DNA of 64,000 nucleotides from Candidatus Peregrinibacteria bacterium HGW-Peregrinibacteria-1. GTDB taxonomy: Bacteria; Patescibacteriota; Gracilibacteria; UBA1369; LOWO2-01-FULL-3. The notes under the pieces were generated by a model. That model did no database searches, was not told the DNA's origin, and was given only the letters and a program-made list of their open reading frames with translations. Numbering within the stretch: the stretch's first letter is position 1; each line of letters starts with the position of its first letter. The stretch spans positions 371,332 through 435,331 of the forward strand of contig PGYE01000001.1 in NCBI GenBank assembly GCA_002839505.1, given 5' to 3'. Of this stretch, positions 1-64,000 are shown one piece after another. The translations under genes and the position numbers were made by a program.

Positions 1-773
1 CCCTTCCCCCAAAACCCGCCACTACCTATGGCGATTGCCGCCTGTTGAGACTGCCAACAATAATCCTCGATACACTCTTGATCAATTCGCGTAAAACCTT
101 GAATTCTCTCCTGCACATGCGGAACCGCTGCCACCACGATAATAAAACCAACAATCGCCACCAAAAAACTTGCCAACACATGTTTTGCCTTTGCCCCTGC
201 CAAAATAAACATCCCCATCGCAATCCCACCAATCACTAAAGCCGAACCATAGTCATTTTGTAAAACAATCGGCCCCAAAACCAATGACACCGTGATACAA
301 AATGGAATCACTCCCTCCGTCAAATCTTTAATCTTCTCACCCTTTCGCGACAGCCAATAAGCCAAATAAAGCACCAAAGCAATCTTCGCAAACTCCGACG
401 GCTGCAACGAAGTATTGAAAAGCACCAACCAGCTCGTCGCAATTGTTCCATAGCTATTCCCCAGAATCATCACAACCAGAAGCGCCAGAATCACCGCACC
501 AAACAAAAGAGGTGCCATTTTTCTCCAAAATTTTATTGGCGCCAAAAAAGCCAGAAAAGCAACAAACAAAGCAATCAAAAGCCTAAAAAAATGATTCTTC
601 GCCAGCATGTAGCAATCGACATTCGCATCACTACAACTTGGGTAAAGAACATCGGGAGCCGATAAAGCAATCGACTTCGGCACGCCGATACTTGTAATCA
701 TCACCATTCCGAAAAGCACCAAAAGCCCCACCGTAATCGCCAACCATCTATCTGCTTTAAAATTAAATTTCAT
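1..773 (-). CDS. ftsW: SEDS-family peptidoglycan glycosyltransferase FtsW/RodA (runs off the window edge)
   Basis: Manual translation from ATG at 773: MKFNFKADRWLAITVGLLVLFGMVMITS...SLQPSEFAKIAL...QNDYGSA...WQSQQAAIAIGSGGFWGKG. The QPSEFAK and AIGSGG.WGKG motifs are SEDS signatures. Absent from the ORF track because it has no stop in the window. Confidence 0.9.
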   Translation of the reverse strand, partial: MKFNFKADRWLAITVGLLVLFGMVMITSIGVPKSIALSAPDVLYPSCSDANVDCYMLAKNHFFRLLIALFVAFLAFLAPIKFWRKMAPLLFGAVILALLVVMILGNSYGTIATSWLVLFNTSLQPSEFAKIALVLYLAYWLSRKGEKIKDLTEGVIPFCITVSLVLGPIVLQNDYGSALVIGGIAMGMFILAGAKAKHVLASFLVAIVGFIIVVAAVPHVQERIQGFTRIDQECIEDYCWQSQQAAIAIGSGGFWGK

Positions 774-889
774 ACTTCAAATAACCAATAAAATGCCATA
801 ACAACTTACGCTAAAAGTGCAATTCAAGGCAAACCCATATCACCTGACAAAAATCTGAAATCCACCCTTACTTCAATCCGCTCTAATCG

Positions 890-918
890 TTGAAAATTTT
901 CTTATTTTCTGCTATAAT
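890..918 (+). promoter_or_regulatory. sigma70-type promoter for the 939-5331 genes
   Basis: TTGAAA-N17-TATAAT with extended -10 (TGcTATAAT), 20 nt upstream of ATG 939. Confidence 0.65.
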
Positions 919-938
919 ACCAAGATTTTAATTTCCAA

Positions 939-1409
939 ATGACTAAAAACCAAAAGCCACTCACCTGGAAGACCACCGAACGCCCCGCATACAACCGAGG
1001 TAAAACATGGTATCTAATAGCCGGAATTTTGGCTACAGCACTGTTTGTCGGCACAATAATCTATCGATCATATACCTTCTCTCTTGTCATCATCGCATCA
1101 ATTGTCGCCTACGGATTAACACACTTCAAAAAACCGGCACCACTTCAAGTTGAACTCAACCAATACGATGTCAAAATTGGCAAAATCACCTACCCATACA
1201 GCAAAATAAAAAGTTTTTTTCTGATTACCGAAGCCCCCTTCCGCACCCTATATCTCCGCATTCCCTCGACCATCGCCATCAATGTTGCACTCGATCTGGG
1301 AAAATCCACCGACCCTAACGAAATCAGAAACTTCCTCATCTCAAAAATACCTGAAGAAAGCCAACCAACACCGATTCTCGACACCCTGCTTAGAATTCTA
1401 AAAATTTAA
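939..1409 (+). CDS. Small membrane protein (two TM helices plus a beta-rich, possibly PH-like C-terminal domain)
   Basis: 156-aa ORF with hydrophobic pair WYLIAGILATALFVG / FSLVIIASIVAY, then VELNQYDVKIGKITYPYSKIKSF. Confidence 0.7.
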   Translation: MTKNQKPLTWKTTERPAYNRGKTWYLIAGILATALFVGTIIYRSYTFSLVIIASIVAYGLTHFKKPAPLQVELNQYDVKIGKITYPYSKIKSFFLITEAPFRTLYLRIPSTIAINVALDLGKSTDPNEIRNFLISKIPEESQPTPILDTLLRILKI

Positions 1410-1426
1410 AACAACAACAAAATACA

Positions 1427-3007
1427 ATGTCAGAAGGAAAGAGTAACGCTCCACAACCCAACCCCGAAGCTGAAAGGTTAGCAACCAACACCGAAAAACT
1501 ACGCGAAAAGATCAAAGCATCCTTCGTTACTGCTCGCGACGCTCTTCGTGATACCCTTGAATCCAAAATAAAAGCCTATAACGGAGCGGAAAAACTTGCC
1601 CGCGAGGCCATCATCACAAAAAACACCCAATGGCTAATCGATGAATACGAAAAACAATACCCAGCAGAGTTTTCGGGAATGAACATCGAAGAACTTCAAG
1701 AACTCGATAAACGCATCACCGAAGACCTCACCGACCGCATTGCGACAATCAAAGCCTACATTGAGAAACTGGTCAGCGAAAATCCCGGAAAACATCAGGA
1801 AATACTAAATAAACTTGCAAACGCTCAAAGCATTGAAAACATCGTTGCCTTATCTTGGGCATTGAAATACGACACAAGATATCAAGAAATCGCATTCTTA
1901 GCACGATGGGCCGTCAATTCTCCCACTATATCTCCTGATGCCAAAACGCCCCAAGACATAATAAAATCCCGCGACCAACAAAAACCGGAAGCCTTCCGCA
2001 TCATCAGCGAAAACCTCGAACAATCCAGTCACGCCTCCAAGCGTGATGTCGCCCTTTTTGCCCTCACCAACCTCTCTTCAAAAGAGCGTATCGAGTTTGC
2101 CCACTACCACCTTGAAAAGAGCGGCCAACCGCTTCACAAAGTCATCGAAACCCTTCTTTCTCGACCAGGACTTTACAGCCCCTCTGAAATTGAGGCCTTC
2201 CTAGAATCCGCAATTAAAAAGCATAATATCGCTCCTGCAACCGTCACCCAATTCCGAAAAAGTTTCTTAACCGACGACAAAAAACAGAAAATGGGTGAAG
2301 ATTACACCGCATACCACGAGACAATGTCCACATTCCAGAAGCAGCAATTTGATGCCACCCCAGGATCGGGCAATGTTGTCCGTGATGCCGGCAGTAAAGA
2401 ACTTTTGAAGGTAGCCGCTCAAATCTGGGGAGGAGCCGTTTTGGCCACCAATGTCATCGGTAGTGCCGCAGTTGGTGCTAAAGGACAAAAAGGTTTAGGC
2501 AAAATCACTGGCAGTCTTGCTGGAATCGCCAAGAACCCATGGGTCTGGGGATCCGGAGGATTATTGGCAGTACTCGGAAACAAAGACGGCCTCGAAGGCA
2601 TCTTCAATAGTACCACCGACCTAGAAAAAGCCAGTCTAATAGGACAAGAACTTACTATCCACTTCGAAGAACCAACAATGCGACGAGTCCTCACCTCTGA
2701 CCGCGATCTTACCGCTGTCTCAGCATTACGCGACTACATCGACACCCAAAGAACCATCAAAGAAGCATCCACAGGAGAACCCCTTGCCGAATCATCTCTC
2801 ACTCTCGAAGGCTTTAATTATTGGCTTGAGAACCACACTGATTCCAAATACCAACAAATAGCTTCCGCCTTTACACCAATCTTAAAATCCCCACTCGGCA
2901 GCACAGAACGCAATTCATTCAAGCAAATCATCAAAGATTTTGATGGACTCCGTAGCTATGACGCCGATCCTCACAAATTTATCTCCAAAGAAATTTTAAA
3001 ACAATAA
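1427..3007 (+). CDS. Hypothetical helical protein with an internal Gly-rich hydrophobic hairpin
   Basis: 526-aa ORF; its stop overlaps the next start (TAATG at 3005-3009). Confidence 0.75.
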   Translation: MSEGKSNAPQPNPEAERLATNTEKLREKIKASFVTARDALRDTLESKIKAYNGAEKLAREAIITKNTQWLIDEYEKQYPAEFSGMNIEELQELDKRITEDLTDRIATIKAYIEKLVSENPGKHQEILNKLANAQSIENIVALSWALKYDTRYQEIAFLARWAVNSPTISPDAKTPQDIIKSRDQQKPEAFRIISENLEQSSHASKRDVALFALTNLSSKERIEFAHYHLEKSGQPLHKVIETLLSRPGLYSPSEIEAFLESAIKKHNIAPATVTQFRKSFLTDDKKQKMGEDYTAYHETMSTFQKQQFDATPGSGNVVRDAGSKELLKVAAQIWGGAVLATNVIGSAAVGAKGQKGLGKITGSLAGIAKNPWVWGSGGLLAVLGNKDGLEGIFNSTTDLEKASLIGQELTIHFEEPTMRRVLTSDRDLTAVSALRDYIDTQRTIKEASTGEPLAESSLTLEGFNYWLENHTDSKYQQIASAFTPILKSPLGSTERNSFKQIIKDFDGLRSYDADPHKFISKEILKQ

Positions 3008-5331
3008 TGACATCCCAAAGCAACCCTAAAACCCGCAATTCGAAAATAAAAAAATGGCTTTTATCCGGAATATTAAGCTTATTCTTGTTTATAAACTTCA
3101 TACCCCTTACCACCATCGCCGCCGACCCGACCACCCCACCACCAGTTGACTCCGTAAATACCTTAATTGAAGAAAACATCACCTCCGAAAGCCTCCAAGA
3201 CAACCTCGTCTGGCTGGAAACCATAAGAAGCGGACTCAACTTCCTTATATGGCCAATAATCTTCCTCATTGGGCAGCTTCTCGACAACAGCATACTTTTT
3301 GGAAGCGGAATGGAAGAACGACTGCGCGAAATCTGGATGGTCGTCCGCAATCTTGTAAACATCATCTTCGTTGTCGTCCTGGTCGGAGTCGCCCTATATA
3401 ATGTACTCGGGCTCGGCGATGACAACGGCAACTACTCCATCAAATCCATCCTGCCAAAAATCATTATTGGTATCATCGCCGTCAACTTCTCTTTCCTCGC
3501 CATGAAAGTTCTCTTGGATGGAGTCAATGTCATGACAAGTGCCGTCTTCTCTCTTCCTCGGCAACTGAATGTTCAGCTCGACTACACAAAGGAAACCGAA
3601 GAGAAGATCTGTCAAAACATCGGAACCACCTCTTCCGCAAATTCCATTGCCCGATCCCACGCCCAAAGTGCCGGTATACCAATTACCTCAACCGATACCT
3701 ATAGCACCATTAGGACCAAGATAAATGGGAGCACCCAAAGTGACGCCGACAAAGAGGGACTCATTGCCAAAATTAATCAGGAAATAAGCAAGCAACTCTG
3801 TGACAATTATACGACCCTCAGCGAACTCGGACGAGAATACCTCTCTGAGTACAACCACAACAACGCCGCCTTCGCTATGGCCATTCAGACATCGGGACTC
3901 CTCCAAATGAGTGAAGTTGACGCCAATAGCCTCACCACCGGAAAACTCGTCATGAATACCATGATTTCGATCATTATCTACATCATCTACATGTTGTCTT
4001 TCGTCGCACTCTTCATAGTGCTCCTCGGCCGTCTTGTGATTCTCTGGATTGCCGTCGCCTTCTCACCAATCCTCTTACTCGCCATGGCCGTCCCCGTAAT
4101 CCGTGAAAAAGTAAGTTTCCTAGGTGACGCCACCAGCAAAATAATCCAAAACGCCATTGCCCCAATTACCATCGGAGTTGCCATGACAATCGGTATCTTA
4201 ATGCTCGACGCCTTGGGTAGTGCCAGATTCCTTGCCAATGAATCCGGAACCCCCACCGCCGGAATACCGGTAGCCGGACTCGGATCACTGCAAGAAATAC
4301 TAATATCGGTCTGTACCATCGCCGTAATTTGGATCGCTGTATTTGGAGCCGCCAAGAACACCATCGCCGGCGGAATCGTCGAAAGTATCAAAAATGGAGC
4401 TCTTGGTATCGCCAAATGGACAATGGTCAAACCCCTTGCACAATTACCGATTCTCCCTACTGGTATCAAAGACGCTCAAGGCAACCCTGTTAAAGCCAGC
4501 TTTGGTGAATTAGCCGGAGTTCTTCGAGATGGTACAAGGGCAAACATAATTCCGTACGACAACAAACTATCCAACATGATGGGTCTAAATAATCTTGCCC
4601 AAGACATCAAAGGCCTCACCTCTCAAAAAGCAAATTCTCCTGCCGATATCTACATGGCACTTTCACAAGACCGCATTCGCCAAGAAATTCGTGGTGGCAG
4701 CCAAGCCACTGCTGATGCTCTTCGAGAATACCGTGATCGAAACCGTCCTGCATTTGAACAGCTAAAAGCAACAGATAAACCATTGTTCGACAAAATAGAC
4801 CGCTTCATCACAGGTAGTGAAGCAGACCGCAAGAGCCGCGGTACTGAAATCGATCTTCTCGTTCAGCAAGGAGCAGACCAGGCCAAACTTAAAAAATCGA
4901 TAAGCAAGACTGATCAAGTCGCCAACCGACCGATTAGCTCTCGTAATCCAAACGCTAGCGATAGGAATCTTGAAAATTACTCTAACCAACTCAACACCGC
5001 CATCAACAATCGTAATGAAAGCGAGATCAGTGCCAGCTTAACCGCATTACTACAGGAAATGGGAGTCAACAGTGGTGACAACTTGCAAAACATTCGAAGA
5101 CTAATCGACGACTCGATCGGCGCTAGTAAAGTAAGCGGTATCCGAAACTTTAATACTCTACTTCAAAGAGCTATCAGTGCACAACCAGCGGCACCAACCC
5201 CAACTCCGCCAACAACCCCACCCCCCACAACAGCCTCCGTCACACCGGAACCCAACGAGAATGACACCCAGATAGCCGATGCTTCGCCACAAGACACCAC
5301 GCCACCACCTGACGAAACAAACATTGCATAA
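3007..5331 (+). CDS. VirB6/TrbL-like polytopic membrane protein (CPR type IV secretion-like component)
   Basis: 774 aa; signal-like N-terminus; IWMVVRNLVNIIFVVVLVGVALYNVL...ILPKIIIGIIAVNFSFLAMKVLLD; second TM cluster LLGRLVILWIAVAFSPILLLAMAVP; Pro/Thr-rich tail. The family call is pattern recognition only. Confidence 0.6.
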   Translation: MTSQSNPKTRNSKIKKWLLSGILSLFLFINFIPLTTIAADPTTPPPVDSVNTLIEENITSESLQDNLVWLETIRSGLNFLIWPIIFLIGQLLDNSILFGSGMEERLREIWMVVRNLVNIIFVVVLVGVALYNVLGLGDDNGNYSIKSILPKIIIGIIAVNFSFLAMKVLLDGVNVMTSAVFSLPRQLNVQLDYTKETEEKICQNIGTTSSANSIARSHAQSAGIPITSTDTYSTIRTKINGSTQSDADKEGLIAKINQEISKQLCDNYTTLSELGREYLSEYNHNNAAFAMAIQTSGLLQMSEVDANSLTTGKLVMNTMISIIIYIIYMLSFVALFIVLLGRLVILWIAVAFSPILLLAMAVPVIREKVSFLGDATSKIIQNAIAPITIGVAMTIGILMLDALGSARFLANESGTPTAGIPVAGLGSLQEILISVCTIAVIWIAVFGAAKNTIAGGIVESIKNGALGIAKWTMVKPLAQLPILPTGIKDAQGNPVKASFGELAGVLRDGTRANIIPYDNKLSNMMGLNNLAQDIKGLTSQKANSPADIYMALSQDRIRQEIRGGSQATADALREYRDRNRPAFEQLKATDKPLFDKIDRFITGSEADRKSRGTEIDLLVQQGADQAKLKKSISKTDQVANRPISSRNPNASDRNLENYSNQLNTAINNRNESEISASLTALLQEMGVNSGDNLQNIRRLIDDSIGASKVSGIRNFNTLLQRAISAQPAAPTPTPPTTPPPTTASVTPEPNENDTQIADASPQDTTPPPDETNIA

Positions 5332-5367
5332 CCGTCATCCCCAAGTTAGGCCCACCTAACAAAAACC

Positions 5368-5395
5368 TTGCCAAATAAAAGATACCAAGTATAAT
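5368..5395 (+). promoter_or_regulatory. sigma70-type promoter for 5414-11656
   Basis: TTGCCA-N16-TATAAT, preceded by hairpin GTTAGG-ccca-CCTAAC (5345-5360). Confidence 0.5.
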
Positions 5396-5413
5396 AAAAC
5401 TGTTTAAGCAACA

Positions 5414-8400
5414 ATGCCTAATACAAACACACCACAACCAGCCGAAAAAGCCCTAAGAACACTCGAAGCAACCCTTCGAAATAGGGAAACTGCGATTCCA
5501 AATGTCGACAGTGCCCGCCTCATTTCCGCCTTCAACGAAAGAAGAATCAGCGATCGCCTGATCAACATCGTTTTCAATGTTGCCAACAATCCCAAACAAC
5601 GCAATTCCCGACATTATCAAAACCTCATCAATGCCATACTTACTGGACGACTCACACTGGCGCCGGACAAAATCCGCGAGCTTTATCAATCCCTCTCCCA
5701 AACTTCCACCCCACGCCAAACCCAAAAGGCTAAAGATATCTGTACTGGAATAATCCGCGAGCCAAGCTTCAATCTCAATCACGAAATCGCCCTTTTTGAC
5801 AGCCTCAGACAAGCCGACATTGATGACACACAGACCTTATACGACGAATTCGCCGTCAATATTGATGAAATAAACGCCCGCGTACAAAACCTAATTAATA
5901 GCCAAACCGAAAGCAACTGGGAGATGGAGCAATACCCTGCAACTCAACACTCTTCCCTTAAACAAAACTCCGAATATCATAAAAGCCTTGTCGAGCAATA
6001 CAATAGGACCTTTTTCGAACTCAGATTCGAGGAATCCCTCCCCGCTCCCAATCAAGACCAAGCCAAAATCACCCAACACAAAACCCGACTACAATCTCTC
6101 AATAAAGAAATAATCTCTACCACCGAAGAGTTAATCAAATTATTGGAAGCGCATGACCAATACATCTTCCGCTTTCACAAGCAACTCAAGGAGCTCAGTT
6201 ACGAGGCAGAAAAAACCGGCATCAACTTTGTCCGCGCCAAAAAACTCAAAATCAAAAGCGTCACCGACAATCAAACTCAAGAAATTAAGATAAATCGTGT
6301 CTTTTTTCAACGCGACGACCAGGACCGAGAATTTTATGACGAATACAATCCCGGCGAAATGATGGTCGAATTCACCAACGAACAAGGAGCCGCCACCACA
6401 CTCGGTTTCATGGAGTTTCAAAATGAATACCTAAATCATCGTGAAGCCTATGAAGACAAACCGCTTGAAGCCGTATCAAATGAAGAAAAAATAGCCCTAC
6501 TATTCCAGCCAATTGCCGCAAATCAGACCTTCCACAATGGTACCACCACCTTTAAAATCACCGAAATTACCGAAGAAAACGGCAAAAAAATAATCAAACT
6601 CGACAAACCGATCGTCAAAATACCCCAGAGTGCCTTTGCCAGTGAGAGAAGACATCCTGCGAATGCCCGCGATCGCATTCAACAAGAATTCACCCCTGGA
6701 GAATTCCAACGACTCCTCAAAAATCAAAAATACGCCCGAGTTCTTCAGGCCGACGAGGATCACCGAGCCATTCAAGAAAAAATCAAAAAGAACACCAACG
6801 ACCAAAAATTCAGAGTGATGCTTGCAAATCACAACCTTAATCCCGAAAACCCTCAAGACCAGGCTAAAATAGCCGATCTCCAACGCCAAGGAGTCATACC
6901 TACAAGGGAAGCATTCGAAAGTGCTAATGCCGCTCAAATCCAGACTCCTATTTATCAAGGCAACACCGAAGGCAACATCATCAATCATGGCCAAGACCCT
7001 AACGCTCCCACCCCTGACACCCCACAGGCACCCACTGGCCCACCTCCTACCCCCGAGGAAATTGCCGAGGCCGCCGCCAATGACGACAAGGATAAAAACG
7101 ACAAAGACAAAAAGGGCAAGAAGAACCCAGACGAAGATGATAGCATCATAAAGTTTGAAGACGCTATCCTGTCCGCCAACCAAGCCGACATTGAAAGAAT
7201 AAATGAGTTCCTGCCCCAAGTAGAGAAGGGATTTCTCGCTCAATTATGGGCCGACACCTCCTTTTTAAGTATTGAAGACATCGGAAAAATTTTTAAAGTC
7301 ATGATCGACTTTGTGAAAACCCGTATGGACACCCGACAAAATATTCGTACCGGAAGAATCGGAGAAAAATTGCCATACTTTGGTACAGAATTCAAAAAGC
7401 TCAAAGCCGCCGGCCTATCGGAATACTTCGGTAAAATCAAAAGTTATCTCGATACCGCGGGTATTCCTGAAGTTATTGAGATTGCCCGCAACCCATCAGA
7501 TCCAGTTTGGCTCAAAGTCGCCCTTACCATTCTTTCTGAAAAAGGCCACATGCGCTGGGAGGACATCGAAATATGGAAAGCCATCAATAAATTTGCTCCC
7601 AGAGACAAGCAAATCCCGATCCCAAGCAATGGAGACTATCGTACAAAATTAGAGGACGGTACTACCGGAGCCGATTATATTCAGCGTGCCATCGATGGAA
7701 TATGGGGAGAGGGAGAATATGCCGGATTTAAGACCAACTCCGAAAGTAGCTACCAATCCAAGGTGGACAGCGCGAAGAATACCGTCGACGAAGTCGCTGC
7801 CGAGAATAACCACTCCGGAGAGCTCACTAAATTACTCAAACGCCACCGTGCCGGCGAGTACATTGACCCCCACTACTACGAAGCCATACTCGCCCATGCC
7901 ATCGAAAAAGGCTTCTCTGAACCAAATTCCAATATATATTTCTTGGTTCATGGACTTGGGACACCGGGTGGTCCCTTCAACCGACCTATTCTAAATTTCA
8001 AAAGGCGTACCAAATTTGGAAATCCTAATAATTATCCACTACTACAATATTTTGCCACTGATAGAAATAGACCTGATACCGGACAAACAAGCAGGATTTC
8101 CGAAGAAGATTTCCAGCTTTGGGCCAAGATGTTCGACGCCGTACCAGACCACAGACCCGGAGAAAAAGACTATTGTGTCCCCTCAAAAAATGTCCATGAG
8201 TTTTTATGGAAAGAAGTAATGACCAGTAAGGCATTTAATGATCGTATTGATCGTGCCGTAAATCAAGCCGCCTTTGATTTTTATGATGCTGCTTTCTTTA
8301 TTCCCCCGGCAAATGAAAGTCAGATCAATACTATCTCTGGTAGTGCCGGAGGAGCCCGTCCAGCCTTGTCTAATACCCACTATAAAAATGTCATTCCGGG

Positions 8401-8932
8401 TTATAGCCAATACATTAAGACCTTGGCGACCGTCAAAGGCAAAGATGCCGGCAAAAAACTTGCTAGCAGCATCGCTGGCTTCATGCGTTACCAGGGTATT
8501 ATGACCAGAAAATACAAGCCCGAAGACTTATTTTATCGCTTTGCTCCAGAGGATTATGGACAGGCAGACGCTGGAAGTATTAGTAATCGGGACTATATGA
8601 ATGAAACACAAACAGCTATAAAAAAGGTAATCACAGCTTATGAAAGCCAAGGAAACCCTCATGCTTCCAAGTTAAATGGCCTCTACGAAACTATCTATGG
8701 CACCCAATATCAAAAGGAAAACACCGAACTATACAAAAAGCAGATCGAAAAGGTAAATCTAGCCTTTGAAAAATTTGCTAACACCCTCAATGATATGGTA
8801 AAGAGTGACAACGGAGAACTAATGAAGAAAGCCATCCAAGAGTCCCAAATGACAGGGATGAAATACCAGAGTCCCGCTGAACTTCGTGAAAAAAAGAAAA
8901 GAGCTCAATCCGAAGCAGCCGCCGCCGCATAA
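5414..8932 (+). CDS. Large hypothetical soluble protein (two halves joined by a Pro/Asp/Lys linker)
   Basis: 1172-aa ORF with no signal peptide or TM; linker PTPDTPQAPTGPPPTPEE...DDKDKNDKDKKGKK. Confidence 0.8.
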   Translation: MPNTNTPQPAEKALRTLEATLRNRETAIPNVDSARLISAFNERRISDRLINIVFNVANNPKQRNSRHYQNLINAILTGRLTLAPDKIRELYQSLSQTSTPRQTQKAKDICTGIIREPSFNLNHEIALFDSLRQADIDDTQTLYDEFAVNIDEINARVQNLINSQTESNWEMEQYPATQHSSLKQNSEYHKSLVEQYNRTFFELRFEESLPAPNQDQAKITQHKTRLQSLNKEIISTTEELIKLLEAHDQYIFRFHKQLKELSYEAEKTGINFVRAKKLKIKSVTDNQTQEIKINRVFFQRDDQDREFYDEYNPGEMMVEFTNEQGAATTLGFMEFQNEYLNHREAYEDKPLEAVSNEEKIALLFQPIAANQTFHNGTTTFKITEITEENGKKIIKLDKPIVKIPQSAFASERRHPANARDRIQQEFTPGEFQRLLKNQKYARVLQADEDHRAIQEKIKKNTNDQKFRVMLANHNLNPENPQDQAKIADLQRQGVIPTREAFESANAAQIQTPIYQGNTEGNIINHGQDPNAPTPDTPQAPTGPPPTPEEIAEAAANDDKDKNDKDKKGKKNPDEDDSIIKFEDAILSANQADIERINEFLPQVEKGFLAQLWADTSFLSIEDIGKIFKVMIDFVKTRMDTRQNIRTGRIGEKLPYFGTEFKKLKAAGLSEYFGKIKSYLDTAGIPEVIEIARNPSDPVWLKVALTILSEKGHMRWEDIEIWKAINKFAPRDKQIPIPSNGDYRTKLEDGTTGADYIQRAIDGIWGEGEYAGFKTNSESSYQSKVDSAKNTVDEVAAENNHSGELTKLLKRHRAGEYIDPHYYEAILAHAIEKGFSEPNSNIYFLVHGLGTPGGPFNRPILNFKRRTKFGNPNNYPLLQYFATDRNRPDTGQTSRISEEDFQLWAKMFDAVPDHRPGEKDYCVPSKNVHEFLWKEVMTSKAFNDRIDRAVNQAAFDFYDAAFFIPPANESQINTISGSAGGARPALSNTHYKNVIPGYSQYIKTLATVKGKDAGKKLASSIAGFMRYQGIMTRKYKPEDLFYRFAPEDYGQADAGSISNRDYMNETQTAIKKVITAYESQGNPHASKLNGLYETIYGTQYQKENTELYKKQIEKVNLAFEKFANTLNDMVKSDNGELMKKAIQESQMTGMKYQSPAELREKKKRAQSEAAAAA

Positions 8933-8950
8933 TAAAACAACACTTTCACA

Positions 8951-11656
8951 ATGTCAGTCAAAGATAAAACCCAGACTAAAGCACCTACTAATACCGTCTC
9001 CGAAGAAAGACCGGATACCGAAACAACCGCTATTTCTACGCCTGTACCACCGGGTCATGAGACCATCGATACCACCCTCAAGGAGACATCTTCAAAAGCC
9101 CAAAAAGCCCTGCGTGAAAGGCCGGACATTGATTCTCTTCCCGCATTATCCGCCGATCCCAATTCTAATCGAGTAATTATCGAAGAAATCCTTGCAGTCA
9201 TGGAATTTCCATTGCTCCAAGGCGCCAGTCTCGAAGCTGCACTTCGACCAATCGTCGATGGCACCATGCAAAAAAAAGTGACCTCCGACAAATTAAAAGA
9301 ATTATTTCACAACAAAGAGCTCCTCAAATGGATCGTTGAAGGACTGATAACTTCCATCTTTTCCAACGGATCCAGCCAGAAGAACCCTATCAGAAAGGAT
9401 AGCAAAATAGACATCGTGCTTGAAGACAAACTCAACACATTTTCCGTTAAATACGACCCCGAGCAAGAGCACACCTTTTCCAATTTTTTCAATGAAATAA
9501 AGGAAAAATACGGTTCGGAATATGACTTGAAGACCTGGCTTCTTGCCAAGTCCGATACCTTGGTCCAATTCGTCAATCAAAGAATTGATGAAGTTATGGA
9601 TCGCATTTACACAGACAAAGGTCGTACAAACCTCAGACTGTATATCAGCGCCTATCTTGACCGTTTTATCCATGAAGAAAAACACAACGGACAACAAAAC
9701 ATTGTTATCGACCTCCATGAATTGACCACCCAATACATGAAAATGGTCACCAAATTACAAGGAGGCCAGATCACTCCGGCCCATATTAGCAACAAGCTTA
9801 GAGAAGTCTGCAAAGAATACCTCGACGCCAAACAATCTGAAGGAAAACATCTCTTTATCATCAACGGAAAGCAGAAGAAAGAACAAATCTATTTTAAAGA
9901 AGTTGAAGATAAAATCAGCCGTCAAATCGACCATATCTATCCTCAATATACCATCCTCGAAAACCCCAAAATTATCCCCGAACCAATCCGCCGATATCAC
10001 AACTTTTGGCAGGACGACGAAAATTACCTCAACTATTTGACCACCAATATTCCTGGATTTGACATAGAATTTGATCCATCCAACGAAATCGAAATGGATG
10101 AAGAAGAAGTCTTTCAAGAAAAAATCGCAGCTCTGGACGAGCAGCTAAGAGAAACTATTTTCAAAGAAATAAATAACTATCTTGAAAAACAAATTGAATT
10201 AACCGGACTCAATGCCAGGCAACGCGAAATCTTCATGGGATCCTTGACTGTAGAAGCCTGCGATAACCTTCGTGAGTTACACAGCATCGCCGTAAAGAGC
10301 GGAGAGCTTGCAGAAAGATTCGCCGCTCGCCGTAAAATAGAGCTGTTTAACAATATAGTTTCCATTCAGACACCATTTATTAAAAACGCCCGTTCATACG
10401 CCGACAAAATACAAGACAAATTACAAAATCTCAGCACAACCGTCGCCTTGGATTTTACTCGCACCAAAGGATTACCAGCGGGTACAACTGAAGATCAAAT
10501 CTCAAGTTATGATCTCGAGGACTATGTTCCTGAAAACACTAAGGACCAACAAAGATTCATGGAAACATGGAAGAAATCAGAGGAAATTTCAAATTTTACG
10601 CTGGAAAATTACCCATTTGACAAAGACGCCCAATTCTTACAGATGCAAAACGAATTAAAAGTAAAAATCGAGGAAGCCATCAAAGCACTTCGAAGAAACA
10701 GCTTAATACGGGATGAACATAATATTCCCGTCAACTATACAGACTTAAAGAGAATAATTAATGACACAACTTCAACTACCTCAGCTATTTTGATAGCTTC
10801 TCTGAAATTGGCTATCTTAGAGCAAGTCTTCATAAGACGAAAACAACTAAAGATCAAAGAGCTTGAGAAAGAAATAGCAAGTATTATCCAAGGAAAACCA
10901 AGCACATCCAAAGACAGAAGCCCCGATGGCAATCAAATATACCAAACAGAAGATTTTCAAGTCATTGATCACTTTAGTGAGGATGGGCGATATCTTGATA
11001 CCGAAGTAATACTTCAGGGCGATGAAAACTATCAACCTGATTCTGATGTTGATTCTATTGTTACCGGCCGATTAGCGCACGCTGTATTTGGTGATTTCAA
11101 AGTCAAAGTTCTTCTGGTAGGTCCCGATAATAATGAAACATTAACCTTCGTTGATGATAAATCCCTTCAGTCAATCCTTAACAAGTGTATTGTAAAAGGC
11201 TTTTCACCCAATGACTTCCACGACATCTGCCGCATGACCGTCATTATTGATCGCGAAGATCGGCGTGGTATCCGTGAGCAAATGGCACAACAGTTTGGCC
11301 GCTACAATACTGTCAAAAGGGTTGATAACTTCGATGATTTTGACCCCTATACTGATGAAACCGACCTCTTACCACGCGGACACAAACCGAGTCCATCTTC
11401 CCCTGACTACCGCGACTTCTTAACCTATGTATTCAAAATATCTGTTGAAGAAGGGGATCAAGTAGAGTTAGAAATAAGATTCGCCACCGCCAATATACTG
11501 AGAGAACGCAGCCCAAACTCCAACTCCAGCCATGACAAAATGAAAAAACGAGCTGCCTTAAAAGCCATGGCAAAACTTGCTCCCCACGAAATATTCCCTC
11601 AACTCTGGAGTGAAGCCGACAACACCGGAAAGCGCAAATTCATCATCGAAGAATAA
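8951..11656 (+). CDS. Large protein with a C-terminal RelA/SpoT-like nucleotidyltransferase domain
   Basis: 901 aa; ordered motifs KSLQSILNK, DFHDICRMTVII, SPDYRD, VELEIRF, SSHDKMK resemble the (p)ppGpp synthetase motifs. Confidence 0.6.
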   Translation: MSVKDKTQTKAPTNTVSEERPDTETTAISTPVPPGHETIDTTLKETSSKAQKALRERPDIDSLPALSADPNSNRVIIEEILAVMEFPLLQGASLEAALRPIVDGTMQKKVTSDKLKELFHNKELLKWIVEGLITSIFSNGSSQKNPIRKDSKIDIVLEDKLNTFSVKYDPEQEHTFSNFFNEIKEKYGSEYDLKTWLLAKSDTLVQFVNQRIDEVMDRIYTDKGRTNLRLYISAYLDRFIHEEKHNGQQNIVIDLHELTTQYMKMVTKLQGGQITPAHISNKLREVCKEYLDAKQSEGKHLFIINGKQKKEQIYFKEVEDKISRQIDHIYPQYTILENPKIIPEPIRRYHNFWQDDENYLNYLTTNIPGFDIEFDPSNEIEMDEEEVFQEKIAALDEQLRETIFKEINNYLEKQIELTGLNARQREIFMGSLTVEACDNLRELHSIAVKSGELAERFAARRKIELFNNIVSIQTPFIKNARSYADKIQDKLQNLSTTVALDFTRTKGLPAGTTEDQISSYDLEDYVPENTKDQQRFMETWKKSEEISNFTLENYPFDKDAQFLQMQNELKVKIEEAIKALRRNSLIRDEHNIPVNYTDLKRIINDTTSTTSAILIASLKLAILEQVFIRRKQLKIKELEKEIASIIQGKPSTSKDRSPDGNQIYQTEDFQVIDHFSEDGRYLDTEVILQGDENYQPDSDVDSIVTGRLAHAVFGDFKVKVLLVGPDNNETLTFVDDKSLQSILNKCIVKGFSPNDFHDICRMTVIIDREDRRGIREQMAQQFGRYNTVKRVDNFDDFDPYTDETDLLPRGHKPSPSSPDYRDFLTYVFKISVEEGDQVELEIRFATANILRERSPNSNSSHDKMKKRAALKAMAKLAPHEIFPQLWSEADNTGKRKFIIEE

Positions 11657-11685
11657 AAACTCCGCTCAACTCTTCCAACAGTTCA

Positions 11686-13455
11686 TCATTTGGCCTCCCT
11701 AACCTCCCACTTCACAAAATCCTCCAGCTTCATACTCTCCTGTTTTTTGGTTTCATAGCTCCGTACAGCCAAACTACGCTCATTTTTTTCCGTCTCACCC
11801 ACCACCAGCATATATGGAATTTTCATCATCTCAGCATTTCTGATTTTTTTCCCAAGAGTATCACCACTATCATCCAACTCGAACCTCCATCCGGCTTTCT
11901 TCAATTCCGCCGCAACCTCCTTCGCATAATCTACGAAGTTTTCGCTTACGGGCAGAATTCTCGCCTGCACAGGCGCTAACCACGCCGGAAAAGCACCCGC
12001 ATAATGCTCGATCAGAAACCCGACCAACCTCTCATGCGTACTCAACGGGGCCCGATGAATACAAATTGGCGTCTTTTCACTTCCGTCCACATCCGTATAA
12101 GTCAAATCAAACCTTTCTGGCACCGCAAAATCCAACTGATTCGTCGCCAAAGTAAATTCCCGCCCGATAGCCGACCAAATCTGCACATCTATCTTCGGGC
12201 CATAAAAGGCCGCCTCATCCTCAACTTCAACATAAGGCACCTTCAGCCGATCCAGTACATCCCTTACCATTCCCTCCGTCTTAACCCACAAATCCTCATT
12301 ATCAACATACTTTTTCCCCAACCCTTCTTTTGAATGTTTAGAAAGTCTCATCTGATATTTTTCAATCCCAAAAAGCTCAAAATAGTACAAATAAAGCTCG
12401 ATAACCTTTCCAAATTCTTCAGAAAACTGCTCCTCCGTACAATAGATATGCGCATCATTCATACAAAGCGATCTCACTCGCATCAAACCAAACAAACTAC
12501 CTGAATCCTCAAAACGATAACAAGTTCCATATTCAGCCAATCTCACTGGCAAATCTCGATAACTCTTTTTAATCGCACCATATATTTTATGATGATGCGG
12601 ACAATTCATCGCTTTCAAATAATATTTTGTATTATCCATCTCCATTGGCGGATACATACTGTCTTCATAGTAGGGGAGATGCCCTGATCTCAAATATAGG
12701 TCCTCCTTAGCAATATGCGGAGAACGCACTCTTTCATAACCATATTCCGATTCTTTTCTTTTTGCCAAATCCTCCAACATCTCTACCATCACCGATCCCT
12801 TTGGTAGCCACAGCGGTAAACCGGGCCCCACCTCTTCATCAAAAGCAAAAAGCTCCAACTGCTTCCCAAGCTTTCTGTGATCTCGTTTTTCCGCTTCTGC
12901 AAGCTGTTTTAAGTATTCATCCATTTCCTCTCTCGTGTGCCAAGCAGTACCATAAATACGCTGCAACATCGGATTTTTTTCATCCCCCTTCCAATATGCT
13001 CCCGCAATCTTCAAAAGTTTAAACGCTCCAATCTGCCCGGTATGCTCTGTATGACCACCGCGACACAAATCCACAAACATCGTCTTCTCATCGCGAGGCA
13101 TCACATTCTTATAAAAAGTCAGAGTCTGCCCCTCCTTCGTAAATTCCTCAGCCAACTGCACCTTATACGGCTGATCTGCCTCTTTCAAAAAGTGTATAGC
13201 ATCCTCACCTTTCACCTCTTCACCCACAAACTTCTGCGACTGCTTCACAATCTGCTTCATCTTCTTCTCTAAAATCGGCAAATCCTCAGGAATCAAAGTC
13301 CTCGGCAGCTCAAAATCATAATAAAAACCATTCTCAATCGTCGGCCCGATACCCAATTTAGCCTCCGGAAACATATCCATCACCGCTTGCGCCAAAACAT
13401 GCGCACAAGAATGTCGCACCGCCTCAATATCCATCTTTTCTGAAACCTTGGACAT
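11686..13455 (-). CDS. thrS: Threonine--tRNA ligase (short form without the N-terminal TGS domain)
   Basis: RHSCAHVLAQAV, DLCRGGH, GAYWKGDEKNPMLQRIYG, RDHRKLG, MNCPHH, AAFYGPKID. Confidence 0.97.
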   Translation of the reverse strand: MSKVSEKMDIEAVRHSCAHVLAQAVMDMFPEAKLGIGPTIENGFYYDFELPRTLIPEDLPILEKKMKQIVKQSQKFVGEEVKGEDAIHFLKEADQPYKVQLAEEFTKEGQTLTFYKNVMPRDEKTMFVDLCRGGHTEHTGQIGAFKLLKIAGAYWKGDEKNPMLQRIYGTAWHTREEMDEYLKQLAEAEKRDHRKLGKQLELFAFDEEVGPGLPLWLPKGSVMVEMLEDLAKRKESEYGYERVRSPHIAKEDLYLRSGHLPYYEDSMYPPMEMDNTKYYLKAMNCPHHHKIYGAIKKSYRDLPVRLAEYGTCYRFEDSGSLFGLMRVRSLCMNDAHIYCTEEQFSEEFGKVIELYLYYFELFGIEKYQMRLSKHSKEGLGKKYVDNEDLWVKTEGMVRDVLDRLKVPYVEVEDEAAFYGPKIDVQIWSAIGREFTLATNQLDFAVPERFDLTYTDVDGSEKTPICIHRAPLSTHERLVGFLIEHYAGAFPAWLAPVQARILPVSENFVDYAKEVAAELKKAGWRFELDDSGDTLGKKIRNAEMMKIPYMLVVGETEKNERSLAVRSYETKKQESMKLEDFVKWEVREAK

Positions 13456-13541
13456 AAGAATTTTTAAATTACAAAATAGCGGACTGATAATAGCAAACCT
13501 TTATTTAACACACAAAATTAAAAATAATTCCATCACCACAA

Positions 13542-13570
13542 TTGCATTTTCCCCACGCTACAACTAAAAT
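13542..13570 (+). promoter_or_regulatory. sigma70-type promoter for recF
   Basis: TTGCAT-N17-TAAAAT. Confidence 0.45.
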
Positions 13571-13596
13571 CACCGCACCACATAACACCAAAACGA

Positions 13597-14721
13597 GTGT
13601 CTTATCGCCTTCAAAACATCAAACTACAACAGTTTCGCTCCTACCAAGAGCTGGACTTTGACTTCACCAATCAAATTACTGTAATTACCGGTGCGAATGG
13701 ACACGGAAAAACCAACCTCCTCGAAGCCATTTACACATTATCACTCGGTCAATCCTTCCGCACCAATGACTATACCAATCTCGTCAATTGGGATTCTGAC
13801 TACTCAAGAATTACCGCCAAGATTAATCAAGCCGGCATCGACACCATCGAATCATTTTTCTCTCGTCACCCCAAACGCAAAAACTACAAAATCGATGGCG
13901 TAAATCAAAAGCAAAGTCAATTCATCGGTCATCTCCAGACCGTTCTCTTCCATCCGGAAGATCTCAACATGCTTTATTTAAGCCCTCTCTATCGTCGACG
14001 ATACCTTGATATCATCCTTTCTCAGACCGACCGTGAGTACCTGATCGCTCTCACCAACTACCGCAAAGTCATCAAGCATAAGAACGCCCTTCTCAAACAA
14101 ATCCAAAAAAAAGCCCTCGAATTTGGCCCCGACATCAAGGATACCGACCTCGAAATTTGGAATTTCCAACTCGTGGACTTTGCCTCGACCATCATCAAAT
14201 CTCGCCACGACTTCCTAAAGCGTCTCAACACCGATATCACCGGAATATACCAAGGAATCTCTGACCATCACGAAGAAATAGCCATTTCATACAAAAATAA
14301 GGCAACCGCCAATCAGCCAAGCACCGACAACCTCAATGATCAGCTGCACAGACTGCTCGAAGAATACAAATCACGAGAAATACTTAGCGGCAAGTCATTA
14401 ATTGGCCCTCACCGCGATGACATTATCTTCACCATGGATCACCATAACATCAATGATAGTGCCTCTCGCGGAGAATTTCGCACACTCTTATTGGCTATCA
14501 AACTCGCTGAAATAGATTACATAACTGAAAAAACCGGCAGATCACCCTTATTACTCCTAGATGATGTCTTCTCCGAGTTAGACATCCATCGCCAAAACCA
14601 CCTATTAAATGCAGTTAAAGGCTCTCAAGCCATAATCACAACAACAGCAGTCAACCCTGACCACCAAATATTGAATGCATCAGACAGCCTTGGTGTTGTA
14701 CAAATAGACGATTTGTGTTAA
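13597..14721 (+). CDS. recF: DNA replication/repair protein RecF
   Basis: FRSY, Walker A GANGHGKTNLLEAI, GPHRDD, ASRGEFR, PLLLLDDVFSELD; GTG start. Confidence 0.95.
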   Translation: MSYRLQNIKLQQFRSYQELDFDFTNQITVITGANGHGKTNLLEAIYTLSLGQSFRTNDYTNLVNWDSDYSRITAKINQAGIDTIESFFSRHPKRKNYKIDGVNQKQSQFIGHLQTVLFHPEDLNMLYLSPLYRRRYLDIILSQTDREYLIALTNYRKVIKHKNALLKQIQKKALEFGPDIKDTDLEIWNFQLVDFASTIIKSRHDFLKRLNTDITGIYQGISDHHEEIAISYKNKATANQPSTDNLNDQLHRLLEEYKSREILSGKSLIGPHRDDIIFTMDHHNINDSASRGEFRTLLLAIKLAEIDYITEKTGRSPLLLLDDVFSELDIHRQNHLLNAVKGSQAIITTTAVNPDHQILNASDSLGVVQIDDLC

Positions 14722-14748
14722 AATACATTAATTGTATTAAAAACAAAA

Positions 14749-15597
14749 ATGTCTGCTGCATTACAAATAGGCGGTTCAATTGTACTGGCGACTTTCCCGG
14801 CATTCATCTGGGGTTACATCTTCTATATGAAAAGCCCCGAACGCCGACGCAACATCTGGATTACCTTCATTGTCGGCGGATTAGCGGTTTTCCCGATTCT
14901 AATATACAAGGCCCTCTGGCCCTTTATCCCAGCCTTAAACATCAACAACGCCGTATCTTCATACACCAATGACTTTATCGGGATCGGCAGTGTCGCACTA
15001 ATTCCCCTCAGTATCATCATCGTCTACATGTTTGTTGGAGTTATTGAAGAAGTAATGAAACTAGTCGCAGTCCGCTCCGTAGATGGCGGGCGGAACATCT
15101 TAGACATCGATGATGCCATTGAATTCTTTATCGTCGCCGCTTTAGGATTCTCCTTCGTCGAGAACATCCTTTATTTTTACAGCATCTGGATTACTCATGG
15201 AGCCGGTGAACTCATGCTCCCATTCTTTTTCCGGTCATCATTTTCCACGCTAGCCCACATAATTTTCTCCGGAATCCTTGGTTACTATTACGGCACCGCC
15301 TACTTTGCTCACGATATCCTGAAGAACGAAATATGCGACAAGCGTAGTAAAATCACCAAGTGCTTGCACAAGCTCATTACGCCGAAGAAGGCTCGCGTAT
15401 TTGCCCGAGAGCGTATGCAAGAAGGGCTTTTGATCGCTATCGGACTACACGCACTCTTCAATATCTTCCTCGAAATGGGCTGGAGTATATTGATTATTCC
15501 CTTCCTATTCACCGGATACACCACACTAAGCTATCTATTAGCAAAAAAGGAAAACCACATAAAATACGGAAAACTCATCCCTGCCGAGTCCTCCTAA
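14749..15597 (+). CDS. prsW: PrsW-family intramembrane metalloprotease
   Basis: Multi-TM; IEEVMK, GFSFVEN, LAH, LHALFN motifs. Confidence 0.85.
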   Translation: MSAALQIGGSIVLATFPAFIWGYIFYMKSPERRRNIWITFIVGGLAVFPILIYKALWPFIPALNINNAVSSYTNDFIGIGSVALIPLSIIIVYMFVGVIEEVMKLVAVRSVDGGRNILDIDDAIEFFIVAALGFSFVENILYFYSIWITHGAGELMLPFFFRSSFSTLAHIIFSGILGYYYGTAYFAHDILKNEICDKRSKITKCLHKLITPKKARVFARERMQEGLLIAIGLHALFNIFLEMGWSILIIPFLFTGYTTLSYLLAKKENHIKYGKLIPAESS

Positions 15598-15690
15598 AAA
15601 ACTCATAATTTCGACTTTTCACAGCACCTGATAAGTGATAGACTCCCCGTTTGTATCACACAGGTGTCTTTTAAATTTCCAATATATCCA

Positions 15691-18582
15691 ATGCACGAAA
15701 ATATCATTGTTACCGGAGCGAAACTACACAATCTCAAGAATATTAATGTTTCAATCCCAAAAAATAAATTTACAGTAATCACCGGACTTTCCGGATCAGG
15801 TAAATCAACACTAGCATTCGACACCATCTACGCTGAGGGCCAAAGGCGCTATGTCGAAAGCCTTTCCACCTATGCCCGCAACTTCCTCGACCTCATGGAC
15901 AAACCAGATGTCGAATCCATCGAAGGTCTTTCACCTGCCATATCAATTGATCAAAAAACCGCCCCTCGCAACCCTCGCTCTACCGTCGGAACAGTCACCG
16001 AAATATATGATTACCTCAGATTATTGTATGCCAAAATCGGCATCCCACACTGCCCAAACTGTGGACTCAAAATCGAAAGGCAAAGCCACCAACAAATAAT
16101 TGAAGAAGTCGCCTCAATAAAGGAGGGGACCCGTATTTTGATACTGGCCCCAATTATCAGAGATCGCAAAGGCCAACATCTCAAGGTATTCGAAAAAATT
16201 GAAAAAGAAGGATTTGTTCGCGTCCGTATTGACGGAGAAATTTATCCAATTACCGAACTACCCGAGCTTGAAGAAAAGAAAAAACACACAATTGAAGTGG
16301 TTATCGACCGTCTGGTGATCCAAAACCTTGATATAAAAACCGAAAAACTCTCATCCGGACAAGAAATTGAGGTTTCCAACCCCGATCGCACCCGACTTGC
16401 TGACTCCCTCGAAACTGCACTTAAGTTTGGTGAAGGCATATTGGTAATCCTCAACCACGATACCGGCAAAGAAACACTCTATTCAGAGCATTTTGCCTGC
16501 ATAAAGTGCAACATTAGCGTCCCCGAAATATCACCTCGTAATTTCTCATTTAACAGCCCCCACGGAGCTTGTAGCAACTGTCATGGACTTGGTACCAACC
16601 TCGAAATTGACCCCGACCTTGTAATGCCAAACAAAAGCCTTTCACTAAGTGAAGGAGCCATCATTCCTTGGTCCACAAACAATGCCAACATGTCTTGGTA
16701 CAACAAAATCATGGAAGAAGTAGCCAAAAAGCACAACTTCTCCGTCGACAAACCAATCAGTCGCCTTACAGAAGAGCAATTAAACATAATTCTCTATGGA
16801 ACTGGAGAAGAAAAGTACCATGTCTCAATCAACAAATATAGCGAGACCACCAAAAGCGTCTATTCAAACTCCTATGAAACAACATTCGAAGGCGTGATCC
16901 CAAATCTCATGCGTCGCCATTACGAAACTGACTCCGACTATGTCAGACGAAAAATAGAGGGCTATATGCGCATTCTAGAGTGTCCGGCCTGCGAAGGACG
17001 CCGCCTCAAACCCGAAATGTTATCCGTAAAAATTCAAGACAACTCCATTGTTGACACCACCGAATTATCCGTATCCAAGGCTCTTGATTTATTCACACAC
17101 CTCAACCTATCGGTCTCACATCAGAAAATTGCCGAACGAATCCTCAAAGAAATTAATGCCCGACTCGTATTTCTTCAAGATGTCGGCCTTTCTTACCTCA
17201 CTTTAAACCGCGCTGCCAACACCCTTTCCGGAGGCGAGGCTCAGCGAATCCGCCTTGCCACCCAGATCGGTTCCAAATTATCAGGCGTTATATATGTTTT
17301 GGACGAGCCAAGCATTGGGCTACACCAAGACGACAACCACAAACTAATCAAAACCCTGATATCCTTAAAAGAGCTTGGTAATACCGTCATAGTTGTCGAA
17401 CACGACATTGATACCATGCTTGCTGCTGACTATATCATAGACATCGGGCCAGGAGCGGGGAAACACGGTGGAAATATTATTGCCGCCGGTACCCCCCAAG
17501 AAGTAATGGACAACCCAAATTCCGTCACCGGAGGCTATCTTTCCGGAGTAAAATCCATATCTCCTCCTAAAAAGCGCCGCAAAGGCAATGGTAAAAAGAT
17601 TTCCGTCATTGGCGCTCAAGAGAATAATCTTCAAAATATTGATGTTGATATTCCCCTCGGACTCTTTATCGGCGTTACCGGAGTATCAGGTTCGGGAAAA
17701 TCTAGCTTAATAAACGAGATACTGGTCAAAGCCATATCCAAGTCCCTATACGGATCCAAGGATGTTCCAGGAAAACACACTGAAATTAAAGGACTACACC
17801 ACATCGACAAGATAATTAATATTGACCAATCTCCGATTGGAAGAACGCCAAGGTCCAATCCCGCGACCTATACTGGTGTTTTTACCGACATCAGAAACTT
17901 ATTTGCCCAAACTTCCGAAGCGAAACTGCGCGGCTATAAAACAGGGCGTTTCAGCTTCAATGTCAAAGGTGGAAGATGTGAGGAATGTCGCGGTGATGGT
18001 ATTAAAAAGATTGAAATGCATTTTTTGCCGGATATTCATGTCCCATGTGAAGTTTGTAAAGGAAAACGCTATAACAACGAAGCCCTCGAGGTAAAATACC
18101 GTGGAAAAAACATCTACGAAGTGCTGGATATGACCGTAGAAGAAGCATTAGTATTTTTTAATGCCATACCATCGATCAAAACTAAGCTCGGTACGCTTGT
18201 GCAGGTCGGTCTTGGCTACATCCACTTGGGCCAAGCTGCCACAACACTTTCCGGAGGAGAAGCCCAGCGTGTAAAACTCGCAACAGAGCTTTCCAAGCGT
18301 TCTACCGGGAAAACGATATATATACTCGACGAGCCCACAACCGGACTTCACTTCGATGATGTCAAAAAATTATTAGAGGTTCTACACAACCTCGTCGACA
18401 AGGGAAACACAGTTCTCACTATTGAGCATAATTTGGACGTTATAAAGACCGTAGATTATATAATTGATATTGGGCCCCATGGGGGAGACAAAGGCGGTAA
18501 AATCGTCGCTATAGGGACACCTGAAGAAATAAGTGCAACTAAAGGCTCAATTACAGGAAAGTGGTTAAAGAAAATCATTTAA
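15691..18582 (+). CDS. uvrA: Excinuclease ABC subunit A
   Basis: [29 protein letters not shown], two LSGGEAQR signatures, CxxC zinc fingers; ATG 15691 preferred over GTG 15664. Confidence 0.98.
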
Positions 18583-18690
18583 CCAGGTACACCTCAAATC
18601 ACATAGATGACAATATTTTTAACTAAAATATCATTTTAGTTATTCCTTTTTAATGTAGATGTCACCATGCCTTCAAAGCTAAAAATAATT

Positions 18691-18845
18691 TAATAAAGTT
18701 TAATTAAGTTTAATAAAATTTAATTAAATATACTCAAAGTTTTTCATGTCAGCTGTGTTGTTTGGGCTTAACTCTGCTTAATAACATCATTTCAACTCCT
18801 TTCAAGTGCCCTCAGATTGTTTTAAGTTTAATAAAGTTTAAAAAA
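18691..18845 (+). repeat. Phased 10-bp direct repeats (consensus TAATWAARTT)
   Basis: taataaagtt taattaagtt taataaaatt taattaaata at 18691-18730, and ttaagtt taataaagtt taaaaaa at ~18822-18845. Confidence 0.7.
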
Positions 18846-19051
18846 CTCTTGTAATTAAAAAAGAATAATGTTAAATTCACTTCTGTTAGGAAAAGATACT
18901 TAAAAACAAGGAGGATATTGAATATTTAGCTTCAAAGTGGTAAAATATGTTAAGTGCTTTTTATTTTAATAAAAAAGGACTAACATCAACTAAAGCAGTT
19001 TAAACAAGCTCAATTGTGTTTAAACTTCAAGAAAAGCCATTTACAACCAAA

Positions 19052-19342
19052 ATGCAAGAAAAATTTCTTACCACTGAACAAGTAGCAAATATTCTCCAGG
19101 TACACCCATTCACAATACTGAAGTTCATAAAACAAGGTAAGTTGAAGGGGATAAAGCTTGGTCGTGTATACCGCATTAAAGAAAGTGATGTTGAGTTATT
19201 TATTGAGGAGAGAACAACAGGAGTTAAAGTTTCCAAAAAAGAAGCAAATAAACCCGAGAGTTCCCCCCCCAGTAATTCACTCCCCGAACACTCAATTCCT
19301 CGTAAAGCGGACGGCGATACCGACCATTACTACATCATTTAA
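19052..19342 (+). CDS. Excisionase/BldC-like helix-turn-helix (HTH_17) DNA-binding protein
   Basis: MQEKFLTTEQVANILQVHPFTILKFIKQGKLKGIKLGRVYRIKESDVELFI is a MerR-like wHTH of the Xis family, followed by a disordered tail. Confidence 0.88.
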   Translation: MQEKFLTTEQVANILQVHPFTILKFIKQGKLKGIKLGRVYRIKESDVELFIEERTTGVKVSKKEANKPESSPPSNSLPEHSIPRKADGDTDHYYII

Positions 19343-19363
19343 AGCCCTAAAATAAACATCGCC

Positions 19364-19555
19364 ATGGTAATAAATTGTCTCTCATGCGGCAAAACAGTCT
19401 CCAGCAACCTGCACAATTGTCCATACTGCCACTGTCAGGTTACGGATATTACGCTTCAAATGAACGGCAGATTGCCAGAAGACAGCTTAAAAAGAAGAAT
19501 CAAGGAAATAGTTATCGCATTTAGAGCCGGAAGACAGAAGACACTTACGAGATAG
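19364..19555 (+). CDS. Small zinc-ribbon protein
   Basis: 63 aa, CLSC-x10-CPYC; 21 nt after the HTH gene. Confidence 0.6.
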   Translation: MVINCLSCGKTVSSNLHNCPYCHCQVTDITLQMNGRLPEDSLKRRIKEIVIAFRAGRQKTLTR

Positions 19556-19672
19556 AACATTAAAAATTTCATTCCTGTAAAAAATAAAACTCTCCAATTT
19601 GGATTCCAATCGCGTTGCCCACGGATTGAAATCACCACCCCGCTGCCCTGCGGGGACAAGCCCTAGAAAAGC

Positions 19673-19700
19673 TAAAAAGCCATCACCCAATGGCTTTTTA
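19673..19700. terminator. Bidirectional intrinsic terminator between convergent genes
   Basis: TAAAAAGCCAT-caccca-ATGGCTTTTTA inverted repeat with A/T tails. Confidence 0.7.
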
Positions 19701-19725
19701 TTTTATCTATGAAAAAACCACCTCA

Positions 19726-20859
19726 CTACTGGCGAATTACGCACTGTTTATTATTGATAGACTGACTACAATTAACCATTCTACCGATAGAAGTCACGCC
19801 GTTATTAATGGCTGTGTTTAAGTCTTTAAGCGTGCCAGTAAAGATTTTCACCGCCTCATCCCCAGTATTCTTGTAATGCCCCTCAAACTGCCCCCTTAAT
19901 TGCAACTCTTTGGCTTCAATATCAATAAGACTTTTTTCTCGCACCAGCTGTCCTATGACATCTGTTTGCTGAATTATTGTAGTCTCCGGTCTGTAATTTG
20001 CCAAAAAATCCCAAATTTCATGAACGCCTCGTTCCGGAGTGAGATTGTTAATCTTCATATCGATCACACCGCCGAAAAAATCAAGAAAGGTATTCTTCGG
20101 GAAGTCCTCCAGCGCACCCTTAAGCTTTTCTGCTCTTCCGACAACTCCTCTCTCAAAATCCTCAGCTGCACTCTTTATTCCACCGATGTTATCAAGAAAT
20201 TGTTCCCACCTATCCTCTACGGCCTCAAAAGAAGAACTCTCACAGATGAAATAAGAAAATTTACGAGTTTTATACTTGCTTTCAATTTCTCTAAAGAAAG
20301 CTGAAAACTCCACTTCATCCATTACATCGTCATCAAAAAAACGCTCATAGATTTCTTTGTACATTGCGTCACTGGATTCAAAATAAGCAGTTTCATTGTC
20401 TTCCATATCGGTAAGACTCCGCTGAAAAGAGGTGTCTCCAACAGATTTAGTTATATGTCTGACATAATAGATCTCCATGCCATATTTGAGATGAGCCTTT
20501 TTCAGTGAAGGAATCTGGTCCAAATTACAGGTCAAAAACGCCTCCCTAATCCTCGAACGAACCTTATCTCGTTGCTGTCTCAAACTGGTAATATCCCCCG
20601 ACTGACAATTATTCCGAGCCACCAGGTCAATTATCGGCTGCATTGTTCCCTCATCAAAACCATCCGCAATAATTATTGAGTTCAAAAATATCCCCAGCTC
20701 TAGATCTCCTTTCGCCAGACAGGCACCCACACTCATCTCCTCGCTATTAATATATTGATTCAACAGCTCATCCTCAATATCCGGACTTACTGCAAAAGAG
20801 GGGACTACAAAACCGATAATTCCCATCAAGACACTAAGTTTTTTTATCAATTTCAACAT
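19726..20859 (-). CDS. Secreted Cys-containing helical hypothetical protein
   Basis: 377 aa; signal peptide MLKLIKKLSVLMGIIGFVVPSFA; ends MVNCSQSINNKQCVIRQ. Confidence 0.8.
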   Translation of the reverse strand: MLKLIKKLSVLMGIIGFVVPSFAVSPDIEDELLNQYINSEEMSVGACLAKGDLELGIFLNSIIIADGFDEGTMQPIIDLVARNNCQSGDITSLRQQRDKVRSRIREAFLTCNLDQIPSLKKAHLKYGMEIYYVRHITKSVGDTSFQRSLTDMEDNETAYFESSDAMYKEIYERFFDDDVMDEVEFSAFFREIESKYKTRKFSYFICESSSFEAVEDRWEQFLDNIGGIKSAAEDFERGVVGRAEKLKGALEDFPKNTFLDFFGGVIDMKINNLTPERGVHEIWDFLANYRPETTIIQQTDVIGQLVREKSLIDIEAKELQLRGQFEGHYKNTGDEAVKIFTGTLKDLNTAINNGVTSIGRMVNCSQSINNKQCVIRQ

Positions 20860-20863
20860 CCTA

Positions 20864-22582
20864 TTAATTTATATAATCTTTATTTTGCACAGCGGAACAA
20901 ATATCTCCAATCTCATTAAAAACCGCATTATAACCTTCAAAATAAGCCGTCATTTGACGCAACTGATCCGCAAGAGTCTTCGCATAAACATTAAGATTTA
21001 AAGCATCATCTGCCACTGCAATGGTATCTAATTCTTTTTGCGCACTTGCCTTGATGATATCAGATTCTCGTTTTGCTGAAGCCCATAAATCCGACTGTTG
21101 ATTATTATTAACCGCATCAAAAGTCGTACTGGAAACGGCAATTTGTTTATCAAGACCTAAGTCGCTCCATAAAACTGGTTTGTATGTATCTGTAAAAAGC
21201 TTAAACTCTTCAAAAATATTGCGATCAAAAATCAAATCGTCATTAAATTGAGTTGGTACTGGCGTCGCTACAGTAATGAAATTCATATCTACTACCGGAG
21301 TTGAGAATGCTGTCTTACATTTTGCACTTTCCCCCCAGTTACCGGTTACTTTATTTGGTATCAATGAATGACTCAATACTTGATCCATAGCAGCATTTAT
21401 CTCCTTGATATTACAAAGAACACAGCCTCGATCCACATCAGCAAATAGGCTCATGGTATCTTTAACTGTCGTTGTACTAAGACACAATGCCACATGGGCC
21501 GAGAATAAATCTCCACTGTCCGCAGCTCCCACAAATGCCGATTGATCCAAGCTGGAATTTGCTACACTGCCCAAGCTACTGAATCCACTTTCTCCAAATG
21601 TACTGTAATTTCCCGTATTACTCAAAATGCCAGGGCACCATTCTTTGCTCCAATCATCAGCCTTCGCCGGGACAAGTTCGCCTTCAGTATCAAAAACATC
21701 CGGTATCCCTAAATCCATACCACCAAATGATCCACTACCAGTATAGATCCCAAAATCTACATCAAAATCACCTAGATCAATTGGATCGGTTGAGAGATCG
21801 ATAGCATTATCATCAGCTGGCAATTCACAAAAATCTATTTCAAGAAGCTCGACATCAACAGTCGTATCCCCGATTACGCTGGTAATTACTCCGTCATTTA
21901 TCGAACTATTAACACCAAGTCCCATATCAGAACCATTAAAGGCATCTTCAAATCCGAATCGATCATCATCCTCCTGCTCGGAACTTCCCTCAGGCAAAGT
22001 GAAACTTGAATTATAAACCGTCCGCTCACTAACCTCTTCGAAAAGCACCTCCTCAATACGCTCCAGGTCCCAAATAAGATCAAAACCGCTATCCTGCAAA
22101 TCACCATTTGCAAACAACTCTCCCGGCATAATACTCAACTCAATATCAGATCGAACCTCATATAAATCATACAAGAAATCATACTGTTCCTTAAAATCCG
22201 CTAAAGCAGCTAACGCATCAGCCTGAGTGAAATTAGTCCTATCACCATTTTTAGCAAACAAAGGAATTAAACTACCTTCCCTCAAAGCCACGACCTCACT
22301 TGTTGTAAAACCAAAACTTTTCGCCATATCGCTCACGGCTCTTTGCTCCGGGACATCTTGCTTTTTACTTTTTACTAATAAATACAAATCTTGCCCCTGA
22401 GCACCTCCACCAAAAACATCAGCCCAATTCAAGCCCTTACCGCTCTGAAAAACTGGAGTGTTCCCATAGGCAGTATTAACAAAATGAAAAATACCGAGAC
22501 AAATCAATCCTCCAAGAATACCAACAACAACTTGTCTTAGAACTCCACCTTCAACTTTATTTTGCTGCTTTTTTAACGACAT
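20864..22582 (-). CDS. Secreted or membrane-anchored acidic hypothetical protein
   Basis: 572 aa; N-terminal hydrophobic segment; CVLC and other Cys; start overlaps the upstream gene's stop. Confidence 0.8.
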   Translation of the reverse strand: MSLKKQQNKVEGGVLRQVVVGILGGLICLGIFHFVNTAYGNTPVFQSGKGLNWADVFGGGAQGQDLYLLVKSKKQDVPEQRAVSDMAKSFGFTTSEVVALREGSLIPLFAKNGDRTNFTQADALAALADFKEQYDFLYDLYEVRSDIELSIMPGELFANGDLQDSGFDLIWDLERIEEVLFEEVSERTVYNSSFTLPEGSSEQEDDDRFGFEDAFNGSDMGLGVNSSINDGVITSVIGDTTVDVELLEIDFCELPADDNAIDLSTDPIDLGDFDVDFGIYTGSGSFGGMDLGIPDVFDTEGELVPAKADDWSKEWCPGILSNTGNYSTFGESGFSSLGSVANSSLDQSAFVGAADSGDLFSAHVALCLSTTTVKDTMSLFADVDRGCVLCNIKEINAAMDQVLSHSLIPNKVTGNWGESAKCKTAFSTPVVDMNFITVATPVPTQFNDDLIFDRNIFEEFKLFTDTYKPVLWSDLGLDKQIAVSSTTFDAVNNNQQSDLWASAKRESDIIKASAQKELDTIAVADDALNLNVYAKTLADQLRQMTAYFEGYNAVFNEIGDICSAVQNKDYIN

Positions 22583-23241
22583 TCGAGTGTTGTTGTGTTA
22601 ATAAATTTTCCCGGGAAACGATTTACCTCAAACTGCAAATCTCTCAGTTTACGACGATAAGCAATAAGATTTTCCAAAACTTCTTGATACTGAATATGCA
22701 TTGGATAAGCCATTCGGAACTCATTGTAGGCCGCCATTGTTGCCTCCATTATCTCTTCCGCCTCAATAATTTCCTGAGCTATTTCGTTATTTCGGCTTGT
22801 AGTGTCACCCATTAGTGACTGCACTGATAAATCTTGAATTACAATCTCAGGATCAATATCAAGAGTCTCTTGTACTTGCGTCAGTGTCCTCACATAAGTC
22901 ATATACACATCCAGTGCGCCCATCGACACACAGTAACTACTAACATTATCAGCCGTACACATACTTGCATCCGTTATGCCATTATTATTAACTGGGGTCG
23001 AAAATTCGGCCCTGTCATAAAACATCTCATCGTTTTCTACCATCTCCACCAACTTTTCCAATTTTTCATTGAAATACTTATTCATCTCATCATGATAATT
23101 GGCTCTCAAAGTATTAAAGCCGGCGTATGGATCATTTATTTTTCCAAAATCCACCGCAAAAGCTGAAAGCGATACAAAAATAATCATTCCCGTCACTATT
23201 GAAATCCACCATGTCCCAATTGAATCTTTTAAAAAACGCAT
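22573..23241 (-). CDS. Secreted helical hypothetical protein
   Basis: ATG 23241 (MRFLKDS...IIFVSLSAFA); ends VNRFPGKFINTTTLECR. Confidence 0.78.
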   Translation of the reverse strand: MRFLKDSIGTWWISIVTGMIIFVSLSAFAVDFGKINDPYAGFNTLRANYHDEMNKYFNEKLEKLVEMVENDEMFYDRAEFSTPVNNNGITDASMCTADNVSSYCVSMGALDVYMTYVRTLTQVQETLDIDPEIVIQDLSVQSLMGDTTSRNNEIAQEIIEAEEIMEATMAAYNEFRMAYPMHIQYQEVLENLIAYRRKLRDLQFEVNRFPGKFINTTTLECR

Positions 23242-23243
23242 AT

Positions 23244-23864
23244 TTATTTTGTGAAACAACTTTTAATAAACCCCGGCAAACGATTCTTGAAACTCAAAAA
23301 ATAACCTTTCATCTGTGCTATTTCCAAATTCATCTCTCCCATTCTGCTATTTAACGCCTCATACTTCTCAACTAACGCCGAAGTCTTTTTCTGTGAACTA
23401 TTCGCTTTTATATACGACACCATCTGTGCCTTTACCATATCCTGGTATGCTTTACTTAGACCAACACACTGCTGCAAACTGCTAAATTCCTCGTAAGACT
23501 GTAAAGCTTCTCCATTGAAACTCGGCTGAACTTCCATTAACAACACTACCTCATCAAGATACTGCTTGTACTGAACAAACCTCTTTAGCGCAATATCAAC
23601 CAAGATACTATTAGCATTTTTACTTTGGAAATTTTCCTCCAAAAAACTCAAAAACTTCACCGTTGCAATGTCATATAAGGGCACTAAATCATTGATGCAA
23701 TTAGTTAACTTCGAATTACCCAGCTGGTTAGTAAGAGTTGCTTCAATCTCGCTGAATTGACTCTGAGCTCGTTCATAGCTATTTGCAAACGACGACATTG
23801 TATTCATCGTCAATACAACAAAGACCAAACTCCAGGACAATAATTTTAATTTACACGCTTTCAT
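23244..23864 (-). CDS. Secreted helical hypothetical protein
   Basis: 206 aa; signal peptide; ends IAQMKGYFLSFKNRLPGFIKSCFTK. Confidence 0.78.
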   Translation of the reverse strand: MKACKLKLLSWSLVFVVLTMNTMSSFANSYERAQSQFSEIEATLTNQLGNSKLTNCINDLVPLYDIATVKFLSFLEENFQSKNANSILVDIALKRFVQYKQYLDEVVLLMEVQPSFNGEALQSYEEFSSLQQCVGLSKAYQDMVKAQMVSYIKANSSQKKTSALVEKYEALNSRMGEMNLEIAQMKGYFLSFKNRLPGFIKSCFTK

Positions 23865-23885
23865 AAGGGTCAGTTAAATCCCCTA

Positions 23886-23914
23886 ATTATACCTTAAAAG
23901 CTGCCTAAAATCAA
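23886..23914 (-). promoter_or_regulatory. sigma70-type promoter for the four-gene secreted-protein cluster
   Basis: Minus strand TTGATT-N17-TATAAT. Confidence 0.55.
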
Positions 23915-23943
23915 TTTATTAGCCACGCTTAACACATCAATGA

Positions 23944-26900
23944 CTAGCGGCCAACACCGCTTTTTCTCAGGATTACACCGCTCTTGCTAAGAATCAAACC
24001 ATAGACATTGTCACCTTGCCGGATATCCGCACTATAACTCCAAGTATTATTACATGGACATGTCAGACACTCCGCCGGAACAATGAACAGACCGATCTCA
24101 CCAGGATTTGCCGGCATAAGCGGTACATCCCTACCAGGTTCTACATCCGGCACAAGCGGATTTCCGCCATTTAGACATTCATCTAGATTACTGATACCAT
24201 CACCATCTTCATCTCCAAGCGGATCACTAATTCCATACTTCAACTTACAATAATTACTCATTCCATCCCCATCGTTAATATCGTGGCAGTTATAGATATC
24301 CAATACCCTCGTAGCCATAATCAACATACCACCGCGTGAAATTAACTCGTTTGGCCTTTGTCTCTCATTTGAAGTCAGCAAGAAATTACCCTTAGCCGTG
24401 ACATTACTATAATCAGTTAAATCAACCGAAACCTCCATATAACCAAGATACCATGCCTCCACTTGAGCATTAACCGAGCGCATACCATCCAAAGAAATAA
24501 TTCCCTGCATCTCCAACGCCTCCAAAATAACCTTCGTCGCCTCAGCCCTACTAATTGTATCATTCGGTTTGAAAGGATTCAGGCCGCTCAAAGTATCAAT
24601 TTCACCCGCATAACCATTTACCAATCCGCGCTTTGTCGCCTCCTTAATATATGGATAATACCAACTCAAATCATTGCTGAATGCGATATCGCTATATCCT
24701 TCCCCTGAAGCATAAGGTAAATAAGCATCTTCTCCAGGAATAATACACAGCATCTCCAACAATATTTTCACAAACTCCGCCCTCGAGACATCCCTATTAG
24801 CATTAACAAAGAATTTATCTCCTACCTGCTCTCCCTCAAAAATACCCTTCCTGCTCAAATCTATGACAATACTCTTCAAACTCTCATCCAAATCCTCAAA
24901 ATCATCATACTTTTCTTGATAATTAAAAGCCTGCTCTACAAGACTCTGAGTTGGTCGTTGTGGCGTTTTGTAAGGCACATCATCTCCTCCCACAAAACTG
25001 AAAACGCCACCCGTATCAATATAAATATCCGCAATCAACTCATCCCCACGCATCATCTCGAGCACCAACGGATCATCTGTGAAATTATTATTTTTCACCT
25101 TCAAGCTCAATTCATTATTCACCAATAGCACATTGCCACCAGTATCAATATAAGACCATTTACCACCATCAGGCCCATTTAAGACCGCCCCTCCAGGATA
25201 ACTAGCATTATCCGCGGGAATTTTCGTGAATACAAATCCATCCCCAACCTTTCTATCACTCACATTAACCCCCCTGAAACTGCTCAAATCACCCACAAAT
25301 GCCACATTACTCCACAAGCTAACATCAGTATTCGCATCGGACACCAAATACATTGTTCCCAAAAGGGTATTATTTTCATAAATTTCAATATTCAATGGGC
25401 CATCGGGTAGAGTCGCCGCATTAACAACCAACTCAATATCATTGCTCAAAGTATCAATCGCTCCGGTTCTTGGATTAACCCTCACAACCACTTCTCCCAA
25501 AATGTTTGTTACAGATATTAAATCACTCGTATCCAAATCCGTAACAGCAAAATTACCATTAGAATCTGTCCGATATCTTTCATCATTCCCAATAGAATCC
25601 GTAGTAACAAAATTACTTTCCACAATCGCCTTCAGTTCACCCCCCACTGACCGGTAAACTAAGCGATCACGAGCAAATGCCAGCGGGAAATCACCCAATG
25701 CAGGGACCAATCTTCCGGTGATGGCCGGATCACTATAATCAATACGATTCATCTCAATCTCTGGGACAAAGACTTGAACCGTAATCTCCTGTTTCGAACT
25801 GTTCCCCGACTGATCCACGACATGGAGCGTGAAATTCTTTCTTTCTAGCTCATCGAAAGGTCCAACTTTAAATAGGGGATTTGTCCGATCATTATCAGGA
25901 ATTCCATCTCCATCCTCATCAAAATTAACATTCAAATCACTCCAGATTTCCCTACCATCCTCATCAACCAAATAATAGCTCACCACCTCACCAGATGGAT
26001 CCACCGCACCACTGGCATCAATCTCTCCCTCAGTAAATATCGGCAGCAATATGTTACTACTTTTCAGTGCCGGCAAAGGGGCATCTTTATCTGCACATTC
26101 ACTCGGTGAAATCAAAATACTGGTCGTCGCATTACCCTGAACGCCATTAGTTATTGGCATCACTCTCGCATAATAACTTCCATTATCAATATTCAAAGAA
26201 ACACTTGGCCTCTCAGAATTTGCCAACACCTTAACTCGCTCGGCATCAAAACCATCCGGCACATCCTCCACGCTGGCCACAACCACATAAAGATCTTCCA
26301 AATTATAATCTCCACTCAATGAATCTTTGATCCACAACTCATAGTAATCAACACCTTTGACCGCATCCCAACTCAGATCCACGCGTTCATGATTTTCATA
26401 AACCACCGCAAAATTATTGATCGAAGGTTCCCCCTTAGAAAAATCCGACACATTACCAGCAACCGCAACACTTCCTCTCTTCATATCCGGACTGTTTTTG
26501 TGGCTCTTCTTCAGATAAATATCTCCCCCCATAATCATTAACATATCCTCATCATCGTCATTATCCACATCTATAAACAGCGTCTTCAATCCACCATCCA
26601 CCTCATCACCATAATTCAAGACACTCTCATTACTATTTCCAAAAGCAATATATAGACCCTTATTCCCACTTGAACTGTTAGAAACAGTATTATCAGTGGA
26701 AGCTTCGCCACCCGTACTTGTCGTTGCTGCTATCCAATTTTCACGCAATTTATCTCCTGCATCTTCAAGCTCAGAGCCCACATCATCACCCAAAAGTTTA
26801 CCCCCAACCTCACTTATTTCCATTGACCTTTCGCCAACATCATTCAATCCGACATTGGCCACAAGCGATTTTTCATCAGAATTATTGTCCACCAGAATTC

Positions 26901-29900
26901 GCCCAAAATCTTGAATCGAAGCACCATTCAACATCAAATTCTCAGAATTCAAGTTTTTAGTATAGGCTATTAAGTTATCCCTAAGTTCCGCCATTTCTTT
27001 CAGCTCACCCTCATAATTAGTGTTCTCACTTGCAATCCGATACTCTATTTCTTCCAAAGACCTCTGCAATATAGGATCATCGCTTGATAAATATCTTGAT
27101 GTTCCCATCAGGTGATAACTTTCCGGAGTCGTAATCTCCACCGAATTTTCAACCACCAAATTACTAATGACATTGGAAATCAACACTGAATCCCTATAAA
27201 CATTTTCCAACACCGTACCGGCAAGCATCTTTTCGACATCCGCTGCGGATGTTATCGGATTCAATGCAGACAGCGCCTCTTCATTTTCAGGCAGAACCTC
27301 TGCTCCACCATCATCCGCCCCCCAAGATCTAAACAGATCGATCAAATCAACATCAGTTTCCTGATTAATCTCATTCACCAAATCATATACAGTCTTATTC
27401 CACTCCTCTATACCCGCCCGCGCCGCCTCAAAAATAGCTGAAGTACTGATACCCAGATCCAGTTTTGCCTCAACTCTTATTTGTTTAACATAATCATATT
27501 CAATACCGGGCATCTCCACAGCAAGCCCCTTCAGTATCGAAGTCGCCGCCTTTATGTTCGGTTGTGTCAAAGTTTCAATCTCAGTCCCCAATGCTATCTC
27601 TGGCACCGGAATCATCCCTGTCTTCAAAAGACATAAGATTTTAAATATTGGTCCCAATGTTCCTGCAATATCACCCACAAACTCGGGCAGCTGTGGAATT
27701 TTTGGAGGTCTCGGTAAATCCGGCAACTCCGGAATCGGCAATGGCGGTAAATCTGGCAGCTTTGGCATCGTGAATTCTGGAAAATCCGTGATCCAATCCG
27801 GGACCTCAAACCCTTCTAGCTCCAAACTAATTCTCGTATCAAGCTCAGGTAATGAAAGTTGATGTTGTAAAATCAAGCTCGGTAAATCCGGAGACAGATT
27901 GATATCCGGTAAAGACGGCAACACAATTGGTTCCGGTAAAAATACAATATCCGGCCATAATATCTCGGTACCCATCTTCACCTGCGAAATATCAAACACA
28001 ATATCCGGCCACTTAGGGAATTGAATAATTGGAGGTGTCGGAATAACCGCGAAAAATTCCATTAAGATGCCCAGTTTACTAAACCGATCATTTTTACACT
28101 CATCACAAGACTCTTGATAATCTACCATTAGATTCAAAAGCACGCTCCAATCTGAAATAGTCTTGGTTACTTCAGTTGCAGCATCCAGCCAAGCTTCCAC
28201 AGTCTTCTGCTGGCGGTTAATATAGCCACCAGTCACCTCGGTAATCGTATCCAAATAAGAAATCAGTGCAGTTGCGTATTTTGTCTGAGCATGACGCAAA
28301 TCCAAGATTTCATTTGGAAGTCTTGCCAAACTATCCAGCTTATCCATCAATAAATTCATCGATGCGATAAAGTCATTTATTTTCAATGTAAACCGATCAC
28401 AAAGAACCTTCCGATGATCATTCTCATCACACAACCAGAACTCCGGCAATTTAGCCAATTGAGCTTCTTGAGACTTAATCCACAACTCCACCTGTCTCTT
28501 ATACTTCTCCACCTCCGCATAAGAAATAGCAGGAATCTTCACCACAATCTCCTTACTTTTCAGATTAATCAGCGGCAAGCCGTTCAATGCCCGTAAAATA
28601 TCATTCATACTTTGAAACATCGATACATCGCCAATATTATCGCCAACGCGACTGAGATCTTTGGTGAAATCATCAATAACCCCGCCAAAATCAGGATAAA
28701 TAAAATAGAAATCTGGCAGATCTAAAAGCTTATTGAATATTTCTTCAGTTTGCGCGTCATACCAATCCACCAAGAATGATGGGAATCCTGGCACTTTCAC
28801 ATTCACACTTCCACCTCCACTAACCGGCACCGCCGGATCACTAAATGTTCCGCCACCATTAATAACGGTATTATCGACACTACCACTACCCCCATTTCCA
28901 TCGGACACAATCGTGGTCAAACCACTGTCAGGATCGGCATTTACATTTGTCGCATTGGCAATCTCACCACTAATATCCTCCAAAAAGTTAGGACACTCTC
29001 CAAAAACCGACGGCGGAATTGCAAATGCATAGCACACCCCTCCCACCGGAGTCGGAGCACCAGTACAAATAGCCGTACCAAGTCCCATACTCAAAGTCGG
29101 ACTAACATAAAACCGCACCGATGAAACCTGATTTGAAGGGTAGAAGAAAGAAAATCCTAAGAGAGTAGGTGTACCCAAAGCAAACACCGCCACCCCCGGT
29201 GTCTCACCATCCGGAACAAAAAAGGCTTTGTTAAAAGGTAATGGCGAACATCCGCCACCCGAACATCTAAAGCTGGCCGCCATACCCTCAACATCATTGG
29301 CCAGTCCAGCCGCAAAACTTTCCGAATTTCCGACTGGACCATTGCTCCAACTATCAGGGCACCCATCATTATCCAAATCCTCAAACATATTGTCATAAAG
29401 GCCACCCGTCACGGCTTGCAAATCACTAATTACATCCGGTGAAAGGCCACTATCTCCATTTAAATCATTCTCATAACTATCCTGAATAGATTGATATTCA
29501 TCCAATTCACTATCTGCGAGTAACACACTTTCCTTAGCAACTTCTTGCAATTGATAGAGCACTTCACCGCGTTCATTAAGCCCCGCATCCGACATCAGAT
29601 AATACAAAGCTCCCGTCGGATTAAGGCTTGGCCTAACCCTTATATCCAGATAAAAATCATTTGCTCCCACTCTGCTACCATTATTTTTCACAAAATCTCT
29701 TCCCAAATCAAAACTAACCGCCGGAATACTTCTCACCACCATATCAAAGCTAATCGTTCTTTTTCCACCTGACGGGACACTAATATTAGTAATCACCGCG
29801 CTCCTCAACCCGAGGCCAGTAGCTTCAAAAGTAAGATCATCATTACATCCAACATCCAAGCACTTCAGACTATCAGGTTTGATCTCCATACTTGCCGGAA

Positions 29901-32900
29901 TCAAGTCCGACAACACCATATTATTTATCGCCGGCCCACTATTCGCCAAAGTTATTAAATAACGAATCGTATCACCAACCGCCACACTTCCACCATTAAC
30001 ATCATTTACCGACTTCTTGGAATTTAACCCCAAACGGCCATCAGCAGGCAAATTAACGAAAGATTCATTATTACGGATTCCCTGATTATTTAGAATCCCA
30101 ATCTCCAGACTCGTCGCACCTTCAGGCACACTAACTCCCGGATAAAACACAAACAAACTACTCTTCGCCTCCACCTGATTATCGATTTGATAACCGAAAT
30201 TAAAACTACCGCCATGATTTTCACTCAACCCCAGACAACGGTTACCGGATTTTTGATTATAGAAAATTCGTACATTCGCCGCCTCATCAGCCACCACCAG
30301 ATCCTGACATTGATCATTATTCAAATCAGCCACCTTAAGCTCCGTCACCTTACCGCTAACCGCTGGCTCAAAATTCGATCTTACAAAGACACCATTACTA
30401 TTTTCAAACAAAGATAAACACTTATCACCAACAGTACATTCCTCCTCCGTACTCACCAAAAGATCATCAAAACCATTACCATTAAAATCTCCCGTCACAG
30501 CGCTTCTTATTCCTCCCACAGCTCTCAATATATTTCCCCGATCTTTAAATCCTCGATTACCACCTTTATTTTCCAAAAGCCCAATATTACCATTTTCATA
30601 AATCACCAAAGCATCCATCAAATCATCGCCGTTATAATTGAACTCCAAAAGCTCCAACGGCTTACTATTACCAGTCGCAACCAACTTACCTACATCTCTA
30701 CCAATTCCCGACAAATCACCGTGCAAATCCGTATCTTCCTCAACCTTTAATCGTATATTAGGATCACCGTAAACTATTCCCACCTCCGAAGCATAAAACT
30801 GATTCGATTCACCGACGGTATTTCCTGCGGCAAAAAGCAACATATGCTTATTGTCCCCCTGGAATCCTGCTCCACTATTATTACTAGCATCATCTGGAGA
30901 ATCATACCCCAACCCCGGCATCTGATCCGCCGAAATACTTCTACTATTATCAACAATTGTCACCCCTTTCGGATTCTTAGTCGAATTCCCCGAGAAGGTA
31001 ACCTTGGTATCTAAATTCAAAGCGTCTGATCTCACAAAATAAACTCCCGCCCCGTTAATGTTAGCTAAATCATCCACCACCTTCACACCCTGATAACTCT
31101 CCACAAACTGCAACTTACCGACCAATCCACCATTATGGAAGAACCCCAAATTGAACCGACCATCATCATTTAACCAACTCACAGTCAGCTTGCTGTTACC
31201 AATTTCAATTCGTCCAAAAGCATCAACCCTAATCAACAACTCGTCACCATTTTTTAAACTCATATTATTACCCTCCACTATCCAATCCAAAGCCGAATCA
31301 TCCGTCAGCATATCAAAAACCACAAAAGAAATATCTCGCTCCGCCAAAATATCATCTACTTCTTCCATCGACTCCACCAAAGCACCACCATTCAAATCAC
31401 TGACAAAAGTAAACTCCCCAATCTCACCACCACCGGCAGAAGCACTCATTAATTTAACTCGGTGATGTCCAAACGATGAATTACTGATAATTGTCTCAGC
31501 TACAAGCCCCGATTCGATTAACTCTAAATAACCATTCCCATCAAGGAACAGTAAATTTTTGGCCCCATCATTTCTCTCCATTACACTGCTAACCGCCTGC
31601 ACTTGACCACCGTCAGCAAATAGCATCTGTTGCGCCAGATTATTTTTGACTCCAAAACTTCCCCAATCAGAACCCAACAATGAAGTATAAAGCACCCGAG
31701 GTACTATACTTCCCATCTCACTCGCACTGATTTTATTAACAACATTTAAACTGTATGTTTCTTCAAATTGTCCAGACTGAGCTCTAACAACAACACTACC
31801 AGAGCGATCCAGACCTCTCACCCCCACCATTGCCTTACCATTAATCATCGTCACCCTACCATCACCTACAATTCCTAAGATTTCAGTATTATTCACACTA
31901 AATTCCACAATCCCACTACCATCACCAATAAAATTATCATTTTTATCAACCATAACGACCTCCAACATCGCCTCCCTTCCAGACTCCAAAGTCACTGGAC
32001 CACTAATATTAATAGCAGCAGGAGCTCCGGCCTTAATATCGATTCTAACCCGATCTCTCACGAAACCTGGTACATTGACCTCAATTTCCGCCATACCGCT
32101 CTTTAAACCAGCTTCAAACACTAAATTAATAGGGTTCAACTGCCCATTCACCATACGCGTTGGCACATTCCCCAAGAAACCACCCAACTCCGGATTTTTA
32201 ACCTTAAATTCAATATTTCCGACATAACTATCTACCACATTACCTTGATGAAGCATCTTCACCCCGATTTGCAGACGATCGCCACCTTCCGAATTAAGAT
32301 ATTCCTTACTAAGATCAAAACTAAGGTCCACCTTATTCACCAAATCAAAACTCTTCGCCACACCAACAGCCTGACTTAAATTAATCGTACTCCAGTTATT
32401 ATTTGCTCTCACAAGCTGCTCCTCTAACTCATAATCCAATAAAATCGCCGTCACACTACCAACACCCACCGTCAAACCACTTACAATAGTCGCCCCACCA
32501 CGCCCCTCGTTAATATTTATCTGAGTACCAATTAGAGATGGATTCAAATCATCACTATCCTTAAATCTCACCAAATCATTTGTAAACAACGACAGCTTGC
32601 CAAAATAATTGTTGGCAACATTCCCATATCTATCCTCAACCACAAATTGTAACTTAGTCTCAGAAAGACCATTAGCAACCAACAAATCAGAACTACTAAC
32701 TACCCTCACACGAGACGCCTCATTCGCAAAAACTCCAAAAGTCTTCCCCAGCTCCGCATACCCCAAATTCACCGTTCCGTTCGTATTTAATACTTTGAAT
32801 TTCAAATTTACATTACCAGCTACCGTTCCTGCACTAGCTCTAAATACAGCCCTTCCATTATTGATAGCAACAATACTTTGATCAAATATCACACCATTAT

Positions 32901-35900
32901 CTCTATCTGAAACCACCTCTACAAAACCACTCGCCGTAGAAACTAAACTCTTATTAATATCCAAAAGTTGCACCTCAAAAAGAATATCCTTATCACTACC
33001 CGCCACCGCTCCAACACTTGCCAGCCTCATCTCCTCACCCTCCAACTCAAAAACATCATAATTCATCACACTCAAAGAATTACCCACAGCACGAACGGCC
33101 ACGCTATTACTCCCCACACCACTCGCGCCGATAACCTTCAACACCGCGATACCACTGTTCCCGGCGCTCCTCACCTCAAACTCTTGCACCCCTCCTACCA
33201 CAAATTTCTCATCATTTCCGACAACTTCCAACACCGGATTATTAACACTTTGCTCAATATCTAACCTCACCGACTCATTTATATTCTTCTCAACCAATAA
33301 ATTATTACGATCAAAATAACTAAAACTCACCGTCACCTTATCTCGGCCATCCCCATTAATCACCGTTCTATCGACCTCTAGCTCCAAGCTTAATTCACTG
33401 GAATCAACATTGATATCGACACCCTCGCTAGATACACACGCCTCCAAATCATCGCCATCACAAGCCCCGATAAACCTCGGCGGCCTCGAAAAATAACTAA
33501 TAAAATCATAAACTTCCTGCAAAAACTCATCTAAATCCACAAAGCGATCATCATCTCCGTTACCATTGTTGTTACTACCACTTCCAACACCTGATCCCGC
33601 ATTATTCCCAGATGTAGAATTTTGATCAGCAGCATTGCCACCATCACCATCACTATCACCACTATCATTTTCCCCAACAGCAGTCACAGTCTCATTTTCC
33701 AAACTCAAAATCCCGGCCCCGTCATCAGCACTTTTATCGCGATTAAATCCAAGCTCAATCTGCTGATCATTGCCTTCAAACACCAAGTAAGCCGCCTCAT
33801 AACCAAGCCCTTGTTCATAACCTGAGTCCGCCGGAAACAGCGTCGAATCATTCACAAAGGCGTTTTCACTGCCACTTAAATAGCGTTTTAAGGCATATTC
33901 ATGTTTATCATCCAAGCTCAAACTCTTCCACATAATCGCATCTACCAGCTTACGCTCCTCAGCAACATCCAAATCAAAACCGCTTTCTGGCACATCAACC
34001 GCCCCCTTCACCACAGGAAGTAAATAATTATCATAAACTGCATCATAAATTTCCTTACAAACCCCTAAACTATTCGCCGGAACACTACAATCAGTTCTAC
34101 CCATACCATTCACCAACTTATAACTTCCCGGTAATCTCACCACTTCCCAAGCAAATTGATCCAGCAACACCATCAATTCCGCCTCATTATCAACATCAAA
34201 TAAATTTGGATAAACTATCTTGCTAAGCTCACCAGGAAAATAATGAACAGTACGATCCAATTTTGAAACAATATCATCCACATCTATATCATTATTGATT
34301 GGAGCAGGCTGAGGATATGCTGGCAGGGGAGTGAACTCACTCAAAAACGCCACATATCTCGGATTATCAATTGGCAAACTCTTCGCCCCCAAAGACTGTA
34401 CCTGCTTAGCAATCGTATCTGCAGTTGGCTCCTTATGCATCACCATACTCGATATCGATTTATCGACATTATTATCTGTTTTATAAGGATCCACAGTAAC
34501 CCTCAGTACCAAATCACTACCAAAATCATTACCGGGTAGCCCCGCCGGTATCACAAACTTAGAATTATTACTCAGCATCTTTCTCGCAATCTGATCCATA
34601 TCCCAACTTGGAATACCATAATCAGAATTTGCCTCATCAAAATCAATAAATTTTTGTTCGTACACGCCATCTTCATCGGCATCTCTCCATTCATAATCAC
34701 GAATACCATCATTATCGTTATCAATACCGTCCCACAAACCATAACGATCCGAAAACTCCTTCAGCGTCACAACGCGGCCGTTAACATTATTCACCACAAT
34801 ATCGCCAGCATCTCGGCCGCTCCACTCATCCCACACCCCTAACTCCGTAGCTGAAAACTCCGTTCTATTACCATAATCCCTCACAAAGAACCCTATGTTT
34901 CGCAAAAATTTGCCCCAAAAATCATCTCCTGATATCTCATATAAACGACTACCACCATAAGTACCTGAATCCAAAACATGTCTAAACGGATTTGCATCCT
35001 CATCCAATGGTCCCAGCCCACTCACCCCGCTATAACAAGCATTAATAATCAACTCATCAACATCCTCCAAGCTGCGCGCTTGATGACTTTCGACCCCGGG
35101 AATTTGAAATTGCAAAGCGCGCCCCCCATACCCATCATCTCCTACCCTCTCAGCAAACATCAGCTCCTCACTACCATCATAAACCGTCTTCAACGGCATC
35201 ACTGCCCCCCCGGCATCTTGCACCGGATAAGTCGCCACCGGATAAAAACAACGATCACTATTTTGTGCCGTATTTGCAAAATTACAACCCGCCTCCGGCC
35301 CATAACCATTCCCTGCATAACCACCTATCTGTGAATTCAAAGTAAAAATCGCCGCATCACTACGATTGGCATCATTAAAAAACACAATATCAATATCCTC
35401 TGGAAGAAAACGATTGTAATAAATGTCATCCAACACATCATCATTAAAACTATAGCCTTCATTATCAAACAAAATCAGCATCTGTGCATTTCCATTATCT
35501 GCAACCCCATCACGCCCTAGCGTAAAGCTAATCAAGGAGGTTTTAAGCTCACCATCTGAATAATACTCCACCTCAAAACGCGCCTGCGTCGAACGGATAT
35601 CAGCAGGATTACGACGCTTATCTGGCCTCAAGAACACCCTTTTAGGATCCTCCTTTACGCGCTCCCATCCGCCCTCTTTATTAACTTCACCCAACAACCT
35701 ATTTGCCTCCGCATAGAGATCATTTATTGCTCTCTCAAAGCGATAACTGCCATCAATTACCTTGCCGTTCACCCGAGTAATCACATCACCTTCATTCATC
35801 AACTCCTCAAAAATAGTCCGATAAGTAAATCGATATGGATTATCTATAAAAGCCGGCAAATTCTTTTTCAAATCATCCTCGATAATCTCACCGTGACTCA

Positions 35901-37512
35901 CAGCATCCTCGGTTATTGTCATAGCCTCCTCCGCCGTCAAAAGTCGCGTCGTCACACCGGCGGTCTGCACCGGCATCGAAGTGATCGGATTATCCGACCT
36001 CAAGGCTCTTGTCAAAATCGAATAATCTCCACCCACCGCCTGCGGATTGTAATTCAAATTCTCATCGTAATATTCACTCTTCGTCGAACCCAAATAGACA
36101 CTACATTGCTGCGCATTATAGAGAATATCGGCCTGTATCCCGTTTTTATAGTATTTTCCAGTCGCCTCATTTAGATACATAAATGGCAACCGCACCGATG
36201 TTGCCTCCTTTGGCATAGGCACAGTACCGTAATTCGCATCCCTTGAAGTATATTCCACTTTAAATTGCTGCACATTCCCCAAACTATTAACAAACTCTCC
36301 CGACAAACGACTACCTTTCAAAACCGGCAATCTACTTTCAATCTTGGAAATCATTCCATCTACCGCTTTTTCTAAAGCATCATTCACATTTTTCAGATAA
36401 GCTTTAGTATATTCATCTTTCACCCCGATCAACACCGGCACCGTATCAACCGGCATCGGATCATTTTGGCTAGGAAGATATCGACCGGTATTCGCCGCAA
36501 AATCATTCACTTCCGAAATATGACCTTTCACCACCTGATAATACGGAATCAAAAACTGATCAATAACATTTTTCGCATAAATATCCGGCATATCAGTCAT
36601 GCCCACATCTCCCAACTGACTCAAAAAGTTTTGTCCCGCCTCAGTTCCGCTCTCAAATTCCAAACCACTCATTACTTTTCCTGACAGCTCATTGGCCCAA
36701 AACTTATTAAATCTCATGTAAGCCAAATCCTCCCATTCCTCCAGATACTCCAGATAAAACTGTATTACATTTTCATTAATACTCTTTTCTTCATCAATAA
36801 AATCGGCATAAAACATCTTGCGCTCAAAATCCGCGTATTCCTCCACACCCTGATAGAACAGATGATTCTTATCAAAAAACTGCGCCAAACTCACCAATCC
36901 AGGATTTCCAGTCGCCGGCGCCGTAATCACACCATGCCAGACCTCCTGCTTGGGAAAAGAAACCGCACTATTATAAACAAAATCTTCCCCATCAATGATA
37001 TAAACCTGATCCACAAAGTCCACATATGGGAAAATACTAGCAAAACGATTTCCATTTTTATTAACCACCGGCAAAGGAATATCACCGATCAATACCACTC
37101 CCACCATATCGTAAGAATTGTTTTCACCCTCCACATAAATATTCTGAAGTGCCTTAGCCAACCCAATCACATCATCTCCTTCATTAAAAAACACTGTCCT
37201 CACCTCGGTCCCATCGTTACTATCTCTCAAATCCCACGCATAACGATCAATTCTTTGCGACATTCGTCTCTCACTCAACAAACTCGGATAACTGCTGCTC
37301 AATCCGCTAAAAACTCCGGAAGTTTCATACAAATCCCTATCAACCACCACCACAATCACATCATTCACAACATCCTCATTACCATCTCCAAAAGCCGCGA
37401 ATTGCACTGCCACAACCTCCGCAGAAGGTATCACAGCATTAACTACAACTGCCAAAAACAGCAACAAAACGAATTTTTCCTTCCCCCAATTTGCAAATTT
37501 CCTCCAAAACAT
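23944..37512 (-). CDS. Giant (~4,520 aa) SLH-anchored multidomain surface protein
   Basis: Uninterrupted ORF. Contains GVVLIGDIPLP (gingipain N-domain-like), EGDVITRVNG (PDZ-like), DxDxDG loops, Big/invasin-like Ig repeats, FG-GAP repeats (GDFNGNGFDDLLV, ADLNNDQCQDLVV), DUF11 (VGDTIRYLITLAN), FN3-like (VDLSWDAV) and SLH (FKPNDTISRAEATKV). ATG 37512 preferred because a TGcTATAAT -10 box (TATAAT 37532-37537) abuts GTG 37530. Confidence 0.85.
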   Translation of the reverse strand: MFWRKFANWGKEKFVLLLFLAVVVNAVIPSAEVVAVQFAAFGDGNEDVVNDVIVVVVDRDLYETSGVFSGLSSSYPSLLSERRMSQRIDRYAWDLRDSNDGTEVRTVFFNEGDDVIGLAKALQNIYVEGENNSYDMVGVVLIGDIPLPVVNKNGNRFASIFPYVDFVDQVYIIDGEDFVYNSAVSFPKQEVWHGVITAPATGNPGLVSLAQFFDKNHLFYQGVEEYADFERKMFYADFIDEEKSINENVIQFYLEYLEEWEDLAYMRFNKFWANELSGKVMSGLEFESGTEAGQNFLSQLGDVGMTDMPDIYAKNVIDQFLIPYYQVVKGHISEVNDFAANTGRYLPSQNDPMPVDTVPVLIGVKDEYTKAYLKNVNDALEKAVDGMISKIESRLPVLKGSRLSGEFVNSLGNVQQFKVEYTSRDANYGTVPMPKEATSVRLPFMYLNEATGKYYKNGIQADILYNAQQCSVYLGSTKSEYYDENLNYNPQAVGGDYSILTRALRSDNPITSMPVQTAGVTTRLLTAEEAMTITEDAVSHGEIIEDDLKKNLPAFIDNPYRFTYRTIFEELMNEGDVITRVNGKVIDGSYRFERAINDLYAEANRLLGEVNKEGGWERVKEDPKRVFLRPDKRRNPADIRSTQARFEVEYYSDGELKTSLISFTLGRDGVADNGNAQMLILFDNEGYSFNDDVLDDIYYNRFLPEDIDIVFFNDANRSDAAIFTLNSQIGGYAGNGYGPEAGCNFANTAQNSDRCFYPVATYPVQDAGGAVMPLKTVYDGSEELMFAERVGDDGYGGRALQFQIPGVESHQARSLEDVDELIINACYSGVSGLGPLDEDANPFRHVLDSGTYGGSRLYEISGDDFWGKFLRNIGFFVRDYGNRTEFSATELGVWDEWSGRDAGDIVVNNVNGRVVTLKEFSDRYGLWDGIDNDNDGIRDYEWRDADEDGVYEQKFIDFDEANSDYGIPSWDMDQIARKMLSNNSKFVIPAGLPGNDFGSDLVLRVTVDPYKTDNNVDKSISSMVMHKEPTADTIAKQVQSLGAKSLPIDNPRYVAFLSEFTPLPAYPQPAPINNDIDVDDIVSKLDRTVHYFPGELSKIVYPNLFDVDNEAELMVLLDQFAWEVVRLPGSYKLVNGMGRTDCSVPANSLGVCKEIYDAVYDNYLLPVVKGAVDVPESGFDLDVAEERKLVDAIMWKSLSLDDKHEYALKRYLSGSENAFVNDSTLFPADSGYEQGLGYEAAYLVFEGNDQQIELGFNRDKSADDGAGILSLENETVTAVGENDSGDSDGDGGNAADQNSTSGNNAGSGVGSGSNNNGNGDDDRFVDLDEFLQEVYDFISYFSRPPRFIGACDGDDLEACVSSEGVDINVDSSELSLELEVDRTVINGDGRDKVTVSFSYFDRNNLLVEKNINESVRLDIEQSVNNPVLEVVGNDEKFVVGGVQEFEVRSAGNSGIAVLKVIGASGVGSNSVAVRAVGNSLSVMNYDVFELEGEEMRLASVGAVAGSDKDILFEVQLLDINKSLVSTASGFVEVVSDRDNGVIFDQSIVAINNGRAVFRASAGTVAGNVNLKFKVLNTNGTVNLGYAELGKTFGVFANEASRVRVVSSSDLLVANGLSETKLQFVVEDRYGNVANNYFGKLSLFTNDLVRFKDSDDLNPSLIGTQININEGRGGATIVSGLTVGVGSVTAILLDYELEEQLVRANNNWSTINLSQAVGVAKSFDLVNKVDLSFDLSKEYLNSEGGDRLQIGVKMLHQGNVVDSYVGNIEFKVKNPELGGFLGNVPTRMVNGQLNPINLVFEAGLKSGMAEIEVNVPGFVRDRVRIDIKAGAPAAINISGPVTLESGREAMLEVVMVDKNDNFIGDGSGIVEFSVNNTEILGIVGDGRVTMINGKAMVGVRGLDRSGSVVVRAQSGQFEETYSLNVVNKISASEMGSIVPRVLYTSLLGSDWGSFGVKNNLAQQMLFADGGQVQAVSSVMERNDGAKNLLFLDGNGYLELIESGLVAETIISNSSFGHHRVKLMSASAGGGEIGEFTFVSDLNGGALVESMEEVDDILAERDISFVVFDMLTDDSALDWIVEGNNMSLKNGDELLIRVDAFGRIEIGNSKLTVSWLNDDGRFNLGFFHNGGLVGKLQFVESYQGVKVVDDLANINGAGVYFVRSDALNLDTKVTFSGNSTKNPKGVTIVDNSRSISADQMPGLGYDSPDDASNNSGAGFQGDNKHMLLFAAGNTVGESNQFYASEVGIVYGDPNIRLKVEEDTDLHGDLSGIGRDVGKLVATGNSKPLELLEFNYNGDDLMDALVIYENGNIGLLENKGGNRGFKDRGNILRAVGGIRSAVTGDFNGNGFDDLLVSTEEECTVGDKCLSLFENSNGVFVRSNFEPAVSGKVTELKVADLNNDQCQDLVVADEAANVRIFYNQKSGNRCLGLSENHGGSFNFGYQIDNQVEAKSSLFVFYPGVSVPEGATSLEIGILNNQGIRNNESFVNLPADGRLGLNSKKSVNDVNGGSVAVGDTIRYLITLANSGPAINNMVLSDLIPASMEIKPDSLKCLDVGCNDDLTFEATGLGLRSAVITNISVPSGGKRTISFDMVVRSIPAVSFDLGRDFVKNNGSRVGANDFYLDIRVRPSLNPTGALYYLMSDAGLNERGEVLYQLQEVAKESVLLADSELDEYQSIQDSYENDLNGDSGLSPDVISDLQAVTGGLYDNMFEDLDNDGCPDSWSNGPVGNSESFAAGLANDVEGMAASFRCSGGGCSPLPFNKAFFVPDGETPGVAVFALGTPTLLGFSFFYPSNQVSSVRFYVSPTLSMGLGTAICTGAPTPVGGVCYAFAIPPSVFGECPNFLEDISGEIANATNVNADPDSGLTTIVSDGNGGSGSVDNTVINGGGTFSDPAVPVSGGGSVNVKVPGFPSFLVDWYDAQTEEIFNKLLDLPDFYFIYPDFGGVIDDFTKDLSRVGDNIGDVSMFQSMNDILRALNGLPLINLKSKEIVVKIPAISYAEVEKYKRQVELWIKSQEAQLAKLPEFWLCDENDHRKVLCDRFTLKINDFIASMNLLMDKLDSLARLPNEILDLRHAQTKYATALISYLDTITEVTGGYINRQQKTVEAWLDAATEVTKTISDWSVLLNLMVDYQESCDECKNDRFSKLGILMEFFAVIPTPPIIQFPKWPDIVFDISQVKMGTEILWPDIVFLPEPIVLPSLPDINLSPDLPSLILQHQLSLPELDTRISLELEGFEVPDWITDFPEFTMPKLPDLPPLPIPELPDLPRPPKIPQLPEFVGDIAGTLGPIFKILCLLKTGMIPVPEIALGTEIETLTQPNIKAATSILKGLAVEMPGIEYDYVKQIRVEAKLDLGISTSAIFEAARAGIEEWNKTVYDLVNEINQETDVDLIDLFRSWGADDGGAEVLPENEEALSALNPITSAADVEKMLAGTVLENVYRDSVLISNVISNLVVENSVEITTPESYHLMGTSRYLSSDDPILQRSLEEIEYRIASENTNYEGELKEMAELRDNLIAYTKNLNSENLMLNGASIQDFGRILVDNNSDEKSLVANVGLNDVGERSMEISEVGGKLLGDDVGSELEDAGDKLRENWIAATTSTGGEASTDNTVSNSSSGNKGLYIAFGNSNESVLNYGDEVDGGLKTLFIDVDNDDDEDMLMIMGGDIYLKKSHKNSPDMKRGSVAVAGNVSDFSKGEPSINNFAVVYENHERVDLSWDAVKGVDYYELWIKDSLSGDYNLEDLYVVVASVEDVPDGFDAERVKVLANSERPSVSLNIDNGSYYARVMPITNGVQGNATTSILISPSECADKDAPLPALKSSNILLPIFTEGEIDASGAVDPSGEVVSYYLVDEDGREIWSDLNVNFDEDGDGIPDNDRTNPLFKVGPFDELERKNFTLHVVDQSGNSSKQEITVQVFVPEIEMNRIDYSDPAITGRLVPALGDFPLAFARDRLVYRSVGGELKAIVESNFVTTDSIGNDERYRTDSNGNFAVTDLDTSDLISVTNILGEVVVRVNPRTGAIDTLSNDIELVVNAATLPDGPLNIEIYENNTLLGTMYLVSDANTDVSLWSNVAFVGDLSSFRGVNVSDRKVGDGFVFTKIPADNASYPGGAVLNGPDGGKWSYIDTGGNVLLVNNELSLKVKNNNFTDDPLVLEMMRGDELIADIYIDTGGVFSFVGGDDVPYKTPQRPTQSLVEQAFNYQEKYDDFEDLDESLKSIVIDLSRKGIFEGEQVGDKFFVNANRDVSRAEFVKILLEMLCIIPGEDAYLPYASGEGYSDIAFSNDLSWYYPYIKEATKRGLVNGYAGEIDTLSGLNPFKPNDTISRAEATKVILEALEMQGIISLDGMRSVNAQVEAWYLGYMEVSVDLTDYSNVTAKGNFLLTSNERQRPNELISRGGMLIMATRVLDIYNCHDINDGDGMSNYCKLKYGISDPLGDEDGDGISNLDECLNGGNPLVPDVEPGRDVPLMPANPGEIGLFIVPAECLTCPCNNTWSYSADIRQGDNVYGLILSKSGVILRKSGVGR

Positions 37513-37627
37513 AATGAAAATTAATCTCACTATTATAGCATAAAACAGCCATCAAAGGCACCCATCAGAGTGATAAAAACACAAGAACCAATTGACAAAA
37601 ACCGCCACCGTTGTCTTGCTGAAAAAC

Positions 37628-38206
37628 CTAAGCTACGCCATCCACTTTCAACCTCCCATCCAACCACAGCAAACCCAATAAACCCGTCTCTCTCCCACTA
37701 ATATCACCATAATAAATATGATTTTCAAACTCCTCCCTGCTCATCTTCACCAACTTCAAAAACTCATCTTTCTCCGGTCCCATCCTGCCTGTCTCCTCAC
37801 AATCCAGAAGCAAGAAGTGATACCTAATCATTGTTGAATAAGGATCCGCATTCGTCTGCCCCAAAAACACTACTTTCCCCGCGCGATAGCCAGTTTCTTC
37901 CTCAAGCTCCTTCACCACAGTCTCCTCCGGAGTCAGATCCTCATCTATTATCCCACCAGGAAGCTCTTTTTTCACCACCTCCAACCCCACCCGAAACTCC
38001 TCCACCAGCAAAAACTCCCCCTCTTTCGTCACCGCCACGCATTTAACACCCTGCACATCACCCTTCACCTGAAATACCTCTTCCACGCCATCAGGCTTCA
38101 AAAACCGCTTCTCCCTTATCTTCACAAACATACCCTCAAACACCACCTCTTCCCCCACCTTTTGCCACGGTTCCATCTGCTCCCCATCTCGATAAAATAT
38201 ACCCAT
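37628..38206 (-). CDS. NUDIX hydrolase (ADP-ribose pyrophosphatase-like)
   Basis: Nudix box ELPGGIIDEDLTPEETVVKELEEETGY. Confidence 0.9.
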   Translation of the reverse strand: MGIFYRDGEQMEPWQKVGEEVVFEGMFVKIREKRFLKPDGVEEVFQVKGDVQGVKCVAVTKEGEFLLVEEFRVGLEVVKKELPGGIIDEDLTPEETVVKELEEETGYRAGKVVFLGQTNADPYSTMIRYHFLLLDCEETGRMGPEKDEFLKLVKMSREEFENHIYYGDISGRETGLLGLLWLDGRLKVDGVA

Positions 38207-38221
38207 ACGAAATTTATGAAA

Positions 38222-38749
38222 TTATCTTACAAATACCGCGTAACAATAATCATCACTACCATCCACCACCGCACTTTTCACATGAGGCTGCGCAATTAAG
38301 GTACTACAACTGGTATTGGCATTCGGTTTGTTTTCCAATCGTCCATATATTCCAAAAGAATAAAGGTTGCCGCCCCCCGGATTATATAAATAATTATAAG
38401 CTCCACCACTCGTACAATTTAAAGCGCCCACTTGCAACCCTACAAAATCATCACCCAAGGGATCAATCGGAATCAAACCCTCTCCAAAATAACTCCTCTC
38501 CACAGCCGTATCAAACACACCACCTCTTACCATACAGTAATTCGAAGTCTTATATGCCACACCCTCAAGCCTCATCTCCTCTAGTACCGTCGCCCACATC
38601 TCAATATCATTAATTCTTTTGGTATCACGAGATTTTGAGGGCGCATTCAGCAAGGTCGGCACCAAAAATAGCAACAATATCCCGATAACCACCGAAGATA
38701 TCAATATCTCGATCAGTGTAAAACCCCTCTTATTTGCAAAATCTTTCAT
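38222..38749 (-). CDS. Type IV pilin (prepilin cleavage motif)
   Basis: KRG|FTLIEILISS, SRDTKRINDI, four Cys. Confidence 0.9.
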   Translation of the reverse strand: MKDFANKRGFTLIEILISSVVIGILLLFLVPTLLNAPSKSRDTKRINDIEMWATVLEEMRLEGVAYKTSNYCMVRGGVFDTAVERSYFGEGLIPIDPLGDDFVGLQVGALNCTSGGAYNYLYNPGGGNLYSFGIYGRLENKPNANTSCSTLIAQPHVKSAVVDGSDDYCYAVFVR

Positions 38750-38759
38750 AACAATTTCA

Positions 38760-39290
38760 TTATTTGGCAGTCAATCCATAGCAAAACTTACCGGGAAAGT
38801 CCGGATCCAGATCAGCTTGAAAGCTAAATTCATCCAGCAGATCACAATCAATATTAGATTTATCTACCGTCTCCATCTTCGCATACACCGCAAAAGCCGG
38901 ACTTGTACCGGGTGGATTTGGATAATACATATACTCATTCTCACACACCACCGGATCCTCCGATGTTTCCGCTAACAATTGCCACGGATCATCTTCAATC
39001 GGATCTTTTGGAACCGTCCCCCTAAAATCAACCAAATAATCAGCCAAAGTAACATCATTTATACAAATAGCCTCACTCGGGTAATCCCGCCCCACCAAAG
39101 ACCCCTCATAAATCACATCCTTAATCCTCGCCACATCATTAATCCGCTTACTATCTCTCGTGCCAGGCCCCGCCTTAAAAAACACCGGCAAAAGAGTCGC
39201 CATCAGCACGCCTATAATACCAATCACCACCAGCATCTCCACCAGTGTAAACGCCCTCCCACTACGACTATTACTATTAGAATCGCACAT
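38760..39290 (-). CDS. Type IV pilin
   Basis: GRA|FTLVEMLVV, TRDSKRINDV, four Cys in the mature region. Confidence 0.9.
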   Translation of the reverse strand: MCDSNSNSRSGRAFTLVEMLVVIGIIGVLMATLLPVFFKAGPGTRDSKRINDVARIKDVIYEGSLVGRDYPSEAICINDVTLADYLVDFRGTVPKDPIEDDPWQLLAETSEDPVVCENEYMYYPNPPGTSPAFAVYAKMETVDKSNIDCDLLDEFSFQADLDPDFPGKFCYGLTAK

Positions 39291-39333
39291 CTTTTTATTT
39301 TACAATCTTACTTCCCCAATCTACCATAACCAC

Positions 39334-39367
39334 AAAAAAAGACCACCCATACGGGCGGTCTTTTTTA
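39334..39367 (-). terminator. Intrinsic terminator after the putative major pilin
   Basis: Minus strand GACCGCCC-gtat-GGGTGGTC followed by T7. Confidence 0.8.
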
Positions 39368-39403
39368 TATAAGACTTTTCAAACAGATCTATAGTAAATG
39401 ATA

Positions 39404-39964
39404 CTATAGAGATTGAAGGAGACCAAAACAGTTTCCTGAACCTGCTAGAGCATCTTCGGCATCAAGATCCCAAGGATCCACATTTGGATCACCTAGTGCT
39501 TCAAGAGTACATGCCATGTTACCGGCATCAGTATTTTCAACTGTAGAATACAAACCGAAATCATAAGTACCTGTTGCTCCTGGATCACTCAAGAAGAGGT
39601 AGGTACCAGCACAATCAAGTGTACCATCAGAAACTGTTCTTCCACTTGGGTCAGTAGGTAGAGTACCTCCTAAATCCGGAAGAAGAGGTTCCCATGCACC
39701 TTCACCTGGCTCCAAGATTCCACCTACAGCTGTAGCAGTAGGATCCAGACAAGCGTCTGCACCTGGAACTGGCACTCCCTGAAGACTTCCCGCTACCAAT
39801 ACTTTTTGGATACGGTTCAAGTCTGCAAGACGGGCTTGGTCACGAGCTTTACTCGGCGCTCCAAATACCGTTGGCAAGAAAGCCACGGCCAGGATACCGA
39901 TAATCAAAATCACGATAAGGAGCTCAATGAGCGTAAAACCTTTTGTGTTTTTATTTTTATTCAT
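39404..39964 (-). CDS. Type IV pilin, probable major pilin
   Basis: MNKNKNTKG|FTLIELLIV, ARDQARLADL; has its own promoter and terminator. Confidence 0.9.
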   Translation of the reverse strand: MNKNKNTKGFTLIELLIVILIIGILAVAFLPTVFGAPSKARDQARLADLNRIQKVLVAGSLQGVPVPGADACLDPTATAVGGILEPGEGAWEPLLPDLGGTLPTDPSGRTVSDGTLDCAGTYLFLSDPGATGTYDFGLYSTVENTDAGNMACTLEALGDPNVDPWDLDAEDALAGSGNCFGLLQSL

Positions 39965-40010
39965 AGATAAAAATTTGTTATAAAATTGTGAATTGATCAA
40001 TCACATGCAT

Positions 40011-40039
40011 ATTATAGTATAAAACGGTTTTTTAAGCAA
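40011..40039 (-). promoter_or_regulatory. sigma70-type promoter of the putative major pilin
   Basis: Minus strand TTGCTT-N17-TATAAT. Confidence 0.6.
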
Positions 40040-40083
40040 ATATTTTGCCAATTTAAATCTTTCAAGAAAGACCAAATATTATC

Positions 40084-40593
40084 TTACAACTTTTGCAAAA
40101 CACCGAAACACTCACCGGGACCATTATTAGTAATAGTATGAGTATCGGTTAATACGCCATCGGGACAAGCCATATTACCATTTTTAACGACCTCCATCCT
40201 TGCATATAAACCAAAATCATATCCAGTTGTTGGATTAACTACGAAAAGGTATTCACCGTCACACGCCAGTGTCTCATCAGGATCTTCAATGACCCAAGAA
40301 GTTTCCAGAGGATCAGAAGGGGCCAATCCTCCCATCATTGCCAAAGAAGCCATCTCAAAACTACCATTGTTAATACATTGACTCGTTAAAGGAACTGCTA
40401 TTCCATTTACATCACTAGCAATGATAATGTTTTGGATTTTGCGCAAGTCACTAACCCTGAGAGTATCCCGACTATTTCTTGGTTCTCCCAGCACCATTGG
40501 TATAAAGATCACAGCCAGCAAGCCAATAATCAGAATAACCATTAAGAGCTCAATAAGCGTAAAACCCTTGATATTAGTTTTTATTTTAAACAT
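40084..40593 (-). CDS. Type IV pilin
   Basis: IKG|FTLIELLMV, SRDTLRVSDL, four Cys. Confidence 0.9.
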   Translation of the reverse strand: MFKIKTNIKGFTLIELLMVILIIGLLAVIFIPMVLGEPRNSRDTLRVSDLRKIQNIIIASDVNGIAVPLTSQCINNGSFEMASLAMMGGLAPSDPLETSWVIEDPDETLACDGEYLFVVNPTTGYDFGLYARMEVVKNGNMACPDGVLTDTHTITNNGPGECFGVLQKL

Positions 40594-40674
40594 TTGGGGA
40601 ATTTAATAATTTCCACCCTATTAGACTACAATAAAAGAAATAACGCAAATAAAATTCCAAGCTATAATTGCTCA

Positions 40675-41925
40675 CTACATCGATCCCGCTAAATCCGTAA
40701 GCGACATTATCGGAAGCATAATTGCCGCTACCACTGCCCCTACAGTCAAACCAATAATAACAATCACCACCGGCTCAATAATCTTTGCAATACCGTTTAC
40801 CGCCACATCCACCTCTTCCTCATAAAAATGCGCCACTTTTACCAGAATCGTGTCCAGTTGAGCTGTCTTTTCCCCGACATCCACCATATTCACCAACATT
40901 GAAGGAAACAAAGGACTATCCGTAAAGTTTTCCGCCAAAGTAATACCCTGCTTGATATCTTCCGCTGCCATGAAAATTCGGTTCTTATAGACCTCATTAC
41001 CAATCGATCTCGCCGTTATTTCCAGAGCCGTCACAATTGACAAACTACTATCCAACAAGCTCCCCAAAGACCTCGCCAGTCTCGCTACATACGATTTTTG
41101 AATCAAACCACCGAAAAGTGGCATATGAATCTTTATGTTATCTAGGTAATAAGCCCCACTCTCAGTTTTTTTGATGAACTTAAGCGCAACAAAAAAGGCA
41201 ATGATCAAACCTATTAACACCATGTAGTAGTTGACCATAAAATCACTTATTCCTACTACAATTTTCGTAATTAAAGGTAAATCAGCACCCTCGGATGCAA
41301 ACAGTTCCGTCATACTTGGAATTACAAATATCATCATTCCTGAAATGACCAATACCAAAAGCACAAATACCACCGTTGGATACATCAAAGCACTCTTAAC
41401 TTTTTTTCTGATCGCCGACGCCTTTTCCAAATCTATAGCCAAGCTATCCATCGATTTATTTAAATGTCCCGAAGCTTCACCGCTCCGGACCATTCCCAAA
41501 TCCTGCTCTGTGAATACACCCGAAATTTCACTAGCCATAGCTTGAGACAAGCTCATACCAGCCTCAATTTTTGTCGCCAAATCCATAACAATCAGTTTAA
41601 AGCGCTTATTTTCTTCTTGGGACCCCAGAGACCTCAACGCCTTAACCATTGGAATACCGGCATTAATCATCACCGACAGAAGATGGAAGAATGTAGCCTT
41701 TGTATCAGGCTTAATCTTCATCTTTGAAATCAGATAGTTATTTATCCTCGCCATAATACTTAAATCTGCATCATCTCCGGACTGCATCAAAATAACACCA
41801 TCATTATTGCTGTCATCAATATTAATAATAACCCTCCCTCCATTTTCTGGAGCTTTTTCCTCTAATCGAAAAGACTCTGTCCCTACCTCCGAAAAATTAT
41901 TTTTATCTTGAATTTGATCAGCCAT
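40675..41925 (-). CDS. pilC: Type IV pilus platform protein PilC (GspF family)
   Basis: LSVMINAGIP, MVRSGEASGHL, KVKSALMYP, MVDVGEKTAQL, IMLPI. Confidence 0.93.
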   Translation of the reverse strand: MADQIQDKNNFSEVGTESFRLEEKAPENGGRVIINIDDSNNDGVILMQSGDDADLSIMARINNYLISKMKIKPDTKATFFHLLSVMINAGIPMVKALRSLGSQEENKRFKLIVMDLATKIEAGMSLSQAMASEISGVFTEQDLGMVRSGEASGHLNKSMDSLAIDLEKASAIRKKVKSALMYPTVVFVLLVLVISGMMIFVIPSMTELFASEGADLPLITKIVVGISDFMVNYYMVLIGLIIAFFVALKFIKKTESGAYYLDNIKIHMPLFGGLIQKSYVARLARSLGSLLDSSLSIVTALEITARSIGNEVYKNRIFMAAEDIKQGITLAENFTDSPLFPSMLVNMVDVGEKTAQLDTILVKVAHFYEEEVDVAVNGIAKIIEPVVIVIIGLTVGAVVAAIMLPIMSLTDLAGSM

Positions 41926-41941
41926 TTTAAGTTAATTGAGA

Positions 41942-43348
41942 TTATTCGTCTTTATTTGCTACTCTAAACACCTCTTCCAAGGTTGTTTTCCCCTGTAATA
42001 CCTTGATCACTCCAGCCTCTTCCAATGTGATCATTCCGTTTTTCTGCGCGGCCTCCTTCAGATCAATAATAGTTGCACCACCTGAAATCAACCTTCTAAG
42101 CTTATTATTCATCTTAAAGACCTCATAAAGACCGATACGACCTTTATAACCAATATTGTTACAATCCGGACAACCCGGAGCTTCATAAACCTTTAAATTT
42201 TTCAGATCAATACCCTCAAGTTCACTCTCAAGACCATGTTTTTTCAGTTCAATAATGACATTTTTAATTAGTTCCGCCATCTCCGGACTAACCTTAGAAA
42301 CTTTTTTACACTTATCACAAATTTTCCTCACAAGACGCTGAGCCACTATCATTTCAATAGTTGACACCAAAAGATAAGCCGGCACCCCCATATTAAGCAG
42401 ACGCGTAATCGATTCTACTGCACTGTTCGTATGCAAAGTAGAGAACACTAGATGTCCTGTCAAAGAGGCTTCAATAGCCGTATCGGCAGTCTCTTTATCA
42501 CGAATCTCTCCCACCATTATAATATCCGGATCTTGACGCAAAGCCGCCCTCATACCCATTGCAAAGCCATAATCAATATCATGATGCACCTGACTCTGGC
42601 TTAAGCCATCCAGCTGAATTTCCACCGGATCTTCAATCGTCATAATATTCACATCCACCTTATTCAATCTCGTCAAACAACTATACAAAGTGGTGGTCTT
42701 ACCACTACCCGTCGGCCCAGTATTAATGATAATTCCATTTGGAGAGTTCAAAGCCGTTAAAACATTTTGTAAACTTATCCCCGAAAAGCCCAAATCCATC
42801 AGATCAGGAATTTTTCTCGACTTATCTTGCAAACGCATCACGACCTTTTCTCCATTTACAGTAGGTAAAGTCGAAATACGCAAATCCATATCTCTACCAT
42901 CTTGAGTTGTTACATCGGCACGACCATCCTGCGGAATACGCTGCTCATCAATCTTAAGATTCGACATGATTTTAATCCTCGAAACCACCGCCGGATTCAA
43001 ATTAAGCGGGTACTCTACAATGTGCCTCAGCACACCATCCACACGGAATCGTACGCGCACCCGATTTTTCAAAGGCTCGATATGAATATCACTACTTCCA
43101 AGATCCAACGCATAGCTAATCGTCAGCATCACCATCTTAGGAACATTCGCCGCCAAAATCGCATTTTTGAGCCCTTCCAACATATCATCTCCATCCTTCC
43201 CCACATCCTGTTGAGCAAGATCGATGCGCGCACTTTCCTTCGCCGTATCACTTAAATCATCATATTGATCTATTACCCCACTGAATGTCTGGTCGGCATC
43301 GTTTGGAGCAACGCTGGGATCTATATTTTTATTGATATCTTCGGCCAT
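41942..43348 (-). CDS. pilB: Type IV pilus assembly ATPase PilB (GspE family)
   Basis: SDIHIEP, RFRVDGVL, GPTGSGKTTTLY, LRQDPDIIMVGEIRD, TGHLVFSTLHTN, tetracysteine motif. Confidence 0.93.
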   Translation of the reverse strand: MAEDINKNIDPSVAPNDADQTFSGVIDQYDDLSDTAKESARIDLAQQDVGKDGDDMLEGLKNAILAANVPKMVMLTISYALDLGSSDIHIEPLKNRVRVRFRVDGVLRHIVEYPLNLNPAVVSRIKIMSNLKIDEQRIPQDGRADVTTQDGRDMDLRISTLPTVNGEKVVMRLQDKSRKIPDLMDLGFSGISLQNVLTALNSPNGIIINTGPTGSGKTTTLYSCLTRLNKVDVNIMTIEDPVEIQLDGLSQSQVHHDIDYGFAMGMRAALRQDPDIIMVGEIRDKETADTAIEASLTGHLVFSTLHTNSAVESITRLLNMGVPAYLLVSTIEMIVAQRLVRKICDKCKKVSKVSPEMAELIKNVIIELKKHGLESELEGIDLKNLKVYEAPGCPDCNNIGYKGRIGLYEVFKMNNKLRRLISGGATIIDLKEAAQKNGMITLEEAGVIKVLQGKTTLEEVFRVANKDE

Positions 43349-43354
43349 AATTAT

Positions 43355-43966
43355 TTATTGAAAATATGCGTTTAACGAAACTGTAAAATTAATAATCTCA
43401 TTATTCTTAGTATTTGCTCCGCTTGGAAAACTCAGCCTTACCGAGGTTAAATCCATCAACCTGGTCTCCGCATCAAAATCCCCTGAATTCTCAATCAACT
43501 TCAAGAAATTATCAAAATTAACCAAAGAACTTGCTATCGTAACTCGCACCGGCAAGATCGAATAATCTTCAAGATAGACCGGTTCTGAAAAGACAAGGTT
43601 GGATATTTGAAAGGTATTGGTCAATGTTGCAAAAGAATCTTCAATATAATCAAACTGCCTTGTTAGAAGGATATAGTTGTCTGCCACTGGAAAAATATTC
43701 TCCATCTTCTTATTCAGACTCTCTAAGAAAGCGGAAAACTCTCCTTTCACTGACTCATACTGCGCTCGTTCAGTTGCCGCCTCCAACTCCAAATTGCTTA
43801 TTAGTTCGTCACTTTCAGCTACAATCTCCTGTAGAGCCAAATACTCTTGAACTCTCACATAACCATAGAAACCAATCACTGCAACCAGCACCAAGCACAA
43901 TAAAGAGTATACCTTCACCTGGAAATTCTGCTTACTGACCTCTACATAATATTCTACGCTTGGCAT
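43355..43966 (-). CDS. PilO-like alignment-complex protein
   Basis: Single TM, coiled coil and ferredoxin-like end (LPVRVTIASSLVNFDNFLKLIENS...RLMDLTSV); directly upstream of pilB. Confidence 0.7.
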   Translation of the reverse strand: MPSVEYYVEVSKQNFQVKVYSLLCLVLVAVIGFYGYVRVQEYLALQEIVAESDELISNLELEAATERAQYESVKGEFSAFLESLNKKMENIFPVADNYILLTRQFDYIEDSFATLTNTFQISNLVFSEPVYLEDYSILPVRVTIASSLVNFDNFLKLIENSGDFDAETRLMDLTSVRLSFPSGANTKNNEIINFTVSLNAYFQ

Positions 43967-43967
43967 A

Positions 43968-45248
43968 TTAATTTGTGTTATCGATTAGAGCTTCTTCACC
44001 TTCTTCCTCGTCTTCTTCAAGACTTAAAACCAATCTCACGCTTGAAGAATACCCAGTACTCAAGTCCCCAGACTTACTGAAGGACCTGATTTCACCATCT
44101 TTAAACAAAGGCGAAGAATTTAGGGAAATAACTAAGTCGGCAATAAACGAAAATAGTTTTGTGTCCAAAATTTTTGTCTCACCGACAATTGATATTTTTC
44201 TTCCAACACTATCAAAATCATAACTGGTCCAACGAACACCACCATATTTGTCGAATTCTCCCGAAGAATAAAAATTATCAACAGAAATTGTCCTAAGTTC
44301 AATTTCCTTAATGATATCTGACAAACGAATTCTTTCCTCTTTTATTTTCTGCATTGTACTGAGACTGTTTGTCACAGTATCGTTCACCTCATTCAAAAAA
44401 CTCATCAGTTCTAAATCATTGAGCGCATCGAAATCAGTTTTGATTATCAGATTTTTCAGACTATTGTTTTCCACCAATCTTACCAAATGACTCACCTCAC
44501 GCGAACCGGCCACACCAGCATCATATTGTCTCAAACTCACTGTTAGACTTTCTTTAAAAGTTTCCATGATATCAGCATCGGACATAACCATTACACCATT
44601 CAATATTGGTTTTGTGATGTCATGACGGTAAAGATCTCGCAATTCTAGAAAGTATGCTCTCAAATTTTCTCGCATCAGAGTCATCAAACGCGACGCATTA
44701 TTCCGTTCACGATCCGTACTGGTGCTCGATGTATAGATCTTATAATTGTGCAAGTATTGATCACCGTTAAATGTGAAATGATCCAAATAGCCCTTGATCT
44801 GCAGATACCGATAGGTATTTACATCCGTCTGCTTGTCCAAAAGGTTTTCATTCATATCAACCACCTTGTTATAAAGGCGTTCGACTGGCTTATCATCTTT
44901 CAAAAATGTGAACTTATTGTCCAAATGGTACTGGAAAAAAGCCACTGCCATCCCACCTACGACCATCAACGACACAAAACAAATGCGTAATATTGTCAGC
45001 GCGATACTCTTCGGTGCTACAACATTATCCAACAATGATTCATCCACCTCGGGGACAATATTCATGAATTCATCCCCCGAAACTTGCTGGCTTCCATCTT
45101 TGGTATCAATCACACCTTTGATAATACCCTCAGCCTCCGGAGTACCTGGTGGAGGAGTCAGTATTGGCTTTTTCAAGGCAGGTTCACTCGCTGGAGCAGC
45201 AACTGCCTTCACCGGTTTTTTCTTTTTAAAAATGTCTAGCAAACCCAT
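43968..45248 (-). CDS. Extended PilN-like alignment-complex protein
   Basis: Single TM; C-terminal KISIVGET...IADLVISLNSSPLFKD resembles PilN; adjacent to pilO-like. Confidence 0.55.
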   Translation of the reverse strand: MGLLDIFKKKKPVKAVAAPASEPALKKPILTPPPGTPEAEGIIKGVIDTKDGSQQVSGDEFMNIVPEVDESLLDNVVAPKSIALTILRICFVSLMVVGGMAVAFFQYHLDNKFTFLKDDKPVERLYNKVVDMNENLLDKQTDVNTYRYLQIKGYLDHFTFNGDQYLHNYKIYTSSTSTDRERNNASRLMTLMRENLRAYFLELRDLYRHDITKPILNGVMVMSDADIMETFKESLTVSLRQYDAGVAGSREVSHLVRLVENNSLKNLIIKTDFDALNDLELMSFLNEVNDTVTNSLSTMQKIKEERIRLSDIIKEIELRTISVDNFYSSGEFDKYGGVRWTSYDFDSVGRKISIVGETKILDTKLFSFIADLVISLNSSPLFKDGEIRSFSKSGDLSTGYSSSVRLVLSLEEDEEEGEEALIDNTN

Positions 45249-45324
45249 TTTCCTTTTGTTTTTAGCTGAATTAATCCGTCAATTATATCATAAATTAGAC
45301 ACTTAAAGCAATTAGTGATTTTAC

Positions 45325-45357
45325 AAAAACCGCCTTAGATTTCTCTAAGACGGTTTT
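45325..45357 (-). terminator. Intrinsic terminator of rplJ-rplL
   Basis: Minus strand AAAACCGTCTTAGA-gaaa-TCTAAGGCGGTTTTT. Confidence 0.8.
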
Positions 45358-45388
45358 GCTAGAAAATCTTTTTAATAGACCTCGTAAA

Positions 45389-45802
45389 TTATTGCAACTC
45401 AACTGTTGCTCCAGCCTCTTCAAGCTTAGCTTTCATTTCTTCAGCTTCAGCCTTCTCTAGACCTTCTTTCACTGGTTGTGGCGCACCATCTACTAGATCC
45501 TTAGCCTCTTTAAGACCAAGTCCTGTAAGCTCACGAACTACTTTGATGACAGCAATTTTCTGACCACCTGCAGCTGTAAGAACTACATTTTTCTTGCCAT
45601 CTCCAGCGTCTGCAGCCCCAGCATCACCACCGGCTACAGCACCTCCAGCCATCATCATTGGAGCAGCAGCACTAACTCCAAACTTCTCCTCAAGAGCCTT
45701 AACCAAGTTTGCAAGCTCAAGTACTGGCAAAGCCTCTACAAGATCCATAATTTTTTGAGCATCCTTTCCGAGCTCTACTGTTTTTGTTGTTTCTTCAGAC
45801 AT
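45389..45802 (-). CDS. rplL: 50S ribosomal protein L7/L12
   Basis: [36 protein letters not shown]. Confidence 0.98.
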
Positions 45803-45835
45803 AATTATTAATTAGTTAAATGAATTATTGATAAA

Positions 45836-46369
45836 TTAAGCACCAACTTCTTTCTTCTCCCTGATGGCATTAAGCGCTCTAACAAATCCTGATAGAGTAT
45901 TGTTAAGCACACCATGGAATCCTGAAATTGGAGACTTGATAAGGTAAATAAACTTCCCAACCAACTCTTCGCGCCCTGGCAAAAGAGCCAAAGCTTTAGT
46001 CTCTTCGAGAGAGATTACACGCCCCTCGAAAAGAGCACCTCGTAGTTTTAGGTGTTCATGTTCTTTCGCAAAATTGTACAGTGTTTTCGCTACTATCAAA
46101 CCATCCTCAGCTGAGAAAGCCGACCCCACGGGCCCCTCCAAAAGTTCATTTGGAATCTCGCTGAATCCGGCCTCGGTTGCCGCTCTCTTGATAAGCGTCT
46201 TCTTCGCCACCTGGAATTTCACTCCATGTTCTCGAAGTTTTGCACGCAAATCATCAAGCTCACTAACTGAAAGACCTTGATAGTCCGCAAAAACCACAGC
46301 ATTAGCTGCCTTGATACGATCAGCCATCTGCTGTATCAAGCCCGCCTTTTGTTCTCTGTTTAGTGGCAT
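45836..46369 (-). CDS. rplJ: 50S ribosomal protein L10
   Basis: VFADYQGLSVSELDDLRAKLR, VAKKTL, LALLPGREEL. Confidence 0.97.
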   Translation of the reverse strand: MPLNREQKAGLIQQMADRIKAANAVVFADYQGLSVSELDDLRAKLREHGVKFQVAKKTLIKRAATEAGFSEIPNELLEGPVGSAFSAEDGLIVAKTLYNFAKEHEHLKLRGALFEGRVISLEETKALALLPGREELVGKFIYLIKSPISGFHGVLNNTLSGFVRALNAIREKKEVGA

Positions 46370-46440
46370 TTTTGTTGAATTAAAAAAACTTGGTAATTCA
46401 CAGACACCAAGTACAAAAGTATTTACGACTATTCAACTAT

Positions 46441-46487
46441 TGTCTCGGCGGGACTTAACACTTTTCAGCTGCCCAACGTCTATGACT
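46441..46487 (-). ncRNA. Ribosomal protein L10 leader (core of the autoregulatory RNA)
   Basis: Minus strand GTCATAGACGTTGGGcagctgaaaagtgTTAAgtCCCGCCGAGAC matches the remembered L10-leader pattern (AGAC..GG...UUAA..CC..CCGAG) and lies upstream of rplJ. Confidence 0.7.
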
Positions 46488-46620
46488 AGAGAAATCTACC
46501 AAAATTTTCTGATAAGTCAAACTTAATTTTATTTTCAATGTAACCTTTGCGATCTCACCCCATAGAAGGTAAAATTTCCACACTTCTAAGCCATTGATTC
46601 CATCAATAAGTTAAAATCGC

Positions 46621-47544
46621 ATGAATCAGTTCCTCACAAAAATCACAGAATTCATTCAGTCAGACACAAAAAAGACCAAAGTGATAACAATCCTGGGCCC
46701 TACCGCAAGCGGCAAAACTGCACTTTCAATAAAAGTTGCCAAGCTTTTTAACGGAGAAATAATATCAACCGACTCGCGCCAAATATATCGCCAAATGCCA
46801 ATTGCCACCGCAGTTGTAACCGTTGAAGAAAGACAAGAAATCCCTCACCACCTGATTGAAATATTAGAGCCTGACCAGATACTGACCCTTGCCGAATACC
46901 ACCAGCTAGCCACACAAAAGATAGAAGAAATCACCAGTCGAGGCAAAATACCGATACTTACTGGCGGAACCGGACTCTATATTTCCGCAATTCTTGAAAA
47001 CTACCAAATACCCCTTATTCCTCCTGACGACAGCCTTCGCGCCACACTTCAACAGGAAAAAAGCGAAAAAGGCAGCGAGCACCTTCACAAACTTTTACAA
47101 GAACTCGACCCCGAAGCCGCTGAACACATCCACCCAAACAACGCCCGCTATCTTATCCGGGCAATCGAGAAATCCAAAACATCGCACCAAAAACCGCAAA
47201 AGGGCAACTCGCCTTACGAAAGTTTCAACATAATAATTGACTGGCCACGAGAACAACTGTATCAACGGATTGAAGACCGCGTCGAACAACTCTTTCAAAA
47301 TGGAATTGTCGAGGAAATCCAAGCACTAGTATCAAAAGCAATATCGCCCGAACTACCATCAATGAGTGCCGTCGGTGTCAAAGAAATTATTCCTTTCCTC
47401 GAAGGCAAGTCCACATTAGAAGAAACAAAGAACCTGATTAAGCGAAATACTCGCCGATACGCCAAACGCCAGCTTACCTGGTTTCGAAGATTTCAAGACC
47501 TGAATTATCTCACCCCCGACCAGCTTAAAGAGCTCTTAAAATAA
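46621..47544 (+). CDS. miaA: tRNA dimethylallyltransferase
   Basis: GPTASGKT, DSRQIY, GGTGLYI, TRRYAKRQLTWFR. Confidence 0.97.
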   Translation: MNQFLTKITEFIQSDTKKTKVITILGPTASGKTALSIKVAKLFNGEIISTDSRQIYRQMPIATAVVTVEERQEIPHHLIEILEPDQILTLAEYHQLATQKIEEITSRGKIPILTGGTGLYISAILENYQIPLIPPDDSLRATLQQEKSEKGSEHLHKLLQELDPEAAEHIHPNNARYLIRAIEKSKTSHQKPQKGNSPYESFNIIIDWPREQLYQRIEDRVEQLFQNGIVEEIQALVSKAISPELPSMSAVGVKEIIPFLEGKSTLEETKNLIKRNTRRYAKRQLTWFRRFQDLNYLTPDQLKELLK

Positions 47545-47551
47545 ACAAAAC

Positions 47552-49222
47552 ATGTCAATTAGAGGACAACAATGGCAAATAATCAACACTGACTTTCAAG
47601 GGACGGCATTGGAAAAAATAATGTCACAGCGCATGCAAAACCTCGCCCTGGATCTTGAAAAGTATCACGACCCCTACTGCTTCACTGACATGAAAATCGC
47701 CGTAGATCGTATCGAAACAGCTATAACAAAAAATGAAAAAATCATAATTTTTGGCGACTATGATGTCGACGGAATCAGTGGAACCGCACTTCTATACAAA
47801 GAATTAGAGCAGCTCGGCGCCAATGTCTCATACCGCATACCGAACCGCATGAAGCATGGATATGGCCTCACAATGCCATTTGTCGAGGAATTTATTGAGA
47901 AAAAAATTGATCTCGTGATCACTGTCGACTGCGGAATATCATGCACCAAAGAGGTCGCCGAAGCCGGAAAACATGGGATCGACATAATTATCACCGACCA
48001 TCACACTATCCCTGAAGCAATTCCACAAGCTGTCGCCATCATTCACCCTAAATATGATAATCAATATCCATACCGAGAGCTTACCGGTTCCGGAGTAGCC
48101 TTTAAACTGGCTCACGGACTCATCCAAAGACTTATGCCTAAGGATGCCGAAGAAACACAATTAAAGGAATTAGTTGATCTTGCCTCCCTCGGCACAGTTG
48201 CCGATATGGGGCCTCTCAGCGGAGAAAATCGCCACATTGTCAAACAAGGACTACTTACACTTTCGAATACTCAATGGCCGGGATTAAAACAGCTACTTAT
48301 CAACTCTGGGATTGATCTCGAGAGGGACCCGACGGCCGGCGATATTGGCTTCAAAATAGGCCCAAGAATCAACGCCGCCGGCCGCATCGACGACCCCTAC
48401 ATCGCCCTGCAACTACTACTCCAAAATGAAACCAGCCGCATCACCGAGCTCGGCAATGCCCTTGAAAAAATCAACATCAAACGCATCGAAATGCTTGAAG
48501 AAGCCCTGGCATCCGCCTCTCTTGAAATAGAATCCTTATCAGAAATACCGCCAATAATCATTCTTGAAAACAGCGATTGGCATGTCGGAATTCTCGGACT
48601 CATAGCCAGTCGCATATCTGATAAATACCACCGCCCCACAGTTATTCTACAAGTCTTTGAAGAGTTTTTGACCGCCTCCGCCCGCAGCCCCGAATACTTC
48701 AACATCATTGAAGCCCTCACCCACAACTCCCAATACCTCGAAACCTTCGGCGGACACCACTGCGCCGCCGGATTCAAAGTAAAGAAAGAAAAATATCCCG
48801 AATTCAAATCCTCACTCACAGACTATTCTCGTAAAACCATCACCGAAATACCACAACCTGTTATCAAAATTGACTGCGAAATATCACCCGACGAACTCGA
48901 CCTCCAATTCGAAAAAGAAATTTCCAAACTCGCCCCCTTCGGAATCGGAAACTCCCGACCAAAACTGCTTTTGACCGGAATATCACCACAATTTCCTCAA
49001 GCCATCGGCAAAGACAACAAACACTTAAAATTCACCGCACAAATCGGCAACAAAACCTTTAACACTATCGCCTTTAATATGGGAGAACACCTCGAAACAA
49101 TCAAAGGAGAATCCACCATTGATCTTGTCTTCTCCCCCGAAGCTAACAACTGGCGAGGCAACACCTCACTCCAACTACAAATCCACGACATTAGGGTAAA
49201 CGAACAACCCACGCATCTCTAA
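47552..49222 (+). CDS. recJ: Single-stranded-DNA exonuclease RecJ
   Basis: GDYDVDG, ITVDCG, ITDHH, LGTVADM, GPRINAAGR, FGGH, LAPFGIGN. Confidence 0.97.
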   Translation: MSIRGQQWQIINTDFQGTALEKIMSQRMQNLALDLEKYHDPYCFTDMKIAVDRIETAITKNEKIIIFGDYDVDGISGTALLYKELEQLGANVSYRIPNRMKHGYGLTMPFVEEFIEKKIDLVITVDCGISCTKEVAEAGKHGIDIIITDHHTIPEAIPQAVAIIHPKYDNQYPYRELTGSGVAFKLAHGLIQRLMPKDAEETQLKELVDLASLGTVADMGPLSGENRHIVKQGLLTLSNTQWPGLKQLLINSGIDLERDPTAGDIGFKIGPRINAAGRIDDPYIALQLLLQNETSRITELGNALEKINIKRIEMLEEALASASLEIESLSEIPPIIILENSDWHVGILGLIASRISDKYHRPTVILQVFEEFLTASARSPEYFNIIEALTHNSQYLETFGGHHCAAGFKVKKEKYPEFKSSLTDYSRKTITEIPQPVIKIDCEISPDELDLQFEKEISKLAPFGIGNSRPKLLLTGISPQFPQAIGKDNKHLKFTAQIGNKTFNTIAFNMGEHLETIKGESTIDLVFSPEANNWRGNTSLQLQIHDIRVNEQPTHL

Positions 49223-49239
49223 GAAAATTATTATGTGGC

Positions 49240-49518
49240 ACAATCTTATTCTGATTGGGCGTATCGGAGCCTTTGCGGGCCGGTGCCACCTACAGACTGA
49301 ATTCAGGATAATCTTCACCTATTACTTATTTTGCGTCATTATTACGATTATGTCGAGCGATCATGCATCGCGAGACATGGGCAAGGCGTACATGCTAGCC
49401 GCAGCCCATTTAATCGCTGAAAGCAAAATAAGTATGGTGAAGATTACCTAAAAGGCGAGATCTGAGGTGCAATTTCCCGCCGGGGAAATTGACACCGTCC
49501 CAAATAGAATAAGATTGT
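49240..49518 (+). ncRNA. Unidentified highly structured ~280-nt element (candidate ncRNA or non-autonomous element)
   Basis: Nested complementary segments: 49240-49252/49506-49518 (13 bp perfect), 49309-49319/49436-49446, 49323-49334/49423-49434, and side hairpins. G-U pairs favour the + strand. Confidence 0.55.
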
Positions 49519-49571
49519 CCCCCGCAGCCCACTTAATCGCTGAAAGCAAAATAAGGATGGCGAAGATTGCC
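49399..49571 (+). repeat. 50-bp direct repeat pair (46/50 identical)
   Basis: 49399-49448 ccgcagcccatttaatcgctgaaagcaaaataagtatggtgaagattacc versus 49522-49571 ccgcagcccacttaatcgctgaaagcaaaataaggatggcgaagattgcc. Confidence 0.9.
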
Positions 49572-49577
49572 GCACCC

Positions 49578-49606
49578 TTGACTAAAACACAAAAAAGAAT
49601 TATAAT
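49578..49606 (+). promoter_or_regulatory. Near-consensus sigma70 promoter for the DHH phosphoesterase gene
   Basis: TTGACT-N17-TATAAT, 26 nt upstream of ATG 49633. Confidence 0.75.
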
Positions 49607-49632
49607 TACAAAATAATATTTTTCACAACCTA

Positions 49633-51126
49633 ATGGGTTACGAACAAACAATCAATCAGATTATATCGCTCATCAACAGGAGTCAGCGCATCCTAATATT
49701 ACCATCGACACCCGTTGACGGAGACTCCGTTGGCAGTGCCATTGCCTTCTATATCGTACTCAAGAAACTCAATAAAGATGTGACCGTAGTTTGCAACGAC
49801 CCCATACCCGATGTTCTCAAATTCCTGCCAAAAATTTCCAGCATTAGCCAAAACATGAACTCATCCAATGATTTCATTATTTCTATTAATGACCGAGAAA
49901 TAGAAATAGCCAATCTTCACACAACCCGAGAAGGAGATAAGTTTAATATCGTAATTACCCCAAAAAATCGCAATATTACCCCCGACGATGTCACATTTTT
50001 GCGAGGAGAATCTGAGTATGACTTGATCATCACAGTTGACTGCGCCGAATTAAAACAGCTCAAAGGCATCTATGAAAACAACACCGAACTCTTCCACAGT
50101 TTACCAGTAATCAACATCGATCATCACATCTCAAACACCAACTACGGAAAAATAAACCATGTCGATGTCATGGCCTCCTCCGCCACTGAAATAATATTTT
50201 CCATCCTTAAACGGCTATCAGAAGAACATAACACTCAGCTCATCGATGAAGATGTTGCCACGCTCCTGCTCACCGGAATCATCACCGACACCGGAAGCTT
50301 CCAAAACGCCAACACCACACCCCGCTCCTTCGCCAAAGCCGCTGAACTCGTCGCATACGGCGCTCGCCAACAAGAAATCATTCAACAAATTTACAAAACC
50401 AAGCAACTCAGCCAGCTCAAGCTCTGGGGCCGAGTTTTATCAAAGATCCAAACCGATGAAACCCACAAAATAGTTTGGTCCGTTGTAACTCAACAAGACC
50501 TCAAAGACACCGAAAGCCTAATGGAACAAACTGGCGACATCATTGATGAATTGATGACCAACGCTCCAGGCGCTGAAGTCATAGTTTTAATCAAAGAAAA
50601 GGAAAACGGCCAAATATCTGGAAGTATCAGAACGACACATGCCAGCGTCGATGCCTCCGCAATTGCCGAACATTTTGGTGGCGGGGGACACACCCAAGCT
50701 GCCGGATTTACCATGCAAAACACCACTCCCTCAGACGCCGAATACAAAATCATCAACCACATCAAAGACTACCAAAAAAATCATCTTAACATTAAAGATG
50801 GAGCCAAAGCGCCTTCCTCAAAAAAGAGCCAAAAACCTATTATTGATGTCCAAAAACTGATTGCCAAGATCAAAGAAGTCCAAAAAGTTAACCAAATAAT
50901 GCCAACTATTGATGACTCCTCCCACCTTAAAATCTATCAACCAGAAGATACTGCTGATCAGGATGACCTGGATCAAGAGGAATCCGCACAATCAATAAAA
51001 AAAGCACCAGAAAAACAACCAAAATCTTCCGCCAAAAACTCCATTAAAAGCACTCCTTCACCAAAATCCGAGCCACCAAAAACCGCGACCGATATTCACA
51101 AAAACACCTATCGCTTTGAGGAATAA
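49633..51126 (+). CDS. DHH/DHHA1 phosphoesterase (NrnA-like nanoRNase/pAp phosphatase)
   Basis: VDGDSVGS, ITVDC, NIDHH, GIITDTGSF, FGGGGHTQAAG; disordered C-terminal tail. Confidence 0.88.
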   Translation: MGYEQTINQIISLINRSQRILILPSTPVDGDSVGSAIAFYIVLKKLNKDVTVVCNDPIPDVLKFLPKISSISQNMNSSNDFIISINDREIEIANLHTTREGDKFNIVITPKNRNITPDDVTFLRGESEYDLIITVDCAELKQLKGIYENNTELFHSLPVINIDHHISNTNYGKINHVDVMASSATEIIFSILKRLSEEHNTQLIDEDVATLLLTGIITDTGSFQNANTTPRSFAKAAELVAYGARQQEIIQQIYKTKQLSQLKLWGRVLSKIQTDETHKIVWSVVTQQDLKDTESLMEQTGDIIDELMTNAPGAEVIVLIKEKENGQISGSIRTTHASVDASAIAEHFGGGGHTQAAGFTMQNTTPSDAEYKIINHIKDYQKNHLNIKDGAKAPSSKKSQKPIIDVQKLIAKIKEVQKVNQIMPTIDDSSHLKIYQPEDTADQDDLDQEESAQSIKKAPEKQPKSSAKNSIKSTPSPKSEPPKTATDIHKNTYRFEE

Positions 51127-51134
51127 AGGCGCAA

Positions 51135-52274
51135 CTATTTGACCGCTTCAGCTACTGCCTTCGCAACACCCTCATCAAATACACCGGGAATAATACATTC
51201 AGCACACGGTTCAGCCACAAAATCAGCCAAAGCCTGCGCTGCTTTTAGTTTCATCTCCACAGTAATTTTTCGTTTTCTCGCATCTAATACCCCCCTAAAT
51301 AAACCAGGGAACACCAAGACATTATTAATCTGATTTGGGAAATCACTACGACCAGTTGCCACAATCGCCGCCCCGCCCGCTATTGCCTCATCCGGCATAA
51401 TCTCCGGCACTGGATTAGCCATCGCAAATACAATAGCATCACGATTCATTGTTCTCACCATTTCGGTAGTCAAAACACCAGGTCGCGAAACGCCCACAAA
51501 CACATCAGCTCCTTTAACCGCCTCATCCAGCCCCCCTTTCTTCATTTCTAAATTAGTAGTCTCAGCCAACAAATCCTTAGTTTCATTCATCTCACCTCTT
51601 CCCTTATAGATCAGCCCGACACTATCCACTATCGAAATATGCTTGATACCATATGCCTGAAAAAGCTTTACGATCGCCACCCCCGCCGCTCCGGAACCAT
51701 TAACCACCACCTCAATCTCCTCCGCCTTTTTCCCAACTACCTTCATCGCATTTATCAACCCCGCCAAACAAACAATCGCAGTACCATGTTGATCATCATG
51801 AAAAACCGGAATATCAAGCTCTTCGATCAATCTTTCCTCAACCTCAAAACATCTTGGCGCACTGATATCCTCAAGGTTAATTCCTCCAAAAGACGGCGCA
51901 ATGCCCTTAATTATTTGAACTATCTCATCGACATCCTGCGTTGCCAAAGCAATTGGAAAGGCGTCCACTCCTCCAAACTCTTTAAATAGCACACACTTCC
52001 CCTCCATAACTGGCATTCCCGCCTCAGCCCCGATATTCCCCAACCCCAAAACCGCCGAACCATCTGTAATAACCGCAACCAAATTACCTTTAGCCGTATA
52101 TTTATAAACATCATCTTTATTTTCAGCTATCTTCAAGCAAGGCTCTGCGACACCGGGAGTATAAAATACACTCAAATCATCACGGTTCTTCACACTCACC
52201 TTACTCTCGACACTGATTTTCCCTTTATATTTTTCGTGCAACTCCAAAGCCCGCTTCTTGACATCACTGGTCAT
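51135..52274 (-). CDS. NAD(P)-dependent malic enzyme (small type)
   Basis: YTPGVAEPC, TDGSAVLGLGNIG, PVMEGK, INLEDISAPRCF, FHDDQHGTA, TGRSDFPNQINN. Confidence 0.95.
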   Translation of the reverse strand: MTSDVKKRALELHEKYKGKISVESKVSVKNRDDLSVFYTPGVAEPCLKIAENKDDVYKYTAKGNLVAVITDGSAVLGLGNIGAEAGMPVMEGKCVLFKEFGGVDAFPIALATQDVDEIVQIIKGIAPSFGGINLEDISAPRCFEVEERLIEELDIPVFHDDQHGTAIVCLAGLINAMKVVGKKAEEIEVVVNGSGAAGVAIVKLFQAYGIKHISIVDSVGLIYKGRGEMNETKDLLAETTNLEMKKGGLDEAVKGADVFVGVSRPGVLTTEMVRTMNRDAIVFAMANPVPEIMPDEAIAGGAAIVATGRSDFPNQINNVLVFPGLFRGVLDARKRKITVEMKLKAAQALADFVAEPCAECIIPGVFDEGVAKAVAEAVK

Positions 52275-52304
52275 GCTAGAATTTATTAATTTTTAAATCG
52301 ATTC

Positions 52305-52553
52305 TCACCCATCAATAAGCACTTCCGGCGGTGCATAAGTTGGCGTCATCAAAAATGGTGGATGCGTAGGCACCGCCCCTCCCGGTGACATCAACTCAAT
52401 CCCCTCAAGGCTGGTTGGATAGGTATAATTATCAACACTCGTCTCACTACCAAATATAATTCCTGAAAGCACCTGCACAATGATAAAACCCAACGCCAAT
52501 AAAATGGCTATCACTATTCCGAAGTACTCACCTAGATTTTTGTTTTTGGACAT
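52305..52553 (-). CDS. Small single-TM hypothetical protein
   Basis: 82 aa; TM FGIVIAILLALGFIIVQVL; Pro-rich tail; co-oriented with its neighbours. Confidence 0.55.
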   Translation of the reverse strand: MSKNKNLGEYFGIVIAILLALGFIIVQVLSGIIFGSETSVDNYTYPTSLEGIELMSPGGAVPTHPPFLMTPTYAPPEVLIDG

Positions 52554-52573
52554 ATTTTATCGCGTTTAAAATA

Positions 52574-53923
52574 TTAAAACTGACTACTGCTTCCTGTGCG
52601 TTTATCAAGTATCACATCAGCGGCACGCTCATATTTGAAAGTATAACCCACCTCAGCACTATAATAATAATCCACCGGGCCCGTACCTACTCCAATAACA
52701 TCCGTCTCAATAATGACTTTGTCATCTAGTAAATTCAAACTTTCCATTCCCTTACCTTCTACCAAAATATTAGCAAAAACCTTACTCAAAATATCCGTCG
52801 TTGAATCACTTTGTTCTGCATCTTCCACACCACAATTAACGCTACTTTCATCACACTCAACCGCCCCCACAACCAAGCTCCTCAGCATCGCTTCAATATT
52901 TTTCTTGATCTCACCACCAAGTACTCCCTTTCCAAATTCCGTATAAACCACCAAGAAACTACCGTCAGGCATTGCTATATACCAATCCACACGCCTCTCT
53001 GTCGGGAAAACCAATTCCAAGGCATCACGACCACTAATCACAAATTCTTTTGCCGCACCACCAGAGAAGATACTTTTTATATTATTGAAATACTGATCTT
53101 TAGATTTCTCCGAACTATTCTTATCAATTGTAAACCAAATCCGCCCTGAATTATCATATATAAGACCAGGAGAAAACTGGTTATTCAGCCCATCAGCTCG
53201 CCAAAAAATAACATCCTCTTCACCACTGTTAACGCGCCAAACACTATTATCAAGATTTAATTTAATACCCAACTCCGGTTTAACAAATGACTCCCAAGTC
53301 TTTTCAACCCTAAAAGCATTACCACTCTGCTTCACCTCCATCATGCGATACACAACTTCCGCGATCTCTCCTCGCGACATAAGCTTATCAGGAACAACTT
53401 TTCCCTCAAGATTACTCTGGATAATATTATTATCTCGCCCAAAAACGAAATAACCAGCAAACCAATCAGAAGAACGCACATCACGATAGACATCACTACT
53501 AACACTGTCCGGAACTTGAAATTCACCCGCAAGTAATGCCATTTTCAACGACTCCGCAAAATTAACGGTCTGCCCAGGCTTAAAGCTACCATCATTATAA
53601 CCACTGACCACAGACCTTGAAGCTGCCTTCATCACAAAATCATAAAACCAGTCCGTTGACCTAACATCTGGAAACGCCCTTACCTCGCTTCCACTTGGAC
53701 TCAGAGCAAAAGCCAAAGCCACCATTTTAATCGCCTCAGCTCTATTAACCAAAACATCAGGCTTAAAAGTACCATCAGCATAACCATTGACTACACCCTT
53801 TTCGGTCAAATATTCAACCGCCTCATAATACTTAGAGTCGGTGCTCACATCCTTGTAAGATTCAGCAAAACCAACAGAGGCACCAATCAAAAACAGAGAT
53901 AAGAATAAGATTAAATTTTTCAT
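52574..53923 (-). CDS. S-layer homology (SLH) domain secreted protein
   Basis: Signal peptide; three SLH repeats (GVVNGYADGTFKPDVLVNRAEA, SGYNDGSFKPGQTVNFAE, PDKLMSRGE). Confidence 0.9.
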   Translation of the reverse strand: MKNLILFLSLFLIGASVGFAESYKDVSTDSKYYEAVEYLTEKGVVNGYADGTFKPDVLVNRAEAIKMVALAFALSPSGSEVRAFPDVRSTDWFYDFVMKAASRSVVSGYNDGSFKPGQTVNFAESLKMALLAGEFQVPDSVSSDVYRDVRSSDWFAGYFVFGRDNNIIQSNLEGKVVPDKLMSRGEIAEVVYRMMEVKQSGNAFRVEKTWESFVKPELGIKLNLDNSVWRVNSGEEDVIFWRADGLNNQFSPGLIYDNSGRIWFTIDKNSSEKSKDQYFNNIKSIFSGGAAKEFVISGRDALELVFPTERRVDWYIAMPDGSFLVVYTEFGKGVLGGEIKKNIEAMLRSLVVGAVECDESSVNCGVEDAEQSDSTTDILSKVFANILVEGKGMESLNLLDDKVIIETDVIGVGTGPVDYYYSAEVGYTFKYERAADVILDKRTGSSSQF

Positions 53924-54018
53924 AGGAGTTTAAGGTAAGAATGATACTTAGAATATAGCACTACCAGACAATCGCACCAAACAAAACTATCGAATCGGAA
54001 CTTCGCGTAACCTCGGTT

Positions 54019-55371
54019 TTATTCCATCGTCAACTCACCGGGAGTATATCGATCTAGATTATCCTCTCCTATCAATTCCACCATTCGTTCAACCACATCC
54101 ACCAAAGGCACTCGCACCTGCGTCCCCTTGGTCATATCTCTGATTATTGCCATCTCATCTTTCACCTCGGTAATACCCATCAAAATCGTGTAAGGAACCT
54201 TGAATTTATTCGCGATACCAAGCTGCTCATTGATTGAACCCTTTCCAACAGCACCCATCGCCTTCACTCCCACTTTGTGCAACTGACCAATCAGACCGAT
54301 ACATTTCTTCTTAGCTTCCTTCCCCAACTGTGCCACAAAAACATGCAAATCATCTTTCATCGGCACTCGAATCTTAGCGCGCTTCATATTCACCAAAATT
54401 CTATCCAAACCACCGGCATAACCGACCGCTGGACGGGGTTGTCCACCTAGTAATTCAACAAGACCATCATAACGACCACCGCCTCCTACCGCGTTTTGAG
54501 CACCTTTATTCTTATCCCAAAACTCGAAAACTGTTTTATTATAATAATCCAAACCACGCACCAAACTTGGGTTCTCTTCATACTCAATTCCAAGCTCATC
54601 TAAATAACTCAATAATTCCTCATGGTAGGCCAAAGAATCCTTATCCAAATAATCTTTCATCACCGGTGCCATCTTTGCCAAAATCTGTAAATCCTCATCT
54701 TTATCGGATTTATCTAAAAGGCGCAAAGGGTTTTTATGAATCAAATCACGGAATTCCGCAGGAACCGCCCGTTCCTTCCCGACATAAAAATCTTCCAAAA
54801 CTTCAACATATTTACGACGAGCTTCCGGCGAACCTATTGTGTTCACCTGTAACCTAAACATGTCACCCAGACCAAGGTCTTCGTGAATCTTCGTCACCAA
54901 AAAAATCAACTGTGCATCCAATGCCGGATCACTTTCTCCGATAATCTCAAAACCAAACTGCCAAAACTGCCTATAACGCCCCTGTTGCGGTCTATCATAG
55001 CGGAAATTTGGCTCAATATAATAAAGCATCACCGGCTGTGCCAGCTGATTCATCCCATTTTCAATATAAGAACGCACCACACCAGCGGTACCCTCAGGTT
55101 TCAGCGCCAACTTACGGCCTTTTTTATCTTCAAACAAATACATCTCTTTCGAAACCACATCAGAATCATTCCCTAAACTTCTACTAAATAGCTCAGCATA
55201 CTCAAACATCGGCGTCGTAATACGGCGAAATCCGGCCTGCCTGGCACGATGTCTCACTACTTTTTTGATATATGTATGGTAGGAATGATCATCCGGTAAC
55301 ACATCATGCACCCCTTTAGGTGTCTGAAACGCCTCATATCTCTTTTTTTCATCATCACTTTTCGCTGACAT
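54019..55371 (-). CDS. hisS: Histidine--tRNA ligase
   Basis: PKGVHD, KEMY, LKPEGTAGVVR, FRYDRPQQGRYRQF, LVRGLDYY, GGGRYDGL. Confidence 0.97.
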   Translation of the reverse strand: MSAKSDDEKKRYEAFQTPKGVHDVLPDDHSYHTYIKKVVRHRARQAGFRRITTPMFEYAELFSRSLGNDSDVVSKEMYLFEDKKGRKLALKPEGTAGVVRSYIENGMNQLAQPVMLYYIEPNFRYDRPQQGRYRQFWQFGFEIIGESDPALDAQLIFLVTKIHEDLGLGDMFRLQVNTIGSPEARRKYVEVLEDFYVGKERAVPAEFRDLIHKNPLRLLDKSDKDEDLQILAKMAPVMKDYLDKDSLAYHEELLSYLDELGIEYEENPSLVRGLDYYNKTVFEFWDKNKGAQNAVGGGGRYDGLVELLGGQPRPAVGYAGGLDRILVNMKRAKIRVPMKDDLHVFVAQLGKEAKKKCIGLIGQLHKVGVKAMGAVGKGSINEQLGIANKFKVPYTILMGITEVKDEMAIIRDMTKGTQVRVPLVDVVERMVELIGEDNLDRYTPGELTME

Positions 55372-55462
55372 ACATTTAAAATTATTAATAAACAAGCTAC
55401 AAAGATACTACCAGATCACCATGCTATTTCAAGCACAACCATCTTCGGAACCAAAATAGACC

Positions 55463-56479
55463 TTACAACTCCATTGAACTATCAGCCACGACATTCTGCA
55501 CCTCCAAATTGCTTTTAACAAAAAAAGCCGCCCCTGCAATCATCGCCGCATTATCAGTACAAAACTCCAGCGATTTTGGATAACGAAACACAACCGCCTC
55601 AGGCTTCTTCGCCAAAATCGCCTCCCTCAGCGCCAGATTTGCACTCACACCACCTGCCAAATGAATCTCCTTTACATCAGAATGCCTCTCCAGTGCCCAC
55701 ATCAACTTTTCACTCAACACCTCAACCACAACTCTCTGAAAACTCGCTGCCATATCCTTTTGAAATTTTTGCCACTCCCCAGACGACTCATCAATCTCTC
55801 CAAACGCCTGCACCTCCCTCAAAACCGCACTCTTCAAACCCGAAAAACTAAAATCCAAACTACCATCCGACAAATACATATTAGGCAACTGAAAACGCTC
55901 CGAGTCACCATCCATAGCCAACTTCGAAATCACCGGCCCGCCCGGATATCCCAGCCTCAACAATCTGGCGACCTTATCAAAAGCCTCTCCCGCAGCATCA
56001 TCAAGTGTCTCACCAATCACCTCAAAATCATCATGCCCCTTCATCAAAATCAACTCATTATGCCCGCCCGAAACCGTCAAAATCAACACCGGAAACTGAA
56101 TCTCAGTATCCGTCTCAAGCCAATTTGCATAGATATGACCGACAATATGTTGCACCGGTATCAAAGGTTTATTAAGCACATGAGAAATAGTACTTGCCGT
56201 CACCGTCCCCACCACCAAAGAACTAATCAAACCAGGACCTTGAGTCACCGCCAGAGCATCAATATCATTCCAAGCGACTCCAGCCCCTGAAAGCGCCTCC
56301 TGAAGTGCCGGAATAATATTCATTACATGTTCCCTCGCCGCCACCTCCGGCACCACCCCACCAGTCAGCGCATGTATATCAATCTGCGAAGCAATCACAT
56401 TACACAGCACCCTCTTACCGTCCTCCACCACCGCCACCGCAGTCTCATCACAAGATGTCTCAATCCCCAGAATTTTCAT
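55463..56479 (-). CDS. tsaD: tRNA N6-threonylcarbamoyltransferase TsaD
   Basis: ILGIETSCDETA, GGVVPEVAAREH, HIVGH, VSGGH, DDAAGEAFDKVAR, TDNAAMIA. Confidence 0.97.
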   Translation of the reverse strand: MKILGIETSCDETAVAVVEDGKRVLCNVIASQIDIHALTGGVVPEVAAREHVMNIIPALQEALSGAGVAWNDIDALAVTQGPGLISSLVVGTVTASTISHVLNKPLIPVQHIVGHIYANWLETDTEIQFPVLILTVSGGHNELILMKGHDDFEVIGETLDDAAGEAFDKVARLLRLGYPGGPVISKLAMDGDSERFQLPNMYLSDGSLDFSFSGLKSAVLREVQAFGEIDESSGEWQKFQKDMAASFQRVVVEVLSEKLMWALERHSDVKEIHLAGGVSANLALREAILAKKPEAVVFRYPKSLEFCTDNAAMIAGAAFFVKSNLEVQNVVADSSMEL

Positions 56480-56608
56480 TGGTCTGAATTTTATATTTCA
56501 AATATTAGTGTAACAGTACCTATGAACATTTTCTACACCTACCATCCCCTCCGCATCAACTTTTTATCAGTGTGGATTTGTGATATACTTAACCAGTTTA
56601 AAATTCCT

Positions 56609-57976
56609 ATGAAATCCACCTCCCTCGAAATCATCGCCCAGCTCAAAGAACACGGACACCAGGCCTATTGGGCCGGTGGTTGTGTCAGAGATATGCTTTT
56701 GGGAATTGAACCGAAAGATTTTGACATTGTCACATCAGCACTACCAAATCAAATCGAAGATATCCTCGAACACACCATTCCAATCGGCAAAGAATTTGGC
56801 GTCATACTTTCAATAAAAGACGGCAACAGCTTTGAAGTCGCCACCTTCCGCTCAGACAGTGGATATTCCGACGGCCGAAGACCCGATGCCGTACTCTTCA
56901 CCGATGCCAAAGAAGATGCCCAGCGCCGCGACTTTACCATCAACGGACTTTTCTACGATCCCACAAATGACCAAGTCCTGGACTTTGTCGATGGAAAAAA
57001 AGATCTTCGAGACCGCCTCGTTCGATTCATCGGAGACCCCGAAACCCGCATCAAAGAAGATCACCTCCGCATATTACGAGCCGTCCGTTTCAAAAACAAT
57101 TACGATTTTCAATACCACCCCGACACCTATCTCGCAGTCAAAAACAATGCCGAACTAATCAAAAAGATCTCCACAGAACGCATCCGTGACGAACTCAACA
57201 AAATGATCACCGGAAACAATCCTGCACAAGCCTTCGAAGAGCTCTATGAACTAGGAATACTCGAACACATAATCCCCGAACTCACCCAACTAAAAGGACT
57301 CGCCCAACCGCTCCAATACCACAAAGAAGGCGATGTCTGGGATCACTCCCTACGAACCCTCACCGCACTCAACGATGAAGAAGCCAGTGGCGACCCACTC
57401 TCGCCCTACGCCCCTTCCCTCGCTCTTACCTGGGCAACACTACTCCATGATATTGGAAAACATGAGACCTTTCAGCAAGACGGAGAACGCATTCGCTACG
57501 ACGGACACGCCGAAAAAGGCGCTGACACCGCCAAGAAAATTCTCAAACGACTCAATTTACCTACCCACATCATCGATCGCGTCCACTGGCTCATATCTCA
57601 TCACATGATGATCGTACCACTACTCGAAATGCCCGATGGCCGCCGCCGCCACTGGTTCTTACAGCCCGGATTCGAAGAACTACTAGAGCTTTGTCGCAGT
57701 GATTCCATGGGTACCCTCCCAAAAGATTTAACACTCTATCACAAGCTTCTAAAACGCTATCGCAGCGAAATCGCCAAACTCAAACTCCTCCCAAAACAGC
57801 TCCTCACCGGGGATGACATCATGGCTACTTTGAATATTAAACCCGGACCAATAGTGGGGGACATCATGAATAAAATTCGAGAACTCCAATTAGATGAGCA
57901 ACTCACCACAAAAGAAGAAGCCTTAAACTGGCTCACCGAAAATCAAGAGAACCTTTTAAGGCTAAAAGAGAAATAG
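56609..57976 (+). CDS. cca: CCA tRNA nucleotidyltransferase with HD domain
   Basis: AGGCVRD, DFDIVT, RRDFTING, EDHLRILRAVRF, ERIRDEL, LLHDIGK; the ORF-track N-terminal extension overlaps tsaD and is spurious. Confidence 0.92.
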   Translation: MKSTSLEIIAQLKEHGHQAYWAGGCVRDMLLGIEPKDFDIVTSALPNQIEDILEHTIPIGKEFGVILSIKDGNSFEVATFRSDSGYSDGRRPDAVLFTDAKEDAQRRDFTINGLFYDPTNDQVLDFVDGKKDLRDRLVRFIGDPETRIKEDHLRILRAVRFKNNYDFQYHPDTYLAVKNNAELIKKISTERIRDELNKMITGNNPAQAFEELYELGILEHIIPELTQLKGLAQPLQYHKEGDVWDHSLRTLTALNDEEASGDPLSPYAPSLALTWATLLHDIGKHETFQQDGERIRYDGHAEKGADTAKKILKRLNLPTHIIDRVHWLISHHMMIVPLLEMPDGRRRHWFLQPGFEELLELCRSDSMGTLPKDLTLYHKLLKRYRSEIAKLKLLPKQLLTGDDIMATLNIKPGPIVGDIMNKIRELQLDEQLTTKEEALNWLTENQENLLRLKEK

Positions 57977-57990
57977 AGGCATAACAACAA

Positions 57991-59112
57991 CTATTTCTTT
58001 TTACGACTGGATTTTCCTATTGGCATCTGAAGCATTCCTCCAATACCGAAAAGCATCACCATAAATACCACCACCCAGCCTATCCCGGGAATAATTGAAA
58101 TCAGGCTAAGTCCCAACAAACACAGCACAGTCATCCCCAGCAGTGGCCATCTTGTCACTTCTTTTTTCGAGCGCCCGATGATAGCTAAAGCGATCCACAT
58201 TGCTCCCAAAGTACTTCCTAGCAAAAATAGCAGCCCCAAACTAAACAGCATCGCGAATCCCAGCTTCACACCGACAAAAGTCCCAAACATTAAAATCGGA
58301 ATAAACATCAAGCCCAATACCGCAAACAATCCCGCACCAAATGTCAGCAGTGGTCTTTTTAAGGCGTCATTGCCTCGCCCTATCAAAAACTTCGGCATTA
58401 TCAAGAGTAGCACCAACGCTAAAACCGCATTATTGACAAAACTGAAAGCCTTCCATGCCATCTTAATAACAAACCATTCCGCTCCTCTTAACTCATCAGT
58501 CTTTGTAAATACAATATCTCCCAAAACAAAATTCTTCTGTATTTGAGCATCCTCCTTCGCGCTGTAACGCAAATTCCCTCCCACAGTCGATGACGGACCC
58601 ATCCAGAAAGAATGAACTTTGGCTTCTACTTCACCACTAACTAGACCATGCAACTTCAAACTGCGTCCTTCAAAATAAAAATGACTATTGATATATCCAT
58701 GGAGTACAAAATCTTCGGCAATACCATAAACGCTGCCACCAATTATCGCACCATCAGCAATAAGCACCTTACTGGCAGTAACCAACAGATCCTCCTCAAC
58801 ATTACCATTTATCGTTACCGTATTTCCTAAAATCCTCACATCACCCCCTACATCGCCATCAATAATAATTTCATTCCCAACAACAAACAAATCTTCCGCT
58901 ACATTTTCTTTAATTACGATGTTGTTTCCCAATAAAAACAAATCTCCCTCCACCGGCTCCAAAACTCTCGGATTCTCCTCAATTAAATACACATCACCAT
59001 TACTCATGAACTTACCTATCTCTTTATCTTCAAAATCGCTTGCCACAGCACCTAATGCGCCAACAATACTAACCTGTAAAGCAACCAGTCCTAAAACCAA
59101 TAATCTTCTCAT
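57991..59112 (-). CDS. Bactofilin-like beta-helix domain plus multi-TM membrane protein
   Basis: Signal peptide; repeats VEGDLFLLGNNIVIK / VGGDVRILGNTVTINGNVEEDL; several C-terminal TM helices. Confidence 0.8.
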   Translation of the reverse strand: MRRLLVLGLVALQVSIVGALGAVASDFEDKEIGKFMSNGDVYLIEENPRVLEPVEGDLFLLGNNIVIKENVAEDLFVVGNEIIIDGDVGGDVRILGNTVTINGNVEEDLLVTASKVLIADGAIIGGSVYGIAEDFVLHGYINSHFYFEGRSLKLHGLVSGEVEAKVHSFWMGPSSTVGGNLRYSAKEDAQIQKNFVLGDIVFTKTDELRGAEWFVIKMAWKAFSFVNNAVLALVLLLIMPKFLIGRGNDALKRPLLTFGAGLFAVLGLMFIPILMFGTFVGVKLGFAMLFSLGLLFLLGSTLGAMWIALAIIGRSKKEVTRWPLLGMTVLCLLGLSLISIIPGIGWVVVFMVMLFGIGGMLQMPIGKSSRKKK

Positions 59113-59171
59113 AGAAATTTTAGATTAAAATAAAGCTCACCTCACTTAAAATAGCAAAAGCCTTAAAATTA

Positions 59172-60572
59172 TCAAGCGCCAACCTTTTCTATTAACACAA
59201 CATTCTCCACATGATAAGTCTGCGGAAACATATCCACCGGCTGCACATAATTCACCTTATACCCATATTTCAAAAATTCTCGACAATCCCGCGCCAAAGT
59301 TGCCGGATTACACGAAACATAAACCACCCTCGCAGGACTAAAATCATTAATAATCTCTACCAGTTCAGGAGCTAATCCTGCCCGCGGCGGATCAACAATT
59401 ATCACTTCCGGATGGCCACTTACCTCCGCCGCCACCCTCTTCGCATCGCCCACCACAAATTCAATGTTCTCAATCCCATTTTTCAGCGCATTCTCCCTCG
59501 CAGACTTCACCGACTCCTCATTCAACTCCACCCCCACCACCTTATCCACAAACTTCGCCATAAAAAGCCCAATAGTACCCGTCCCACAAAACAAATCCAT
59601 CACAAAATCCGACTTTTTAACCCTCGCCGCCTTCAAGGTTTCACCATAAAGAACCTCCGCCTGCATGGTATTAACTTGGAAAAAGGCCTGCGGCAAAATA
59701 TCAAAACTCAGCTTATGCGCCTCTCCACTTTCATCGGTCACCACCATATTCTCCGTCAAAAAAGGTTTTCCAAAAAGTAAGTTTTCAATTCGCCGTTTTC
59801 GTTCACCGCGCTTACTGATAACCTCCGTCCAATAAAGCGATGTTATGTCACCCCCAAAACCCTTCATAATTTCAATAAATTCCTCCAAACCCTCATCAAA
59901 ATTCTCTGGCAAAAACTGACTAGTCACCAAATTCACCAAACGCTCTCCGGTCCTCTCACCCTCACGAATATACAACGCCTTCAAAAACCCGGTCCCATCC
60001 GAATACTTGAATGGTTCCCACCCCAGCTTCTTCATCACCTCACGAGTTGCTCGCAAAATGTCAACCGCCACCTCCGACTCCAAAAAACACTCCTCCACAT
60101 CCAAAATATCAAACCGCCTCCCAGGCACATGCAATCCCAAAGTAAAATTCATCGCCTCATCATAACCAAAAGAAAATTCCATCTTATTGCGATAATAATA
60201 TTCCTTTTCATTCGCAATGATCGGCAAAATATTAGTCCCTTCAAACCCTCCAATTCGCTCAAAACAATCTCTAACAAATCCCTCCTTCAACTTCAACTGG
60301 TCATCATAACTCATGTATTGCAGCTGACACCCTCCACACTTCTCAAAGTGCTTACAGGCCGGCTCAACACGCTTTTCCGAAGGCCGCACCACCTCAACCA
60401 CCCTCGCCTCATAAAACTTCTTCTTAAACCCACTAAACTCCACCAAAACTACATCTCCCACCATCCCCTCATCCAAAAACACCACCACATCGCCATATTT
60501 GGCCATTCGCTTCCCCCCAAAAATTATTTTCTCCACCGTCAACTCCGCCTGATCACCTTTCTTCAACTGCAT
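59172..60572 (-). CDS. rlmD: 23S rRNA m5U1939 methyltransferase RlmD (TrmA family)
   Basis: TRAM domain, CKHFEKCGGCQLQ, YRNKMEF, FFQVN, DLFCGTG, VDPPRAG, YVSCNPATLARD, DMFPQTYHVE. Confidence 0.93.
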   Translation of the reverse strand: MQLKKGDQAELTVEKIIFGGKRMAKYGDVVVFLDEGMVGDVVLVEFSGFKKKFYEARVVEVVRPSEKRVEPACKHFEKCGGCQLQYMSYDDQLKLKEGFVRDCFERIGGFEGTNILPIIANEKEYYYRNKMEFSFGYDEAMNFTLGLHVPGRRFDILDVEECFLESEVAVDILRATREVMKKLGWEPFKYSDGTGFLKALYIREGERTGERLVNLVTSQFLPENFDEGLEEFIEIMKGFGGDITSLYWTEVISKRGERKRRIENLLFGKPFLTENMVVTDESGEAHKLSFDILPQAFFQVNTMQAEVLYGETLKAARVKKSDFVMDLFCGTGTIGLFMAKFVDKVVGVELNEESVKSARENALKNGIENIEFVVGDAKRVAAEVSGHPEVIIVDPPRAGLAPELVEIINDFSPARVVYVSCNPATLARDCREFLKYGYKVNYVQPVDMFPQTYHVENVVLIEKVGA

Positions 60573-60595
60573 GATAAAATTCCTTTAATTAAAAT

Positions 60596-62689
60596 CTAAG
60601 ACTCAAACTTATCCCTAAAAAACCATTTAATCAAATTCCAATTACTATCGCGTGGCAAAAGCGTATAGGCTTGATTGCCGGTCTGGCAAGAATGCGACCC
60701 ACCGGCCTCTTCTGACAAAACTGCACAATTTTCCTTTGTTATATACGGTGGTACAAACAAAATATTCCCAGAAGACATTACATCATTAGAAACAATCTCA
60801 TAATTTTGATAACGGAAAAAATAAGAGATCGCCTCATCAATTGACATGTCCGTTTCAGTTTTATCCAAAACCGACCGTCCAATCTGCCAAATAGTATCCA
60901 CATTCCCGACCCCAAAATTTCGCGCCTTCGCTTGAATCGCCTCCAAAATCTGTTGCTGCCTTTCTGCCCTAGCAAAATCTGAAGAAGTTTTTCGGCTTCT
61001 AGCCAGCCTCAAAGCCTCCACACCACCCAGATGATAAGTCCCCGGCTCATAATGCAAAGTCCCCACCACACCATTATCGACAGTTCGATAAGAAGGATCG
61101 ATAAGCGCCCGTTCCAAAGTAATATCAATACCACCAAGCAAATCTACCACATCAATAAAAGCATACATATCCACGACGATGTATTTATGTACCTCGTAGC
61201 CTGTAATTTTCGTCAAAGCCCTCTTGAACTCCGGCATCCCATAAAAGTAGGGGAATGAATTAATCTTTCTCCCCTGATAATGCAAATCCCGAGGAATACT
61301 GATCATCTTAACTGTCCCATTATTCTCATCTACATGCGCAAAAATCATCGTATCCATCAGATTACCATTCTTTCCTCCGATCAAAATATTAAAAGTACCA
61401 TCGTCCGCGACCACCTCATCCCCATAATTGGGAATAACATCAGGCAACTCTAGATTTTTTTTTTTGTCATCTCCCGACTCGAAAGTCAGCAGACCATCGG
61501 TGGTCACACCACTGGGATCCGTAATATTCACCATACCAGTCGCCTTTTCGATCACTACCGACCTGAGCACCGCCCCATTCGCATCCAAAATATCATAATA
61601 ATAACGAGCATCATCTTCCCGAGCCTCATCACCCATCGAAAGCCCGACTTGGTTTAACATCGCCCTGAAACCGCTATCTTTCAGAGTTTCATCCAGCTCC
61701 GCTTTGGCCTCCTCCACCTTTCTGGCAATCACCGAACGCGCATCCAACTTGCCAAAGAAATCCTCAAAACTCTCATTAAAATTGACATCCTGCGCTCTTT
61801 CACCACTCTTCAAATCAATTAAATCCACACGAGAATCTTTTTTATAAAGCTTCACCTCGCCAATTATCTCCTCCGAGCTGTTCAAAATCCCATAAGTTAT
61901 CACTCCGGCCTGCTCACTACCGTCTTTCAAAAACGAAACACCTTTTTCACTGGCAACACCGCTGCCCTCAAGCTCCACCATCGCACCCGCAATCATATCT
62001 TTCGCCGCATTCAACTCCATCACCGCCTTTTCCAATACTGCACCCCGATCCAGGACAGCAGCCTTCACCTCCACCTGCAAATCACCCTTCACCTCTCTCT
62101 CATCAAGCATCGTCACAATCATCAACCCACCATCCTCTGCCACAACCACCTCACCCAACAAAAGCCCTTCATCACTACTGAATTTCAAACTCTCATCATC
62201 TCCCCCAAGCACCAATCCTCTGGATCCGACACCACTCAGAAATGCCTCATTAGCTCGCAAAGCCTTAACCTCCGCTAGATTTTTACTTTTACGCTCACTA
62301 ATCTCCTTTTCATCCCCTAAATGTTGCAAATAATCGAACAACGCCAACTGCAACTGATTAGTATTCCGCTCTCCATTTGCCATCACATCTCCAGCCTCCA
62401 AATCACTACCCACCGCCGAACCATAAGTCTTCACTGGCAACCTCAAAAGTCCTCGCACCTCATTCAAATCCGTCGCAAACTCCCTCACCGCCGCAGCATC
62501 ATCCACCAAAGTAGAAGTCTTTCTTTCCAAATTATCCACAGCAGTTCCCAAGCTCAAAACACTAAAATATTGCACCAACAAAAGCAAAATTACCGCCACC
62601 GCAAACCCCTTATTCACAATAAACCGCACCACCTTACCAAAACTCGCACGATCAAAATTCACCTTATTCTCATTATCATTTTCTGACAT
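60596..62689 (-). CDS. LCP (LytR-CpsA-Psr) family protein with a long N-terminal extracellular stalk
   Basis: One TM; C-terminal ISIPRD, KINS, VDLLGGI, ARSR, SDFARAERQQ. Confidence 0.88.
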   Translation of the reverse strand: MSENDNENKVNFDRASFGKVVRFIVNKGFAVAVILLLLVQYFSVLSLGTAVDNLERKTSTLVDDAAAVREFATDLNEVRGLLRLPVKTYGSAVGSDLEAGDVMANGERNTNQLQLALFDYLQHLGDEKEISERKSKNLAEVKALRANEAFLSGVGSRGLVLGGDDESLKFSSDEGLLLGEVVVAEDGGLMIVTMLDEREVKGDLQVEVKAAVLDRGAVLEKAVMELNAAKDMIAGAMVELEGSGVASEKGVSFLKDGSEQAGVITYGILNSSEEIIGEVKLYKKDSRVDLIDLKSGERAQDVNFNESFEDFFGKLDARSVIARKVEEAKAELDETLKDSGFRAMLNQVGLSMGDEAREDDARYYYDILDANGAVLRSVVIEKATGMVNITDPSGVTTDGLLTFESGDDKKKNLELPDVIPNYGDEVVADDGTFNILIGGKNGNLMDTMIFAHVDENNGTVKMISIPRDLHYQGRKINSFPYFYGMPEFKRALTKITGYEVHKYIVVDMYAFIDVVDLLGGIDITLERALIDPSYRTVDNGVVGTLHYEPGTYHLGGVEALRLARSRKTSSDFARAERQQQILEAIQAKARNFGVGNVDTIWQIGRSVLDKTETDMSIDEAISYFFRYQNYEIVSNDVMSSGNILFVPPYITKENCAVLSEEAGGSHSCQTGNQAYTLLPRDSNWNLIKWFFRDKFES

Positions 62690-62862
62690 ATTTGAAAGTT
62701 AATTTAACAAACGCAATTCTATTCAAAACCACCCCTCCCCGCAAACCCTCATATTAATAAAGAGTGAAATCATCTTGTCAAAAAACACAACTATTTTTTA
62801 AAAATTACTTGAAAAAAGCCCCACACTACTATAAATTACCCCCGTTCGAACAAGCCAAACAC

Positions 62863-62937
62863 GCGGGTGTCGTATAATGGCTATTACCATAGCCTTCCAA
62901 GCTATTGACAGGGGTTCGATTCCCCTCACCCGCTCCA
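62863..62937 (+). tRNA. tRNA-Gly (TCC)
   Basis: Acceptor GCGGGTG/CACCCGC, anticodon arm ATAGC-CTTCCAA-GCTAT, T arm AGGGG-TTCGATT-CCCCT, encoded CCA. Confidence 0.96.
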
Positions 62938-63052
62938 TTTCAAATCCCTACGAAAACAACCGGGATTTTTTTGCATATGCGGCACAATCACTTGCTAGAA
63001 AAAACAAAAGTGCTAATACTTAGAACCGCTTATTTACCAAACCACACATATC

Positions 63053-64000
63053 GTGAAAAAAAGAGCTGAAATAATGGCACCTTGTGGATCTTTTGAAGCT
63101 ATGGAGGCCGCGATACAGGCCGGCTGTGACAGTATATATTTTGGAGTTACCCAGCTCAACATGAGGGCAAGAGCCAGCCATAATTTTGAAATATCCGACC
63201 TTCCGCGAATCGCCCAAAGAGCCAAAAAAGACAATGTCAAAACATATATCGCACTCAACACCCTACTCTACGATCACGACCTCAATTTAATGAGAAAACT
63301 CATTGAAGAAGCCAAAAAGGCCGGCATCGACGCAGTAATAGTCGCAGACATGGCCGCCATGCAATACGCTAAAGAAGTCGGCATCTCCATCCAAGCCTCC
63401 ACCCAACTCTCAATTTCCAACTACGAGGCCGTCAAATTTTATGCCAACTTCGTGGATACGGTGGTATTAGCCCGAGAAGTCGATCTCAAAATGATGAAAG
63501 TAATATGTGACAACATCGAAAAAGATCAATTAAAAGGCCCAGCCGGCGAACTCATCAAAGTCGAAGTTTTTGTTCATGGAGCTCTATGCATCGCCCAAAG
63601 CGGACGCTGCCAAATGAGTCTTTTGCAAAACAACACCTCCGCACAGCGGGGTGCCTGCCTGCAAGAATGTCGCAAACGCTACCGCATCATCGACGAGGAA
63701 ACCGAAAAAGAAATGGTCGTCAATGACGGCTACATTATGAGCCCCAAAGACCTCTGCACCGTCAGTTTTCTTGATGAATTACTGGCAACCGGTGTCTCAA
63801 TCCTCAAAATTGAAGGACGCGGCAAATCTGCCGATTATGTCGATACAGTAGTGCGTGTTTATAGAGAAGCCGCCGATGCCGTCTATGAGGGCGTTTATAC
63901 ACATGAAAAAGTAGCGCAATGGCTGGAAAAACTGAAAGAAGTTTACAATAGGGGATTCACCGATGGCTACTATCTCGGAAAACCGCTACCTGATTTAAGC
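63053..64000 (+). CDS. Peptidase U32 family protein (tRNA/rRNA hydroxylation type), truncated by the window end
   Basis: Manual translation from GTG 63053: EIMAPCGSFEAMEAAIQAGCDSIYFG...ASTQ...VVLARE...EVFVHGALCIAQSGRC...RGACLQECR...MSPKDLC...LKIEGR. Confidence 0.92.
   Translation, partial: MKKRAEIMAPCGSFEAMEAAIQAGCDSIYFGVTQLNMRARASHNFEISDLPRIAQRAKKDNVKTYIALNTLLYDHDLNLMRKLIEEAKKAGIDAVIVADMAAMQYAKEVGISIQASTQLSISNYEAVKFYANFVDTVVLAREVDLKMMKVICDNIEKDQLKGPAGELIKVEVFVHGALCIAQSGRCQMSLLQNNTSAQRGACLQECRKRYRIIDEETEKEMVVNDGYIMSPKDLCTVSFLDELLATGVSILKIEGRGKSADYVDTVVRVYREAADAVYEGVYTHEKVAQWLEKLKEVYNRGFTDGYYLGKPLPDLS

Follow-up and report, generated by a model that had tools for sequence, protein, structure and literature searches.

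What occupies the spacer between recJ and a DHH-family gene in a Peregrinibacteria-like CPR chromosome? The window analyzed here is a stretch of 64,000 nucleotides (G000:C1:371332-435331) from a genome, G000, that consists of a single contig of 998,424 bp and is 98% complete. A first-pass annotation made from the sequence alone had described an unannotated, multi-branched structure of about 280 nt in this spacer and offered three readings of it: a novel class of ncRNA, a housekeeping RNA that has diverged strongly, or a non-autonomous mobile element with structure. On the flanking genes that account is correct: Pfam identifies RecJ (47552-49222) and a DHH/DHHA1 protein (49633-51126), and the structure starts 15 nt past the recJ stop codon. 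We found that this structure consists of two non-coding palindromic repeats, one nested in the other, and is not a single-copy RNA gene.

The segment 49235-49525 folds with a minimum free energy of -124 kcal/mol, compared with -78.0 +/- 5.2 kcal/mol in 200 dinucleotide shuffles, a control proposed in the first-pass annotation (z -8.84; 0/200 shuffles reach equal energy). Every helix listed in that annotation is present in the sequence, and the computed fold recovers all of its parts, from the closing stem and the pair of side hairpins to the long arm with its two-hairpin fork at the far end. The complementary strand of the same segment also folds (-127.2 kcal/mol, z -9.87), so that the fold alone cannot assign a strand. 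The structure is closed by an inverted repeat of 23 nt that is 87% complementary (49237-49259 with 49499-49521), and it includes a perfect 12-nt pair (49323-49334 with 49423-49434). Two features had been absent from the earlier account: a direct repeat of 50 nt (49399-49448 and 49522-49571, 92% identical) and the multi-copy nature of the element. We divided the locus into an outer element, X, and an inner element, Y, as follows.

49237-49521, + strand: composite of X carrying Y, identified by its fold, z-score and inverted repeat and by near-full copies at 7 other places in the genome.
49237-49308, + strand: 5′ half of outer element X (fold, BLAST modules), holding the closing-stem arm 49237-49259, the side hairpin 49261-49286 and the 5′ strand of the long arm's basal helix.
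49309-49449, + strand: inner element Y, 141 nt (BLAST modules, alignment of 8 copies), made up of arm B (49309-49349), the forked core C (49350-49407) and arm B′ (49408-49449).
49350-49378, + strand: fork hairpin P3, with the apical loop CATGC (49362-49366) and a 3x3 internal loop.
49379-49407, + strand: fork hairpin P4, with the apical loop GTACATGCTA (49388-49397).
49450-49521, + strand: 3′ half of outer element X (fold, inverted repeat, BLAST modules), holding the 3′ strand of the basal helix, the side hairpin 49470-49491 and the closing-stem arm 49499-49521.
49522-49571, + strand: half-copy of Y (3′ strand of P4 plus arm B′), matching 49399-49448 at the 92% identity given above.
49578-49606, + strand: promoter-like site for the DHH gene (TTGACT, 17-nt spacer, TATAAT; 11/12 matches).

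A BLAST search for copies, also suggested in the first-pass annotation, showed that the element is multi-copy in G000 and that its fork core has homologues in relatives. Beyond the window, G000 holds 7 near-full copies at 75-91% identity and many partial ones, for a total of approximately 18 loci by BLAST, all on the + strand. Full Y cores number 7, and X without Y is found as a short form of ~145 nt at ~10 other loci, again all on the + strand. Y lies inside the central loop of X with both X ends kept at four loci (256957, 338384, the window copy and 885775) and in truncated form at 138552 and 906243. The nesting also runs in reverse: at 120513, 133635, 652259 and 679828, X sits within the arms of Y, with its entry at the P4 loop. 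A full three-level nest, B[A(B C B′)D]B′, is found at G000:493421-493753. The window copy corresponds to this nest minus its leftmost B, which explains the 50-nt direct repeat; 49522-49571 is the remnant of an outer Y that formerly enclosed X(Y).

In shape, X is akin to Y, with two hairpins capping a long stem. The terminal inverted repeat of X, 13-23 nt, is kept between copies, no target-site duplication is visible at its ends in 5 copies, and BLAST found no homologue of it in 40 relatives; X was found in G000 only. The loci are spaced very unevenly along the chromosome. Contigs of four DNA runs (Logan) break inside the repeat, where summed depth rises to as much as ~30x the flanking depth, in keeping with a multi-copy element. 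Contig joints at the repeat derive from other copies, and no excision variant of the window locus was found in the contigs of these four runs.

In the 40 relatives, BLAST matched the fork core only, in other genera; the forked tip is common to many related groundwater bacteria. Around these cores, the relatives have closing stems of 20-30 bp whose sequence is unrelated from copy to copy, also where the copies belong to a single genome. In genome G025, for example, the four copies are alike over the core only, and their outer arms, which are inverted repeats, differ completely. Across the family, closing stems span 20-60 bp and the element measures 140-250 nt. We aligned 18 copies over the core plus ~10 bp of each copy's own closing stem (alignment A2), built a covariance model, R1, on this alignment, and counted matches at E <= 0.001. 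The window copy of Y scores 100.7 bits against R1. Among 151 genomes sampled from the order, 37 contain R1 matches, with 1-15 copies each and G003, G109, G111, G176 and G196 among those rich in copies; by family, the positive genomes are 9/21 in f1, 8/22 in f2, 2/3 in f3, 8/8 in f4, 1/9 in f14 and 8/11 in f19, and the remaining families of the order gave no match in this sample. A class-wide sample of 151 genomes yielded matches only in G000 and 4 genomes of the same order. In exact-pattern scans, the records with the core were all titled as Peribacteria, Peregrinibacteria or Gracilibacteria MAGs, apart from one metagenome contig. The pattern scan of metagenomes returned 5 loci, of which one (L032) is a true homologue and 4 lack a palindrome and match by chance; the search of viral contigs for the exact pattern returned 0 matches, and BLAST against phage and plasmid collections returned none.

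We ran the search of Rfam that the first-pass annotation recommended. At the gathering thresholds of Rfam 15, the only match in the window is a tRNA at 62863, and no known family covers the structure. A permissive scan of 49150-49680 (E up to 10) gave two chance-level matches only, one to a fungal snoRNA (E 8.7) and one to RT-3 (15.7 bits against a threshold of 40.5, E 0.22). We rejected the latter as a chance match, given that the elements of relatives are unmatched and G000 is without a reverse transcriptase. Three loci from relatives matched nothing in Rfam at E up to 0.1, and no description of the Y family was found in the literature searched. The Y family is new to Rfam and to that literature.

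The first-pass annotation had proposed selection on structure, and covariation bears this out overwhelmingly in two alignments. From the 18 copies of A2, RNAalifold predicts 22 pairs, 15 of them with compensatory changes. A larger alignment, A3, comprises 81 R1 matches (77 distinct rows) from 30+ genomes. Its pair cells are standard in 95.8% of cases, against 57.7% in column shuffles and 33-40% in controls with slid partners; both sides have changed in 21/22 pairs, and the 562 double-change cells are reached in 0/500 shuffles. A3 was fitted to the model, which favors structure, and the margin is nonetheless very large. Compensatory changes affect 8/8 pairs of P3 and 7/8 of P4. The loops behave differently from the stems. 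The C, A, T and G of the P3 loop are kept in 74, 74, 70 and 74 of the 77 distinct copies, and in the P4 loop, GTACATGYTA, 9/10 positions are kept in 69-77 of the 77 copies, with the eighth being T in 53. Constant throughout the family are a three-way junction and two apical loops, CATG(C) and GTACATGYTA; the stems of Y all vary freely between copies yet remain Watson-Crick paired. Copies of genus g4 (G111) have longer P3 and P4 stems of wholly different sequence, with the same loops. In G176, 12 copies share homologous closing stems of 28 bp that differ at many positions, each of them compensated, and an extra outer helix with conserved internal loops extends these copies into a hairpin of ~230 nt. 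Covariation of the stems together with invariance of the loops indicates that the folded form is constrained rather than the duplex sequence. A link to CATG avoidance or restriction was considered and dropped, the observed/expected ratio of CATG being an unremarkable 0.85.

Pairing in the fork is almost purely Watson-Crick. Over 1194 cells, the P3 and P4 pairs are 97.0% Watson-Crick, 1.1% G·U and 0.6% A·C, compared with 6.0% G·U (38/629 pairs) in the acceptor, anticodon and T stems of the 37 tRNAs of G000. In G000, the copies fold with almost the same energy on either strand. Several copies from elsewhere fold 9-26 kcal/mol better on the displayed strand, namely those of G021 (-94.9 versus -68.9 kcal/mol on the opposite strand) and L032 (-80.5 versus -64.8 kcal/mol) and five copies of G111.

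The orientation of the element is tied to the chromosome strand and to GC skew, not to gene direction. In G000, 18/18 loci are on the + strand, compared with 23 + and 14 - for tRNA genes and ~426 + and ~349 - for ORFs; in G025, 4/4 copies are on the + strand. Among the matches listed, which leave out 18 others, a hand count gave a single strand for 20/26 contigs with at least two matches and for 9/10 with at least three, and mixed strands for 6/26 contigs with at least two. The genes flanking the 29 top matches are arranged ++ in 7 cases, +- in 7, -- in 7 and -+ in 4, with four lacking an assignment, so that the element is antisense to both neighbors at 7/25 scorable loci. Within G000, a + strand gene follows 15/18 loci at a distance of 42-89 nt, and none of the 18 is flanked by - strand genes on both sides.

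For GC skew, we took the top match of each genome and windows that were mostly 8-20 kb (2 kb for G021, the whole genome for G000), 3-kb local skews having proved too noisy. Skew read in the orientation of the element is negative in 23/32 genomes (two-sided binomial p 0.02, with kin genomes not independent); this non-independence means that both the skew counts and the concordance counts overstate significance. Where the absolute skew is at least 0.1, the displayed strand is the C-rich strand in 13/14 genomes. In contig G155:C2, two matches lie on opposite strands, and the local skew, in contig orientation, is -0.02 at one and +0.17 at the other. Two matches, G111:C3:73743 and G110:C10:5573, are exceptions that lie on the G-rich strand in regions of strong skew.

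The G000 chromosome is itself strongly asymmetric. Its + strand is 15.2% G, 28.1% C, 32.7% A and 24.0% T, and the GC skew lies between -0.18 and -0.41 in every 25-kb bin. The bias is seen at third codon positions of genes on both strands, which marks it as mutational and strand-tied. A weaker skew of one sign is found in two other single-contig genomes of the order (10/10 sampled windows in G025 and 8/8 in G057). Comparable strand disparity has been described for Microgenomates UBA1400 (PMC7143001), and the same paper calls Peregrinibacteria normal, citing PMC4736985.

Orthologous spacers reveal that the element is gained or lost as a unit. The spacer between a ychF-like and a hisA-like gene (site G025a) holds the element in G025 and G184 but is empty in the other three genomes, G183, G185 and G186, and a second site of G025 (G025b) is empty in G184. 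The empty sites are also without closing stems, which therefore belong to the element. This excludes the idea that the outer stems are pre-existing host hairpins; that they are another repeat was likewise rejected, as they are found nowhere else in G025. The filled orthologs of G025 and G184 differ by a double compensatory change, TT/AA to CC/GG, in the closing stem. One comparison of a filled with an empty site suggests, tentatively, a 5-6-nt A-rich duplication at the ends of Y; the other site is too diverged.

We searched for a mobilizing enzyme with profiles of the Y1_Tnp and RVT_1 families and found neither a Y1 transposase nor a reverse transcriptase in G000. Y1_Tnp occurs in 10/37 element-positive and 31/114 element-negative genomes, a comparison that assumes that the two evenly drawn 151-genome samples are identical, as the listed handles agree. 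No R1 match lies beside a Y1 gene. A Y1 transposase was rejected as the mobilizer on these three grounds: it is absent from G000, unassociated with the element across the order and not adjacent to it. Close pairs of elements were also dismissed as the ends of an autonomous element, the intervening genes being GroEL, a racemase, a thioredoxin-reductase-like oxidoreductase and a 5′-3′ exonuclease. Y1 transposase genes are themselves polarized in G057, a chromosome with skew of one sign, where 11/13 loci are on the G-rich strand.

At the window locus, the element takes up the recJ-DHH spacer and spares the promoter-like site of the DHH gene. This site (49578-49606) is outside the repeat, and the sequence downstream of other copies is not repeated. 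On the + strand of the window copy itself, we found neither a good promoter-like site upstream nor a terminator-like site downstream; any effect of the element on the 3′ end of recJ is conjectural. An ORF of 72 aa (49233-49451), whose ATG lies in the unique flank, was rejected as a protein-coding gene: Y is open in one frame in 4/7 copies and in another in 3, the frame is not kept among copies, and the compensatory changes in the stems alter residues.

We consider it probable, if by no means certain, that the element is a non-autonomous repeat that acts as folded single-stranded DNA. This DNA reading is favored by the chemistry of pairing, the chromosome-tied orientation and its tracking of skew, and the gain and loss of whole elements. 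Among the three readings of the first-pass annotation, the structured mobile element fits best, the repeats being multi-copy, nested, strand-polarized and present or absent at orthologous sites, and the diverged housekeeping RNA fails. The main competitor, which we regard as unlikely, is a new multi-copy family of structured ncRNA, or of cis-acting RNA modules such as stabilizers or processing sites; the self-complementary CAUG in both loops could then kiss or bind a protein, and the stems would be RNase III-type duplexes. An RNA would account for the very strong covariation around conserved loops, for the absence from Rfam, for the position of 15/18 G000 loci shortly upstream of a + strand gene, for the perfect pairing kept in diverged copies of one genome, and for those copies that fold much better on the displayed strand, which they do through G·U pairs. 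The last of these observations is a counterpoint to our preferred reading that an RNA or a single active strand would also predict. Against an RNA stand the orientation by chromosome strand and skew, with loci antisense to both neighbors; the scarcity of G·U in the fork relative to tRNAs of the same genome; the near-equal folding of the two strands in G000; the missing promoter-like and terminator-like sites around the window copy; and the nesting of elements in each other's loops and their gain and loss as whole units. The novel ncRNA class of the first-pass annotation is, on Watson-Crick purity, chromosome-tied orientation and the missing promoter-like site, disfavored. Its other RNA reading, a highly diverged housekeeping RNA such as SRP RNA, 6S RNA, RNase P RNA or tmRNA, drew on the long arm with its distal fork, and the SRP RNA slot does seem empty: neither bacterial SRP model found a match in G000, nor did the small model in 30 relatives. 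We give a housekeeping RNA practically no credence, because the element is multi-copy (7 full cores), nested and found in only 37/151 genomes and has no usable Rfam match. RNase P RNA lies elsewhere (G000:925309-925693, 153 bits), as does tmRNA (189309-189727). Neither an Ffh M domain (SRP_SPB) nor an SRP54-type GTPase above the cut-off was found in G000; with no SRP protein detected there, an SRP-like RNA would have no partner.

Two further alternatives also concern DNA. The element could be a polar single-stranded site that is useful to the host and read on one template strand during replication, in priming, restart, recombination or fork handling; the one-sign strand asymmetry could then mean unidirectional or strand-displacement-like replication. 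It fits this idea that the 18 loci of G000 and the 4 copies of G025 all occupy the C-rich strand, in chromosomes with a skew of constant sign, that the skew association holds across genomes, that pairing is kept on both strands with conserved loops, and that a link to the Y1 transposase is absent. A site not found in 114/151 genomes of the order, whole families included, is however not essential, and G057, presumed to be within the scanned sample, has one-sign skew yet no R1 match. Spacing in G000 is very uneven, the gain and loss between congeners and the mutual nesting are as in selfish repeats, and we rate a host site as less likely than the ncRNA family. A decayed, inactive palindromic insertion, the relic of an inverted duplication, is in our view quite improbable. 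The G000 copies are 75-94% identical, none being very recent, many loci are truncated, and the Y1_Tnp and RVT_1 scans found no mobilizing enzyme, all of which would suit a relic. Neutral decay would, however, break pairs, and 97% of fork pairs are Watson-Crick despite divergence of the stems; the loops are constant across six families of the order, and a compensatory double change separates orthologous copies. Single truncated loci may be relics. The perfect pairing of diverged G176 copies within one genome, a point against our preferred reading too, exceeds what a decaying selfish repeat would show and could point to a host function at each site. We hold it to be a minority possibility that Y is either a polar, lineage-specific single-stranded DNA signal for priming, restart or recombination, similar in shape to a parvoviral terminal hairpin, that copies into hairpin loops, or a multi-copy RNA with kissing CAUG loops; either way it would be a new structured nucleic-acid family without a described relative.

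Under the preferred reading of a folded single-stranded DNA repeat, one strand would be exposed, most plausibly at the replication fork, and would fold into a T-shaped hairpin that acts at the level of DNA. The forked hairpin would present its two loops to a sequence-specific recombinase, transposase or nuclease, and this enzyme might insert or maintain copies in a single orientation relative to fork movement. The loops of other hairpin copies may be favored targets of insertion, a preference that would explain the nesting. Arm complementarity, and with it pairing on both strands, could be kept by selection for folding or by repair within the hairpin. If skew has its usual meaning here, the displayed strand would be the leading-strand template, and the active fold would be the complement, on the G/T-rich lagging-strand template.

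Several known systems resemble the family in part. REP/REPIN sequences with their RAYTs and the PATEs derived from IS200/IS605 move as single-stranded DNA. Like Y, they are short, non-coding, intergenic, multi-copy hairpin repeats; their recognition takes place on the folded single strand, and they show an orientation bias relative to replication, which is also seen for Y. Unlike them, Y lacks a cognate Y1 (HUH) transposase in G000, and its presence in 151 genomes shows no association with such an enzyme. At 140-250 nt, Y is also far larger; it is built on a three-way junction, conserves two loops and is closed by long stems that change from copy to copy. The Correia/CREE elements of Neisseria, ERIC/IRU, RUP and BOX are MITE-like intergenic repeats of bacteria, present in tens of copies. 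They share with our element a non-autonomous, palindromic and intergenic nature, the ability to nest and the breaking of short-read assemblies, and they are often beside promoters or in 3′ UTRs, a further likeness. Classical MITEs have conserved terminal inverted repeats and target-site duplications, whereas Y has conserved apical loops and a conserved junction; its outer arms vary freely but stay paired, it is polarized by chromosome strand, strict polarity of this kind not being known as a trait of MITEs, and scans for Y1_Tnp and RVT_1 found no parent IS.

The attC sites of integrons and the forked-hairpin attP(+) of CTX phage are folded single-stranded recombination sites with one active strand. 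As in Y, the stems vary in sequence around a conserved structure with a small number of conserved bases, unpaired or in loops, and orientation relative to replication matters. Unlike attC sites, copies of Y are scattered singly in intergenic spacers, with no cassette arrays and no nearby integrase. Parvoviruses, AAV with its inverted terminal repeat among them, end in T- or Y-shaped hairpins, and a protein reads the tip of one hairpin. The likeness of Y to the AAV repeat, with its long perfect stem, two small hairpins and three-way junction, is one of shape only: Y is chromosomal and internal, occurs in one orientation with no flip/flop isomers seen, and has no known Rep-like gene. By these comparisons, the combination of conserved loops, pure Watson-Crick covariation, mutual nesting and strand polarity sets the family apart from described bacterial repeats.

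This is the first defined family of structured repeats for Peregrinibacteria/Peribacteria-like CPR bacteria, with 81 instances and a working covariance model, and its traits are unusual: conserved loops on variable stems, near-pure Watson-Crick pairing, nesting in loops and a near-strict orientation on the chromosome. The repeat breaks short-read assemblies, and a lone copy is prone to misannotation as a novel RNA gene. It also offers a way to trace an enzyme that would work on single-stranded DNA. Should the polar single-stranded DNA signal prove true, it would be read on one template strand of chromosomes that replicate end to end in one direction. The one-sign strand asymmetry of these chromosomes makes the element a natural marker for the replication of tiny genomes.

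In G176, another genome of the same order, the repeat takes the form of a hairpin of approximately 230 nt built from three helical tiers (loci L126-L137). Each tier differs among copies, with perfect compensation, and the sequence of the internal loops between tiers is conserved. In G000, the source genome, the outer palindromic element X also occurs without the inner forked-hairpin element Y. X alone forms a long stem with a two-hairpin cap and so resembles Y in its type of shape, with unrelated sequence. BLAST found no homologues of X in 40 relatives. The loci of X alone, and a promoter-like site beside the repeat in the window, are as follows.

G000 120555-120715, 133694-133850, 679858-680010 and others: X without Y, long stem with two-hairpin cap
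Window 49578-49606: sigma-70-type promoter-like site, near-consensus (11 of 12 matches, 17-nt spacer)

The promoter-like site lies just outside the repeat and 27 nt upstream of the ATG of the DHH gene. Another repeat locus (G000 924910-925253), outside the window, has an RNA gene as its neighbor: the bacterial type A RNase P RNA (G000:C1:925309-925693, scoring 153 bits) starts 56 nt further on.

Components of the signal recognition particle (SRP) were sought with RNA and protein models, for which positive controls were detected in 11 to 14 of 14 known genomes. The Rfam model of the small SRP RNA matched none of 31 genomes (G000 and 30 relatives), and the large SRP RNA model gave no match in G000 at E values up to 1. 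No Ffh M domain (SRP_SPB) was found in G000, where the sole match to the SRP54 GTPase is subthreshold (18 bits, G000:908395-908499). Either the SRP/FtsY pathway has been lost, or it has diverged past the reach of these models.

Two compositional features extend over the whole of G000. One is a strong avoidance of the tetranucleotide ACGT, with 181 occurrences against approximately 1210 expected from trinucleotides (observed/expected 0.15, versus 0.68-1.11 for the remaining 4-bp palindromes); a restriction system may have left this trace. The other is an extreme disparity between the strands that keeps one sign along the entire chromosome, window included: the + strand is 15.2% G, 28.1% C, 32.7% A and 24.0% T, and each of the 40 bins of 25 kb has a GC skew between -0.18 and -0.41. 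Third codon positions carry the bias, in genes of either strand. Skew of the same sign, but weaker, was present in every window sampled from two genomes of the same order, G025 (10/10) and G057 (8/8). PMC7143001 already describes such disparity for Microgenomates UBA1400 and calls Peregrinibacteria normal in this respect. The one-sign disparity suggests unidirectional or otherwise unusual replication.

The single 1.34-Mb contig of G057 (C1) contains 18 matches to Y1 transposases, at approximately 13 loci. Eleven of these loci are on the - strand, the G-rich strand of this one-sign-skew chromosome, and an IS200/IS605-type family is thus polarized along a whole chromosome. This polarity provides a useful calibration for that of the repeat.
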